Shown: positions 1 to 61,983 of the stretch, piece by piece
Layout of the letters: the number at the start of each line of letters is the position of its first letter
Numbering within the stretch: the first letter of the stretch is position 1
IMG/VR virus record: IMGVR_UViG_3300045004_000088
Location: 192,001 to 253,983 of that record
DNA length: 61,983 nucleotides
Strand: one strand, 5' to 3'
Origin: a virus
The notes under the pieces: generated by a model
Databases searched by the model: none
Seen by the model: the letters and a program-made list of their open reading frames with translations, nothing else
Told to the model about the DNA's origin: nothing
Translations under genes and position numbers: made by a program

Positions 1-7783: not shown

Positions 7784-8399
7784 ATGCTCAGGGGAACACG
7801 CATCATGACCGGCGGCGAGGCCGCACGGTTCGTCGCAACCACCGACACCATTCGGGGGTATCTTCATAGCTAAGGGCTACGAAGAGATCATCGTCCCGTC
7901 AATCTGGGAACAAGAAACCTTCGTCGGAAAAGCTGGCCCGGAGATCCTCGGCCAGATGTGGACATTTCAAGACAAGGGCGAACGCAACGTGTGCCTGATT
8001 CCCGAAGTCACCGGGATCATTCAGGAACTCTACAACACCGAGTGGAAAGCCCGCCCGAAGCCCATCCGCCTCTTCTACGTCAGCCGCTGCTACAGGTACG
8101 ACCGGCCGCAAAAAGGCCGCTACCGCGAGTTCACGCAGATCGGCGTGGAGTGCCTCGGCGGAAAAGATGATCGTCAGGAGGTGATAGACCTCTTGACAGG
8201 GTGTCTCGCCCAGTTCAAACTGAACTATCGACTGGTGCCTGCGGTGAAGCGGGGACTGGCCTACTACCTAGAAGACGGTTTCGAGGTGGAGTGCGACCAA
8301 CTGGGCGCACAGAAACAGGTGGCCGGCGGCGGCAGGTACAAAGAAGGGATCGGTTGGGCCATCGGCCTCGACCGACTCATACTCGCGATGGAGGGCTAG
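7784..8399 (+). CDS. truncated histidyl-tRNA synthetase-like class II core (about 205 aa), interrupted by a +1 frameshift in a G5 run near 7855-7861
   Basis: N-terminus RGTRIMTGGEAARF...TIRG in one frame, continuing as IFIAKGYEEIIVP...MWTFQDKGER...RYDRPQKGRYREFTQ (HisRS motif 2) ...GGGRYKEGIGWAIGLDRL (motif 3) in the +1 frame. No insertion or anticodon-binding domains. The downstream ORF is 7956..8399. Confidence 0.55.
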
Positions 8400-8529
8400 G
8401 ACGGTCCTAGCTCTAAAAAATCTGCAATGTCTTTGTTACGACATTGGCATTAAGCAGGAGGGGCAGTGATGAAAATTCACATGCAAGCTCCGCATTAGGT
8501 TGCCATTCGGCAGCCGAAACGGAGGCTTT

Positions 8530-8745
8530 ATGTGTCTGCGCAACATGCGGACCACCCAAGAACGGCGGGCCAACCAGTGCGGCCCGTGGATCAACAAGGA
8601 TCACGGCGTAGTGGTCCCCATCAAGATCCGCCCCGGTCGGGTGAAACTCATCAACGCATGGGACGACATCGTTCGTGGTGACTACGGTCACCGTAGCTGG
8701 AAGCGGCACCGCCGGACCCAGTACCATCGTGTGAAAGAAATGTAG
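8530..8745 (+). CDS. hypothetical basic protein (71 aa)
   Basis: Internal ATG with GGAGG RBS. Confidence 0.35.
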   Translation: MCLRNMRTTQERRANQCGPWINKDHGVVVPIKIRPGRVKLINAWDDIVRGDYGHRSWKRHRRTQYHRVKEM

Positions 8746-8749
8746 AAAA

Positions 8750-8772
8750 GGGGGCTTCGGCCCCCTTTATTT
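8750..8772 (+). terminator. rho-independent terminator GGGGGC-TTCG-GCCCCC followed by TTTATTT
   Basis: Perfect 6-bp GC stem, UUCG loop, T-tract. Confidence 0.7.
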
Positions 8773-8808
8773 CGTGTAGAATGGATTCGTCTTTACGAGA
8801 GGTGCGTC

Positions 8809-9213
8809 ATGAAAGCAGTGGAATGGGCCGACAAGTTCAAGGCGGCGACGACCGAAGACGAGGTCAAGCTCGTTCTGGACGAGTACGGTCGCGAAACTGC
8901 CGAACTCGCCGCCGCGAGGTCCAAGACATCGTCGGATGTCGGGCGGTTCGGTACGATGGACGGAGCCATCAACGAGCAGCGGAACAAGTTCAAAGCCGTG
9001 ATCGGCCGCGTCCCGACACTGAACCTTGCCCAGTTCGAGGCGTTGCTGGACGTTCACGTCAAGGAATACTTCACGGCTAAGGCTGTGTACGAGAAGGCCA
9101 AAGCCGCGAAGGAGAAGGCGGCTCAAGACCCGAAGGGTCACAACAACCACGACGGCCGCAAGTTCAATCGCGGCGGGCGTGGCCCGCAAACGAATCAGCC
9201 CAAAAAGAACTGA
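8809..9213 (+). CDS. hypothetical protein (134 aa)
   Basis: RBS GAGAGG before the ATG. Confidence 0.5.
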   Translation: MKAVEWADKFKAATTEDEVKLVLDEYGRETAELAAARSKTSSDVGRFGTMDGAINEQRNKFKAVIGRVPTLNLAQFEALLDVHVKEYFTAKAVYEKAKAAKEKAAQDPKGHNNHDGRKFNRGGRGPQTNQPKKN

Positions 9214-9596
9214 CTTGACGGGTAGAGACTACGAAAAGACTCCGCAACGATCACATTATGATCTCTGCGGAGTCTTGGCACTTCATTGATCTTGTACCAC
9301 CTGAGACTGCCGATGTCGTCGTTCGGCCAGAACCGAACGTCGGGTTCCACTTCGACGTAAAAGCGGTGGACGATCCGCTTGCTGTCTTGTGACCGGCCGA
9401 GTTTGGTGAGGGATTTGGCGCGAATGCCAGTCTCCTCTTTGAGTTCTCGGACGGCGGCTTCGTGCGGCGTTTCGCCTTTGTCCAATTTGCCGCCCGGCAA
9501 CACCAACTTGGTTTTGTCGTCACGGCGGGTGCCGATCAGAACCTCGACGGCTCCGTTGTGGCGACGGAAAACTGCTACGACTGAGGATTCAAGCAT
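9195..9596 (-). CDS. NUDIX hydrolase
   Basis: Nudix box GGKLDKGETPHEAAVRELKEETG. Confidence 0.7.
   Translation of the reverse strand: MLESSVVAVFRRHNGAVEVLIGTRRDDKTKLVLPGGKLDKGETPHEAAVRELKEETGIRAKSLTKLGRSQDSKRIVHRFYVEVEPDVRFWPNDDIGSLRWYKINEVPRLRRDHNVIVAESFRSLYPSSQFFLG
9238..9274. other. hairpin GACTCCGCA-N19-TGCGGAGTC with nested GATCA...TGATC palindrome, between convergent genes
   Basis: 9-bp inverted repeat; possible bidirectional terminator or processing site. Confidence 0.35.
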
Positions 9597-9660
9597 GGCG
9601 GTATATAATGAGTTCGAGTTAAACTAAAAGGAGACTTCAAATGAGAAACTGATTCAAGAC

Positions 9661-10158
9661 TTGCGTTCGCGATTCGACAAGTGTTTCGAGTTCTACCGCT
9701 CGCAAGTCAACTGCGTCCACGGGTCCACGACCAACGCCGGGTTCATCGACACGATCCGCGTCCCCTACAACGGCGAAAACGTTCCGATCCGAGACATGGG
9801 TTGGACCTCGCCAAAAGACAGTGTAGTCGTCGTCAGGCTCCACGATCCAGCCGCGATCCCCGCCGCGTTACAATCGATCAAGACGGCCGGTTTGACCGCC
9901 TACTCGACCAAGACCGATGTGGTCGTCACGATACCCAGACCGTCGCTCGATACAATCGAGAAGAACAAAAAGCGGTGTCGCGAACTGGCCGAAGACGGCA
10001 AGGTCGCCATGCGTAAGGTGCGACAAGAGTTCAGGGATCTTTCCAAGAAGCTGCCGGACGACGAACGCAAAGCCGTCGAAAAGCAAATTCAACAATCTCT
10101 GGACGAGGGAATAGCCAGGATCGACACCGACTGTGAAGCCAAGATCAAAACGTTCTGA
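9661..10158 (+). CDS. frr: ribosome recycling factor (RRF) homologue
   Basis: Aligns along its length with bacterial RRF: RFDKCFEFYRSQ..., VTIPRPSLDTIEKNKKRCRELAEDGKVAMRKVRQEFRD, ...DDERKAVEKQIQQ. The listed start is TTG. An ATG at 9641 with an ideal AAGGAGA spacing is one frame off. Confidence 0.7.
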   Translation: MRSRFDKCFEFYRSQVNCVHGSTTNAGFIDTIRVPYNGENVPIRDMGWTSPKDSVVVVRLHDPAAIPAALQSIKTAGLTAYSTKTDVVVTIPRPSLDTIEKNKKRCRELAEDGKVAMRKVRQEFRDLSKKLPDDERKAVEKQIQQSLDEGIARIDTDCEAKIKTF

Positions 10159-10163
10159 GGTGC

Positions 10164-10385
10164 GTGATGTCTATACCGGGCAACTCTTTCATCGGCGTGG
10201 TCCTGCTGTGGCTTGTCCACGGCGGGAGCCTCGTTCACAGCTATCGCGTTGGCACCGACATCCCTCACTGGGTTTTGGTTTCGGGCGACGGAACGGTAAG
10301 ACACTTCGCGCCGACACAGGACTTGTTCGACCCTCCACTCAGTCACGTCTTATACCTCGGCCGCTTCGAGGCGGTCGAAAACTAA
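10164..10385 (+). CDS. hypothetical protein with hydrophobic N-terminus (73 aa)
   Basis: ORF followed by a terminator. Confidence 0.4.
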   Translation: MMSIPGNSFIGVVLLWLVHGGSLVHSYRVGTDIPHWVLVSGDGTVRHFAPTQDLFDPPLSHVLYLGRFEAVEN

Positions 10386-10410
10386 CCCCGGCCATTCGGC
10401 GGGGTTTTTT
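10386..10410 (+). terminator. rho-independent terminator CCCCGGCC-ATTC-GGCGGGG followed by TTTTTT
   Basis: GC hairpin plus T6. A second hairpin CCCCGGAA-GATT-TTCCGGGG follows at 10417-10436. Confidence 0.7.
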
Positions 10411-10510
10411 CTTGTACCCCGGAAGATTTTCCGGGGGTGGCTATATACATGGAGCTTCTTTATGAAGGCCGAGAAGTCATCTCAGGCAAGACAAAACCGC
10501 GAGGAGCATT

Positions 10511-11116
10511 ATGAACGATTTCGGCCGAAACGACTTTACCAACACGCTCAGGGTGTTGTTGGAAGGTAAGCCAGCAGATAGCAAACCGGAAATTGCCGAT
10601 TTCCAGGGTACGGCAGCGACCCAAGACGCAGGCGACAAGAAAAGTCAGCAAAAGACCGAGAAGCAAATCAGCGGATTGCTCGTTGACTTCGAGAACAAAT
10701 GGAACGAAGCGAAAGAGAACATTCGCACCGCACTCGCCAACTGCAAGAAGGCAGTAGAAGCCCACCAAGCGAACACCGCCGGCGCAAGCATCAACAACAA
10801 GGCGACGACCGACGCCGCAGCTAAGGCAGCGGTCATGGGCAACTTGGACGACAAGCGTGCGGGGCGGCTCGCGACCGCGACTCCGGGCAGCCAGATGGAA
10901 CCGGGGCAGAGCAGGACTGATAGCGGCATTTTGAAGCAAGCTACGTTCGGCGACGAACTGGCCGGTCTTCCTGCAACCACAAAGATCTCGAAGGCTGCTG
11001 GATCGGTTAAGCAAGCCGGCGACGACTTCAAGGCTCTGGGCGGCAAGGGCGGGGTGTCCCCGACCACGGCGCGTGCCGGGTTGTCAAAGAAATTCCCCAA
11101 GCCGAAGAAGAAGTGA
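10511..11116 (+). CDS. hypothetical Ala/Lys-rich low-complexity protein (201 aa)
   Basis: RBS GAGGAG before the ATG. Confidence 0.5.
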   Translation: MNDFGRNDFTNTLRVLLEGKPADSKPEIADFQGTAATQDAGDKKSQQKTEKQISGLLVDFENKWNEAKENIRTALANCKKAVEAHQANTAGASINNKATTDAAAKAAVMGNLDDKRAGRLATATPGSQMEPGQSRTDSGILKQATFGDELAGLPATTKISKAAGSVKQAGDDFKALGGKGGVSPTTARAGLSKKFPKPKKK

Positions 11117-11124
11117 GGAGCGAA

Positions 11125-11835
11125 ATGACAGACTTTTCCAAGATTCTCGAAGAGATCGTTTCACTCGAACAACAGGTTTTGAACGAAGGCCGACCGCGTG
11201 CGACACCACCGTTCGACCCGACTGCGGGCGTGGAAAACGGTTCCACCGAAGCGAGCCGTTCGTCGGCTTCTCTTGTCATCAAGGAATTGAAAAACTTGAG
11301 GAAGTCCATCGAGAAGTACCTGAAGGAAGTGGACGAAAAACTGATGCCGATTCTCGAAACGGCAAAGACGAACCTCGGCGCGATCCACAAGCAGTTCGCC
11401 GGTTTGATGCACCTGACGGACGAGCAGAAGCAACACATCGAAGCGATCACGAAGATGGCGAACCGCCGCATCGATTCGCTGAAGGAAACTGTTGCCGAAC
11501 TGACGAAGAAGTCGGCCGGAAGCGAAGAGAAGGAAGCTGAAGTCGCACGTCTCACGGCCAGAGTCACAAAGCTCGAAGGGGATTTGTCGGCGAAGGAAGC
11601 CGAGATGGAGACTCAGCGTGTCGGGTACGAAGAGGCTCTCGACTACTACGAGAGCATCATGATCAAGATGAAGAAAGCCCAGATGGAAGCCGAACGTCAC
11701 CTCAGAAACATGGAGGTCGAGCTTGGCATGGAGTCCACCGCCAAGAAGGGCAAGGTTCTTTCGGAATCGACCCGGCCGACGCTCAGGGACTACTTCGAGA
11801 AAAAGAAGAAGACCAAAGACGAATACGACTGGTGA
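11125..11835 (+). CDS. coiled-coil protein (236 aa)
   Basis: Internal ATG after the GAGGAG RBS; the listed first ATG lies within the RBS. Confidence 0.5.
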   Translation: MTDFSKILEEIVSLEQQVLNEGRPRATPPFDPTAGVENGSTEASRSSASLVIKELKNLRKSIEKYLKEVDEKLMPILETAKTNLGAIHKQFAGLMHLTDEQKQHIEAITKMANRRIDSLKETVAELTKKSAGSEEKEAEVARLTARVTKLEGDLSAKEAEMETQRVGYEEALDYYESIMIKMKKAQMEAERHLRNMEVELGMESTAKKGKVLSESTRPTLRDYFEKKKKTKDEYDW

Positions 11836-11841
11836 TCGAAA

Positions 11842-11867
11842 GGCCCGCTTATTTGCGGGCCTTTCTT
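11842..11867 (+). terminator. rho-independent terminator GGCCCGC-TTATTT-GCGGGCC followed by TTTCTT
   Basis: 7-bp GC stem and T-rich tail. Confidence 0.7.
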
Positions 11868-11881
11868 GCATAGATACCTAC

Positions 11882-12286
11882 ATGAAAAGCTGGAAAGAGT
11901 GGCAGGACGAGAAACCCGCTCAAGCCGCTCCCCCGACCAAGAAGTGGAAAGCCACCAAAGCCCAGATCATGGGCTTCTGGCAACGCACGCGCCCCGACGC
12001 GCCAATCACCATGACGCCGATCCCTTACGACCACAAGGGATCGACATACGAGAAGGACGGCATCCGCGTCACCGGGAGCAAAGAGTTCATAACTTCGACC
12101 ATCGCGCGGTTGAAGGAATTCTTGGCTTACGAGAACCCGGAGACGAAGTTGATGTTGGTTTACCGAGAAACCCAACCGGCCGTGAACCCCGGCGACCACG
12201 CGACGTATGTCTTCTATTTGCAAGCAAAACAAAGGGGAAAGAAGTCTAAAGCCCCTTCTTCCGACACGTCTTCTCCCGCGACCTGA
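11882..12286 (+). CDS. hypothetical protein (134 aa)
   Basis: Internal ATG after the terminator; the listed longer ORF overlaps the upstream gene. Confidence 0.45.
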   Translation: MKSWKEWQDEKPAQAAPPTKKWKATKAQIMGFWQRTRPDAPITMTPIPYDHKGSTYEKDGIRVTGSKEFITSTIARLKEFLAYENPETKLMLVYRETQPAVNPGDHATYVFYLQAKQRGKKSKAPSSDTSSPAT

Positions 12287-12324
12287 ATCAAACTGAAGAA
12301 AAAGGTATTTGACTTCTAGTTTTC

Positions 12325-12333
12325 TGCTACAAT
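12325..12333 (+). promoter_or_regulatory. extended -10 element TGCTACAAT upstream of csrA (TTGACT 13 nt upstream)
   Basis: TGnTAcaAT match; the -35 spacing is short. Confidence 0.3.
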
Positions 12334-12410
12334 CAAATTGAGGGCCATGCCCGGTACAAGCGTTAGCCGGCGATTCGGCTGGCTAGGCAGAAAGCCAACT
12401 GGAGGATACC

Positions 12411-12593
12411 ATGCTCGTACTGAGTCGCAAGAAGGGTGAAAAGATCATCATCAACGAGAACATCGTGATTGAGGTGATCGAAATCAAGAACAAACAGATC
12501 CGTCTCGGATTTGAAGCCAACAAAGACATCCCCATCCGCCGGGCCGAAGTTCCCGCCCGCGAAGTCCCGCAGCAGCCGGCAGCTACCAAATGA
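12411..12593 (+). CDS. csrA: carbon storage regulator CsrA homologue (60 aa)
   Basis: MLVLSRKKGEKIIINENIVIEVIEIKNKQIRLGFEANKDIPIRRAEV matches the CsrA fold signature. Strong RBS GGAGGA. Confidence 0.85.
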   Translation: MLVLSRKKGEKIIINENIVIEVIEIKNKQIRLGFEANKDIPIRRAEVPAREVPQQPAATK

Positions 12594-12602
12594 GCTTACA
12601 CG

Positions 12603-12628
12603 GGGCGGTCAACAAAATGACCGCCCCG
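12603..12628 (+). other. hairpin GGGGCGGTCA-ACAAAA-TGACCGCCCC after csrA (terminator-like, no T-tract)
   Basis: 10-bp perfect stem. Confidence 0.4.
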
Positions 12629-12708
12629 CCGGAAATCTCACCCTGATCCAACGGTTTTTGACTATACTGTCGGACGCCGTTGGCAGGTTCGTCTATTGGG
12701 AAGAAGCA

Positions 12709-13140
12709 ATGAAAGGCTTGAAGATGAAGGAAATCGTTCCAGGGTTGTTTCAGGGCAACCACCCGCGTGTCCTGCCCCCGAACGGCATCGACGCCATTCT
12801 CAACGTCGATTTCACTGACGCCAAGTACGAAACCAAGAAACTCCTCGGTTACACCCACAAGCCCATCCTCGACGGCCGCGATCCGGGCGAGGGCTGGCTC
12901 CGAGATGCCGTTGACACCATTCAACGCTACATCAACAATGGGTGGACGACCTACATCCACTGTCAGGCGGGGATTTCTCGCAGCGTGTTCGTCACGGCCG
13001 CGTACCTCGTCCGCGAACACGGGATGACACCGAAGGACGCCGTCAGTCTGATCAACTCGAAGACCAAGATCGCCGACCCCGCGCCGGCCTACCTTCTGGC
13101 TCTGGAAAAGCTGTACAAGCAGAACCAACCCACCGAGTAA
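12709..13140 (+). CDS. dual-specificity / tyrosine protein phosphatase
   Basis: CX5R P-loop HCQAGISRS; the upstream part of the listed ORF overlaps csrA. Confidence 0.7.
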   Translation: MKGLKMKEIVPGLFQGNHPRVLPPNGIDAILNVDFTDAKYETKKLLGYTHKPILDGRDPGEGWLRDAVDTIQRYINNGWTTYIHCQAGISRSVFVTAAYLVREHGMTPKDAVSLINSKTKIADPAPAYLLALEKLYKQNQPTE

Positions 13141-13148
13141 GGTGACCC

Positions 13149-13571
13149 ATGCTACAAGACGTAGAACAAATCCTCGACTTCTGGGAATCGCAGGGAATCC
13201 TCAAGGACAACCCCGACCGCATCAAGATCGCTTGGATGGTCGAGTCGCAGCGGCGTGTCAACAAGTGGATCATCGACACCGCCCGAAAGCAAAACCGCCA
13301 GCACTACATGGACCGGACGGTCATTCACACGCTCCTGTCCGCGATCATGTACATCGGCGAACATCACCCGGCCGTATTCGCGAACACGCTCGACTTCCGA
13401 GACTGCTCCGACGTGTACTGTCTGGGTCCGTGGCCGCGCGGCGACTGGGACGACCGGCGAAAGAAGATCGCCATGCGGGTATCAACCCTCGGCGCGTCAC
13501 TCAACAGGCCGTTGATCTTCGGCGGGTTCACGTTGAAGGATGGTCGGATTTACCTGCTTGCAGCAGGCTGA
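13149..13571 (+). CDS. hypothetical protein (140 aa)
   Basis: ORF in the array. Confidence 0.5.
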   Translation: MLQDVEQILDFWESQGILKDNPDRIKIAWMVESQRRVNKWIIDTARKQNRQHYMDRTVIHTLLSAIMYIGEHHPAVFANTLDFRDCSDVYCLGPWPRGDWDDRRKKIAMRVSTLGASLNRPLIFGGFTLKDGRIYLLAAG

Positions 13572-13854
13572 CTTTCCTGAGAAGGGTCGAAAACATTTGA
13601 CGCCGCCGCGACGGATCGGGTTCCGACACGGCGGCGTCCGCGTCTTCCTCCAGTTGATTCAACTTGACCACCACTTCGCGAACGAAACCCCGCTCGTCCG
13701 GGTCGTCGGCCTTTTCGAGAGCCGCCGAAACGCTCTGTTTGAAACGTGTGACGTGGGGTAAAATGTCCAGACCGGCAGAATTGTTGCTGCCAAGAGCAAC
13801 TAACACTCGACCAATGTAGCGTTCGGCCGTAGATAGATCGTCGGCGATGTCCAT
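13528..13854 (-). CDS. hypothetical acidic helical protein (about 108 aa)
   Basis: Minus ORF filling an otherwise empty 314-nt gap; the protein-like portion starts at MDIADDL. Confidence 0.3.
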   Translation of the reverse strand: MDIADDLSTAERYIGRVLVALGSNNSAGLDILPHVTRFKQSVSAALEKADDPDERGFVREVVVKLNQLEEDADAAVSEPDPSRRRQMFSTLLRKVSLLQAGKSDHPST

Positions 13855-13885
13855 CCAGCGGGTGAATTCGATCATGAAGGTATCT

Positions 13886-14701
13886 ATGAAGATCGTCCTA
13901 AAGACGCCTGAACAGATCGAGGGCATTCGGCGAAGTTCACAGGCGGCGATCCGAGTCCTGAAACGGGTCAAAAACTACCTGCTGCCGGGAATGAAGACAA
14001 TCGAGATCAACAACATCATCGACGCCTTCATTCGCAAAGAGAAATGCACCCCCGCCACCCTCGGCTACAGAGGGTTCCCCGCTTCGTGTTGCATCAGCGT
14101 CAACAACGGAATCTGCCACGGAGTACCCAACCAAAAGGTACTCGCGCTCGGCGACGTGGTCAAGATTGACGTGACCACGATCCTCGACGGCTACTACGGC
14201 GACACCTGCTACACATGGATCATCGGCCCGCCCTCTCCAGAAGCCTCCAGAATCGTTTTTGCGGCCAAGAAGTGTTTGTGGGCAGGAATCCACGCCGTGA
14301 AGCCCGGATTGCCTCTGGGAGCGATTTCTAGGGCCGTGAGAGGCACCGCTGACAGCTTGGGCTGCTCGGTAGTCCATCAGTTCTGCGGTCACGGTGTCGG
14401 GTTGGAGTTCCACGAAGACCCGATGGTCCCTTACGATTCGACAGAAGGTCCGAAGTGGCCGATAATTAGGCCGGGGATGACCTTCACGATTGAGCCGATG
14501 ATCAACCTCGGCCGGGCCGAAGCGATAATTGACGGCTCAGACGGCTGGTCATCTTACACCGTAGATGGTAAACTGTCGGCCCAATTCGAGCATACCGTTC
14601 TTGTTACAGAAACGGGCGTCGAAGTTCTCACCGATTGGGGCGACGAAACAACGATGCTGCCGAACTGGAAGATACCGGAGGAAGTATGTCCGTCACGCTA
14701 A
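13886..14701 (+). CDS. map: methionine aminopeptidase type I
   Basis: Motifs CHGVPN, D...YYGD and HGVGLEFHEDP (metal ligands). Internal ATG with AAGG RBS gives the canonical N-terminus MKIVLKTPEQIEGIRRS. Confidence 0.9.
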   Translation: MKIVLKTPEQIEGIRRSSQAAIRVLKRVKNYLLPGMKTIEINNIIDAFIRKEKCTPATLGYRGFPASCCISVNNGICHGVPNQKVLALGDVVKIDVTTILDGYYGDTCYTWIIGPPSPEASRIVFAAKKCLWAGIHAVKPGLPLGAISRAVRGTADSLGCSVVHQFCGHGVGLEFHEDPMVPYDSTEGPKWPIIRPGMTFTIEPMINLGRAEAIIDGSDGWSSYTVDGKLSAQFEHTVLVTETGVEVLTDWGDETTMLPNWKIPEEVCPSR

Positions 14702-15759
14702 CCGCCGAACAGAAAGACGTGGTCAAGAAGATCGCCAAGAACGTTAAGTCTGGACACGAGCAAGTCCAGACTTTGGGCGGTTATGCCGGCACCGGCAAAA
14801 CCACGATCACGGCGATGCTCAACCACATCTTCCCGAACTTCGCCACCTGTGCCTTCACCGGCAAGGCAGCGAGCGTCATGCGCAACAAGGGCATGCTCAA
14901 CTCGCAGACGATCCACCGTACCATCTACTACCCCGTTCGCGGGGAAGACAACAAGATGGAGTTCTGGCCCAAGACCATCGGCATGCTCGGCGGCATCGAC
15001 GGTTTCCTTGTGGATGAAGCGTCGATGGTTGCGAAGGAAGAGTACACCAATCTGCTCTCCTACGGGCTGCCCATCGTCTTCATCGGCGACCACGGGCAGC
15101 TTGAGCCGGTCGGGTCGGACATCAACGTGATGAAAGACCCGATGTACAAGCTGGAAACGATTCACCGCAACGCTGGCGAGATCGCGTGGTTCGCGGACCA
15201 CATCCGCAAGGGCGGCGACCCGTGGGACTTCGAGTCCAAAGAAAAGGTTCAGATCGCGCACGCATCTGAGGCCACCGACGACATCATCCTCGGCACCGAC
15301 CAGATCCTCTGCGCCTTCAACAACACCCGCAAGGGCGTCAACAACAACGTCCGGCGGCTCCAGAAACGCGGGCCGACCGTCGAAAAGGGCGACCGCGTCA
15401 TCTGCCTCCGCAACAACAAGGTTGACGGGGTCTTCAACGGCATGCAAGGAACGGTATACGAAGTGAGTCTCAAGAAGAAGAAGATCACCATCGACATGGA
15501 CGACGGCGAGCGGAAGAACGACCTCCCGTTCTGGCCTCAGCAGTTCGATTCAGAAACCACGCTGGCGGATGTTGATTACCAGATCAACCTGTTCGACTTC
15601 GGCTACTGCATCACTGCGCACAAGTCGCAGGGCAGTGAGTGGGATAACATGGTGGTGTACGAACAGATCTGCAAGAAGTGGGATCACACGCGGTGGGCGT
15701 ACACTGCGGCCAGCCGCGCCAAAGGCAACCTCATTTGGCTGTGTCAGAAGAAGAGGTGA
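14686..15759 (+). CDS. Dda/RecD-like SF1 DNA helicase
   Basis: Motifs GYAGTGKTT, DEASM, GDHGQLEPV, ITAHKSQGSEWD and YTAASRAK. Confidence 0.85.
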   Translation: MSVTLTAEQKDVVKKIAKNVKSGHEQVQTLGGYAGTGKTTITAMLNHIFPNFATCAFTGKAASVMRNKGMLNSQTIHRTIYYPVRGEDNKMEFWPKTIGMLGGIDGFLVDEASMVAKEEYTNLLSYGLPIVFIGDHGQLEPVGSDINVMKDPMYKLETIHRNAGEIAWFADHIRKGGDPWDFESKEKVQIAHASEATDDIILGTDQILCAFNNTRKGVNNNVRRLQKRGPTVEKGDRVICLRNNKVDGVFNGMQGTVYEVSLKKKKITIDMDDGERKNDLPFWPQQFDSETTLADVDYQINLFDFGYCITAHKSQGSEWDNMVVYEQICKKWDHTRWAYTAASRAKGNLIWLCQKKR

Positions 15760-15762
15760 TCC

Positions 15763-16035
15763 GTGTGGAAGAACACCTACCGAGCGGGTGACGACTACCT
15801 GCAAGAAAACGTCAGGATGAAGAAATGGATTAACCAGTGCTTCCGTTGTCAGGATCAAGGGTACAAGCCTGAGATGCCTGACGACGAAGTTGATCCCAAG
15901 TTCAAGAACATCCGATACCGCTTTAAGTGTCTTCCGTTAAATGCGGACGGCCTTTGTGACGTTTGCGCCGAACACGATATAAATAAAGGACCAATATCGT
16001 GGGAGGACAAACTTGGAGAACGTACTGATCAGTGA
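15763..16035 (+). CDS. zinc-finger protein (90 aa)
   Basis: GTG start after GAGGTG; CFRC...CDVC. Confidence 0.4.
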   Translation: MWKNTYRAGDDYLQENVRMKKWINQCFRCQDQGYKPEMPDDEVDPKFKNIRYRFKCLPLNADGLCDVCAEHDINKGPISWEDKLGERTDQ

Positions 16036-16696
16036 CATTCACCTCGGCAGCGACGTGTGTCAGGCCGACGATCTTTGCCATTTGCTCAAATCGCTCGATC
16101 CTAAGAAAACCCGCCGGCTCATCATCGTCGGTGACATTTTCGACTCAATCGATCTCAGAAGGCTCAAGAAAAAGCACTGGAAAGTGCTGTCACACATCCG
16201 CCGACTGGCCGATCAAATAGAGGTAGTCTGGCTCGCGGGCAACCACGACGGCCCGGCCGAAATCATCTCGCACCTGCTCGACGCGACCGTCTACGAAGAG
16301 TACATCTTCGAGAGCGGCGACAAAAGGTTCCTGACGCTTCACGGCCACAAGTACGACAAGTTTATCGCGGAACGACCCATCCTGACCGCCATCGCGGACT
16401 GGTTCTACGGCCTGTTCCAGAAACTGGACAGGTCGCACTACATCGCGCGGATGGCGAAGCACAACAGCAAGCACTACCTCCGCAACCACGAAACGGTTCG
16501 AGACAACTCGTGCAAGGAAGCTTACTACGAAGGGTGCTACGGCGCGATCTGCGGCCACACCCACTACGCCGAGATCACCGACGTGACGGTCAAAGACAAA
16601 CAGATCCGCTACGGGAACACCGGCTGTTGGACCGAGAAGCCGGCAACGTACATCGTGATCGATCACGGCGAAATGAGACTCGAAACCGTGGCGTAG
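16013..16696 (+). CDS. calcineurin-like metallophosphoesterase
   Basis: Motifs ISDIHLG, GDIFD, GNHD and GHTH; TTG start with GGGAGGA RBS. Confidence 0.75.
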   Translation: MENVLISDIHLGSDVCQADDLCHLLKSLDPKKTRRLIIVGDIFDSIDLRRLKKKHWKVLSHIRRLADQIEVVWLAGNHDGPAEIISHLLDATVYEEYIFESGDKRFLTLHGHKYDKFIAERPILTAIADWFYGLFQKLDRSHYIARMAKHNSKHYLRNHETVRDNSCKEAYYEGCYGAICGHTHYAEITDVTVKDKQIRYGNTGCWTEKPATYIVIDHGEMRLETVA

Positions 16697-16741
16697 AGAA
16701 AGAAATTCTGCTAAACTGTTAAGGACGACGAGAACCGAACA

Positions 16742-18190
16742 ATGCCTTCAAAACTGACCGTTTTTAACGACTACTCGTTCCTTCAGACGGACAACAAACG
16801 TCTGAACTCGTTCCTTTATAACGCCCTCCGTCACCGACAGAAGGGATATTTCCACAGCCCCGCTTACAAGTCGCGGCGGTGGGACGGCTTCATCAACTTC
16901 TATACCCTCGAAAGTGGCAAGTTCCTGACCGGACTGCTGCCCGAAGTGTTGGTCGCTCTGGAAAAGACCGGCGAGGACTACGAGTTCGTTGACAACCGCA
17001 CGGACATCACATTCGACCACACCAAGATCGACCAGCACTTTCTCGACCAGTTCACCCCGACCCACTGGGCGGATGGGACGCCGGCCGAGAAAGTGGTGCT
17101 GGAAGACTACCAAGTCGAACTCGCCGAGGTCGCCGCCAAGTACCGCCGGGGTGTCGTGTTCGCGCCCACGTCGGCCGGTAAAACTTTGATCATGGTCTGC
17201 ATCATCAGGATGATCAAAAGGGGCATTCCGATCCTGATCCTCCAGAACCGGCGCGGCCTCGCACAGCAAAACTACAAGACGCTGATCCAGTGGGGCATCC
17301 CGAACGTCGGCTGCTGTTGGGGCGGCAAAGTCGAACCCAACTTCATCACCGTCGCCACGGTCCAGTCGCTAGAGAAGATCAAGAACCTGATCCCGAAGTT
17401 CAAGTGCCTGATCGTGGACGAGATCCACGACATGATGTCGGACCAGCCCAAGATCATCTACAAGGCGATGAAGAGTGCCTGCGTCCGCATCGCCATGTCC
17501 GCGACCCCGTTCAAGTACGGCGGCAAGGACAAAGTCCAGAAGTACATGGTGAAGGGCTTCTTCGGCCCGGAACTGCTGATCGAATGCGTCAAGGGCGGCA
17601 AGGTCACGACCAGTGAACTTCAAGAACGCGGACGACTCTCGAAGTCGAAGTGTACCTTCTTCCCGGTGCGGGAGCCGCACCTCGAATACGAGGTGTACCA
17701 AGACGCGGTTACTTTCGGCATCGCCGAGAACCAAGACTTCCACCAAATGGTGAAGAAGCTCGCTACCGCGCAAAAGGGCCGTACCCTGATCCTCGTTGAG
17801 CGGATCGCCCACGGGGACGCACTGAACTCGTTGATCCCAGGTTCGATCTGGGTGCGTGGGCAGGACGACGACAAGACCCGCGAAGAGGTCATCGCGAAGT
17901 TGTCGAAGGGTCGCGGCAACACGATTGCCATTGCGACTCAGGGCATCTTCAACACGGGCATCAACGTCTTCATCCACAACTTGATCAACGCCGCCGGTGG
18001 GCAGGCGGAACACACTATCATTCAGAGGATGGGTCGCGGCTTGCGGACCACAAAGGACAAGAGCGTACTCAACTACTACGACTTCATTTTCCACATCAAC
18101 GAATACCTGCTGAAGCACAGCAACAAGCGGGTGAAGATCCTTGAGGATGAGGGACACGAAGTCGAACTTCGCGAATTCGACATCCTATAG
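16742..18190 (+). CDS. SF2 DEAD/DEAH-box helicase (UvsW/RecG-like)
   Basis: Motifs APTSAGKT, DEIH, SATP and QRMGRGLR. Confidence 0.85.
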   Translation: MPSKLTVFNDYSFLQTDNKRLNSFLYNALRHRQKGYFHSPAYKSRRWDGFINFYTLESGKFLTGLLPEVLVALEKTGEDYEFVDNRTDITFDHTKIDQHFLDQFTPTHWADGTPAEKVVLEDYQVELAEVAAKYRRGVVFAPTSAGKTLIMVCIIRMIKRGIPILILQNRRGLAQQNYKTLIQWGIPNVGCCWGGKVEPNFITVATVQSLEKIKNLIPKFKCLIVDEIHDMMSDQPKIIYKAMKSACVRIAMSATPFKYGGKDKVQKYMVKGFFGPELLIECVKGGKVTTSELQERGRLSKSKCTFFPVREPHLEYEVYQDAVTFGIAENQDFHQMVKKLATAQKGRTLILVERIAHGDALNSLIPGSIWVRGQDDDKTREEVIAKLSKGRGNTIAIATQGIFNTGINVFIHNLINAAGGQAEHTIIQRMGRGLRTTKDKSVLNYYDFIFHINEYLLKHSNKRVKILEDEGHEVELREFDIL

Positions 18191-18198
18191 GAGACGTT

Positions 18199-18462
18199 AT
18201 GGACCACCGGGGCAACATGAGCAGCCAACACCGCCGTTCCAAAATCAACCACTCGCTGGTGATCGAACCAGCAGGGCTGACCGAAGCGGAATCGAGGTTG
18301 CTAAAAAGCCGCAAGCCCATGAAGAAAATGACGCTCGAAGAGTTGGAGGTCGGCGTTTCACTTTGTCGGGCGTGCATCGTGAGGTGGAAAAACCGCCGCA
18401 CACTCAGAAAGAGTTGGGAAGCATCTCTCGAAAAATTCGAGGCCGAGATCAAGAAAAGGTAA
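18199..18462 (+). CDS. hypothetical protein (87 aa)
   Basis: RBS TAGGAGA before the ATG. Confidence 0.45.
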   Translation: MDHRGNMSSQHRRSKINHSLVIEPAGLTEAESRLLKSRKPMKKMTLEELEVGVSLCRACIVRWKNRRTLRKSWEASLEKFEAEIKKR

Positions 18463-18501
18463 ACGACAACGCCCGGAAGTTCTCCGGGCGTTGTCGTTGT
18501 A

Positions 18502-19161
18502 TCACAGGTATAGGTCGCGGACCTTGTTGAGTCGGTTCTCCAGTTCGGCGAGTTCCTTCTTCGCCGCCTCGACCTTCTGTTCGGTCGCGTCGAGGAAGTC
18601 GTCGTAGGTCACCCACTGGAACCGCTTCATCATGTCCATCAGCGTTTCGACCGGCACGCCGTGGGTGTTTTTCTGGTGAAGGAAGGTGGCGACAGTCGAG
18701 ATCAGGTAGCTGTCGCGTTCCGACTCTTTTTGTTTCAAGAGCGGCAGCACCTTGTCGGTCCACCACTCCGAGTCCGGGTACGCGAAGTACACGTTGTAGT
18801 TGTGGTCCACGGCCACATCGAGGTAGTAGCGAAACGCCTGAAGCGAGATGTTCGTGTTGTCGATGATGATCGCCTTCTGCTTCTCCTTCATCGCCTTCTG
18901 CTTCTCCTTCATCGCCTTCAGGCACTTCGATTCGCAGTCCCGGTGGCCGAGGTGCGCACGCTCCCGCGACCAGTTCTTCCGGTACTCCTCCCCCTCGCCG
19001 TAGAAGTGGTCGGCCGACAGTATCAATCCGCCGACCTGAGCCGCGATGCGGCCGGCGCGGTGCGTCTTGCCGCACCCCGGCACCGCCCGCATGATGTAGA
19101 GGTCGTTGGCCTCTTGCGACCGATGTCCGGGCATGAACAGAACGGTGTTGGAAACTTTCAT
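18502..19161 (-). CDS. P-loop polynucleotide 5'-kinase-like protein (T4 Pnk kinase-domain-like)
   Basis: Walker A AVPGCGKT and IIIDNTN; contains the duplicated heptapeptide MKEKQKA. Confidence 0.65.
   Translation of the reverse strand: MKVSNTVLFMPGHRSQEANDLYIMRAVPGCGKTHRAGRIAAQVGGLILSADHFYGEGEEYRKNWSRERAHLGHRDCESKCLKAMKEKQKAMKEKQKAIIIDNTNISLQAFRYYLDVAVDHNYNVYFAYPDSEWWTDKVLPLLKQKESERDSYLISTVATFLHQKNTHGVPVETLMDMMKRFQWVTYDDFLDATEQKVEAAKKELAELENRLNKVRDLYL
18871..18920. repeat. 21-bp tandem duplication (2.4 copies) inside the kinase gene
   Basis: cgccttctgcttctccttcat repeated head-to-tail. Confidence 0.6.
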
Positions 19162-19230
19162 TTGGCATATCCTGTACTACGGGGCATCCAAATCACGATA
19201 GGCCGGAACCGCCAGTTTGTAAAAGAATGA

Positions 19231-19674
19231 TCAGTCGTCCTCGAAGTATTCGACTCGGAAGCCTTTTACCACCACACCGCCTGGACCGACCGCGACGAAT
19301 TTCGCGGACGCGGAAGGCACTTTGATCATTTCACGTTCAAGCTTGTCGAGGCTGAAGTACGACCAGTATTCATCCATTTCTCGGCCGCAGCCTCGCATGC
19401 CCGACCACCCGATTTTGATCCAGTCGTCCCCTTCGACCAAGTAAAGGTCGTAGTGGCTGGCGCGGGGCGTGAGTGGGGCCACGCCGACCGCGAGCCGGAC
19501 CTTGTTGTTCTTGACGGCGTCGTAGAACTTGTTCCAGTCAGTGATCGGTTTCGGTTCGGCTTTGACTTCTACGGCCGGCGTGGGCGATTTTTTCTCGGTT
19601 CCGAGGAAATAGCCGCACATGAAGCCGCCGTAACAGAACAGTACGATCAGGGCCAGTGTTTGAAGGGTCCGCAT
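19231..19674 (-). CDS. membrane-anchored or secreted hypothetical protein
   Basis: N-terminal hydrophobic segment MRTLQTLALIVLFCYGGFMCGYF. Confidence 0.5.
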   Translation of the reverse strand: MRTLQTLALIVLFCYGGFMCGYFLGTEKKSPTPAVEVKAEPKPITDWNKFYDAVKNNKVRLAVGVAPLTPRASHYDLYLVEGDDWIKIGWSGMRGCGREMDEYWSYFSLDKLEREMIKVPSASAKFVAVGPGGVVVKGFRVEYFEDD

Positions 19675-19687
19675 TTTTCACCTTGAG

Positions 19688-19906
19688 TTAATCCCAACGC
19701 CCACCGTCAGCAAGGAACTGCTCGATGGGGTCGATATTCGGTTTTTCTTTCTTGGGAACGTCGTGTTCGGTGCCTGTCTTGCCCTTGCCGCCACAACACC
19801 GACACCACTCCCATGCGTAATTGGGGAACTTGCCGCCAGTGAAAGTGGGGTAGCTGCGACCGCCCTTGCCGTTGCAGTGGACGCAAACTAACTCTGGCTT
19901 CGCCAT
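19688..19906 (-). CDS. DnaJ-type zinc-finger protein (72 aa)
   Basis: CVHCNGKG ... CRCCGGKG (CxxCxGxG repeats). Confidence 0.5.
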   Translation of the reverse strand: MAKPELVCVHCNGKGGRSYPTFTGGKFPNYAWEWCRCCGGKGKTGTEHDVPKKEKPNIDPIEQFLADGGRWD

Positions 19907-19985
19907 ATGCGTCTCCCGATCAACAACCCGGTGAGCGTGCCGAGCGTCCAGAACATGGCCGCGAACACGAGTATTTTGATGTCCA

Positions 19986-20891
19986 TTAGTTGCCGTGCCT
20001 TGTTTCGATGAACCTTATGGTGCCGCTGGTGGACCGCATGAACACGCTGTGCGTGATCGGGCCGGCTTTGGTGTGCCTGACGCCTCGGAGCATCGACCCG
20101 TTGGTGATGCCGGTTGCGGTGAAGCAACACGGTCCTTTGACGAGATCTTCGGCGTGGTAAACTTTTTCCCCGACGCCCACGGGCCAGAGTTGGGCTTGGA
20201 ATACGCCGCCCATGCACTTGATCGCCGCCGCCGTGATGACCGCTTCTGGAGCGCCACCCGCACCATATTGTATGTCGATCCCCGATTCGGGGAGACAGGT
20301 GGCGATGGCCGCGCTCACGTCGCAGTCTTGAATGAGCTTCAGTTTGACGCCGAGGCGTCGGGCGACGGCGATGAACTCGTCGTGACGCGGACGCTTGAGC
20401 ATGCAGACGGTGAGGAGGTGGAGCGGCTTGTTCAACCAGTCGGAGGCCGTCCTGAGATTGGATTCGAGGCCGTCCGCGAGGTTGATGCCCGATTTGGCGA
20501 GTTCCGGGCCGCAGGCCAACTTGAGCATGTAGTGTTCTTCGGTCGTGAACATGGTGTTGTGACCGGAGAAGGCCATGACGCTCATGGCTTCGGTGCCGCC
20601 CTCGGAAGTGGGGGTCGTGCCGTCAATCGGATCGACGGCGATGTCGTACTGAGTCTCTTTGCCGCCCCCGACGAACTCGCCCTGAAACAGTCCGGCGGCA
20701 CCGTCCTTCTTACCCTCGCCGATCTGGATCTCGGCGCGGATGTCCATCGAGTCGAGGCGGTTCCGCATGGCGTCGGTCGCCCACTTGTCGGCCGAAAGTT
20801 TGTCGCCGCTGCCGACCCAACGTGAAGCCCCGATTGCGGCGGCTTCGGTGACGCGGACCATTTCGAGGCCAATGTTCTTGAGGAGATCCAT
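19986..20891 (-). CDS. glpX: fructose-1,6-bisphosphatase class II (GlpX)
   Basis: MVRVTEAAAIGASRWVGSGDK...IGEGKKD...DIAVDPIDGT aligns with the GlpX N-terminus and metal site. Confidence 0.85.
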   Translation of the reverse strand: MDLLKNIGLEMVRVTEAAAIGASRWVGSGDKLSADKWATDAMRNRLDSMDIRAEIQIGEGKKDGAAGLFQGEFVGGGKETQYDIAVDPIDGTTPTSEGGTEAMSVMAFSGHNTMFTTEEHYMLKLACGPELAKSGINLADGLESNLRTASDWLNKPLHLLTVCMLKRPRHDEFIAVARRLGVKLKLIQDCDVSAAIATCLPESGIDIQYGAGGAPEAVITAAAIKCMGGVFQAQLWPVGVGEKVYHAEDLVKGPCCFTATGITNGSMLRGVRHTKAGPITHSVFMRSTSGTIRFIETRHGN

Positions 20892-20928
20892 GACGTGTGT
20901 ACCTGATGGAGAGAGGGTCCATCAGATT

Positions 20929-21327
20929 TTACATGTTGTCAGTACCCTGCGAAAGATCAGGTGGTTGTTTTGCTGTGGTTTGAGGCGTAGGACCGTCGTC
21001 CTGAGTGGTGACTTTTGCCAACTTGATCGGGATCGCGGTGAGTGTGTCGAGCAGTTCTGCGAGTCGGCGGTTCATGGGCTGGCGGAAAATCTCCTCGGCC
21101 CGTTTCTGGCTCTTTTCTGGCAGTTTCGTCCACAAAGCGGACCCCTTCAATCGCTTCGCAATAACGTCCAAATCGAGTTGTTCGAGTGGGATGTCTTCGC
21201 CCGTCTTCTGGTTGATGATGTCTTCGAGGCCCATGTTGGCGATCAGAACCCGCCGCAGGTGTTTGCTCTCATCGGCTTCGGTCAGTACGCGGTCACGGGC
21301 TTTTACGAATTCGCGAAAGGTCTTCAT
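20929..21327 (-). CDS. hypothetical protein (132 aa)
   Basis: Minus ORF, diverging from the gene at 21363. Confidence 0.5.
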   Translation of the reverse strand: MKTFREFVKARDRVLTEADESKHLRRVLIANMGLEDIINQKTGEDIPLEQLDLDVIAKRLKGSALWTKLPEKSQKRAEEIFRQPMNRRLAELLDTLTAIPIKLAKVTTQDDGPTPQTTAKQPPDLSQGTDNM

Positions 21328-21362
21328 GCAGTAATATAGGGTTCGCGGGGTAGATACTCCCG

Positions 21363-22202
21363 ATGAAAAGCCTCGCCTTCAGAGAGTGGTTCGCCAAAAA
21401 TCCAGAGGAACTGTTCGGCATCGACCCGGAACACAACCTGTCGCTGGAAGAGAAGCGGCGTCGTCGCGCCGAGAACTACGACACGCCCGGCAACATCCTG
21501 TCTCCGACTCGCCTGATGACCGAACTCATGCGCATGGGTCCGGTCAACAACAAAGAGCCGCAACGAGTCTGGAGCGACGTGGTCGCATACGGTGACGCCG
21601 AGCGTTCCGGCTCGCTGATGGCCGCGTTGACGCCCAACGGCAGTCTGCGGTTTAACATCCGCCGTCTTTGCGTGGACCTTGAAGGAACCCGCGTCTGGAC
21701 GCTGAAGAAGGTGATCTCTCTGGTAGAGAAGATCGAACAGAAGGAACGCGGAGACACAGCCGAACACGGAATGGCGCAGGAATACCACGAGGTGATCGAG
21801 AAGATCGACACGCCACACATTGACGCCGCGAAAAACGACTTCAAGGGTATGGAAGAATTGGCACTGCGGCTGGCCTCTCTGAGTCGTCAGAACCACCCGA
21901 CCGTGATGCACTATTCGGGAATTCGCAAGCACGACGACAACTACTACCAGATCTACTTCCAGTACAGGGGTCATGGCGCAGGCGGCGATACGCCGCGCCA
22001 GAGCCAACTGGAACAGTTCGACATCAACTTGAAGTATTACCGGGAACGCGGTGTGATTCGGTGTTGGGGCGGGGAGATCCAGTCGCCCAAGAAGGGTCAC
22101 CGCTGGAAGCTGATGCCGTCCGAGTGGGACGAGTATTTCGTCCCCACCCAGTCCGCGTCAGAGATTACTGAGGCCGTCATTCAGATTTTCTTGGCTTACT
22201 GA
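21363..22202 (+). CDS. hypothetical protein (279 aa)
   Basis: Protein-like composition, in contrast to the overlapping antisense ORF. Confidence 0.55.
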   Translation: MKSLAFREWFAKNPEELFGIDPEHNLSLEEKRRRRAENYDTPGNILSPTRLMTELMRMGPVNNKEPQRVWSDVVAYGDAERSGSLMAALTPNGSLRFNIRRLCVDLEGTRVWTLKKVISLVEKIEQKERGDTAEHGMAQEYHEVIEKIDTPHIDAAKNDFKGMEELALRLASLSRQNHPTVMHYSGIRKHDDNYYQIYFQYRGHGAGGDTPRQSQLEQFDINLKYYRERGVIRCWGGEIQSPKKGHRWKLMPSEWDEYFVPTQSASEITEAVIQIFLAY

Positions 22203-23042
22203 CGGTCGGGAGCGGAACTTGCCGTCTTGAGACTCGATGAGCTTCTTGTTTCGCAAACCGATCAGTATGTCGTATGTGAAATACCTAAGTCCGCGTTTGA
22301 TCATAAACTCGCGAGAAAACGTCGGCGTTTCGATTGTCGAGCCGCGCTTCTTTTCTTGGTGCTTCCGTACAGCGTCTTCACGCTTGTTGTACGACTTGAT
22401 CAGTTCGTCTTCTGAAACGTGCGGCTGGAAGATCGGCATCATTTCTTTGACCCCGACCCAATCGGCGGGTACGAACCGGAGTAGGTCGTGTTGCACACCG
22501 TAAACGATGACATGCTGTACCTTGATACGCATCGGGGTGGTCAAGGCGTCTTCTATTGACCACCCGTCACTCAGTCGTTTTTGGAGTGTGTTAAGTTTCA
22601 CTCCCAGTTTCTTTGACCACTGAGCAAGTGTCAGCGTTTCGTCCATGACGGTGAATGCCTTGCCCGCCCCGAATTGACGAGGCTTGTTGTCTTTGTGCTT
22701 GATCTTGACTTGTTTCGCCGAGTGTGAAAGCTTCGGCGAAACAAGTCGGATCAAAGTTTTATCTTCGTTATACTCTTTGTTAATGCCGCTTTCAACACGA
22801 CGGCATACCCGTCTTTTGCCCAGAGAAACTTTCATGTGCAGGGGTTCGTCGGGCTTTTTGTCCGAGTATTTCAGGTCGGCTTCTCTGGCGCGGCACGCGA
22901 TGGTCACATCGATGCTCGGCATGAACAGCACGCCGAAGACTTGTCGTGAAACCCATCCCTGATCATTGACCCAGTTCTTCTTGTCGAGCAGGATCAGTTC
23001 AGCCTTCTCGCGGAGAGACTGGATGTGGTCGATTTTTGACAT
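22158..23042 (-). CDS. HTH DNA-binding protein, possible homing-endonuclease-like; lies in a lower-GC island
   Basis: Internal ATG with GAGGAG RBS; HTH TLAQWSKKLGVKLNTLQKRLSDG. Confidence 0.45.
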   Translation of the reverse strand: MSKIDHIQSLREKAELILLDKKNWVNDQGWVSRQVFGVLFMPSIDVTIACRAREADLKYSDKKPDEPLHMKVSLGKRRVCRRVESGINKEYNEDKTLIRLVSPKLSHSAKQVKIKHKDNKPRQFGAGKAFTVMDETLTLAQWSKKLGVKLNTLQKRLSDGWSIEDALTTPMRIKVQHVIVYGVQHDLLRFVPADWVGVKEMMPIFQPHVSEDELIKSYNKREDAVRKHQEKKRGSTIETPTFSREFMIKRGLRYFTYDILIGLRNKKLIESQDGKFRSRPSVSQENLNDGLSNL

Positions 23043-23057
23043 AATGTACTCCTCTGC

Positions 23058-23084
23058 GGACCCGCCGAATAATTCGGCGGGTCC
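23058..23084. other. perfect palindrome GGACCCGCCGAAT-A-ATTCGGCGGGTCC between two minus-strand genes
   Basis: 13-bp arms; intrinsic terminator or operator. Confidence 0.5.
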
Positions 23085-23092
23085 GCAAGTTG

Positions 23093-24157
23093 TTAGGCGA
23101 TGACCAAATCCTTTTTGCTGCACAACTTGATGAAGTCACGCAGAGACGTTTCCAGAGCTTCGAGGCGAACGATCTCGTCCGAAGTGATTGACGTTTGAGT
23201 GCCGTTGGACGGGAGCCGAAGGACGGCGAGGAGCTTGTCGGCCTGCCTCAGCAGGTCGGGTTTGGTCATCACCTTCTTGGCGCGGCCTTGCATGACGCCG
23301 CCGTCCGTTTCTTGTTTCTTCACCTTCTCCATCGTCGCGAAGCGACCGGCGAGATCTTTGGTCATCGCCTTCTGCTCGTCGGTCGTCGCACACTTCCGGT
23401 ACGCTTCACAGAACAGTTTGATCTGATTGGCGTTGATTTTCGGGTTCTTGATCGCCTCGTCCACCAGAAGCTCGGCCACGCTCAGTGTGACTCGCTCGAT
23501 GGCGGTTCCGATTTCCCGTTTGACCGTCTCGTTGAGCGAGTTGGCCTTCGACTTTTTCCCGAAGGCGTTGTTGAACTTCATTATCAGGAGTTGCTCTTTG
23601 AGCCGCTCTTTCTTGACACCAAAGAGCTTGCAGGCGTCTTCGATGGTCGCGTCGTAGTTCTCGATTTCGTTGATCGCGTGTTGCAACTGAGATGCTTCGC
23701 TGTTCGGAAGACCGTTACGGTTGTTTGCGGTCTTGGTGAACCGCCGACGCGCCTTCTCGCTGGCGAAGGCGACGATGTACAGGTTGACGAACTTGTACTT
23801 ATCGCTGAGGCTGATCCGGTGGTTGCCGTCAACCAGAACGATTTTGCCGGTAGCCGGGTCGATGCAGCCCGTTCCGGCGGGGAACTTACAGCCTTTGTCG
23901 AGGTTGATCTGAAGCAGGGCGAGGTGAGACTGAATCAGAGGAGCCTCACAGCGTGCCTGATTTCTGATGCTTTTCTCGATGTCGATCTGATTGTAGTGAA
24001 CTTTTCTGAATGTCCAGAATCCGGGCGCGGGATCGGCATCACCTTCACTTTTGGTGATGCCGATCCGGGTGAACTCATCCTCCAGCGAAGAGTCGCGCTT
24101 CTCGCTGGCGGGGGAGACGCAGTTCGGCACGTCGAGGTCTTCCGATGCGTTCTTCAT
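23093..24157 (-). CDS. ParB-like nuclease-domain protein
   Basis: IVLVDGNHR (ParB/Srx DGxHR); internal ATG with GAGGA RBS. Confidence 0.55.
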   Translation of the reverse strand: MKNASEDLDVPNCVSPASEKRDSSLEDEFTRIGITKSEGDADPAPGFWTFRKVHYNQIDIEKSIRNQARCEAPLIQSHLALLQINLDKGCKFPAGTGCIDPATGKIVLVDGNHRISLSDKYKFVNLYIVAFASEKARRRFTKTANNRNGLPNSEASQLQHAINEIENYDATIEDACKLFGVKKERLKEQLLIMKFNNAFGKKSKANSLNETVKREIGTAIERVTLSVAELLVDEAIKNPKINANQIKLFCEAYRKCATTDEQKAMTKDLAGRFATMEKVKKQETDGGVMQGRAKKVMTKPDLLRQADKLLAVLRLPSNGTQTSITSDEIVRLEALETSLRDFIKLCSKKDLVIA

Positions 24158-24200
24158 ATCGTCCTCTGAAAGAATTAGGGCGACTGGTCGAGTCAATTCA

Positions 24201-24228
24201 ACTATACTAAAACGTCTCGACCAGTCAA
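24201..24228 (-). promoter_or_regulatory. sigma70-like promoter TTGACT-N16-TATAGT (minus strand) embedded in an 11-bp inverted repeat, upstream of the ParB-like gene
   Basis: Near-consensus hexamers with 16-nt spacing. Confidence 0.45.
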
Positions 24229-24248
24229 GCAATCAAAAGGAAAAAATT

Positions 24249-24650
24249 ATGGACGCAGTCAAAAGACGGTGTCTGAAGATGTGGAAAGGCATGAAAAACA
24301 GGACGAAAAGCAGGAAGGAGTACGCACGGGTCGAGTTGAAAATGACCAAAAACGAGTTCATGATCTGGGCAGGGCCGAGGGTTGCCAACTTCATGTTTCT
24401 CTATCCCGAACTCACGCCATCCCCCGACAGGATCGACCCGGAAGGGCATTACGAAATATCAAACCTGCGGATAATCGACGCAGATCACAACAGAAGGATC
24501 TCTGGGTTTACCTGCAAAGCGTTACGGCTCGACAGACTTGACACGGTTTCCGAACGTGTCGAGGTGTTCGCACTGGTGATCGACTCGACGTGCCGACACG
24601 CGAATATCCCCAAAGACAAACTAATCGAATACCTGAAGGATTCGATTTAA
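24249..24650 (+). CDS. HNH-family (HNH_3-like) endonuclease-like protein
   Basis: DRIDPEGHYEISNLRIIDADHNRR; RBS AAGGAAAAA. Confidence 0.35.
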   Translation: MDAVKRRCLKMWKGMKNRTKSRKEYARVELKMTKNEFMIWAGPRVANFMFLYPELTPSPDRIDPEGHYEISNLRIIDADHNRRISGFTCKALRLDRLDTVSERVEVFALVIDSTCRHANIPKDKLIEYLKDSI

Positions 24651-24664
24651 CGTAAGTTGTTTGG

Positions 24665-25342
24665 CTATTTGTCTTTTGGGAAATAAGACTGGAAGGCGGC
24701 GACGACCTTTTCGTTCTTCAGACCGGCGAGAGTGATCACTGGTACTTCGAGCTTGCGCAGGGTCGGCGAAAGGGCGACGAAGTACGGTCGAATGAAGCCG
24801 AATTTGAGCCATTTGAGGATGTCGCCCTTTTCGTGTCGCGATTGCAGGAACGCCGGGGTGACTTCTGGGACGTATTTGGCGAGGAACGTCGCGCTTGTCT
24901 TCAGGTCGAAGTCCACGGTTTCCATCGAGACGTTGGTGTCTTCTTCCGCGTCGGACGTTTTCCGGGCATCCCGCACCTTATTCATCATCTTCTCGTAGAC
25001 TTTCCAGCGTTTCCACGCGGCGGGGCCGGCAGTCATTTGAGGGGAAACATAGGCTTCATTTTCATCGTTGTTGACTTTGCAGATCCACAACTGGGCCATC
25101 ATGTAGTGTTTCAAGTCGGTGGGCGCGACCAGACCCCGCGTGCGTCGGATCATCCTGATCATGTACTTGAACAGGGACGAGTCGCGCGGATCTCCCGTGG
25201 CCCGGAGCTTATTCCCAGGACCGATTCTGGAGTTCGGGAAATACTCCTCGACCTTTTTGGACCAGAGAAGGGCAAGCTGGTAAGCTTGGGTTTCTTCTTC
25301 GGTCATTTGGTACTGCAACGGAATGCTGAACGGGTCTTCCAT
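24665..25342 (-). CDS. hypothetical protein (225 aa)
   Basis: Internal ATG with GAGGTG RBS. Confidence 0.5.
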   Translation of the reverse strand: MEDPFSIPLQYQMTEEETQAYQLALLWSKKVEEYFPNSRIGPGNKLRATGDPRDSSLFKYMIRMIRRTRGLVAPTDLKHYMMAQLWICKVNNDENEAYVSPQMTAGPAAWKRWKVYEKMMNKVRDARKTSDAEEDTNVSMETVDFDLKTSATFLAKYVPEVTPAFLQSRHEKGDILKWLKFGFIRPYFVALSPTLRKLEVPVITLAGLKNEKVVAAFQSYFPKDK

Positions 25343-25369
25343 CCCACACCTCGAAATGTGCCTCGCCAC

Positions 25370-26278
25370 GGACTCTCAGAGTATATACCCTGGACCCGTG
25401 AAGCAGTGCGAGACGGAGTTCTTCGTCCGTCATGCTTTCGAGTGAGTCAAGATAATCCGCCATCCGGCGGTCGTCAAGGTCGGTTCTCATCGCCGCTCCA
25501 TTTCTTTAATTTGCAGTTGCACCCCCCGCCCCCGAACGCTAGTATAACCTGAAACCGCATTCCGCCCCAAGCAGAATACGGCCAAAAGGTGTTCGAGATC
25601 GTAAGTTCCTTGTAACTTTGTACATCAGTGTACAGTTTCACGGAAAGTGTGATCTAAAACATCACGCGCAACTACCGACTACTACCGTTTCAACTACCGA
25701 CTACTGGAGTGCATCCGCCTAAAGATGCCGAGACTTGCCGTGTGGCCAGTACCCGCTGTACGGACAAGTTCGTAGAGTCGCCATGAGAGCGGCTCAAACC
25801 TGTGGGGGCTTCGCTTAACTTAGCCAAAGAAAAGGTAGCAGAGCTTATTGCAAGCGCTGTTATGGATCGGACCACCGGGGCCAATCCTATCCCACATGTG
25901 TCGTGAGGTCAGCGGTCAACTACCCTCTTCAAAAGCTGTCAGGGGGCTTGTACTGTCGTCCTGCCACCTACTCGAAAGTCTTCGGATTGTTTGAGTAGGT
26001 CTAACAGGCGGGTAACGCGATCAGCGTAAGCGACGGTTTGGTTGAACACGTTCGAGCGCACAAAGAACGTCCCTTCGATGGAAGGGCAACTGGTACACTC
26101 ATTCAGATTTACCCACATCCGGGTAATCTTTAAGCCGTAGGCTTGCACACCTACCTCAGTGGTAGGTGAAAGAACAACGAGACTAGATCTTGTTATTCTT
26201 GATGCAACTCCTACTCCCTTAAAGACAGCGACCCGGTATTGAATAGAAGTAAAACAAAGAGTATATGGGCGATTTTGC
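25370..26278. other. 0.9-kb gene-free structured region: iterons, TGTACA palindromes, multiple GNRA/UUCG hairpins and group-I-like GACTAGA...TAGTC motifs
   Basis: Listed ORFs are short and junk-like; lower GC; many perfect hairpins. Confidence 0.4.
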
Positions 26279-26515
26279 CTAGCCCTGAACTTGCCAGTGT
26301 GTACGCCACTTGTAGTCTTTCGGACTGCGCGCTTTTGTCAGGTTGTCTTGGAGCCTGATGTCCGGGTTGTCGAAAGTCCAGCACTCTCCTGTTGCGTCGA
26401 TGAAGACCACCCACTGCAAGTGGTGTTCGATCCCCACGTCGATGACGAGATGCGCCATTCCTTCGCCTTTGGGCGTAACTACCGGAATGAGCGGATTGAG
26501 TTGAAGCATTCCCAT
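26279..26515 (-). CDS. hypothetical protein (78 aa)
   Basis: Minus ORF; could instead be part of the structured RNA region. Confidence 0.3.
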   Translation of the reverse strand: MGMLQLNPLIPVVTPKGEGMAHLVIDVGIEHHLQWVVFIDATGECWTFDNPDIRLQDNLTKARSPKDYKWRTHWQVQG

Positions 26516-26583
26516 GCCCTATTTACGCTTCCTATGGCGATCACGTCTCGGATTGTCTATCATGTGAAGACTCGGAGGGAGAC

Positions 26584-27882
26584 GTGGACAGCACCTACAC
26601 CGAACTGAGTTTTTTGCTCGACGCCGCAGCCAAGAGCGGCACGTCGGTGTACCTCCATTTGGAACCACTCGTTTGGGACGTGACCGACCCCAAGTCCGAG
26701 AAGAACCTCGCGATCTGCACGCCCGACTCACGGTTCACCATCCCGATGTCGGCCGAGAACGTCCCGTTCATCTTTTCGGTCCTCAAGCGTTCCATCCTCG
26801 CGGAAAACAGAACCGTGATCGGGTGGGATCTCAAGCCGCTGTTTTCTTGGTTGAAGAGGTGTTTGAAGAAGTTCGACTTGCCGAAGATTCGGTACTTCGA
26901 CCTTCGGTATTTGGAGAAGTACGCCGGCATCCAACTGGAAAAGCCGACCGGCTTCGAGGAAGCTCAGGTTCGCGCCGGGGCCGTCACGAAACAAGACAAC
27001 TGGAAAGAAGCCACATCGATGTGGCAGAAAGTCATCAAGCCGCTGGCGACGAACGTGGTTCCCGCGTTGGAGAACAACGGGTTCCTGAACGTTGACCGCG
27101 TGGCCCGCGTGTTCCCGTGCTACCAGATCGAAGCACAGTACAACGGCCGCATGTCGTGTTCCGAGGACTTCGTCCACGGCGTCAACGTTCAAACGATGGG
27201 CGACGACTTGCGTGGAAAACTGCGGCCGTTGGGCCTGGACGAAGTGTTCATGTATTTCGACTACTCGAACATGGAAGTGGCCGTCCTTCAATGGCTGTCA
27301 CAGGACGAAGATCTCGCGGAGTTCATGGCCGAGGGCCGGTTCTACGAGAACCTGTGTCAGTTCCTGTTCGGCCGCGAGAGCAACGAAAACTCACGAAAGA
27401 TGGTGAAAAAAATCTTCCTGCCGACTATCTACGGGTCATCGGCCATCGGTCTGGCAAACAAGCTGCCATGCCGAGAACAGATTGCGGAGACGATCATCAA
27501 TCGTTTGAAGCAGCAGTTCGCGAAGTCTTTTCGCTACGTCGAACAATTCCAAGATGAAGCCGCGAAGAACGGTTTCGTCCGTGACCGATTCGGGCGTCGG
27601 CGGTACATCACTGAACCGTACCTCGCTCGTTCTTTCTCCATCGCTTCCCCGGCCACGGCCATTTGCCTTGAGCGACTCGTCGCTCTACACAATCTAAACG
27701 TCTCGCCGCTCCTGATGTCGATTCACGACGGTTTCGTCGTCTCGGCTTCACAAAAGAACGCCAGCAGCGTTTGCGCCGCCGTGAAGGACTGCCTTGAGGC
27801 CGAACCCTCTTTGGCACCGGGTCTTAAACTCAACGTTCACTGCACAATCGGGAGGAGTCTTGCCGGCATGACGGGCCTATAA
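26584..27882 (+). CDS. family A DNA polymerase (polymerase domain; no 5'-3' exonuclease)
   Basis: Motif A DYSNMEVAVLQW, motif B RKMVKKIFLPTIYG, motif C SIHDGFV; GTG start after GGAGGGAG. Confidence 0.85.
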   Translation: MDSTYTELSFLLDAAAKSGTSVYLHLEPLVWDVTDPKSEKNLAICTPDSRFTIPMSAENVPFIFSVLKRSILAENRTVIGWDLKPLFSWLKRCLKKFDLPKIRYFDLRYLEKYAGIQLEKPTGFEEAQVRAGAVTKQDNWKEATSMWQKVIKPLATNVVPALENNGFLNVDRVARVFPCYQIEAQYNGRMSCSEDFVHGVNVQTMGDDLRGKLRPLGLDEVFMYFDYSNMEVAVLQWLSQDEDLAEFMAEGRFYENLCQFLFGRESNENSRKMVKKIFLPTIYGSSAIGLANKLPCREQIAETIINRLKQQFAKSFRYVEQFQDEAAKNGFVRDRFGRRRYITEPYLARSFSIASPATAICLERLVALHNLNVSPLLMSIHDGFVVSASQKNASSVCAAVKDCLEAEPSLAPGLKLNVHCTIGRSLAGMTGL

Positions 27883-27918
27883 TTCGATGACCACACCGTT
27901 CGGTCACGAAGGAGAAAA

Positions 27919-28479
27919 TTGAAGTCGATCCTTGATGAGTGGAAAGTCACTCCCGAAGAGTACGCGAAGTTGGACCAAGAGTTCGGCAAACTCTGTTACT
28001 ACGCCGCGTGGCAACTCTCCCGCAAGAACACGAAAAACAACCACCAAAACGACCTCGAAGACTTCTACCAAGAACTGATCTTCTCGATGCTAAAGGCCGG
28101 GTCTTACACCAAACGCCAGAACTACATCAGCTCCAGCCTCGACACCTGCCGCAAGCACACGAAAGACCCGTTTTGTCGGAAAGTGCTTTTCAAGTTGAAG
28201 AAGTTGTGGAAGAATCGTACCCGTCACGGCGCGAACCGTCAAAAGTTCGGCCCGCGTCAGGAAAAGATGCTCGAAGAACTGGTGCAGAAGAACGTCCCAG
28301 AGGGCGTGCGGCCGTCGAGGGACCGCTCGCTCGAAATCGACAGCGGGTTCAAGAAATACTGCAAGCAGATCATCTGGAACCAGACCCGTTCGATGGGCAA
28401 GAAGATCACCCGCGAGAAACCGTTCCGCGTCGGAATGGTTTCCCTTTCTGAGTTCAACTATCTGGGGGGCAGCTTGTGA
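27919..28479 (+). CDS. hypothetical protein (186 aa)
   Basis: ORF in the replication module. Confidence 0.5.
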   Translation: MKSILDEWKVTPEEYAKLDQEFGKLCYYAAWQLSRKNTKNNHQNDLEDFYQELIFSMLKAGSYTKRQNYISSSLDTCRKHTKDPFCRKVLFKLKKLWKNRTRHGANRQKFGPRQEKMLEELVQKNVPEGVRPSRDRSLEIDSGFKKYCKQIIWNQTRSMGKKITREKPFRVGMVSLSEFNYLGGSL

Positions 28480-29006
28480 GCGACAAGAAGAAGTACGTCA
28501 TCATTCACGCGCACGATCCGAATCACCCCGGCCGCGTGCTGCTGGTCGAGAAGGACCGTCCCGCGTGGCAAAAGGGCTGTCTCAACCTGCTCGGCGGCAA
28601 AGTCGAGCCGGGGGAAACGGAACTGGAGACGGCTCTGCGGGAGCTAAAGGAAGAAAGCGGTCTGCCCCTCAAGACCACCAAAGACAAAAAACATCGGCAC
28701 GAGGACGTGAAGCTGATGGGCGCTATTGCCACGGACGCGGCGGTGGTGTATTGTGTTTCTTTACCTGTGGACAGCACGGTGAAACTCAAACCGAGAAAAG
28801 GCGAGACGGAGATCGCCGCGTGGTACGAGTGGGATACCGTCAAATCCGACAAGCGTCTGATCCCCAACCTGTTGTGCATCGTGCCGTTGTGCATGGCCGG
28901 CGTAACCGGGTGGTTCGTAAACGGGACGGCGGTCGGCGACGGGGTATACGATGTAACGGTCAGGCTCCTCCTCGATCACCCGATACCACACAAGCCAGAG
29001 GAATGA
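28476..29006 (+). CDS. NUDIX hydrolase
   Basis: GGKVEPGETELETALRELKEESG. Confidence 0.7.
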   Translation: MSDKKKYVIIHAHDPNHPGRVLLVEKDRPAWQKGCLNLLGGKVEPGETELETALRELKEESGLPLKTTKDKKHRHEDVKLMGAIATDAAVVYCVSLPVDSTVKLKPRKGETEIAAWYEWDTVKSDKRLIPNLLCIVPLCMAGVTGWFVNGTAVGDGVYDVTVRLLLDHPIPHKPEE

Positions 29007-29010
29007 TCCC

Positions 29011-30630
29011 ATGCCCCTGAACGCCGAAGAAGAAAAAGAACTGCAAGGTCTTCTCGCTTCGGCAAAGGGGGAGAACCCGGTTCGGTTTTCATGGGACGAG
29101 AACTTTCAGCGGCGGCTCCTCTCGCTCCTGTTAACCGACACCTACTTCCTCATCCAGTCCCAATCTCTGGTCAAGCCGACCTACTTCACCAACGAGTCCC
29201 ACGTCCTCGCGTGCGAGGTGTTGTTCGAGCTTTTCGCCAAGTACAAGTCCATACCCGAAAAGTTCATCTTGGTTCAGGGCGTTCAAGACAAACTCAAGGA
29301 CCGCGACGACTCGGTCAAGCTCGCGTTCGTCGGCGAGGTCGAAAGCGTCTACGACTACTACGTCCCCGGCATCAGCACCCGCGAAGTGCTGCTCGACCGT
29401 CTGACCATGTTTTCTCGCGCCCAATCGACGCGGATCGCATGCAAGAAAGTCGAGAAGATGATTTTGGAGAAGCCGGACGAAGAGAAGACGTGGCTCGAAG
29501 TCGATGAGATGCTCCGCAACACGTTGCTCGTTCAACGCGGTATGGATGTCGGCTTCGAGTTCTTCATGTCGATTGACGAGATGTTTCGTCGGATGAAGGA
29601 GCAGCAGGAGTCGGGCGAGAAGTTCACCACCGGCCTCGACTGGATCGACCGCCGTCTGTCGGGCGGCACCCCGAAACGCGGCGAACTGTACGCATGGATC
29701 GGCTTGCCCGGACGCGGCAAGTCGCTGCTGCTCGCACAGGCGGCTACCGAGAACGTCAAGCTCGGCCACCGCGTCTGTTACATCTCGCTCGAAATGGACG
29801 ACGTTGAAGTCGCCAAGCGGATCACGTCCCAGTTGACGTGCAACGACATCAACTTCCTGTGGGACAACCGCGACTCGATCAAAGAAGAGATCGATTTGCG
29901 GAACAAGAATCTCCAAGAGGGCGGCGGCGAACCGAACAACCTGATCATCCGTCAGTACCCCGGCGGTACGGTCGATGTGAACTTCGTCCGCGCCTATGTC
30001 GCCCACCTGAAGCTGTACGGGTTCAAGCCGGACGTTCTGATCATCGACTACGCGGGTGAGTTCAAAGAACCGGCCGACATTCCGAGTTGGGAAGCGAAGT
30101 ACCGCATCATGCGTGACCTTCGCGCGATGGCGATCATGGAAGGCATGGTGGTGTACACCGCCGTCCAGCCGAACAAGAGTGCCGCCGAACTGACGGAGAT
30201 CAACCAGTATATTGACGAGTCGAACATCGGCGGCTCGTTCGACCAGTTCAAGCCGCTCGACGGGTTCTGGTCGATCAACCAGTTGAAGCAGGAGAAGGAC
30301 GCGAACGTCGGCCGCGTCTTCATCATCAAGCACCGGAGCGGCAAGAGCCAAGAAGCCGTGGACGTTGAGTTCGACTACGGCACCATGCGAATCTCGCAGA
30401 TCGACCGGCAGCGGTACAACAAGCTGTTGCAGTCGAAGGCAGATGAGACGGCACAGGAAATCGACTCCAACAGTGCCAAGCTCAATCAGGGGTCAAAGGG
30501 CGGTAAGAAGAAGAAGGGCTTGGAGCCGTTCCACCCCAACAACACCGACAAGATGGAGTCGGAAACGTGTAACTACGAATCACCGGCACACGGCAAGCCA
30601 CCTGAAACCGCGCCCGCAGAGGAACAGTAA
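29011..30630 (+). CDS. DnaB/gp41-family replicative DNA helicase
   Basis: Walker A GLPGRGKS, YISLEM and LIIDYAG. Confidence 0.85.
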   Translation: MPLNAEEEKELQGLLASAKGENPVRFSWDENFQRRLLSLLLTDTYFLIQSQSLVKPTYFTNESHVLACEVLFELFAKYKSIPEKFILVQGVQDKLKDRDDSVKLAFVGEVESVYDYYVPGISTREVLLDRLTMFSRAQSTRIACKKVEKMILEKPDEEKTWLEVDEMLRNTLLVQRGMDVGFEFFMSIDEMFRRMKEQQESGEKFTTGLDWIDRRLSGGTPKRGELYAWIGLPGRGKSLLLAQAATENVKLGHRVCYISLEMDDVEVAKRITSQLTCNDINFLWDNRDSIKEEIDLRNKNLQEGGGEPNNLIIRQYPGGTVDVNFVRAYVAHLKLYGFKPDVLIIDYAGEFKEPADIPSWEAKYRIMRDLRAMAIMEGMVVYTAVQPNKSAAELTEINQYIDESNIGGSFDQFKPLDGFWSINQLKQEKDANVGRVFIIKHRSGKSQEAVDVEFDYGTMRISQIDRQRYNKLLQSKADETAQEIDSNSAKLNQGSKGGKKKKGLEPFHPNNTDKMESETCNYESPAHGKPPETAPAEEQ

Positions 30631-31304
30631 TGAGCAACGTAGACCTTCCCGGCTTCGGGCAGAAGCGGATCGTCAACCTCGACGGTCAGGACATCGTCCT
30701 CGACCCGGCGAACCTGCGATTCTCGGACCCGACCCTGAACCAATTCTTCGAGTTGGTGTCAGGTTTCTGTGACTACTACGGCCAGAAGTTGGCCGACGCG
30801 AACCGTGCGGTCGCGCGGGCCGAGCAGTTGTACGACCGGCTCTACATCGAGAAGTTCAAGGTCTACCGCGAGGAAGGCAAGAGTGAGAAGACCAGCGAGC
30901 TTTACGCCAAAGCCGAGGCAGAGGTCGTCAAGGCGAAGACGGCGGTTCACGAGGTCACTCACAAACGTGACAGTGTCTGGAACCACCTGAAGGCACTGAA
31001 CGCGGCCCGCGAGGACGCCCACAACCGGGGCCACTTCTTGCGGAAGGAACTCGACAAGATCAACATGGAGGTCCGCGCGGGCAACGAAACGGCCGCATAC
31101 GAGCCGCCGGCCCGCCAATCTCCGGTTTCGACCCGGAACGACTCGCCGCCGGCTTCACGGTTCCAGACGGAATCGCCCGAAGAGATCGCCGAAGTCACCC
31201 ACTCCAAGCCGCAGTTCCCGGCCCGTCGTCCAGTTTACCGGAACGACGATGCGGAAATGGATGATCTGCTCGAACAGGCGGCGGCAGCTAAGAAAAAGAA
31301 GTAA
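30630..31304 (+). CDS. hypothetical protein; possible replisome accessory or helicase loader
   Basis: ATGA-coupled to the helicase; the role is inferred. Confidence 0.45.
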   Translation: MSNVDLPGFGQKRIVNLDGQDIVLDPANLRFSDPTLNQFFELVSGFCDYYGQKLADANRAVARAEQLYDRLYIEKFKVYREEGKSEKTSELYAKAEAEVVKAKTAVHEVTHKRDSVWNHLKALNAAREDAHNRGHFLRKELDKINMEVRAGNETAAYEPPARQSPVSTRNDSPPASRFQTESPEEIAEVTHSKPQFPARRPVYRNDDAEMDDLLEQAAAAKKKK

Positions 31305-31322
31305 TCCCGAATGGGGGCGTCA

Positions 31323-32846
31323 ATGAAGTCTTTTTATATCACGACCGCCATCGACTACCCGAACGCCGAGCCGCACATCGGCACCGCGTTCGAGAAAGTC
31401 GGTGCGGACGTACAGGCCCGTTTTCAGAGGTTCGTCGGCCGTCAGGTTTATTTCCTGATGGGCAACGACGAGAACACACAGAAGGTGGCTAAAGCCGCCG
31501 CCAAGAAGGGCCAAGACGTTCAGGTTTACGCCGACGCGATGGCGGGCAATTTCCGTCACGCTTGGCGTTCGCTCGACATCACCCAGAGCCGCTTCTGTCA
31601 AACGTCCTCACCGGAACACCACAAGTTCTGTCAGGATTTTTTGCAGAAGGTGTTCGAGAACGGCCACATCTACTCCAAGCACTACGAAGGCTTGTACTGC
31701 CCGGAGTGCGAGGAGTACAAGCTGTCTGTTGTCAACGGGGAGTGTCCGCAGCACCCCGGCCCCAAGCTCCAGACCCGGAGCGAGCAGAACTATTTCTTCG
31801 CCCAGTCGCGGTTCAAGGAAGAGATCCTGAAGCTGTACGAAGAGAAAAAAATCAAGGTCATTCCAGAATACCGTCAAAACGAACTGCTCAACTTCGTACA
31901 GTCTGAAAAGGACATTTCGATCAGCCGGTCCAATCAGGGATGGGGCATTCCGGTCCCGTGGGACTCTTCGCAGGTTATCTACGTCTGGTTCGACGCCCTA
32001 CTCAATTACCTGTCGTTCGCGAACGGGAACTGGCCGGCTGACGTTCACGTCATCGGTAAGGACATCGTCCGGTTCCACGGCGCGTTGTTCCCGGCCATGA
32101 TCTTGGCTTACAACTCAGACCCGCAGAAGAAGGGTTACCCGAAGATCCCGCTGCCTCACACGATCTTCTCGCACGGGTTCGTGTGTCGGAAGACGGACAA
32201 CGGGTTGACCAAGTTCAGCAAATCGTCGGGTGACGCCCTCGGCCCGTCCGCACTCGTGCAGGTGTTCGGGTCGGACGCCTATCGATACCTGTTCATGAAG
32301 TCGGCCAACTTCTCCGAGGACGCCGAATACTCCTTCGGGATCTTCGCCGAGACGTACAACGCCGATCTGGTCAACAAGTACGGGAACCTGTTTAGTCGGG
32401 TATGTCGCCTCGCCGCGACCAAACTCGACTGTAAGATTCCCGCGCCGCAGAATCCGCTCGAAGGGGTGAAGTTCGCGTGGTGGCACCGCGACATGGCGGC
32501 GTTCAATTACCGTGACGCACTCGTGACCTGCATGGACGTGATCGACACCACGAACAGGTATCTCGAAGACCGCAAGCCGTGGGCGGAAGACGCGGTAGAC
32601 GTTCCAGAGACAATCGCGGTTGCGGCGCATACCCTGAAGATCATCTCGGCATTGTTAGCCCCGGTGATGCCGGACAGCAGCCGCGAGATCTGGCAGACGC
32701 TGACCTACGAGGGCCAGCCGTGTTTCGACATGGCCGGTCTGGAACATCTGGAAGAGTTCATCTCAAACAAACTGCCCTTGACAGTAGATCAAAAAAAGGT
32801 AAAAGAGGGTAAGGTGAATATCCTGTTCCCTCGCTACAAGGGCTGA
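31323..32846 (+). CDS. metG: methionyl-tRNA synthetase catalytic core (no C-terminal tRNA-binding domain)
   Basis: HIGH-type PHIGT; zinc knuckle CPECEEY...CPQH; KMSKS-type KFSKS; N-terminus aligns with MetRS. Confidence 0.9.
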   Translation: MKSFYITTAIDYPNAEPHIGTAFEKVGADVQARFQRFVGRQVYFLMGNDENTQKVAKAAAKKGQDVQVYADAMAGNFRHAWRSLDITQSRFCQTSSPEHHKFCQDFLQKVFENGHIYSKHYEGLYCPECEEYKLSVVNGECPQHPGPKLQTRSEQNYFFAQSRFKEEILKLYEEKKIKVIPEYRQNELLNFVQSEKDISISRSNQGWGIPVPWDSSQVIYVWFDALLNYLSFANGNWPADVHVIGKDIVRFHGALFPAMILAYNSDPQKKGYPKIPLPHTIFSHGFVCRKTDNGLTKFSKSSGDALGPSALVQVFGSDAYRYLFMKSANFSEDAEYSFGIFAETYNADLVNKYGNLFSRVCRLAATKLDCKIPAPQNPLEGVKFAWWHRDMAAFNYRDALVTCMDVIDTTNRYLEDRKPWAEDAVDVPETIAVAAHTLKIISALLAPVMPDSSREIWQTLTYEGQPCFDMAGLEHLEEFISNKLPLTVDQKKVKEGKVNILFPRYKG

Positions 32847-32851
32847 CCAAT

Positions 32852-33466
32852 ATGGTGGACCCTGTCAAATGCACTAACTTCTCCAGAGATCAATATCATC
32901 TGGAGGAGTTCGCAATCTTCAGTATCTGTGTCGCCAACAAGCCGGCCCTTCGCATCGCCAAGCTTTTGCACGACATGCTCGTACCCCTCGACGGCGACTT
33001 GCCGTTCACCAAACTCAAGAAATACGACCGGCCCGGAATAACCGACCTTATCATGAAGAGTAAGATGGGTTGCCACACCATGAAAGGTCGTGGCGTTCAT
33101 CAACTCGTGAACAAGGATCTGGACCTTCGGACCTGTACGGCCGAGGAACTCGAAGAGATCTGCGGCATCGGCCTGAAGACCTCCCGGTTCTTCCTGCTCC
33201 ACAGTCGCGAGAACCAGCGGTGTATTCCGCTCGACACGCACATCCTGAAGTTCTTGAAGGACAACGGGGTGAAGGATGTGCCGAGTTCCACGCCCAGTTC
33301 GGCGTCCAAGTATCGCGAGTTGGAAAACAAAGCTTTGGGCTTCGCCGACAAGCGGAAGATGAAGCCAGCCGAGTTCGACCTTTCAGTCTGGCGCGAGTAC
33401 AGTGGGAACACTGTGAGTGCCGTAACCGGAGAGAGTTATGACGCAGATCTCAGAAAAGCACTGTAA
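32852..33466 (+). CDS. HhH-GPD superfamily DNA glycosylase (endonuclease III-like)
   Basis: HhH LEEICGIGLKTSRFF followed by PLDTHI. Confidence 0.55.
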   Translation: MVDPVKCTNFSRDQYHLEEFAIFSICVANKPALRIAKLLHDMLVPLDGDLPFTKLKKYDRPGITDLIMKSKMGCHTMKGRGVHQLVNKDLDLRTCTAEELEEICGIGLKTSRFFLLHSRENQRCIPLDTHILKFLKDNGVKDVPSSTPSSASKYRELENKALGFADKRKMKPAEFDLSVWREYSGNTVSAVTGESYDADLRKAL

Positions 33467-34112
33467 AAAATACATGCGGATGGCGAAGCAGGTGGGGGAG
33501 GACAACAACCCGTGCTACTCAAGGCACATCGGCGTGGTGGTCGTAAACCCGCGACAGCATCGGGTCGCCGCGACCGGGTACAACGGCCCGCCCCGCGACA
33601 CGCCGCACTGTGACGACCTCGAATACCTGAAGAACGTCGTCTGGCCGCAGTTGACCGACGCCGAGAAGAAACGGTTCGTCAACATCACCTTCATCGACCA
33701 GACGACCGGCTGTCACACCGGCAATCCGTCGTGCGTCGATCCAGAAGCGATGACGGACGAGCAGAAGCGGGATTACGCCTGCGGCATTCACGCCGGGTGC
33801 AAGACGTGTCCCCGGAAGATCGTGGGTGCGCCGTCCGGTCAGCGGCTCGAACTGTGCAGTTGCGCCCACGCCGAGACGAACGCCATCGTCAACGCCGCCG
33901 ACGACCTGAACGACTGCGTGATGTTCTGCTGGTGCGGCGTTCCGTGCTTTGAATGCACGAAGCTGATCGTCAACGCGGGCATCAAAGAGATCTGGGTCAT
34001 CAACTGGGGCGCGGACTACAGTTCCGGGTCGAGGTGGTTGTTCCGCAAGGCCGGCGTCAAGATTAACGAACACAAACCGGACTACTACTTGGAAGGCGAG
34101 GCCGCGTCGTGA
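33438..34112 (+). CDS. dCMP deaminase
   Basis: CAHAETNAI and PCFECTKLIVNAGIKEI zinc-binding motifs. Confidence 0.85.
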   Translation: MTQISEKHCKKYMRMAKQVGEDNNPCYSRHIGVVVVNPRQHRVAATGYNGPPRDTPHCDDLEYLKNVVWPQLTDAEKKRFVNITFIDQTTGCHTGNPSCVDPEAMTDEQKRDYACGIHAGCKTCPRKIVGAPSGQRLELCSCAHAETNAIVNAADDLNDCVMFCWCGVPCFECTKLIVNAGIKEIWVINWGADYSSGSRWLFRKAGVKINEHKPDYYLEGEAAS

Positions 34113-34471
34113 ACGAAGAAGACCCTCGAAAGACGGGCCTTAAAAACGGCCTCCGTCAACTCACCATCGAACAACTTCGCCGGGTGATCGACTGCCCCGG
34201 CGAAATGGTCCTCGACACGCACAACTACGAGAACGGCTGTTTCTGTCCGCTCGCGGTCGGTGTGGGACTCGACAGCATGCCGCAGCCGACCCACCAGAAG
34301 GTCTTCGACATGTTGACCGACATGGGTTTCAAGGTGTACAACACTCGCGGGATCGTGGGCAACTTCTACACCACCAACCGGCGGGCTGATCTGCTGGAAG
34401 CGGCGAACGAGGTTTTGGCCGAGAAGGAAGCTGCGCGAAATCAAGAAAACTTAACGGCGTTGAGCTTCTAG
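34109..34471 (+). CDS. hypothetical protein (120 aa)
   Basis: GTG start overlapping the previous stop. Confidence 0.45.
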   Translation: MNEEDPRKTGLKNGLRQLTIEQLRRVIDCPGEMVLDTHNYENGCFCPLAVGVGLDSMPQPTHQKVFDMLTDMGFKVYNTRGIVGNFYTTNRRADLLEAANEVLAEKEAARNQENLTALSF

Positions 34472-34627
34472 ATAGTATGCCTGTCTTCGTGCGAGCTACA
34501 GGCCGTTCGCCCTCGCTCGTGAGTGCTTGGGGGATCGGACGCCGCACAGGGAGCTAGGTCGTCACGACGCCGTTGGCTCGTTGCCATCGGGGGACCGAAT
34601 TTCCGAGAAGTCTCCGAAAAAGAGACA

Positions 34628-34670
34628 GTAAGGGGTGTCAGCGAGGGTGCGGCACCCCTTACTTATTTGT
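34628..34670 (+). terminator. hairpin GTAAGGGGTG-N15-CACCCCTTAC followed by TTATTTG
   Basis: 10-bp stem and T-rich tail. Confidence 0.45.
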
Positions 34671-34673
34671 GGT

Positions 34674-35297
34674 ATGACTCCACTCGAAATCAAATCCGAA
34701 ACCGAAACCCTGTTGGCGAAGCCGTTCAACACCAGGGTTCTTTTGAACATGGCCCGGCTCATTAACGAGAATGATCGCCGGGCTTCGTCGTATACCGACC
34801 CCTACTACATCCCCTTCTACTACCATCTCGGCAAACTGATCACTCCGAAATCGGTTGTCGAAGTGGGTTTGCGTCTGGGCCTGACGGGGGCCGTCTTTTT
34901 GACATCGTGCAAGAGTGTGGAAGAGTATTTGGCTTTGCACGAGTTGAATGGGAGCGACTATTACTCTGGTAGATTGGCGAAAGCAAACATCCGCGATCAT
35001 TATCGGGGAGTGCTATATACCCACGCCGGATCGGTCGAAGACCCAGAGTTTTCGACTCGTTTGGAAGCTCGGACATGGGATCTCGCGGTCGTTAACGACC
35101 AGTTCGACTACGACCGCCACCTGTTGATGTTGGAAACCCTCTGGCCACTCATTTCGCCCGGTGGTTATTTGGTTTGCGATTACATCGGCAGTCACCCGCC
35201 CGCACGCAAGGCTTGGGACGGCTTTTGTGCGGCGAGGAGAATCAAACCTGAGTTCATAGACACCAGATACGGCGTATCTATTGCACAGCAAGACTGA
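34674..35297 (+). CDS. class I SAM-dependent methyltransferase
   Basis: Motif I VVEVGLRLGLTG and PGGYLVCDY. Confidence 0.6.
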   Translation: MTPLEIKSETETLLAKPFNTRVLLNMARLINENDRRASSYTDPYYIPFYYHLGKLITPKSVVEVGLRLGLTGAVFLTSCKSVEEYLALHELNGSDYYSGRLAKANIRDHYRGVLYTHAGSVEDPEFSTRLEARTWDLAVVNDQFDYDRHLLMLETLWPLISPGGYLVCDYIGSHPPARKAWDGFCAARRIKPEFIDTRYGVSIAQQD

Positions 35298-35312
35298 AGG
35301 GGATGAGACGCT

Positions 35313-36017
35313 ATGGGATTTGAGATCACGGGCGTGATTTACTGCTTGCGAAACTTGACGAATGGCAAGATTTACGTTGGCAGTACCACCAAACCGAAGT
35401 GGAGAAAGAGGCAACACTTCTCGGATTTGAGAAATCAGCGACACTACAACACCCATCTTCAAAATGCTTTCTCCAAGTATGGAGAAAGGAATTTCGTTTG
35501 GGAAGTTGTGGAGGAGGTTGCGGTTTCAAACCTTGCAGATGCTGAAAAGAAATGGATCAAACAGACGAAGGCCACGGATCGGCAACGAGGTTACAATTTG
35601 ACTGATGAACCATATGCCCCAATGCGAGGTAAACGCCATCATCCCGAAGCTATCGCCAAGATGAGATCTTCTTCAAGAAAGGGCAGCCGTCATCCCAACG
35701 CCAAACTGGATGAAAAAATGGCATTGGCTGCATTTGAAATGAATGCTCGTGGCGTCAAACGCAGTCAAATAGCTAATGAGTTAGGTGTTAGTGTTTCGGC
35801 GTTGAGCCTCTTATTCATTGGGAAAATTTGGAAACACCTTTCAGCATCGACTATCCCTGCCAAAAAAAGCAAATCTGGGGTTACGGGAGTTTACCAAACT
35901 GCGAATGGGAAATGGATGGCCGAGATAAATAAGGCTGGCCGAAGAATTCATCTTGGTACTCATGATGAATTAGCTTCTGCCGTCAAAGCACGCAAAGACG
36001 CCGAAAGGGGTGAATGA
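35313..36017 (+). mobile_element. GIY-YIG homing endonuclease with C-terminal HTH
   Basis: GVIYCLRNLTNGKIYVGST...R...H...YN; AT-richer island. Confidence 0.8.
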
Positions 36018-36018
36018 G

Positions 36019-36747
36019 ATGGGTTACGAAATTGTGTATTCTTACCACGAGAGATTGGATGAAGGTGGCTACAACAAGGACGAGACGAAGTCCATGAAGA
36101 AGCGGGTCGGCGACCCGTTCGAGGACGTTTGTCTGGACAAGTGCGCTGGAGCGATCCTCGCACAGTTGGCCCGCCGCGACATCTGGGTCACCGATGTCGA
36201 GGTCTACGAACTCTCGAAGAAGAAGATCACCTTCCGCGAGGCCAAAGGCGGGTCGGTGGTTTTGAAAAACAAGAAGTATCAGATGGACGGCAGTGCCGGC
36301 ATCGTCAGTCAAGAGATCACCGAAGCCCCACCTCAGCAGGCACTTCAGCCGGTTATGGCCCATGAAACCCCCGGCATCGTCCCGTCAGCCGGCAGCGGGT
36401 ATCAGCCGCACAATCGTGGCGTACTGAAGCCCATCAAATGGGTCGTGTTCCAGCCGTCTTATCAGACCGAGGGCCAACGCGAGAAAGTGAAACTGTTACA
36501 ATTCACTATCGACAAAAGGTATCCGGTGTTCGCGGAACAACTGCAACAAAACGGCGTCGGCATGGCTTACAAGACGTTGGACGACAAGAACCGCGAGATT
36601 CTTGTTTCCGATGAGTATTTCATTCCGGCCGACGCTCAGTTGGTGGCAGACCGGGAACTCCGATTCAGCGAAACACCGGCCCAACGCGACGGTGGCAACC
36701 TGACTTACGGCGGCTACCGCGAAGACAACATGCCGAAACTGAGGTGA
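36019..36747 (+). CDS. hypothetical protein (242 aa)
   Basis: Internal ATG after GGGGTG RBS, 1 nt after the previous stop. Confidence 0.5.
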   Translation: MGYEIVYSYHERLDEGGYNKDETKSMKKRVGDPFEDVCLDKCAGAILAQLARRDIWVTDVEVYELSKKKITFREAKGGSVVLKNKKYQMDGSAGIVSQEITEAPPQQALQPVMAHETPGIVPSAGSGYQPHNRGVLKPIKWVVFQPSYQTEGQREKVKLLQFTIDKRYPVFAEQLQQNGVGMAYKTLDDKNREILVSDEYFIPADAQLVADRELRFSETPAQRDGGNLTYGGYREDNMPKLR

Positions 36748-36750
36748 CAA

Positions 36751-37221
36751 ATGCCGATGACTCAGCACAAAATCAAGAAGAAGAAGCAACGCGAGAAGGA
36801 AGTCCGCAAGACCATCCTGCGGCGGCGCGAGGCCATCCGCCGCCACCGGAAGGAACAGGCCGCTCAAGAAGCGGCAATGGAGAAGGAATACTTCGAGCGA
36901 CGTGGCGACCCGACCCTGACGGAAGAACAGCGGAACAAGCTGCTTGAGAATATGACCGGAAAGTCTGTGAAACGACTCACGCCCGAAGAACGTCAGGAGC
37001 GGGACGACCTGATCGTCGGCAAGCTCAAAAACAACATCGCCATGCTTGAAGAGATGGAGAAACAGTACCTCGCGGAGCAAGAGGCCAGAAAGAAGACAAA
37101 CGAGTTGCTCGAAGACGAAGGGGCGGTTACTCTTCAAGAAAAGGTAAGGCTGCTGGAAGACAAGGCGAAAGCTCAGATGGCAGCCCACCCCGACCGGGTA
37201 CACTTGATAACGGAGGTCTGA
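36751..37221 (+). CDS. charged coiled-coil protein (156 aa)
   Basis: ORF in the array. Confidence 0.5.
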   Translation: MPMTQHKIKKKKQREKEVRKTILRRREAIRRHRKEQAAQEAAMEKEYFERRGDPTLTEEQRNKLLENMTGKSVKRLTPEERQERDDLIVGKLKNNIAMLEEMEKQYLAEQEARKKTNELLEDEGAVTLQEKVRLLEDKAKAQMAAHPDRVHLITEV

Positions 37222-37222
37222 C

Positions 37223-37510
37223 ATGTTCGGATGGCTAAGAAAGTGGTGGCACGACGGTCAAATCCCAGAACCGCCGGCCGATGATCTGCTCGACTTCCCC
37301 GGAGAAGAAGAATGGGTCTTCGACTTCGACGCATGGAAGTGGCGGGCGCAAGAGATCCCGCACAACCCATACGCGGAAGACGACGAGGACGACGGCGAAG
37401 AAGTGACAGAACTGGACGTGGTGAAACCCGAACTTCAGGTCGGGGTACACGAGAGTGTCCCCGAAAGTCGGTGCTGCGGCGGTCAGTGCAAACTCAATCA
37501 ACCACAGTGA
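37223..37510 (+). CDS. hypothetical acidic protein (95 aa)
   Basis: ORF followed by a strong terminator. Confidence 0.45.
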   Translation: MFGWLRKWWHDGQIPEPPADDLLDFPGEEEWVFDFDAWKWRAQEIPHNPYAEDDEDDGEEVTELDVVKPELQVGVHESVPESRCCGGQCKLNQPQ

Positions 37511-37526
37511 TCAGAATCAACAAAAA

Positions 37527-37565
37527 AGTCCCGGCGAGAAAAGTCGGGACTTTTTTGTTTTTGGC
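37527..37565 (+). terminator. rho-independent terminator AGTCCCGGC-GAGAAAA-GTCGGGACT followed by TTTTTTGTTTTT
   Basis: 9-bp stem and long T-tract. Confidence 0.8.
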
Positions 37566-37674
37566 CTTTACACTTCAGGGGTCACGGACGATACTTGATT
37601 TTGTCATGGAGACATGATGGCCTGTCAACGAGACGGGTCAACCGACAAACACCGACCACTACAGGGAGCCAATC

Positions 37675-38736
37675 ATGGCCAAGCTCGAATTTGAAGCCCT
37701 CGACATGAACGAGATCGGGGCAGAAGCGGCCCGCGCGAACGCGGACCCGAAGGCGAAGAAGAACAACGGCAACTACTTCATCATGGACAAGGACGGGTTC
37801 TGCATCATGCGGTTCCTGCCCAAGCTCAAGGGCGGCACCTTCTGTCAGGCGAGCCGTATCCACGCACTCAAGTCCGGCCAGAACAAGCGTCAATTCCACT
37901 GCACCCGCGTCCGCACCGTGAAGCCGGACGGCCGCACCGTCTGGATGCCGCCGACCGATGGCACCCCGGACTGCTGCATCTGCCGGATGTACAACCGCCT
38001 GTACCAGAAGCACGACAACGCGGTCGGCAAGGAAAAGGAAGCCCTCAAGAAGCAGGCACTCGAACTGCGGCCCTACGAGCGGTACTACTTCAACATCATC
38101 GTTCGGGAGTACCTCGACCCGAACACCAAGAAGATCGTCCAGAACGCCGGCCCGCTCATCCTGAGCGTCGGCAAGGAACTGTACGCCAAGATCTACACCG
38201 CGATGGTCGGTGACGCGAAGCACGGCGTCCGCAAGCTCGGCGACATCAGCAACCCGGTCAGCGGCCGTGAGTTCCGCTACGTCAAGAAGACGACCACGGG
38301 TTCGGGTGGAATGACCTACCCGACCTACGATCTCTCGACGTTCGAGGATCAAGCTCCTCTGGGGACGGACGACGAGATCCAAGACTGGCTCTCGAAGCTC
38401 CATAACCTCCCGGCACTCCGCAAGCTGTCGGACGAGGAGTCGATGAAGAAGGGTCTGAAGGTTCATCTCGGCCTGCTCCCGCCGAACGGGAACGAAGACG
38501 ACTTCGACTACAGCGAGTTCGAGGGCGGTGGTGGCGGTGGCGACGACGGTGACGTGGTGGCGGAACACAGTCACAGCAATCAGAAGACCGTGGCGCGTGA
38601 GGAGCCGGCCCCGGCGAAGAAGCCGCTCGTGAAACAAGAAAAGGTCGAGAAGAAGCCGGCCCCGGCTGCGGCTCCGCTCGATCTCGCGGCCGACCCGGAC
38701 TTCGCGGCCGAACTGGACAAGCTGGACAACGAGTGA
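37675..38736 (+). CDS. gp32-like single-stranded DNA-binding protein
   Basis: IMRFLPKLKGG resembles T4 gp32 VIRFLPSKND; Zn ligands H/C..CC.C; acidic Gly/Asp-rich C-terminal tail; RBS GGGAG. Confidence 0.7.
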   Translation: MAKLEFEALDMNEIGAEAARANADPKAKKNNGNYFIMDKDGFCIMRFLPKLKGGTFCQASRIHALKSGQNKRQFHCTRVRTVKPDGRTVWMPPTDGTPDCCICRMYNRLYQKHDNAVGKEKEALKKQALELRPYERYYFNIIVREYLDPNTKKIVQNAGPLILSVGKELYAKIYTAMVGDAKHGVRKLGDISNPVSGREFRYVKKTTTGSGGMTYPTYDLSTFEDQAPLGTDDEIQDWLSKLHNLPALRKLSDEESMKKGLKVHLGLLPPNGNEDDFDYSEFEGGGGGGDDGDVVAEHSHSNQKTVAREEPAPAKKPLVKQEKVEKKPAPAAAPLDLAADPDFAAELDKLDNE

Positions 38737-38797
38737 CAATGGTCGGCACCGGGTCGAAGATCGACCCGGTGTGCGAAAGAATGAAAGCGTGAATGTC

Positions 38798-38835
38798 AAC
38801 CCACGACGGGTAGGCACTCTTAGGAGTGCCTACCC
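38798..38835 (+). terminator. rho-independent terminator GGGTAGGCACTC-TTAG-GAGTGCCTACCC followed by TCTTTTTTT
   Basis: 12-bp stem and T7. A hairpin CCGGGTCGA-AGA-TCGACCCGG sits just upstream at 38750-38770. Confidence 0.8.
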
Positions 38836-38874
38836 GTCTTTTTTTCGTACACACACACATCATTCAGGTGCAAC

Positions 38875-40119
38875 ATGGCTAAGAGCAAGAAGAAGATCGC
38901 CCCGGACGCTCTCACCGATCTGTACGCGGACATCGCGAAAGACACCAACGGCGAGATCATCGATGATCTGGAAAACGTCAACTACTACATCGACAGCGGG
39001 AGCCTCGCCCTGAACTATTCGTGTTCGGGTCGGTTCATGGGCGGCGGTATTCCGGGCGGGCGGCTGACGGAAATCTACGGCCCGTCCAGTTCGTCCAAGT
39101 CGCTGATCGGCTCGAACCTGCTGTTCGCGGCCCAACGCGCGGGCGGCGTGGCCGTTCTGCTCGACGTGGAGAACGCCGTCAACAAAGAGTTCATGAAGAA
39201 GGCGTCCCACCTGAATACGAAGCAGGTGCTGCGGTACACCCCGCCGACGCTGGAGAAGTGTTTCGCCAAGATGTACAACGTCATCTCGGTGATCCGCAAG
39301 CGGGACAAAAACGTTCCCATCGTCATCATCTACGACTCGCTCACGTCCAGCCCGTGCGAGCGGGAACTGCGTGAGATCCAACTGCCCGAAAACTACACCG
39401 AGGCAGAGTTCAAGCGGATCGTCAAGGCCCACCGTCAGCCGGGCGAACACGCGAAGGCGTGCAGCCAAGAGCTTCGCAAGCTCAACACGGTCATGGAAGA
39501 GAACAACGCCACGGTCGTGATCCTCAATCAGACCCGTGACAAGATCGGCGTCATGTACGGCAACCCGGAACAGTCCGGTGCAGGCGGCAACTCGCTCCCG
39601 TTCTACGCGAGCTTGCGGCTCCGTCCGCAAACGCAGAAGAAGATCGAGTACACGCTCGTCGGCAAGAAGAAGAAGTGCGTCGGCGTTAACGTGAAGTACC
39701 GTAACGTCAAGAACCGGAGCTACCGACCGTTCGTGGAGGTCGAAGGCATTCAACTGACCTTCGAGAAGGGCATCAACCCGATTTCGGGCCTGATGCTCGC
39801 CCTGCTCGACGCCGGCCGCATCCAGATCGACGGCAAACGGTATCGCGTCAAGGACCAGTGGAAGCCGGAAGGCGAAGAGGTCACTTTCCAGACCACGCTG
39901 GACGCGAACGAGGTTCCGCTCGAAGTCCTGCTGAAGTGTCCGCAACTGATCGACGCCGACAGCAAGGAACAGATCGAGGAGTACCTCGCGCCGTTCATGG
40001 AAGCCGTCCGCTACCTGAAGGAAGACGGCGTCACCGAGACGAAGGTTTCGGAGAACGACGACGACGAGGAGAACATCGAGGAAGAAATCGAGAAGGCTCT
40101 GGAAGAAGAGGAAAAGTGA
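38875..40119 (+). CDS. UvsX/RecA-family recombinase
   Basis: Walker A GPSSSSKS, LNQTRDKIGVMYGNPE, acidic C-terminal tail. Confidence 0.9.
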   Translation: MAKSKKKIAPDALTDLYADIAKDTNGEIIDDLENVNYYIDSGSLALNYSCSGRFMGGGIPGGRLTEIYGPSSSSKSLIGSNLLFAAQRAGGVAVLLDVENAVNKEFMKKASHLNTKQVLRYTPPTLEKCFAKMYNVISVIRKRDKNVPIVIIYDSLTSSPCERELREIQLPENYTEAEFKRIVKAHRQPGEHAKACSQELRKLNTVMEENNATVVILNQTRDKIGVMYGNPEQSGAGGNSLPFYASLRLRPQTQKKIEYTLVGKKKKCVGVNVKYRNVKNRSYRPFVEVEGIQLTFEKGINPISGLMLALLDAGRIQIDGKRYRVKDQWKPEGEEVTFQTTLDANEVPLEVLLKCPQLIDADSKEQIEEYLAPFMEAVRYLKEDGVTETKVSENDDDEENIEEEIEKALEEEEK

Positions 40120-40337
40120 AAGAGTACAAGCTGCCGGAGAACATCGAAGCTCTCCAGCCCCATGAACTGAAAAAACATGCACTCGGCCGTGCCGAGTGCA
40201 TAGTCGCGAACACGCAAGGCGACAGTTGGGATGACCCCGAAGATTGGATGATCGAGGCCGTCGAACCCGCCCACGTCGTTTACAGGTTACTGTCTTCGGA
40301 CGGGCCGAGCGGTCCAGACAAGAACACGTCCGGCTGA
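40116..40337 (+). CDS. hypothetical protein (73 aa)
   Basis: GTG start overlapping the recombinase stop. Confidence 0.3.
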   Translation: MKEYKLPENIEALQPHELKKHALGRAECIVANTQGDSWDDPEDWMIEAVEPAHVVYRLLSSDGPSGPDKNTSG

Positions 40338-40786
40338 AGGATGGCCGCTCCAAACATCGTCTGCTGCGATCCAAAGTCCGCACACCAGTAGATCATGCCG
40401 TTCGCCTGCGCCATACCGAAACCGACATCGCGGTAACTGGCCTTCAGGATGTTGGTGCGGTGTCCCGGCGAGTTCATCCACGCTTTGAAGACCGCTGCGG
40501 GCGTCGGCTGCCCCATCGCGATGTTCTCGCCTGCCGAACAGAAGTGGTAGCCCTCTTTGTAGAGTCGTTGGGTGAACGGCGAGCCGAACTCTTCGTGGCT
40601 CAGTTTGCGGTTGATCGCCATCCACTCTGCGTGCTTTTGCGCCGCACGACAGAGTGCGGAGTTGAGGACCAAAGACTTCTTACGGTCTTTGGTCCTTTCT
40701 TTGTTGTGCAAGTCACGGAGAGCGACCGCCTCCGGTGCGAAGTTCTCACGCTGCGAGCCGAACAAGGTCATTAGCCACTGAAACAT
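40280..40786 (-). CDS. CAP (SCP/PR-1) domain protein
   Basis: HNKER (CAP3), NSPGHRTNIL...GFG (CAP1-like), YWCADFG (CAP4). Confidence 0.6.
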   Translation of the reverse strand: MFQWLMTLFGSQRENFAPEAVALRDLHNKERTKDRKKSLVLNSALCRAAQKHAEWMAINRKLSHEEFGSPFTQRLYKEGYHFCSAGENIAMGQPTPAAVFKAWMNSPGHRTNILKASYRDVGFGMAQANGMIYWCADFGSQQTMFGAAILQPDVFLSGPLGPSEDSNL

Positions 40787-41462
40787 TTTGCCCCTTATGA
40801 ATTGCTGAGGTGAAGCCGACGACGCTCATCCGCAGGTGGTCCCCGGCGGCTTGGTCGATGCGGTTCACCATGTGACAGATACCGGATTTCATCAGCACCA
40901 GTCTGTTGGGTTTCGGGACGATCATGTGTCCCACACCGAACGCGCTGATGAATGCGTCCAGTTGGCTGTGGTCGATTGACGGGTTCACCTCATAATCGAC
41001 CTTCGGCATCATGTCTGTTGGCGGGGTATTCGCGACCAAAAGCTCACCGCCCCAATGCGGACTCCAACGCGGGTGGCAGTAGAAGGTCATTGCGGCGGTG
41101 TAGTCGCCGCCGTCGCCGTGCCAACTGAGCCTGGACCCGGCCGGGTAGATGTACATCGTCAGTATCAACGAGTGCCAGTCCACGCCGCGAACCCCGCAGA
41201 TCTCCGGGTGTTGTTCGCACTCGTGCAACATCACGTCGTGGAGTTCGCTGAGGGCCGTGTCGTTCGGGAAATTGACGGTGTACATCGAGCTACTCTCGCG
41301 CAAGATCTCCCCGTCGCCCGGCCTCCAAACTTTTTCCCAGTTGGTGTTGTGCTGACGCTTGAAGCTCTTGTTCGAGAACTCGACCATCAGCCGGCCGAAC
41401 TGATCGCTTTCGAGGACGTTGTCCCAGACGACCATGCTCTTGTTGGAGATGACTTCCCTCAT
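40746..41462 (-). CDS. 2OG-Fe(II) oxygenase (prolyl-hydroxylase-like)
   Basis: SWHGDGG (HxD) ...HWGGELLV; ATGA-coupled to the upstream gene. Confidence 0.55.
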   Translation of the reverse strand: MREVISNKSMVVWDNVLESDQFGRLMVEFSNKSFKRQHNTNWEKVWRPGDGEILRESSSMYTVNFPNDTALSELHDVMLHECEQHPEICGVRGVDWHSLILTMYIYPAGSRLSWHGDGGDYTAAMTFYCHPRWSPHWGGELLVANTPPTDMMPKVDYEVNPSIDHSQLDAFISAFGVGHMIVPKPNRLVLMKSGICHMVNRIDQAAGDHLRMSVVGFTSAIHKGQNVSVANDLVRLAA

Positions 41463-41935
41463 CTTGGTCTGCACTGATAGATTCCGTGTCCGACCCGACG
41501 AATCCGGTTCCCCGCCGCCGTCAGTTCCCGGCGGATAGATGCGTAGTGGTTGCTGATCGTGCATGTTTTGAGTCCGTATTTGTTGAAGTGCCGTCTGATC
41601 ATCATCAGAGAAAGCGGCTTGCCTTTTAGGAGTTGGTCCTTGATGAACCGGCGGATCAACGCCGCCAACCTCTGTTCATCTTTCCTCTTGCTCGCCTTCT
41701 CGACGGCCGGGATGTGTTGTTTGACTATCTCGTACTCGACGGAACTGTCGATTCCGTCCCCTTCACAAAGCTCACCGGCGAGTTCGGGTAGCTCACAGAG
41801 TTGCATCGGCTTCGGCATTTCGATTGTGAAAAGCTTGCCGCCGAAGGTGTTCGCGTACTCGATTAGAAGGGGATAATTCTTCAGATCTGTCAGGAACTCA
41901 CGTTTCTCTGGTGTGCGGATCAAAAGACATTTCAT
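41459..41935 (-). CDS. hypothetical protein, possible winged-helix (158 aa)
   Basis: Minus ORF coupled to the oxygenase. Confidence 0.45.
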   Translation of the reverse strand: MKCLLIRTPEKREFLTDLKNYPLLIEYANTFGGKLFTIEMPKPMQLCELPELAGELCEGDGIDSSVEYEIVKQHIPAVEKASKRKDEQRLAALIRRFIKDQLLKGKPLSLMMIRRHFNKYGLKTCTISNHYASIRRELTAAGNRIRRVGHGIYQCRPR

Positions 41936-41973
41936 GTGGCCTCCAATTTGTTCATTTGATTCTAGTCGTTAGA

Positions 41974-42960
41974 ATGACGGGAGATGCCAAAACGGAGGAA
42001 GTCGTGAGATTTGACTATTGCCGAAGGTTCGGTTCGGAAATCGAGGTAAACGCATTCGACGGCCAAAGTTCGCCGGCCCAAGAAGGTGTGCAACCCGATG
42101 GCATCCAGCACGTCGCACAGATCGTGGCGACGGCGACCCGTGGTCGGTGCGAAATATACACTTGGCTGGCCGGTCAAAAGGCGACCGACTTCAACACGAT
42201 CTGGATGTTGAAGCCGGACGGCAGTTGCGGGATGGAGATTTGCAGCCCGGTCAGCAAAGGGCTGTACGGCATCAATCAAGGGGCCAGGGTCATAACGGCG
42301 CTTAGGGACTCACGGATCGTTCAGGCCGACTCGCGGTGTTCCTTGCACATTCACGTCGATGTTTCGGACCTGACGACGGAGCAAGTTGCTGCGGTTTTGG
42401 CGCATTGGGTCAAGTGCGAGTACACGATGCTTCTCGCCATGCCCGACCACCGCAAGAAGAACCGATACTGCCAGCCCATTGGCATGTCTGATCTTTTGCG
42501 GGCGGATTCGATCATGTCGCCGGATTCGATCATTACTTGGCTCGGAATGTACAAATACTACACGGCCAACGCTTTCCACTACAAGAACGGCAAACGCCCG
42601 ACACTCGAATTCAGGATCGCCGACGAGGAAGCGTGTAAGAACCCCGAATACTACCGCAACTGGCACAAGCTCGTCCTTCACCTCGTTGAGACGGCTGTGG
42701 CGAGCGGGATGCCAAAAACGTACAACAAAGACGACCCGACCAGCGGGTATTCGTGGTTGACGCCGTCCGAAGTGATGCGGTTCTTGAATTTTGAAGGGGC
42801 GGTTGACTTGTGTGACGAGTTGAAGGAAACTTGTACTTGGTTCAAATCCCGTGTTTTGAAGTACGCCCAGAGCAGTCTCGGCGGGATTTGGGACGCGAAG
42901 GTGTACCAGAGTGCCAGCAAGGGGTGCCAAGATGCTTTTGTACAAAAGTCAGCCGCTTGA
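41974..42960 (+). CDS. putative amidoligase (Amidoligase_2/GCS2-like carboxylate-amine ligase)
   Basis: N-terminal FGSEIEVNAF, LKPDGSCGMEICSPV, ...SLHIHVD pattern. Confidence 0.5.
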   Translation: MTGDAKTEEVVRFDYCRRFGSEIEVNAFDGQSSPAQEGVQPDGIQHVAQIVATATRGRCEIYTWLAGQKATDFNTIWMLKPDGSCGMEICSPVSKGLYGINQGARVITALRDSRIVQADSRCSLHIHVDVSDLTTEQVAAVLAHWVKCEYTMLLAMPDHRKKNRYCQPIGMSDLLRADSIMSPDSIITWLGMYKYYTANAFHYKNGKRPTLEFRIADEEACKNPEYYRNWHKLVLHLVETAVASGMPKTYNKDDPTSGYSWLTPSEVMRFLNFEGAVDLCDELKETCTWFKSRVLKYAQSSLGGIWDAKVYQSASKGCQDAFVQKSAA

Positions 42961-43396
42961 GGACTCGATCCGGCAGATGAAAAGCATGGGGGACTTTCTC
43001 TTGCCGTTCACCTACCCGGCCGCTCCCAAGTCCGATTCGGGCGACCTCGCCTTCTTCAAACTCAACCAGTTGACGGTTGACGGGTACGAGTTGTACCTCA
43101 ACTTCAACAAAGGCGATTACGGCGAATACTTCATCCAGTCGGTGGAGATCATCAACCGGAACGCACCGTTCCTGCCGTTTTTTCTGGTGTGCAAGCTAGG
43201 CAAGGCGTTCTTCGGCGATAAACACCTGTGCTACATCGATTTCTGGCGAGACAACAGGAAGCACTACTGCTGGACGTGCGCCGCGAACGTGGACGGCGAG
43301 GTGATCGACCCGCCGTTCAAGGTGGAGTTGGACGAGGCTATTTACGAGGGACTAGAATACAACGTGTTCCCCAAAGGCGGGATCGACTTCCACTAA
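42932..43396 (+). CDS. hypothetical protein (154 aa)
   Basis: Internal ATG after AAGGGGTG RBS. Confidence 0.4.
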   Translation: MLLYKSQPLEDSIRQMKSMGDFLLPFTYPAAPKSDSGDLAFFKLNQLTVDGYELYLNFNKGDYGEYFIQSVEIINRNAPFLPFFLVCKLGKAFFGDKHLCYIDFWRDNRKHYCWTCAANVDGEVIDPPFKVELDEAIYEGLEYNVFPKGGIDFH

Positions 43397-43410
43397 CCAG
43401 CAGAGGCAAT

Positions 43411-44040
43411 ATGGGATTGGGCAAGAACGTATGGCTCGCACGCGCGGACAGCAAGAAGGTCGTCAAGTTCAAGGGCAAGTTTCAAGAGGCCGGCACCGTC
43501 AACATCAACAAGAGGTGTTACCCGAAGATGACGGTGGAGGAACTCAAGGCGGGTGCGGTATACACCGAACACGTCAACAAAGATCCGGTTGCGGAACGGT
43601 TCCTGCCTCTTGCGGCAGACGAAGACGGATTCTTTCCTCGGCGAGTTCTGGAAAAGTCGGAAGAACTCAACCTCGATCTCGACGCGGTCAAGGTTTCACA
43701 CGGTGTCAGCAAAGCATACGACAAGATGAAGCTGGCAGAAGATGCCGCCTTTCTCTACGGCTGGACCACGGAACAGAAGCAAAAAAAGCTCGAAGAACTC
43801 AAGCTTGAAGTGATGGCGGCGAATCCGTCATACTTGGGCGTACCAGCCAGCGAGTTGGTCGGTCAAGGTCTGTTCGTGTCGGGCGGGACAGTTACCATCG
43901 CGGCCGACCAACCGGCTCAGGGGTTCACGATCAGCAGCGGTTTTCACCATGACGGCACCGTTAGTATGAACTCGGTCACGTTCGCTTCCGCCCCGACAGT
44001 CCAGCCCGGCAACGTCACAATCACAGGAATATGCCCGTGA
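43411..44040 (+). CDS. hypothetical protein (209 aa)
   Basis: Internal ATG with GAGG RBS. Confidence 0.5.
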   Translation: MGLGKNVWLARADSKKVVKFKGKFQEAGTVNINKRCYPKMTVEELKAGAVYTEHVNKDPVAERFLPLAADEDGFFPRRVLEKSEELNLDLDAVKVSHGVSKAYDKMKLAEDAAFLYGWTTEQKQKKLEELKLEVMAANPSYLGVPASELVGQGLFVSGGTVTIAADQPAQGFTISSGFHHDGTVSMNSVTFASAPTVQPGNVTITGICP

Positions 44041-44177
44041 GTTCAATCTTCTGGATTTTCTTTCTACTGATCTACGACGGGACTTGGAAAGAGAGATTGG
44101 GGGCTATCGGCTGCTTAGGTGGGGCGGTCGCACTACTCGGATTGGCTGGATACGGATTGTACCGCCTTTGTGTTTGA
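44037..44177 (+). CDS. small two-TM membrane protein (46 aa, below cutoff)
   Basis: GTG start overlapping the previous stop; two hydrophobic helices. Confidence 0.35.
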   Translation: MSSIFWIFFLLIYDGTWKERLGAIGCLGGAVALLGLAGYGLYRLCV

Positions 44178-44183
44178 AAATGA

Positions 44184-44220
44184 CCGAAGGAACCACAGAG
44201 GTGGTTCCTTCGGTTTTTAA
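44184..44220. terminator. bidirectional rho-independent terminator CCGAAGGAACCAC-AGAG-GTGGTTCCTTCGG followed by TTTTT
   Basis: 13-bp stem between convergent genes. Confidence 0.8.
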
Positions 44221-44493
44221 TTCACCCTGATCAGGACCAAACTAGATCCGGCCATAACTTGGCTTGAAGCCGCCACTTCGGAACCGTGCAGCAACTGCAA
44301 CGTACCGGAAACGGTCACGATCATCATTCCTTCGACAATCGACAGCATGTCCGAGTTTGCCGCATCAACGCCCGTCGTCGGTGCGCCGATGATGACGTTC
44401 TTGTTTCTGGTGCCTTGTGCCTCGTAAATGTTACCAGCGGCAGTCGTACTGCTCTGTGACGGCGTGTAGAGATTCGTATTTTGCGTCGTTCAT
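44217..44493 (-). CDS. hypothetical protein (about 91 aa) with an apparent frameshift in an A4 run
   Basis: Strong RBS CAGGAGGT-6-ATG; the ATG frame stops after 20 codons, and the -1 frame continues as a protein-like 88-aa ORF. Confidence 0.4.
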
Positions 44494-44632
44494 GTGCGTA
44501 CCTCCTGCTGGTAAAAGCGCGGAAGAAGTTCGTCTCCGAAATTGCGTTACTGTTTGAAGCTCCACTATATACCTCGTCGCTGCACGGCGGCTCCTCGTAG
44601 CTTAAAACTACGGTTACTAACAGCGAGGCACA

Positions 44633-44932
44633 ATGAGCAAACAGAAAATCCAGTCTCTACTGATCACCCACCTACTTCAGCACGGTCACATCGACCTTCG
44701 TCTTCCAGACGGCATGGTGTTGGAAATCGGGATCGATCAAGAGGGCAATAACGGAATGCTGGAAAAGAAGGACGATTACTGTTGGGTGATTGCCTCGCAG
44801 GGCGACCGAGCTATGACGATGGACTCCTTCAACTTGGGCCTGAAGTTCGCCGACGATGATCAGAGGTTCGTGTTCGATGAAAGGTTCGTGGACAACGGCG
44901 GCGACAAGGTCAGACGCCTGGACGTTGTTTAA
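44633..44932 (+). CDS. hypothetical protein (99 aa)
   Basis: RBS AGCGAGG before the ATG. Confidence 0.5.
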   Translation: MSKQKIQSLLITHLLQHGHIDLRLPDGMVLEIGIDQEGNNGMLEKKDDYCWVIASQGDRAMTMDSFNLGLKFADDDQRFVFDERFVDNGGDKVRRLDVV

Positions 44933-45303
44933 CTGCCGTACAAGTTTCCCGAAGCGGCATCGGCCGTCAGGGAACCGTCGAATCCGAGCCGGGCTTCGAC
45001 CGTGCCGACAGCGATTTTGCTGTCGTAGGGGATGGTGAAATCGATCCAGAGCAAAAAACATCCCGATTTCAGTTGACACCGGCTCACAGTAATTTGCGTA
45101 CCCCTATTGGAGAAGTCGGCGTCGTTGACAACAATGAAACTGGTGTCGAGCCGTGCGCGAACCTCTTTCATCGTCCAAACCAAGAGCTTGGCCGGATTGA
45201 TGAAAGCGGACCATTGAGCTACGAGGATCTCTTCGAGCTTTTCGACACTAATCATGTTGCCCGACGCCGCCGCAACTGTTCGGTGGGGTTGTTTTTGGTT
45301 CAT
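44929..45303 (-). CDS. hypothetical protein (124 aa)
   Basis: Convergent with the previous gene; GGAG RBS. Confidence 0.5.
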   Translation of the reverse strand: MNQKQPHRTVAAASGNMISVEKLEEILVAQWSAFINPAKLLVWTMKEVRARLDTSFIVVNDADFSNRGTQITVSRCQLKSGCFLLWIDFTIPYDSKIAVGTVEARLGFDGSLTADAASGNLYGS

Positions 45304-45332
45304 GATCTTAGGCTCCGTACAGCGGAGGAATT

Positions 45333-45614
45333 ATGGCCGTTGCAGAACACGCTCGCCCCAAGTCGGAAAAAGGGAAGAAGGGCGACTTCCTAAAAGAGTA
45401 CGCGGGCCGTCTGACTGACGAGAACCTGCGTTTTCTTGACACCCGGTTGAAACAGCGTTTCGGAGGTGATCTCGCGGACGCCGTCACATTCCTTTCCTCT
45501 TCGGCCGACATGGATCGTCACCTGTCGAACTTGAAGGGGGCCGACGAATTCTATGACGGTCTTGAAGCAATTCAAAAACAGGTCGAGAAGGAAGCTCGTC
45601 GGCGACACAATTGA
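45333..45614 (+). CDS. hypothetical protein (93 aa)
   Basis: Strong RBS GCGGAGGAATT before the ATG. Confidence 0.5.
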   Translation: MAVAEHARPKSEKGKKGDFLKEYAGRLTDENLRFLDTRLKQRFGGDLADAVTFLSSSADMDRHLSNLKGADEFYDGLEAIQKQVEKEARRRHN

Positions 45615-45693
45615 CAAGTCGGTGCGAGTGTGGCACAATACCCCCTTCGGGTAAGGGTTTTTGTTGCTTTTGCTCGCGCCGTGAGGAGCAGAC

Positions 45694-47778
45694 ATGCCGC
45701 CGCTGATCAAAGTCGGGGACCAGCCGACGCTGGTTCCCACTTCCAAGTACCCATACGCCACGTTCCCGTTCGCGAACTTCAACCCGGTCCAATCCGCCGT
45801 CTTCGAGTTTTACGACAAGGACTGCAACGCGGTCATCGCCGCCGCGACCAGTGCCGGCAAGACGGTCGTCGGCGAGATGTTCGCGAACCACGAAATCCAA
45901 GTCCGCAAAGGTACGTTCATGTACCTTTGCCCGCTCCGCGCACTCGCCCAAGAGAAGATCGATGACTGGACCGATCCGAGCCACCCGTTCAGCAAGAAGA
46001 AAGTCTCGATCTGCACCGGCGACTACCGCCTGACCCCCGAACGGAAGAAGGAACTGGCGGAAGCCGATGTCATCATCATGACATCCGAGATGCTCAACCA
46101 CCGCTGCCGCAACTTCAACAGCGAGGGCAACGCCTTCCTGAAGAACATTGGCACCATCGTCATTGACGAGAGCCATCTGCTCACCGTTCCGGGTCGCGGC
46201 GACCACCTCGAAGTCGGCCTGATGAAGCTGACGAAGATGAACCCGAACTGCCGCATCATCATGCTCTCGGCGACCATGCCCAACGTGGACGAAATCGCCG
46301 AGTGGGTCAGTTACAGCCTCACCGGGCGGGAAACCTACGTTCTTGTTTCCAAGTACCGCCCCTGCCCGCTCACGACCCACTTCGAGAACTACGACGACAG
46401 CGGGGACTACTACGAGCAGAAGGAAGAGTCCAAGATCGCGCGGGCGATGGAGATCGTCAAATACTACCCCAACGACAAGTTCCTGATCTTCTGCCACACG
46501 AAACGAACCGGCGAAAACATGTCGGAAGAGTTGAAGAGTGCCGGCATCAAGAACGAGTTCCACAACGCGGACTTGGACAAGGAAAAGCGGATCTCGCTCG
46601 AAAAGCGGTTCAAGACCGACCCGGACCTGAAGGTCGTTGTCGCCACGTCCACGCTGGCGTGGGGCGTGAACCTGCCGAGCCGTCGCGTGATCGTCTTGGG
46701 CGTCCACCGTGGCATCCAAGAGGTGCCGACCTACGACATCTTCCAGATGATCGGTCGTGCCGGGCGTCCGGCTTACGACCCGGCCGGTGACGCCTACATC
46801 CTCGTTCCGCTTTCTCAAGGGGCCGCTTGGCGGGCCAAGCTCAAAGCACAGCAACGCATCGACAGTCAGCTTCTGGAGAACGTCGGCGGGGTTCACAAGA
46901 CGATGGCGTTCCACGTCGTGTCGGAGATCTTCCACGGCGGCATCACCAACATGGACGAGATGCGGAAGTGGTACGAGCGGACGCTCGCCCACTTCCAGAG
47001 CAACGAACTCGATGACGTGGTCGCGGACGGCGTGATCAAGTCGCTCAAGGACTGTTACGCCATCAACGTCGAAGACGACGAGTTCACCGTCTCGACCATC
47101 GGCAAGATCAGCAGCCTGTTCTACTTCAGCCCGTTCGACGTGAGCCACCTGAACAAGAACTTCGGCAAGATGTTCAAAAGCGGCCACGAAACCGACGACC
47201 TTCGTGTCGCGCTCGCTCTCGGTGACATCGACAGCAACCGCCTCGGCTTCATTAGTCGAGCCGAACGGGAAGAGATCAGTGCATTCGAGCGTCGTCTCTC
47301 GGCCATTCCCGACCTGTTCAAAGAGACAAAGGCGAAGGACGGCGAAGAGGGCAAAGAGAAGCAACGCACGCTCAAGGACGGGTGCGTCAAGGCCGCGTAC
47401 CTCTATTACAGCCTTTTGACCGGGAGTCCGACCAAGATGCTGGCCGGTGCTTTGCGGGGGCTGAAGTTCGACGCTCCCCGCGTACTTCAGGTCGTTCAGG
47501 CACTGGACGCTCTGGGTGGCAAGAAGTGGGGCAAGGGTGACTTCCTCAGCGGGCTGGAGAAACGTATCACCTACGGCGTGCCGCCGCATCTCGTCGGTCT
47601 GGTAGGGTTGCCGAACCTCGGAGCGGTTCGCGCGAACAATCTCTACAAGGCCGGCATCAAGACGATGGACGATCTCGCCGCCGCGAAGCCTGAAGACGTG
47701 GTCAAGATCACCAAGATGAGTCGCAAGATGGTTGACGAACTCATCGAAGGTGCCAGCGTCAAGTCGATGATGGAGTGA
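45694..47778 (+). CDS. Ski2/Hel308-like SF2 helicase
   Basis: Motifs AATSAGKT, DESH, SAT and QMIGRAGR; C-terminal HhH-like region. Confidence 0.85.
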   Translation: MPPLIKVGDQPTLVPTSKYPYATFPFANFNPVQSAVFEFYDKDCNAVIAAATSAGKTVVGEMFANHEIQVRKGTFMYLCPLRALAQEKIDDWTDPSHPFSKKKVSICTGDYRLTPERKKELAEADVIIMTSEMLNHRCRNFNSEGNAFLKNIGTIVIDESHLLTVPGRGDHLEVGLMKLTKMNPNCRIIMLSATMPNVDEIAEWVSYSLTGRETYVLVSKYRPCPLTTHFENYDDSGDYYEQKEESKIARAMEIVKYYPNDKFLIFCHTKRTGENMSEELKSAGIKNEFHNADLDKEKRISLEKRFKTDPDLKVVVATSTLAWGVNLPSRRVIVLGVHRGIQEVPTYDIFQMIGRAGRPAYDPAGDAYILVPLSQGAAWRAKLKAQQRIDSQLLENVGGVHKTMAFHVVSEIFHGGITNMDEMRKWYERTLAHFQSNELDDVVADGVIKSLKDCYAINVEDDEFTVSTIGKISSLFYFSPFDVSHLNKNFGKMFKSGHETDDLRVALALGDIDSNRLGFISRAEREEISAFERRLSAIPDLFKETKAKDGEEGKEKQRTLKDGCVKAAYLYYSLLTGSPTKMLAGALRGLKFDAPRVLQVVQALDALGGKKWGKGDFLSGLEKRITYGVPPHLVGLVGLPNLGAVRANNLYKAGIKTMDDLAAAKPEDVVKITKMSRKMVDELIEGASVKSMME

Positions 47779-49936
47779 CCCACGGCCAGCCCGCAAGTGT
47801 GATAACGTCCGACTGCGGGCAGCAGTGTGCGTCGTGTTCGCTCGGAAAGACCTCGCTGTTGAAGTTCCACTTCTCGGCGAGGTCTTTCCGCATGTAGGTG
47901 GCCTCGATTGTGTCGGGGGTCATAGTGTCCCCGATCCACCCGTAGCCGCCGCAGTTGTTCGGGTGCGCATGAACGAGCTTGAACCTGTTGTTGATTGTTT
48001 GCAGGTATCGAATTTTGTCGTTCATGTTCTTCTTGTTCATGATCCCGTGCAACTCGATCATGATCACCTCGAACCGCGACAGGATCTTCGGATCGGTAAT
48101 TCTCAGTGTCTCCCACTCTGAATTTTCGATGTCGATTTTCAACCACATCCGTTTGCCATTCGCCGTCTTCGAGTGATCCAGCATCGTCTGGATCGAGTGT
48201 CCATCGACACCGATCCCGATTGGGAAGAACTCCGCGCCGGCCGGGATTTCTTCGGGTATGGCCTTAGAGTCGAACATTTTGATTTTGGCCCGACTCAGTT
48301 TTGCGAACTCTTTCTCGAAGTCGGAGTTGTTCCCGATTCCGGCCGAGATCAGGTAATCGACGTTCTGGATGTCCAGATCAGGCACGACGTAGCCGCCGTC
48401 GTTCTTCGAGCCGATCCTCTTTTTTAGCACCGGGCATTCGTACACGACGAGTTCTTTCAGAAGTCTGTGGCCTCTGTTTTGTCCTTTACGCAGCATCGCT
48501 TGCATCCCGTGCGTGACCTGAACGGGAACTTCGGGGAGGATTTCGTTGACCGCACGTTTGACACCCGGACAGCGTCCCCAGTTGTAGTCGTCAAGGATGA
48601 CCACGCCGTTTTCTACCATCTTCGGCCAGACCCATAGAAGTGCGTCCCGCGTTGATTGGTAGGTGTCGAAATCCAAGTGCGCGAAGGAGAAGGTCAGGTT
48701 GTCGAGATCTTTTGCCGTGTCGGGGAACCGGCCCGGATGTATCGAGACTTTGCACCCTGCCAAGAATTCGGTGACTTCGCTGAGGTTGCTCGCGAATTCG
48801 CCCTGCTTGTGTCCGGCGGGTTCTTGGTCGTCTTCAGGAATGCCCATCTCGAACCCGTCGAACATGTAGAGCGTTTTATTCGGAGCCGCGTAGGAGATAA
48901 GTTTGGCTGTGCCGCCGCGATAACACCCGCATTCAACCATGTCCCCCGGCAAGTTAGCGGTAGCAATCACAGAGTCTTGAATTACTTTCAGTCGGCCGGG
49001 GTCAACGAGGCTGCGGTCAGCAGTAATTTCGGACGGCATTTCGGCTATGTCCAAGATTGCGCCGGCGGCATCGATTGCGGCCGTTTTGAGCATTGCCATG
49101 CACATGGGAATGTTGCTGTGGTATTGATCCACGACCGGCAATGCACATTTCCTGTCAGATTCGCCGCCCACGACGATGCTTTTCCAACACCCGTTGCTCT
49201 TGCAACACGGCAACAGCCCTTGTGTGCTGAGGCTGATTTGGGTCGGGTAGCCGATCCAACTGATCGGTTCCCTGCCGCCGATCATGCAGATGTACGGTTT
49301 GCTGAATCCGGCCATGAAGTGGCCCAACGCTGTTATGCCGCCGATTCCGAAAGTAGCTCCGTGGCACAGTCGTAGCAGTTCCCTGAGAGTTGTTTGGCCG
49401 ATGAGGTTGATCGTGTCGTGTAGGGGCGGGTGGTTGTCTTTGGCCGCGCCGACTTGTACGAACCTGATCCGGTCCTTGTAGGTGTCCACTACGGACTGGT
49501 ACAGTTCGGTGCCGGCCCATTTTGCGGGGTAATCGTCCTTGTACCCCGCGTTGATTATTGCGTATGGTCCGTATTCTCCTGTCTTCTCGTTGAAAACCGA
49601 GAAGGTCTTTTCGGCAGCAGACAGGTAGAAGTGCGGCCTCGAAACTTGGAGCCTGAGCGGTAGCCCCAGAATATCGCCTAGGTGGTCGCAAAAGGCCGAT
49701 CCGAAGTGAAACGGGATGTGTGACTCGTTAATGCGGTCGTACCGCATGTCGATGTATTCACACTCCGCAGCACTCATCGGAGTTACCCACGGGTTGTTCG
49801 CGAACAGTTCGTTGTGGTTGGTCTGCATGTTCGTTAAGAACTTGCCGGGGAACTGTCGGTGCAAGCTTTCCAGAGCCATCGTAACTATGGCTACGTCGCC
49901 CGGACACAGACCGTGATTCAACAACAACTTTCTCAT
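47759..49936 (-). CDS. three-domain fusion: GT9 heptosyltransferase-like glycosyltransferase, TylF-like SAM O-methyltransferase, and a C-terminal methyltransferase-like domain
   Basis: GT9 N-terminus GDVAIVTMALESLHRQFP and C-terminus GATFGIGGITALGHFMAGFSKPYICMIGG. TylF motifs DMVECGCYRGGTAKL and VILDDYNW. ATGA-coupled to the upstream Ser-rich gene. Confidence 0.65.
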   Translation of the reverse strand: MRKLLLNHGLCPGDVAIVTMALESLHRQFPGKFLTNMQTNHNELFANNPWVTPMSAAECEYIDMRYDRINESHIPFHFGSAFCDHLGDILGLPLRLQVSRPHFYLSAAEKTFSVFNEKTGEYGPYAIINAGYKDDYPAKWAGTELYQSVVDTYKDRIRFVQVGAAKDNHPPLHDTINLIGQTTLRELLRLCHGATFGIGGITALGHFMAGFSKPYICMIGGREPISWIGYPTQISLSTQGLLPCCKSNGCWKSIVVGGESDRKCALPVVDQYHSNIPMCMAMLKTAAIDAAGAILDIAEMPSEITADRSLVDPGRLKVIQDSVIATANLPGDMVECGCYRGGTAKLISYAAPNKTLYMFDGFEMGIPEDDQEPAGHKQGEFASNLSEVTEFLAGCKVSIHPGRFPDTAKDLDNLTFSFAHLDFDTYQSTRDALLWVWPKMVENGVVILDDYNWGRCPGVKRAVNEILPEVPVQVTHGMQAMLRKGQNRGHRLLKELVVYECPVLKKRIGSKNDGGYVVPDLDIQNVDYLISAGIGNNSDFEKEFAKLSRAKIKMFDSKAIPEEIPAGAEFFPIGIGVDGHSIQTMLDHSKTANGKRMWLKIDIENSEWETLRITDPKILSRFEVIMIELHGIMNKKNMNDKIRYLQTINNRFKLVHAHPNNCGGYGWIGDTMTPDTIEATYMRKDLAEKWNFNSEVFPSEHDAHCCPQSDVITLAGWPWVTPSST

Positions 49937-50601
49937 TTCTTGCACCCGCACGGCTTACTCAGCCGACCGATCATCCTTTTCTTCGGAGTGATTTTGCTTT
50001 GAAAACCTTGCATAGCTATGGCTTCTACGACGACACACGGGTTACACGGGACAATTGCTGTTTGGTTTTCTTCCGTACCGGAGAAGCCCGGTGGGTTGTT
50101 GCAGCAGCAACCTTCTGTACATGTGTTGTCGCGATTTTCCCAGAACCCTCCTAGCCATTCCCACACACACTCTCCAGTACAAGTGACAACACCGCTACTG
50201 CTGGTGGAGCTTGGACTCACGCTCGAAGACGGGCTGCTGCTTGGGCTGCTCGACGGACTCGAACTCGGACTGGAACTCGGACTCGAAGACGGGCTGCTGC
50301 TTGGGCTACTCGACGGACTCGAAGACGAGCTTGGGCTTTTTGAGCTTGACGCACTTGAACTGCTCGACGGACTCGAAGACGAGCTTGGGCTGCTTGAGCT
50401 TGACGCACTCGAACTGCTCGAAGGTGAAGAACTGCTCGAAGGTGAAGAACTGCTCGAACTCGAAGGTGAAGAGGACGAAGACGATGAAGAACTCGAACTC
50501 GAAGGTGAAGAGGACGAAGACGAGGACGAAGACGATGAAGACGACGATCCGCACGCCGCCAAAGCTTCTTCGTATGTTTTGTATGGACCAATGAGTGGCA
50601 T
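49933..50601 (-). CDS. Ser/Pro-rich repeat protein with C-terminal Cys-rich module
   Basis: About 140-residue poly-S/P tract, then CTGECVWEWLGGFWENRDNTCTEGCCC...; ATG with AAGGAAAAC RBS. Confidence 0.55.
   Translation of the reverse strand: MPLIGPYKTYEEALAACGSSSSSSSSSSSSSSPSSSSSSSSSSSSPSSSSSSSPSSSSSPSSSSSASSSSSPSSSSSPSSSSSASSSKSPSSSSSPSSSPSSSPSSSPSSSPSSSPSSSPSSSPSSSVSPSSTSSSGVVTCTGECVWEWLGGFWENRDNTCTEGCCCNNPPGFSGTEENQTAIVPCNPCVVVEAIAMQGFQSKITPKKRMIGRLSKPCGCKK
50200..50580. repeat. degenerate 15-36-bp tandem repeats encoding poly-Ser/Pro
   Basis: Repeated ctcgaagacgggctgctgcttgggct and gaactgctcgaaggtgaa units. Confidence 0.7.
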
Positions 50602-50867
50602 GTTTTCCTTTATGCGTTGTCTGTCTTGAAACACACGGTTGCGGCAACATCACCTTCAAACCGTCCCGGCGCGGGAGGGACCATACAGAAACATCCAACG
50701 GCCGGATTGAAACATGTGCTGCTGACATTTGACCAAGATCCGTCTCCCCAAACCCAGTTGCAAACGCCGGGGCATCCGCCACCACCACTACTCGAACTCG
50801 AAGAGGAAGAAGAACTGCTCGCACTTGAACTCGAAGAAGGACTACTCGAACTCGAAGGCGAACTACT

Positions 50868-51107
50868 CTAGCTACTTGACGAACTCGATCCACAGACGTA
50901 GGCGTTCTTCTCTGCGCAACTGTTGAAGTACACGACTGTGTTCGTTTCTTGGCAACAGTACCAGCCGACGCAGCAACAGTTACAGCACCGCGCCCAACAG
51001 GAATCCGCACCGCTCATAGCCATAGTGCTGTTCATTGCAGCTTTGGCTCGTGCGGCGCGTTGTACCCTTTTGCGTAGGAACTCGGTGGCAATGATCGTCT
51101 GTCGCAT
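50868..51107 (-). CDS. Cys-rich protein ending in a poly-Ser run at an in-frame TAG; the frame continues after the TAG (50612..50867) with Ser-rich and a second Cys-rich module
   Basis: MRQTIIATEF...CWARCCNCCCVGWYCCQ...VCGSSSSSS-TAG-SSSPSSSSS...CPGVCNWVWGDGSW...; RBS AAAAGG. Confidence 0.45.
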   Translation of the reverse strand: MRQTIIATEFLRKRVQRAARAKAAMNSTMAMSGADSCWARCCNCCCVGWYCCQETNTVVYFNSCAEKNAYVCGSSSSSS

Positions 51108-51385
51108 TATGCCTTTTCGCCGAAGAAATCTGCCGGGTACTCGATCCTGACGGTGCCGTTGCCCGAAGTCGGGTGGCCCTTGTCGTCTTCGACCCACCAG
51201 CGGACCTGTTTCACTTCGATTCCCAGTTGGTCCATGTGACACTTGTCGCCGGGGAACACCGGCATGTGGTACTCTTTGCCTTGAATCAGGCAGGCAACTT
51301 TGCACTGCCCCTTCTTCCGGTCGTAGAGCATGCAGTTGTTGCAGATCTTTTCGATCACCTTCAGTTCCTTCTTCTTGTCTTCCAT
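51107..51385 (-). CDS. zinc-ribbon protein (92 aa)
   Basis: CNNC...C..C; RBS AAAGGG. Confidence 0.5.
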   Translation of the reverse strand: MEDKKKELKVIEKICNNCMLYDRKKGQCKVACLIQGKEYHMPVFPGDKCHMDQLGIEVKQVRWWVEDDKGHPTSGNGTVRIEYPADFFGEKA

Positions 51386-51442
51386 TGCTACCCTTTCTTT
51401 TTCTTGTATAATCTGGTCATCTCTTTCTTTCGGGAGGTCGTC

Positions 51443-52075
51443 ATGAACCACATCGTCTTCTCCGGTCAATTGGCTAACGGCAAAGACCAGTGTGCCGACA
51501 TCGTGCAGGGCATCCTGAATTCGACGGACGGACAACCCGCGTGGCGTCGTTCGGCGTTCGCGGGTGCCGTCAAGGATATTTACGCTCACGCCTTCGGTGT
51601 TGACCGGGACTTCATCGAGAAACACAAGCGGTTGACGGACCCGCCGCCGGGCTACCTTCAAACCGTTCGGAAAGCCCTTCAGTTCATCGGCGATGGATTC
51701 CGCAACATCCGCGCCGACGTGTGGATCGAACTGGCCCTCCGCGACCCCTCACCCGTCATTATCAGCGACGGCCGCTACATCAATGAAGCGAGGGCGGCGA
51801 AAAAACGCGGCGGCGTCAACGTAGTCGTCTGGCGTCCGGGTTTCGAGAACGACGATCCGAACCGTTCCGAGTCGGAAATCCTCGTCATCGTCAATTGGTG
51901 TCTGAAAACCAATCAGAACGGCCCGATCAGATACGTCGAGGACACGGACGCGCCAGAAGCCATCAAAGAGGGCGTTTACGACTACTTCTTCCGCAACGAC
52001 GTGTCGCTCGAAGAACTCCCCGACAAGGTAAACAACGAACTTATTCCGTATCTGGTGAATAGATACAGAGGGTAA
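51443..52075 (+). CDS. deoxynucleoside monophosphate kinase (T4 gp1-like)
   Basis: P-loop FSGQLANGKD; GAVKDIYAHAFGV and VIISDGRYINEARAAKKRGGVNVVVWRPG align with T4 dNMP kinase; RBS GGGAGG. Confidence 0.7.
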   Translation: MNHIVFSGQLANGKDQCADIVQGILNSTDGQPAWRRSAFAGAVKDIYAHAFGVDRDFIEKHKRLTDPPPGYLQTVRKALQFIGDGFRNIRADVWIELALRDPSPVIISDGRYINEARAAKKRGGVNVVVWRPGFENDDPNRSESEILVIVNWCLKTNQNGPIRYVEDTDAPEAIKEGVYDYFFRNDVSLEELPDKVNNELIPYLVNRYRG

Positions 52076-52164
52076 GAGTTACCCGCTAAGGGGGAGTGTG
52101 AGCGAACACGTTATTCGCAAGGGCGACCAACACTTTGTTGAGAAGGGTTGGGGGGAGGATGGGT

Positions 52165-53139
52165 ATGCCAACTACTGATCCTCAAAAACGCCGATCATAC
52201 GAGAAAAAGTACGAACAGTCGCCCAAAGCCAAAGCGACTCGGAAAAAGTACAAAGCCACCGTCGAAGGAGTGGCGACAAGACGCAAAACGTATTTGAAGG
52301 CTTACCATAAGGCCAAGAAAGAAACAGACTATTACGTTTGCGGAGCCGGTCGCCTTAGTTCTCTGAGAACTTCTGCAAAAGAACGCGGCTTGGAATTCAG
52401 TCTTACGGTCGAGGAGCTTAGGAATTGGTGGCAGTCCTCGGAAGATGTCTGCGAATACTGTCGTATGACAGTAGATGATTTTCGTAAGTTCAGAGATTAC
52501 GTTCGGAGCTACGAAGGAAATGATTGGGATATTGTCTCCTTCAAAAGCTTGGTCGATAACAGAACTTGCGTTGATCAGTTGACTATCGACCGCATCGATA
52601 GTGGTTCTGGCTATTGTTTGGGGAATTTGGCAAAGTGCTGTTGGTTTTGCAACCTTGTGAAGCACCGTTTTTTGACGGCCAAGCACATGGCCCAAATCGC
52701 TCCTGACATTATTGCCAAACTCAAGTCGGCGATAGATAGGACTGAACAGAAAGTTACTTCTGATTCCGCTTGGAGTGGGCGACTGGGTTATTTCCAGCAG
52801 ACTTTTGTCAAGAAAGGTTGGGGTTCGGAGCGATGGCTTTGGAACAACGATCTGTACTGCGGCAAGTACCTCTGGTTCGAGAAGGACAAGTGTTGCAGTT
52901 GGCACTACCACGCGATCAAAGACGAAGTCCTGCTTCTGGATTCGGGATCGATCAAGGTCACATATTCCGAGCAGGACGACATCGGTTTGGCGAAGGAAGT
53001 CATTCTCAAGCCGGGCGATGCGTTTCACGTCCCGGTCGGCCTTAGACACAGGATGTTTGCCCTGGAAGACAGCGGCATCTACGAGTTTTCGACGCACCAC
53101 GAGGACTCAGATTCGATCCGCATCCAACGGGGAAATTGA
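52165..53139 (+). CDS. HNH endonuclease domain fused to a cupin domain
   Basis: N-terminus CEYCRM...IDRIDSGSGYCLGNLAKCCWFCNLVKH; C-terminus WHYH...KPGDAFHVPVGLRHRM; ATG after GGGGGGAGG. Confidence 0.55.
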   Translation: MPTTDPQKRRSYEKKYEQSPKAKATRKKYKATVEGVATRRKTYLKAYHKAKKETDYYVCGAGRLSSLRTSAKERGLEFSLTVEELRNWWQSSEDVCEYCRMTVDDFRKFRDYVRSYEGNDWDIVSFKSLVDNRTCVDQLTIDRIDSGSGYCLGNLAKCCWFCNLVKHRFLTAKHMAQIAPDIIAKLKSAIDRTEQKVTSDSAWSGRLGYFQQTFVKKGWGSERWLWNNDLYCGKYLWFEKDKCCSWHYHAIKDEVLLLDSGSIKVTYSEQDDIGLAKEVILKPGDAFHVPVGLRHRMFALEDSGIYEFSTHHEDSDSIRIQRGN

Positions 53140-53148
53140 GGAGGCTTT

Positions 53149-53400
53149 ATGCTCGTCGGTCTGAACATGGCGGCTTCTTCCGTCCACTTTGCCACGAAGG
53201 GCAAACGGTTCATCGGAGACATCGAGGTCTTGGACGAACAAGTCCTCCACCAGCAAGGCTCGTTCAAAAGGGTCAAAAGGTGGCTGAGAGGGAAACACCC
53301 ACAACTGGGCATACTCCACCTCGGCTACACCGGATGGGAAACCATACAGGAAGTTGACGTGATCTCGCCGATGGTTGTGTTTGAGGTCATCGACGCTTGA
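53149..53400 (+). CDS. hypothetical protein (83 aa)
   Basis: Strong RBS GAGGAGG before the ATG. Confidence 0.5.
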   Translation: MLVGLNMAASSVHFATKGKRFIGDIEVLDEQVLHQQGSFKRVKRWLRGKHPQLGILHLGYTGWETIQEVDVISPMVVFEVIDA

Positions 53401-53671
53401 AGTGACCCGCCTTCGGGTCGTAACTCCACAGATTGTTTTCTTCTTCTTTGATGCCGTTGGCTTTGGCGGTCTTCAGGACCAGTTCCTGAAGTTCCTTTTC
53501 AGCCGCGATCACGTCGTGTGCCAGCATCATTTGCTTGGCCGTAATGTGACCCAGTCTCAACTTCAGGTCATTGGCCTTTTTCTCGGCCGCGTTGATCTCG
53601 TCAACTACTCGCGGGTGGATCTCCACTGGCAGGTGGATGACTTTCGGCGGGAGGGGTTTCTTTTTGCTCAT
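53387..53671 (-). CDS. hypothetical coiled-coil protein (94 aa)
   Basis: Minus ORF; weak RBS. Confidence 0.35.
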   Translation of the reverse strand: MSKKKPLPPKVIHLPVEIHPRVVDEINAAEKKANDLKLRLGHITAKQMMLAHDVIAAEKELQELVLKTAKANGIKEEENNLWSYDPKAGHFKRR

Positions 53672-54338
53672 TCAATACATGAGTCCGCTTCTCGCGTTCT
53701 TGTTTCCCGATTTTATCCCGCAACTTGTCCAGACCGCGTTCTGTCAGCACCATGAACTTCCACTGCCGCGCCAGACAGTATTCGTTACACGCCGCCCATT
53801 TCGCCTTGTTTCGGCCGATCTCGGTCTGACTAGAGGGTTTGACCTCCCAGATCTCGACCGTGCCGTCCGTGAACGTGATACGGATGTCCGGGTAATAGTC
53901 GTGTTGCAGTCCGTGGAAGAAGTAGCGAACAGGGAACGGTTCCTCTTCGTATCTGTGGACGATGTCCCAGTGTTCGAGTAGTTCGTAGACTTCGCACTCC
54001 ATGCCGGATCGGTAGTGCATGTCTTTGCCGTTCTTGTTGCTGCTCATGTAGCCGTCGCGGAAGTGCGGCTTCTTGGTGTTCATCTTGCCTTCTTTGGTGG
54101 AGATGTCTTTCCACACCAAAGCGCGACTCATGCCCTTCTTCGGCATCTTGTCGTAGGGGTGTTTGGCCTTGAAGTGGGCCTTCAGGTCGCGCACCGGGGC
54201 TTTGCACCGCTCCAGCGGACACAAGACGTACTCGCGGCCCTCTTCGTGGTTCTGGACGATGTGTTCTTTGAACGCCTCGAACGTGTCGAGCCGCTCGCCG
54301 CAGACGTAGCACTGGTAGACTCGTTTGTCGTTGCTCAT
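53601..54338 (-). CDS. C2H2 zinc-finger protein with C-terminal PD-(D/E)XK-like nuclease fold
   Basis: YQCYVCGERLDTFEAFKEHIVQNH, CPLERCKAP...HFKAKH; DIRITFTDGTVEIWEVKP; ATG with AAAGAGG RBS. Confidence 0.45.
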   Translation of the reverse strand: MSNDKRVYQCYVCGERLDTFEAFKEHIVQNHEEGREYVLCPLERCKAPVRDLKAHFKAKHPYDKMPKKGMSRALVWKDISTKEGKMNTKKPHFRDGYMSSNKNGKDMHYRSGMECEVYELLEHWDIVHRYEEEPFPVRYFFHGLQHDYYPDIRITFTDGTVEIWEVKPSSQTEIGRNKAKWAACNEYCLARQWKFMVLTERGLDKLRDKIGKQEREKRTHVLNEQKETPPAESHPPASGDPPASS

Positions 54339-54763
54339 TTGCCTCTTTGCTTTTCGGATCGCAGCGGGCGGCGGTCGTCCTCTTGATCCGCATCGGACGA
54401 AACGATCATCACCGGCTTGGGCTTGGTTTTCTTGCCGTTCATCTTCTTGATCAACAGGGACTCGCACTTATCTTTGCTCACGATCTTCAGCCCCTTCAGG
54501 TCTTTCTTGGAGAAGAGGTTTTCGGTGATCTTGCCGGTGAGTGCGTCGTACAGGTTAATCGCGCCGAACCGGGCCTCTTTGAGATTCGCATCGTCCTTGT
54601 TCGGGTGTTTCATTCTCGCGAACGTGAGGCGACTCTCTTCCGAGCAGCCGTAGAGTTGATTGTCTTTGGTGAAGTACATGATGAGGTTCTGACCGTCCAG
54701 CATCATGTTGATCTTCGCGGATGAGTCCTCTTCGCGCATGCAGCAGTTGTCCCAGATGTCCAT
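54335..54763 (-). CDS. hypothetical protein (about 142 aa)
   Basis: Internal ATG; the upstream part of the listed ORF is antisense to the plus gene. Confidence 0.35.
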   Translation of the reverse strand: MDIWDNCCMREEDSSAKINMMLDGQNLIMYFTKDNQLYGCSEESRLTFARMKHPNKDDANLKEARFGAINLYDALTGKITENLFSKKDLKGLKIVSKDKCESLLIKKMNGKKTKPKPVMIVSSDADQEDDRRPLRSEKQRGK

Positions 54764-54848
54764 CAGGTGACGAAAGTCGGAAAAAGCGGGTGACTGTCTC
54801 AAAATTCCCTCGCGTTTATTGTTGCTTGCGACGTGTATAGATAGAGGT

Positions 54849-55328
54849 ATGACGAACAGTTTCGCGGGCTTCAGAGCCTTCCTTGAGAAGTTCGAGCCGC
54901 AGTCCGATAAGGACAAGGACGCTGCGAAGGACCGAATCAACGGAAAAGACAAGTCGATGGACTACCTCGGTGGACTCCAACGCGAGTTGGGCATCAGGAA
55001 GGCCAGCACCCTTGCCAAGATCATTCGCACCACGCCGGAAGTTCCGGCGGGGATGCAGATAGACGGTCTTGATGCGAAATACGTTCCTGTCAAGTTCGAC
55101 CCGAACCTGCGTGGCGGCTCCATGCAGGTTCTCCCAGTGGGCAACGTGATGGTCGCTTCTAAGGACGGACGCGACGTACCTCCCGACAAGATCGACCGCA
55201 GCAGAAAGCGTGTGAAGAGATCGGGTATTGTGAAAACCCTTGAACGTGGTTGGGGTCCGGCTGTCGCGGCAGCAGCCGCACGGGATGCCGCCGGTGGCGG
55301 TGGCGCTCCTCCGATGCCGGGCATGTAA
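54849..55328 (+). CDS. hypothetical protein with Ala/Gly-rich C-terminus
   Basis: Internal ATG near AGAGG. Confidence 0.4.
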   Translation: MTNSFAGFRAFLEKFEPQSDKDKDAAKDRINGKDKSMDYLGGLQRELGIRKASTLAKIIRTTPEVPAGMQIDGLDAKYVPVKFDPNLRGGSMQVLPVGNVMVASKDGRDVPPDKIDRSRKRVKRSGIVKTLERGWGPAVAAAAARDAAGGGGAPPMPGM

Positions 55329-55338
55329 AAAGGAACTA

Positions 55339-55578
55339 ATGAGAACATTCAAAGACTGGCTCGCAAATGTCGAGAGCAACGTTTCCGCTGAAACATCCAC
55401 AAGCACGGGCGACGTTGCGGGCAACCCCTTCGGTGCGGGCATCCAGCATTACAACCCTAGCCGGGACCAGTACGGCCTCCTCAAGAAGAAAAAAAAAGAC
55501 GGAAGCGAAGAGGGGCTAGGCGGTCAGGTGATTCCGATGCGATTCACCGGCGGTAAACCGGCCGGCAGCCGCGAGTGA
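55339..55578 (+). CDS. hypothetical protein (79 aa)
   Basis: RBS AAAAAGGAA before the ATG. Confidence 0.45.
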   Translation: MRTFKDWLANVESNVSAETSTSTGDVAGNPFGAGIQHYNPSRDQYGLLKKKKKDGSEEGLGGQVIPMRFTGGKPAGSRE

Positions 55579-55582
55579 CTAT

Positions 55583-55609
55583 AATGCCTCCGTCAAAAAC
55601 GGAGGCATT
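55583..55609 (+). other. hairpin AATGCCTCCGT-CAAAA-ACGGAGGCATT
   Basis: 11-bp perfect stem after the gene; no T-tract. Confidence 0.4.
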
Positions 55610-55619
55610 AGTTATTGGC

Positions 55620-55955
55620 ATGAACGAACAGAACGACGAAAAGCTCGCCGAACAGGTCGTCTGGGGGCAGAAGAACCTCGACCGCGTCAACTGGATCTGG
55701 GAACACATCGAAAAAATCTGGGACGGCTACCGGGAAGCTCGGACCAACCAGTCGCTCGAAGCCGCTCAGAATTTTGCGGCTTGTCAAAACAAAGAAATTG
55801 CTTTACGCTATCCCGAATACCGAATCGGCGTGAGAAGGCTTCTCATGCTGCTAGAAAAGCGTTTCCAACAAGGAGCCGAGCATGTCCGAGAACACCACTG
55901 CGGAACAGTACGATGTGATGACTCTCCTGCCCAACAAAACGATCAAACTGCTTGA
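55620..55955 (+). CDS. hypothetical protein (111 aa), 3' end overlaps thyX
   Basis: Internal ATG after the hairpin. Confidence 0.35.
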   Translation: MNEQNDEKLAEQVVWGQKNLDRVNWIWEHIEKIWDGYREARTNQSLEAAQNFAACQNKEIALRYPEYRIGVRRLLMLLEKRFQQGAEHVREHHCGTVRCDDSPAQQNDQTA

Positions 55956-56790
55956 CTACGGTCACGCAACGCTGGTTGACTGCATGCCCCGTTTCGCGCC
56001 GGTCGGGTACACCGCCGACGCCGCCATCGTTCAGGCCGCTCGCGTTTCCTACGGCGACGGCACCAAGAAACTCTCCGAGGATCGCGGGCTGATCCGCTAC
56101 CTGATGCGGCACAGTCACACTACGCCGTTCGAGATGGTCGAGTTCAAGTTCCACTGCAAGATGCCGATTTTCGTGGCGAGACAATGGATCAGGCACCGTA
56201 CCGCGAACGTGAACGAGATCAGTGGTCGGTACTCGGTCATGAAGGACGAGTTCTACAAGCCGGACGCGGCCGGCATCCGCCGACAGTCCAAGACGAACAA
56301 ACAGGGCGGCGACACGCCTATCGACTTCGATACCGCCGCCGACTACCTCGCGTATCTGGATGAGGTCTGCATCAAGGCGTACCAGACCTACGAGAAGTAC
56401 ATCGGCGAAGGTGTCAGCCGTGAGCAGGCGCGTATGATCCTGCCGCTCAACCTGTACACCGAGTGGTACTGGAAGATTGACCTCCACAACCTGTTCCACT
56501 TCCTGAGCCTCCGGTGTGACGCTCACGCACAGGAAGAAATCCGCGTCTTCGCCAACGCGATGCTAGAATTGATCAGCCCGCTCGTTCCGTACTCCGTCGA
56601 GGCGTGGAACGACTACCACTTCCGTCGTCAGGGACTGATCCTGACGCGGCTCGAAGTAGAAGCTCTCAGGAAGATGCTCGGTGATTCTACGCCGCTGCAA
56701 ATCGAGAGCGACAACAGCCGCGAGAAGGAAGAGTGGAAAGGCAAACTGGCCCGTCTGGGGATACAAAAACCGTTCGAGGAGAAATCATGA
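55882..56790 (+). CDS. thyX: flavin-dependent thymidylate synthase ThyX
   Basis: ThyX motif RHRTANVNEISGRYS; RBS GGAG. Confidence 0.9.
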   Translation: MSENTTAEQYDVMTLLPNKTIKLLDYGHATLVDCMPRFAPVGYTADAAIVQAARVSYGDGTKKLSEDRGLIRYLMRHSHTTPFEMVEFKFHCKMPIFVARQWIRHRTANVNEISGRYSVMKDEFYKPDAAGIRRQSKTNKQGGDTPIDFDTAADYLAYLDEVCIKAYQTYEKYIGEGVSREQARMILPLNLYTEWYWKIDLHNLFHFLSLRCDAHAQEEIRVFANAMLELISPLVPYSVEAWNDYHFRRQGLILTRLEVEALRKMLGDSTPLQIESDNSREKEEWKGKLARLGIQKPFEEKS

Positions 56791-57239
56791 GCGAAAGAGC
56801 AGGCAAGTGGCAACTCGCGTTGTCCGTGCTGATTCTGTTGAGTGTCGGCTTCATCATCTACCGAAGCTTCCACCCGTTGGCGTTCTCAAGCGATTACTCG
56901 CCGACGAACGACCAAGTCACCACGGACATCATCGGGAAGTCCGTGGCCTTGCCACAAGGACAGGTCTGGGGGTTCAACCCGGATCAACGACTCGATGTCA
57001 AGGTCATCGGCCGTCGTCAGGTTGATTACGACGGCGTCGTGGTGACAGTCGAACTGAACGCTTCGGTCAATTTCCCGCCCCCGCCAAAAGAAGGCCCGAA
57101 CGCGCCGAAGGCGGGCGATCCGCCGCCGCCCAAGAAAGCGACATTGAGCGGGATGGCGAAGGTGTACTACGAGAGGCACAACGGGGCGTGGTACTGTACC
57201 AACGTCGAAGGCATCAACCTAAAAGTACAGGCCGAGTGA
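56787..57239 (+). CDS. membrane-anchored protein with Pro-rich segment
   Basis: ATGA overlap with thyX; TM helix LALSVLILLSVGFIIY. Confidence 0.5.
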   Translation: MSERAGKWQLALSVLILLSVGFIIYRSFHPLAFSSDYSPTNDQVTTDIIGKSVALPQGQVWGFNPDQRLDVKVIGRRQVDYDGVVVTVELNASVNFPPPPKEGPNAPKAGDPPPPKKATLSGMAKVYYERHNGAWYCTNVEGINLKVQAE

Positions 57240-57442
57240 TGTGCGTCCGAACCTGCTACTACCTAGTTTGCACGAACTGTAACAATCAGTTCATCGACCG
57301 TCAGTACGGCTCGTACTTCAGCAGCGAGGAAGAGGCGAAAGAGCAGGCGAAGACGAGAGGATGGAAAACGGACCAGAGGGTCGAAAACGGGTCACTCTGG
57401 GACTTCTGTCCGAGATGTCAAAAAGAAAACCCCGGCGATTAG
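57239..57442 (+). CDS. zinc-ribbon protein (67 aa)
   Basis: TGATG overlap with the previous gene; CxxC...CPRC. Confidence 0.45.
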   Translation: MCVRTCYYLVCTNCNNQFIDRQYGSYFSSEEEAKEQAKTRGWKTDQRVENGSLWDFCPRCQKENPGD

Positions 57443-57459
57443 GCCGGGGTTTTCTTTTT
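57430..57459. terminator. bidirectional terminator CCCCGGC-GATTAG-GCCGGGG followed by TTTTCTTTTT
   Basis: Between convergent genes. Confidence 0.75.
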
Positions 57460-57470
57460 GTTGCACTGGA

Positions 57471-58328
57471 TCAGCGACGGATGTTCACGCGGGTGCCGCC
57501 GAACAAACCTTGACGAACGACCACGTTGTTTCCACCGACTTGGACGCGGTTGCCGAACAGACCCTGACGGACCACGACGTTGTTGTTTCCAACGGCCACG
57601 CGGTTGCCGAACAGACCCTGACGAACGACCACGTTATTGCCGCCACCGACGACCACGTTATTGCGGCCGACTGCAACCACGTTGCGACGAACCACAACCG
57701 GGTTGGCGACCGCAACTACGTTGCGACGGACCACGACGTTGTTGGCGAACGCTACGCGGTTGACCACGACGGCGTTGCCGAATCCGACGTGGCTCGCACC
57801 GAAGGTGCTGAAGCCGTAGTTCGGGGCTGCCGCGAAGGATGTCCCGTAGGTCGGGGCTGCGAAGGCCGTTCCATAGGTCGGGGCTGCGAAGCTGACTGAC
57901 GGGCATGCCGGGGCTGCGAAAGGAGCGGCCATCGGGTAGTTCGGGGCTGCTGCGACCGGCGGGCATACGCAAGCCGGGGCTTCAGCCGCCGGTGGGATGT
58001 ACGGGATCGGAGCCGCTGCTACCGGCTGTGCGCACGGGACCGGAGCCGCGAACGGAACCGGGACGGCGTAAGGGACTGCATACGGTACTGCTGCCACAGC
58101 TACGTTGTGGCCGTACCCGCCGAATGCGAAGTTGTTGTGCGACGAGAACGCTACGCGGTTCACGGCGACAACCGGGGCCGCAACAGCCACACGGCTGACG
58201 ACGACGGCGTTGTTGTTACGAACGACGACTCTGTTGCCCACACGGAGGCCGTTGTGAGCCTGCGCCACCGATGCAGATCCGAAGACCACCGCAGCGACCA
58301 GAGCTAGTGAGGCGAAAAGCTTCTTCAT
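57471..58328 (-). CDS. secreted repeat protein (signal peptide; NNVVVRQGLFGNRV repeats; Ala/Pro-rich middle)
   Basis: Signal peptide MKKLFASLALVAAVVFGSASVAQA; tandem DNA repeats of about 39-42 bp at 57480-57800. Confidence 0.55.
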   Translation of the reverse strand: MKKLFASLALVAAVVFGSASVAQAHNGLRVGNRVVVRNNNAVVVSRVAVAAPVVAVNRVAFSSHNNFAFGGYGHNVAVAAVPYAVPYAVPVPFAAPVPCAQPVAAAPIPYIPPAAEAPACVCPPVAAAPNYPMAAPFAAPACPSVSFAAPTYGTAFAAPTYGTSFAAAPNYGFSTFGASHVGFGNAVVVNRVAFANNVVVRRNVVAVANPVVVRRNVVAVGRNNVVVGGGNNVVVRQGLFGNRVAVGNNNVVVRQGLFGNRVQVGGNNVVVRQGLFGGTRVNIRR

Positions 58329-58384
58329 AATTCTCCTTGTGTGAGTGAAGTTCTCTCTGAAGTTATGTATGCCGCTGCGGTCAA

Positions 58385-59158
58385 TTATCGACCGTTAAGC
58401 CACTCCCTCAGATACTGACGCTCCTCATCCGTGATTTTGTAATTCGACTGTTTCGGTGGCATTCTGCCTGCTTCCACCTCTGACAACATGGACTTGAACG
58501 GTGCGTCTGGGTTCAACACATTGTGCTGGTTGAAAATGACGACATCGCCTTTCGACCCCGGCCCAGTGTGACACGACATGCAGTTACGCGCGAGTGCGTT
58601 AATAGACGGCTGTGCCAGCGGGCTACGCGGGTTCGGGCGAGAAGCGAGCGGCGGCTGCGGGTTGCCGGTATTGGTCGGAGCCGGGTAGATCGCCATCGGC
58701 GGTCCATCGTCTTCGCCGTTGGCGGCAGCGTCTTGACGACGCATTTCTTCGAGCAGCAATTTAGCCAGTTCCCTGAGCTTGTCGTTGCTGTTGAAGGCAC
58801 CGGGGAAGCTCGGCTGAGGCTGTGCCGGCTGCTGGTACGGGCCGTGGTATTGCGGCATGCCCGGCATGGTCGGCTGACCGCCGTATGAGTGATAGCCGAA
58901 CCCCGGCTGAACACCTACTGGCGGAACGTACTGGTATGTGAAGGCCGGGACCACAATCGGCACAGCGACAGGAACGGCCACAGGGGTGATGATCTCGGTC
59001 GCGACCACATCGTGGTGCGGCTTGGTAACGACGACTGGGGCAGGGGTGCAGACGGTGTTGCCACGCACCACCACGCCATTTCTGCATTGCGCGTTCACAG
59101 TGGAAGTGAACGCTAACATCAGGACTACGCCTGACAGCATTCCGATGAGTGTTCTCAT
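58385..59158 (-). CDS. secreted cytochrome-c-like protein with CxxCH (Planctomycete PSCyt-type)
   Basis: Signal peptide; CMSCHTGPG; RBS AAGGAG. Confidence 0.55.
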   Translation of the reverse strand: MRTLIGMLSGVVLMLAFTSTVNAQCRNGVVVRGNTVCTPAPVVVTKPHHDVVATEIITPVAVPVAVPIVVPAFTYQYVPPVGVQPGFGYHSYGGQPTMPGMPQYHGPYQQPAQPQPSFPGAFNSNDKLRELAKLLLEEMRRQDAAANGEDDGPPMAIYPAPTNTGNPQPPLASRPNPRSPLAQPSINALARNCMSCHTGPGSKGDVVIFNQHNVLNPDAPFKSMLSEVEAGRMPPKQSNYKITDEERQYLREWLNGR

Positions 59159-59187
59159 TTGTTCTCCTTCATAGGGGGACACCCTAT

Positions 59188-60885
59188 TTACTTGTTTGGC
59201 GCTTTTTCTGGAACGACTACTCGTGGAACTTCTCCCGGCCTCAACTTCGAGGCCACCACGATCAACATGAAGTTCTGGAAAGATTCCTCGAACTGGTCAC
59301 GTCTTACGGCTCTGATCGGCTTCCTAAGAAGGCCGAGCATTACCGGGTCGTTCGACAATTTCAACAGTGCGTCCAACTGCGGCATTGTCAGCGAACACTC
59401 TCTCGCAACGTCCTCTTTTGTGATCAGGTGTTCGATGTAGCCGTCGTAGATCTCGGCGTAGAACTTTGCATTTTGCGCCGGCTTCAGCCCGTTCGTCAGG
59501 CCGATAGCGTCGGCAAACAACTGCATGTCTTTCACCACCTGTTTGTCCAAATCGGACGAAAACAGGTCATCGATCTTGTAAGCATCTTTTTCTTTGGTTA
59601 CCAACAACCGCACGCCGTCGTGATTCGGATTCCACCTGTTCAACGCACGCACTTCGTCGTCAATTGGTTTAATACCTTCTGCGTGGCAGATCATGCACGA
59701 GCGGCCGTTTCGCACCACACCGTCAACTGCGGTGCTGTCTTTTGCAATGTTGATAGGTGCCTCGTCCTGACGCTCGAACTTGTTATTAGCCAAGAAGTAA
59801 GCTTGGAGTCCGTTCGGTAGAGAGCAAATGAACTCGCCCGCGTCGAATTTGTCATCGAGCAGGTGGGTGAGGGACTTGTTGCCCTTGATGCTGTTCAGTG
59901 TGTCGAAGGTTTCCCAGTAATAGCCGCCCGTGAACGTCGGGCTGCGTCTGGCGCGGCGGTTGTTGCGGGTGACGCCGGACTGAATGATGACGGCGCGATC
60001 CTGACCGCGAGCTTCCTCGGCTTTCTTCGGGTCGGCGAACGCGAACTTCTCGAAGTCAGAGAGTTTGTCTCCCAGTTTCAGGAAGTTGTAGTAGGCCGGT
60101 GCGACCGTGGCGTAACAGATGAACCAGTCCGCACGCACGATGGGCGACTGCGACTGTGTCAACTTCATGAACTCGCCCATGATGTCGGCTTGGAGCCACG
60201 GTGCGCTACCGAGTTTCTCCTTGACGTTTTTCAGGTTTACGGGAATTCTGACATCGACTTCTTCTTCGACCTCTTCGATGACTTCTTCCGTGACTTTTCT
60301 TTTTTCGTAGTACGGCTGTCCGGTTCCGACGATGGTGCCTACCTGCACGTCCTTTTCGACCGTTTTGGTGACCTTCTTCTTGACGAGTTGTTTTCGTTTC
60401 TCGACTTTGTATTCGACTTCGGCCGAGTTGATCAAGAGGGTGTGGAAGTATGGTTCGGGGAACGGCCGGACACCGCTACCTTCGAGGGCCAGTTTTTCCC
60501 ACGCATCGTGAGGCCAGTCGTAATCTTTGATGTTGATACGGACAACGGTTTTGTCGCTCGCCCCGACGAAAACGGGGATGTAGATCTTCTTTCGCGTGCT
60601 GAGTGAGTTGCACACGAACGAGAGGATCTTTGCGCAGTCGTCACGTTTCGCCGCCGGAACGTTGTAGAGGGAGAAATACCTCATATTCGGCTGGAGTTCC
60701 GGTGGCAGGGTCTTTAGATCCGCCATCGCGAACAGCATCGAGCTTTCCGGGGTGTAGATTTTCTCTTCCACGATTGCGGCCGGCTGTTCAGGCACCGGCT
60801 GCGGGAACGGTGCTACTGGGGGTTGACCCAGTAGCACCGTTGCGAGGCCCAAAGACAGCAAAATGGCAAGAAATGGCTTTTTCAT
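59188..60885 (-). CDS. secreted protein with CxxCH heme-binding motif (CMICH)
   Basis: Signal peptide MKKPFLAILLSLGLATVLLG; RBS AGAGGAAAG. Confidence 0.55.
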   Translation of the reverse strand: MKKPFLAILLSLGLATVLLGQPPVAPFPQPVPEQPAAIVEEKIYTPESSMLFAMADLKTLPPELQPNMRYFSLYNVPAAKRDDCAKILSFVCNSLSTRKKIYIPVFVGASDKTVVRINIKDYDWPHDAWEKLALEGSGVRPFPEPYFHTLLINSAEVEYKVEKRKQLVKKKVTKTVEKDVQVGTIVGTGQPYYEKRKVTEEVIEEVEEEVDVRIPVNLKNVKEKLGSAPWLQADIMGEFMKLTQSQSPIVRADWFICYATVAPAYYNFLKLGDKLSDFEKFAFADPKKAEEARGQDRAVIIQSGVTRNNRRARRSPTFTGGYYWETFDTLNSIKGNKSLTHLLDDKFDAGEFICSLPNGLQAYFLANNKFERQDEAPINIAKDSTAVDGVVRNGRSCMICHAEGIKPIDDEVRALNRWNPNHDGVRLLVTKEKDAYKIDDLFSSDLDKQVVKDMQLFADAIGLTNGLKPAQNAKFYAEIYDGYIEHLITKEDVARECSLTMPQLDALLKLSNDPVMLGLLRKPIRAVRRDQFEESFQNFMLIVVASKLRPGEVPRVVVPEKAPNK

Positions 60886-60922
60886 TCTTTGTCTTTCCTC
60901 TGCGGCATTGGGCCGCATTCAC

Positions 60923-61603
60923 TCACAGCACAACGCCGGGGTGTACGTTTGGATCTACTGGTGCCGGGGCTGGTGTCGGGACCGGCATCGGCTCTGGGGA
61001 CTTCGGGGTCAACGCCTTTGTGATCGCGTCGATCAATGCTTGCACCAACTGTGGCCCGTACTTCTGGATCAGGGACAGTAGCAGGTTTTGGATCGCGGGC
61101 ATCAGAGCCTTGATGATCGACTGCCACACGTTCGGGTCGAGCTTCAGAGGCTCTGCGAACTTTTTGTCCGGCTCCACGCCGGTCACAGCCTTGATGATGG
61201 CATCGATCAGCATCTGAATCAACTGCGGGCCGTACTTCTCGATCAACTGCGGCAGCATCTTCTGGATGATTTGTTCCAGAAGCTGGCCGTCGAACAGTTT
61301 GCCGACGTTGGCGTCGATGACCGTGCCTTCGCCGACCACGATTCCGCTGTCGCCGACTGCGGCCATGCCCATCGGGGCCACTGACATATTCTTGTTGAAC
61401 AGATCAGTCAAGAACTGGAGAACGGCCGGGCCGAGCTTGTTGAACGTGTCGAGAATCCACGCGGCGTTGAACCCGTTGCGTGCCGCCTCGATCATCAGGG
61501 CAAGCACGTCCGAGCCGTGCTTTTCGAGAATGTCGGCAACCGTGCCGCCATCGAATCCGAAATTCGCTGCGGATTCCTTCAGCGTTTCCACTGTGTCTGA
61601 CAT
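60923..61603 (-). CDS. hypothetical protein with internal 24-aa repeat (LPQLIEKYGPQLIQMLIDAIIKA)
   Basis: ATG after AAAGGTG RBS, which lies inside a tandem repeat. Confidence 0.5.
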   Translation of the reverse strand: MSDTVETLKESAANFGFDGGTVADILEKHGSDVLALMIEAARNGFNAAWILDTFNKLGPAVLQFLTDLFNKNMSVAPMGMAAVGDSGIVVGEGTVIDANVGKLFDGQLLEQIIQKMLPQLIEKYGPQLIQMLIDAIIKAVTGVEPDKKFAEPLKLDPNVWQSIIKALMPAIQNLLLSLIQKYGPQLVQALIDAITKALTPKSPEPMPVPTPAPAPVDPNVHPGVVL

Positions 61604-61608
61604 AGTTT

Positions 61609-61648
61609 CACCTTTTCTAATAGAGTGTCACCTTTTCTAATAGAGTGT
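61609..61648. repeat. perfect 20-bp tandem direct repeat (caccttttctaatagagtgt x2) in the 5' UTR and RBS of the gene at 60923..61603
   Basis: Exact duplication. Confidence 0.8.
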
Positions 61649-61983
61649 CAACCGCTGACAACTGGTACGTCGTCTTCGGGATTCGAGTCTTGTGGATCGT
61701 CGTATGCCGACTGGATGGCAAATGCGTCCGGGTGCATCTGGTTGAAGTGTTCCCGACGCAGGTATGCGTACCCGCCGATGCCGAAGTTTGTCCCCCACGA
61801 GTTCTGGATCTTGATCGTCCAGCCGTATCGCGGGTGCTGCTTGATGCCGACGCCGAGGATGCAGTGTCCCCCACCGCCGCTCCTGTAAAGAGGGCAGACG
61901 CCGTTGCTGTCTACGTTGGCAAAATCGTCGCCAACCATGATTCCGAGCGGGCAGCAGAAGCCGAGGTTGATGGCTTGGCAGAT
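61648..61983 (-). CDS. papain-like C1 cysteine peptidase, C-terminal part (5' end beyond the window)
   Basis: GHCILGVGI (His) and NSWGTNFGIGGYAYL (Asn/Trp); the ORF is open to the window edge. Confidence 0.6.
   Translation of the reverse strand: MCQAINLGFCCPLGIMVGDDFANVDSNGVCPLYRSGGGGHCILGVGIKQHPRYGWTIKIQNSWGTNFGIGGYAYLRREHFNQMHPDAFAIQSAYDDPQDSNPEDDVPVVSG

Follow-up and report, generated by a model that had tools for sequence, protein, structure and literature searches.

Nonsense alleles of phage genes are classically represented by the amber ('am') mutants of T4 and lambda. Programmed read-through of a stop codon, which yields a C-terminally extended isoform, is well established for the A1 protein of Qβ and for retroviral gag-pol, and context studies of amber suppression in E. 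coli indicate that a purine 3' of the stop favours read-through. To our knowledge, there is no established case of programmed stop read-through in a dsDNA huge phage. As for the genome-wide reassignment of TAG (code 15), it has been described in Lak, crAss-like and other phages (bioRxiv 10.1101/2021.08.26.457843; PMC9523058; PMC10607447). Borges et al. (bioRxiv 10.1101/2021.08.26.457843) used as criterion for a recoded phage an increase of more than 5-10% in coding density when TAG is read as sense, found low GC to be associated with stop recoding in phages, and proposed an order of events in which the suppressor comes first and the in-frame stops later.

The locus described here lies in a viral DNA stretch of 61,983 nucleotides, hereafter the window, which corresponds to the last 61,983 bases (78,697-140,679) of the JGI 3300044451 contig Ga0438297_000076 (140,679 bases). 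Judging by Pfam and PHROGs marks, the window covers genes for replication and nucleotide metabolism, with no recognisable structural or lysis genes in it. The features of the locus are as follows:

47759..49936, minus strand: gene directly following gene 2; its 725-aa product combines methyltransferase domains of the TylF and FkbM types
49933..50601, minus strand: gene 2, intact paralog of 222 aa, built on the same plan as gene 1 and with no stop
50030..50190, minus strand: C-module copy of gene 2, with the six-Cys domain pattern
50610..50612, minus strand: TAA closing the full-length frame of gene 1, read directly
50613..50774, minus strand: C-module of gene 1, a six-Cys domain of ~50 aa (profile search and AlphaFold2)
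50775..50867, minus strand: remainder of the Ser/Pro/Gly linker after the TAG, 31 codons in the same frame, with no start codon
50868..50870, minus strand: the TAG stop, in frame as codon 80 and within the Ser linker (direct reading)
50871..51107, minus strand: pre-stop part of gene 1, 79 codons, from the N-terminal Cys-cluster module to the sixth Ser codon of the linker
51107..51385, minus strand: conserved 92-aa 'anchor' gene, zinc-ribbon-like (CxxC…CH), whose homologs show 56-83% identity

A first-pass annotation of the window had reported an in-frame TAG interrupting a Ser-rich/Cys-rich gene, with the same frame continuing for 85 codons beyond it. Both statements are borne out by direct reading of the sequence, in which 79 sense codons are followed by the TAG (50870..50868) and then by 85 open codons. 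The frame does end, as had been stated, at a TAA ahead of the next ATG; its end coordinate is to be corrected, the TAA occupying 50612..50610 and the whole feature 51107..50610. The ATG of gene 1, at 51107 on the minus strand, shares one base with the TAA that closes the upstream 92-aa gene (TAATG). Translation up to the TAG gives MRQTIIATEFLRKRVQRAARAKAAMNSTMAMSGADSCWARCCNCCCVGWYCCQETNTVVYFNSCAEKNAYVCGSSSSSS, whose last residues are ...AYVCGSSSSSS and whose N-module carries SCWARCCNCCCVGWYCC … YFNSCAEKNAYVCG. The post-TAG frame, SSSPSSSSSPSSSSSASSSSSSSSSSSGGGGCPGVCNWVWGDGSWSNVSSTCFNPAVGCFCMVPPAPGRFEGDVAATVCFKTDNA, begins with SSSPSSSSSPSSSSSASSSSSSSSSSSGGGGCPGVCNWVWGDGSW and ends with ...FKTDNA, its C-module including the stretches GRFEGDVAATVCFK and FEGDVAATVCFK. 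Past the TAG, no in-frame ATG, GTG or TTG occurs before codon 62, which lies 30 codons into the Cys module, the first Cys of which is codon 32; as this earliest possible start falls inside the module, the C-module cannot be translated alone. Concerning the stop itself, the 9-mer that contains it, TAGAGTAGT, is one base away from TCGAGTAGT, which is present twice later in the same gene 1 linker, and it occurs a single time in the locus. The linkers of genes 1 and 2 together hold 33 TCG and 14 TCA codons, each of them one step from a stop.

Gene 2 starts at an ATG (50601) located ten bases past the end of gene 1 and preceded by an AGGA ribosome-binding site. It consists of MPLIGPYKTYEEALAACG, a short N-terminal region ending in ...AACG, a Ser/Pro linker of ~150 residues, the C-module and a basic C-terminal tail (…GRLSKPCGCKK). 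The proposed homology between the post-TAG module of gene 1 and the C-terminal module of gene 2 holds, with 38% identity and all Cys/Trp/Gly scaffold positions shared (BLASTP of the gene 1 vs. gene 2 pair, E=0.004). In the 725-aa protein encoded downstream of gene 2, the N-terminal 320 aa received no domain assignment. The corresponding gene is missing at the same position in a related locus (L008) and in the phage genome LR756511.1, both of which also have no Ser-linker genes. Speculatively, the 725-aa protein might modify glycans on the Ser-rich linkers.

Pfam and PHROGs hold no family for either Ser-rich protein, and look-ups of the exact products of the 79-aa and 222-aa ORFs returned no record. 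Likewise, neither the locus nor the C-module had a match among GenBank phages (blastn and tblastn), and nothing was found in word-indexed protein searches with the C-module or with the N- and C-modules, gene callers omitting these genes. In public gene calls, both Ser-rich genes are absent and antisense ORFs are placed over the Ser repeats (L003, 9066..9754), and short-read contigs repeatedly break within such repeats (ends of L001, L004, L009 and L091). Protein databases therefore under-represent such Ser-rich genes systematically, since gene callers skip them and contigs break within them.

The C-module displays the pattern C-x-G-x-C-x-W-x-W…W…TC…GC-x-C-x2-PP…G-R-F-E-G-D…C, and both modules of the window conform to the broader family pattern C-x-G-x-C-x-W-x-W…W…C…(G)C-x-C-x2-P…G-x-F/Y-x-G…C. 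A profile built from these two modules was run with HMMER against 1.84 billion representative proteins and matched 15 of them at E≤1e-3, with a total of 45 domain instances of ~50 aa and six conserved Cys. The domain often occurs in tandem, with Thr/Ser linkers between the copies (P0003, P0007, P0010). AlphaFold2, run on the C-module with 31 instances as alignment, predicted a four-stranded β domain with a mean pLDDT of 86.4. The fold search found no relative in the PDB; in BFVD, one uncharacterised phage protein resembles the C-module (TM 0.67) and is the sole clear structural match. Taken from its profile matches and predicted fold, the C-module is a real, previously undescribed β domain of ~50 aa with six Cys. 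The first-pass proposal that the frame after the TAG is coding finds its support here, in a conserved six-Cys domain which is moreover intact in the closest ortholog (see below).

Among the matching proteins, P0002 (574 aa) is arranged like gene 2 within one ORF, with a CGS…S/P linker, the module and a …GRVQKPCGCKE end. Its gene occupies a tail-fibre position, after the TerL, portal, capsid and tail-assembly (TAC) genes. The region carrying it is prophage-like, and a neighbouring gene bears the Pfam marks N_methyl and SBP_bac_10 (PF07596), the latter family being typical of Planctomycetes. As a whole, six-Cys domain sites are found at 50613..50774 and 50030..50190 (minus strand) of the window, in P0001-P0015, and in L007 (9339..).

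With the 92-aa anchor gene as probe, about 165 syntenic loci were retrieved. The closest relative is a Logan contig (L009, SRR29476945), whose anchor is 83% identical to that of the window. Directly after the anchor gene and ahead of the gene 2 ortholog, the start of which is seen, this contig has one ORF of 168 aa (L009:1298-1804) combining the same N-module (…NSCWARCCNCCCTGWYCC…YFNSCAEKDAYVCG), an unbroken Ser/Gly linker and the same C-module (…CTGVCQWSWNGTIW…GRFPGDVGATSC). In L009, the codon aligned with the TAG is TCG (Ser), the placement within the Ser run being arbitrary; the one-base difference between TAGAGTAGT and TCGAGTAGT points the same way. In a second ortholog (L091), the N-module is followed by at least 85 unbroken Ser-rich codons, up to the contig end. 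The Cys cluster of the N-module is kept in both (CWARCCNCCC in L009, CWAACCPQCC in L091), as well as in L008 (CWLACCPSCC). The stop is not conserved: the site is sense in L009, and the frame is open in L091 and in about 60 other family members. Among the about 165 syntenic loci, the succession of linker, stop, linker and conserved module is found in the window's own phage only.

This comparison with homologous phages, which had been proposed as a check, thus returned an intact gene with TCG at the TAG site, and the view that a single gene is interrupted by an amber codon is upheld by the uninterrupted 168-aa ortholog and by the paralogous gene 2, which shares the layout. Because the L009 ortholog is uninterrupted and has TCG at the site, gene 1 reads as one gene carrying a derived amber codon. 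Judged by its orthologs, then, gene 1 is a formerly contiguous gene of ~165 codons, of which the TAG is the derived state. Open frames of at least 70 codons on either side of a stop are found in the window for 18 of 645 TAG, 19 of 502 TAA and 53 of 2103 TGA triplets; as a long open frame past a stop is not unusual here, the case rests on homology and on the intact ortholog, which go well beyond what chance would give. Between the C-modules of the window and of L009, pN is 0.41 and pS 0.66, with every scaffold residue kept; dS being saturated in this comparison, these values show long-term constraint only. Loci L090 and L175-L179 were set aside as informants on the TAG site, as they belong to other sub-branches that are without gene 1 or have collagen-like variants of it.

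The gene that follows the anchor belongs to a hypervariable family, with 61 distinct versions in the about 165 loci (L008-L180). Its members share an N-terminal Cys cluster, of the form …CGCxCxCCPP… or CWxxCCxxCC, and have unrelated C-terminal regions of 185 to >830 aa, some of them with Ser-, Thr- or Pro-rich linkers and others (L175-L179) with collagen-like G-x-y repeats. Such a combination of a conserved head and a variable tail resembles host-recognition proteins, though the gene sits among replication genes. A second nonsense allele was found in this family, in L119 (IMGVR_UViG_3300042384_002197): around position 3081, it has a TAA where L036 and L037 have a Tyr codon, and the homologous sequence goes on in frame past the TAA. 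As this TAA is unreadable by a CUA suppressor, ordinary truncating mutations do occur and persist in the gene 1 family.

The possibility that TAG is a sense codon in the window was also analysed. Reading TAG as sense left the longest ORFs of the window unchanged, and code 15 gave no rise in coding density, from 0.841 (code 11) to 0.829, as estimated with a rough gene caller of our own rather than Prodigal. TAG terminates 12 of the 88 roughly called genes of the window, and the tails beyond it are short and non-coding-like. The helicase gene (16742..18190), for instance, ends with TAG, and its profile match reaches position 304 of 306 at residue 479 of 482. Between long open stretches, TAG is no more frequent than TAA or TGA. 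When all ORFs of the window were read through TAG and compared with relatives, no homology-supported in-frame TAG was found in any other gene of this replication and nucleotide-metabolism region. Eleven other TAGs with homology across them were rejected, as each falls either on the strand opposite to a called gene or in another frame of one. A read-through candidate at 8743..8745 was likewise rejected, since its downstream gene has its own ATG and its upstream ORF rivals a minus-strand call. TAG is thus used as an ordinary stop in the window, whose GC content is 55.6%, and the window does not qualify as recoded by the published criteria for such phages. Global recoding of TAG was rejected for the window on the grounds of its ORFs, its coding density, its genuine TAG stops and the lack of further in-frame TAGs; pyrrolysine or other special decoding was also rejected, with no CUA tRNA in the 82 kb seen.

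The following elements relate to the tRNAs of the window's phage and of a relative:

1..6480, plus strand: window part of the tRNA array (ARAGORN)
2598..2721, plus strand: tRNA-like element missed by ARAGORN (Rfam, 39.2 bits)
179588..179661 of LR756511.1 (L184, 30188..30261), minus strand: tRNA(CUA) with a canonical anticodon loop, C-U-CUA-A-A

Including 10 kb upstream of the window (L005, 5401..16422), the complete array holds 13 tRNAs: seven for Leu, three for Ser, two for Phe and one for Tyr. ARAGORN and Rfam detected no tRNA(CUA) in the 82 kb seen, which include this complete array. Apart from Phe, the array is composed only of species with a long variable arm (class II), and its seven tRNA-Leu cover all six Leu codons. 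The tRNA-like element at 2598..2721 has canonical acceptor, D and T arms, with an insertion of ~52 nt between the D arm and a UUCC-GUGAAAA-GGAA hairpin; it has a Phe-like GAA loop and is not a suppressor. It may be an interrupted or intron-bearing tRNA. Pfam marks place three translation genes beside the array on the plus strand, namely a tRNA-binding-domain protein (954..1298), a class II aminoacyl-tRNA-synthetase fragment (7956..8399; tRNA-synt_2b/His) and a ribosome recycling factor (9661..10158). Proteins of the window's phage are also found on contigs of 0.2-1 Mb, Logan contigs of this size carrying the identical 725-aa protein. Its genome probably exceeds 200 kb, of which ~82 kb were seen, so that a suppressor or in-frame TAGs of late genes may lie elsewhere in it.

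The 595-kb genome LR756511.1 ('uncultured phage') is collinear with the window over 22 genes and shares with it the local synteny of the anchor, the Cys-rich variable gene and the helicase. It has 63 tRNAs (ARAGORN) and a tmRNA. Its tRNA(CUA) is nearest to the tRNA-Gln(CUG) of the same genome. No sign of recoding was found in LR756511.1, neither as in-frame TAG in 6,410 aligned columns nor as an excess of TAG between coding-like stretches. A tRNA(CUA) of this type is also present on 26 IMG/VR contigs (L193-L218), many of them of 200-460 kb; L214 carries three copies of it and L206 two. Amber suppressors therefore exist in standard-code members of this phage lineage, and the combination of a tRNA(CUA) with the standard code in LR756511.1 leaves some probability to suppression in the window's phage. 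LR756511.1 also has a similar Leu/Tyr/Ser array, apart from its large class-I array (L189 29300..39120 vs. L185-L186). One of its elements (L186, 41614..41689, minus strand) was called by ARAGORN as 'tRNA-???' with a four-base anticodon, gaaa, and could be a frameshift-suppressor-like tRNA or a mis-call.

Among the explanations of the TAG, we regard as probable a recent nonsense mutation, TCG→TAG, in a fast-evolving modular gene that is backed by a paralog. A recent nonsense mutation had been listed among the initial explanations, and it is favoured by the TCG codon in the ortholog, the one-base change, the absence of downstream decay and the TAA allele of L119. A single C→A change would have turned a linker Ser codon, most likely TCG, into TAG. 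Translation would stop after residue 79 and yield the N-module ending in six Ser; the remainder of the linker and the C-module would not be made, or in trace amounts only. The mutation would probably be tolerated, with gene 2 supplying the same kind of C-module and the family turning over rapidly. The event would be very recent, given that no stop has arisen in the 85 codons past the TAG, which continue to specify a conserved domain able to fold. We infer that ribosomes actually terminate at the TAG of gene 1, and that the allele is close to neutral or fully so. The TAG is the consensus in every available assembly and is not obviously being purged. The undecayed C-module fits a very recent mutation and continued expression equally well.

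That the TAG might be no more than a sequencing error, as also envisaged in the first-pass annotation, is disfavoured by the JGI contig and three Logan assemblies, which are identical over the site. The three Logan contigs come from other runs and overlap the region with 100% identity to the window; the sequence at the TAG site is identical in L001 and L003, the former spanning the site and being reported in 5 samples. As four assemblies from two pipelines (JGI and Logan) agree on the TAG, it is present in the DNA and a random error is unlikely. An artefact could otherwise arise from an error in the low-complexity repeat, or from a consensus masking a population in which a sense allele is common. 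Such concerns are fed by the location of the site in a repetitive Ser-coding tract, a kind of tract in which the L001, L004, L009 and L091 contigs end, and by the fact that all copies of the TAG represent one clonal genotype, possibly from related samples, so that the age of the allele can be given no finer than 'recent'. They are countered by the agreement between pipelines and runs, and by the nature of repeat mis-joins, which recycle existing k-mers and would not yield a unique TAG-containing 9-mer; an artefact appears extremely improbable. With programmed leaky termination, the short N-module protein would be abundant and the full-length form rare, as for the coat and A1 proteins of Qβ. 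The stop does lie in frame, in a linker, exactly between two autonomous modules, it is followed by an A, and the module downstream is intact. Yet it is absent from L009, L091 and all the other family members, gene 2 shares the architecture without any stop, and the 130 nt at and after the TAG fold like shuffled sequences (z = +0.52), which is a weak test, bacterial read-through signals being poorly defined. As the stop is not conserved in orthologs, this type of regulation is unlikely, and we regard it as quite improbable overall.

The earlier suggestion of read-through or suppression is unsupported in its first half, for want of a conserved stop and of an RNA structure, and keeps its second as a possibility, through the tRNA(CUA) of the relative. 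Under suppression, the TAG would be read at useful efficiency by a host tRNA or by a Gln-type tRNA(CUA) encoded elsewhere in the phage genome, beyond the 82 kb seen, and full-length protein would result. The collinear LR756511.1 carries a well-formed tRNA(CUA) in a non-recoded genome, 26 IMG/VR contigs have the same tRNA type, and an order from suppressor to in-frame stops matches that of Borges et al. (bioRxiv 10.1101/2021.08.26.457843). The module after the TAG is intact, and the linker site is tolerant of any residue: in a disordered Ser linker, whichever residue were inserted would be harmless. Against suppression stand the absence of tRNA(CUA) from the 82 kb seen, whole tRNA array included, the presence of one in-frame TAG among about 88 genes with TAG freely used as a true stop, and a GC content of 55.6%, vs. 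the low GC linked to recoding. Moreover, the closest ortholog (L009) is sense at the site, LR756511.1 has no in-frame TAG in its 6,410 aligned columns, and the other nonsense allele of the family is a TAA, which a CUA tRNA does not read. Suppression is consequently held to be unlikely. A more doubtful version of it is that the locus illustrates the earliest step of a code change, i.e. a standard-code huge phage with an unseen Gln-type tRNA(CUA) and a first harmless in-frame TAG, in which gene 1 would be expressed at full length.

Taken as a plain nonsense allele, which is the preferred reading, the TAG of gene 1 is by itself of modest interest and matters mainly for annotation: both pieces should be treated as one interrupted gene and not as a 79-aa ORF followed by an 'intergenic' stretch. 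Gene 1 also marks a rapidly evolving, paralog-backed family of huge phages with natural truncating alleles (TAG here, TAA in L119). If the TAG were suppressed, the locus would offer an uncommon view of stop-codon reassignment by the proposed suppressor-first route, in a high-GC environmental huge phage and not in a low-GC gut phage.

Compared with the known systems, gene 1 resembles modular phage surface and tail-fibre proteins in its conserved N-terminal unit, low-complexity linker and Cys-rich β module. It differs from modular tail-fibre proteins in its location among replication genes and in having a module with no Pfam, PHROG or PDB match. As in Qβ A1 and gag-pol, the stop separates, without change of frame, an N-terminal unit from a C-terminal extension that forms a domain; unlike in those cases, orthologs do not share it, and the search for a stimulatory RNA structure was negative. 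With the code 15 phages, the window's phage has in common an in-frame TAG, a lineage rich in tRNAs and translation genes, and a relative with a Gln-like tRNA(CUA). It departs from them by its single in-frame TAG in the window, its genuine TAG stops, the absence of a rise in coding density and a GC content of 55.6%, as well as by the lack of a suppressor in the 82 kb seen and by an ortholog of gene 1 that is sense at the site. Finally, the am alleles of T4 and lambda differ from the TAG of gene 1 in that the latter is a natural consensus allele of an uncultured huge phage, situated in the disordered Ser linker of a paralog-backed, non-essential-looking gene; like them, it has a one-base origin, its downstream coding sequence is kept, and the full-length product would need a suppressor tRNA.
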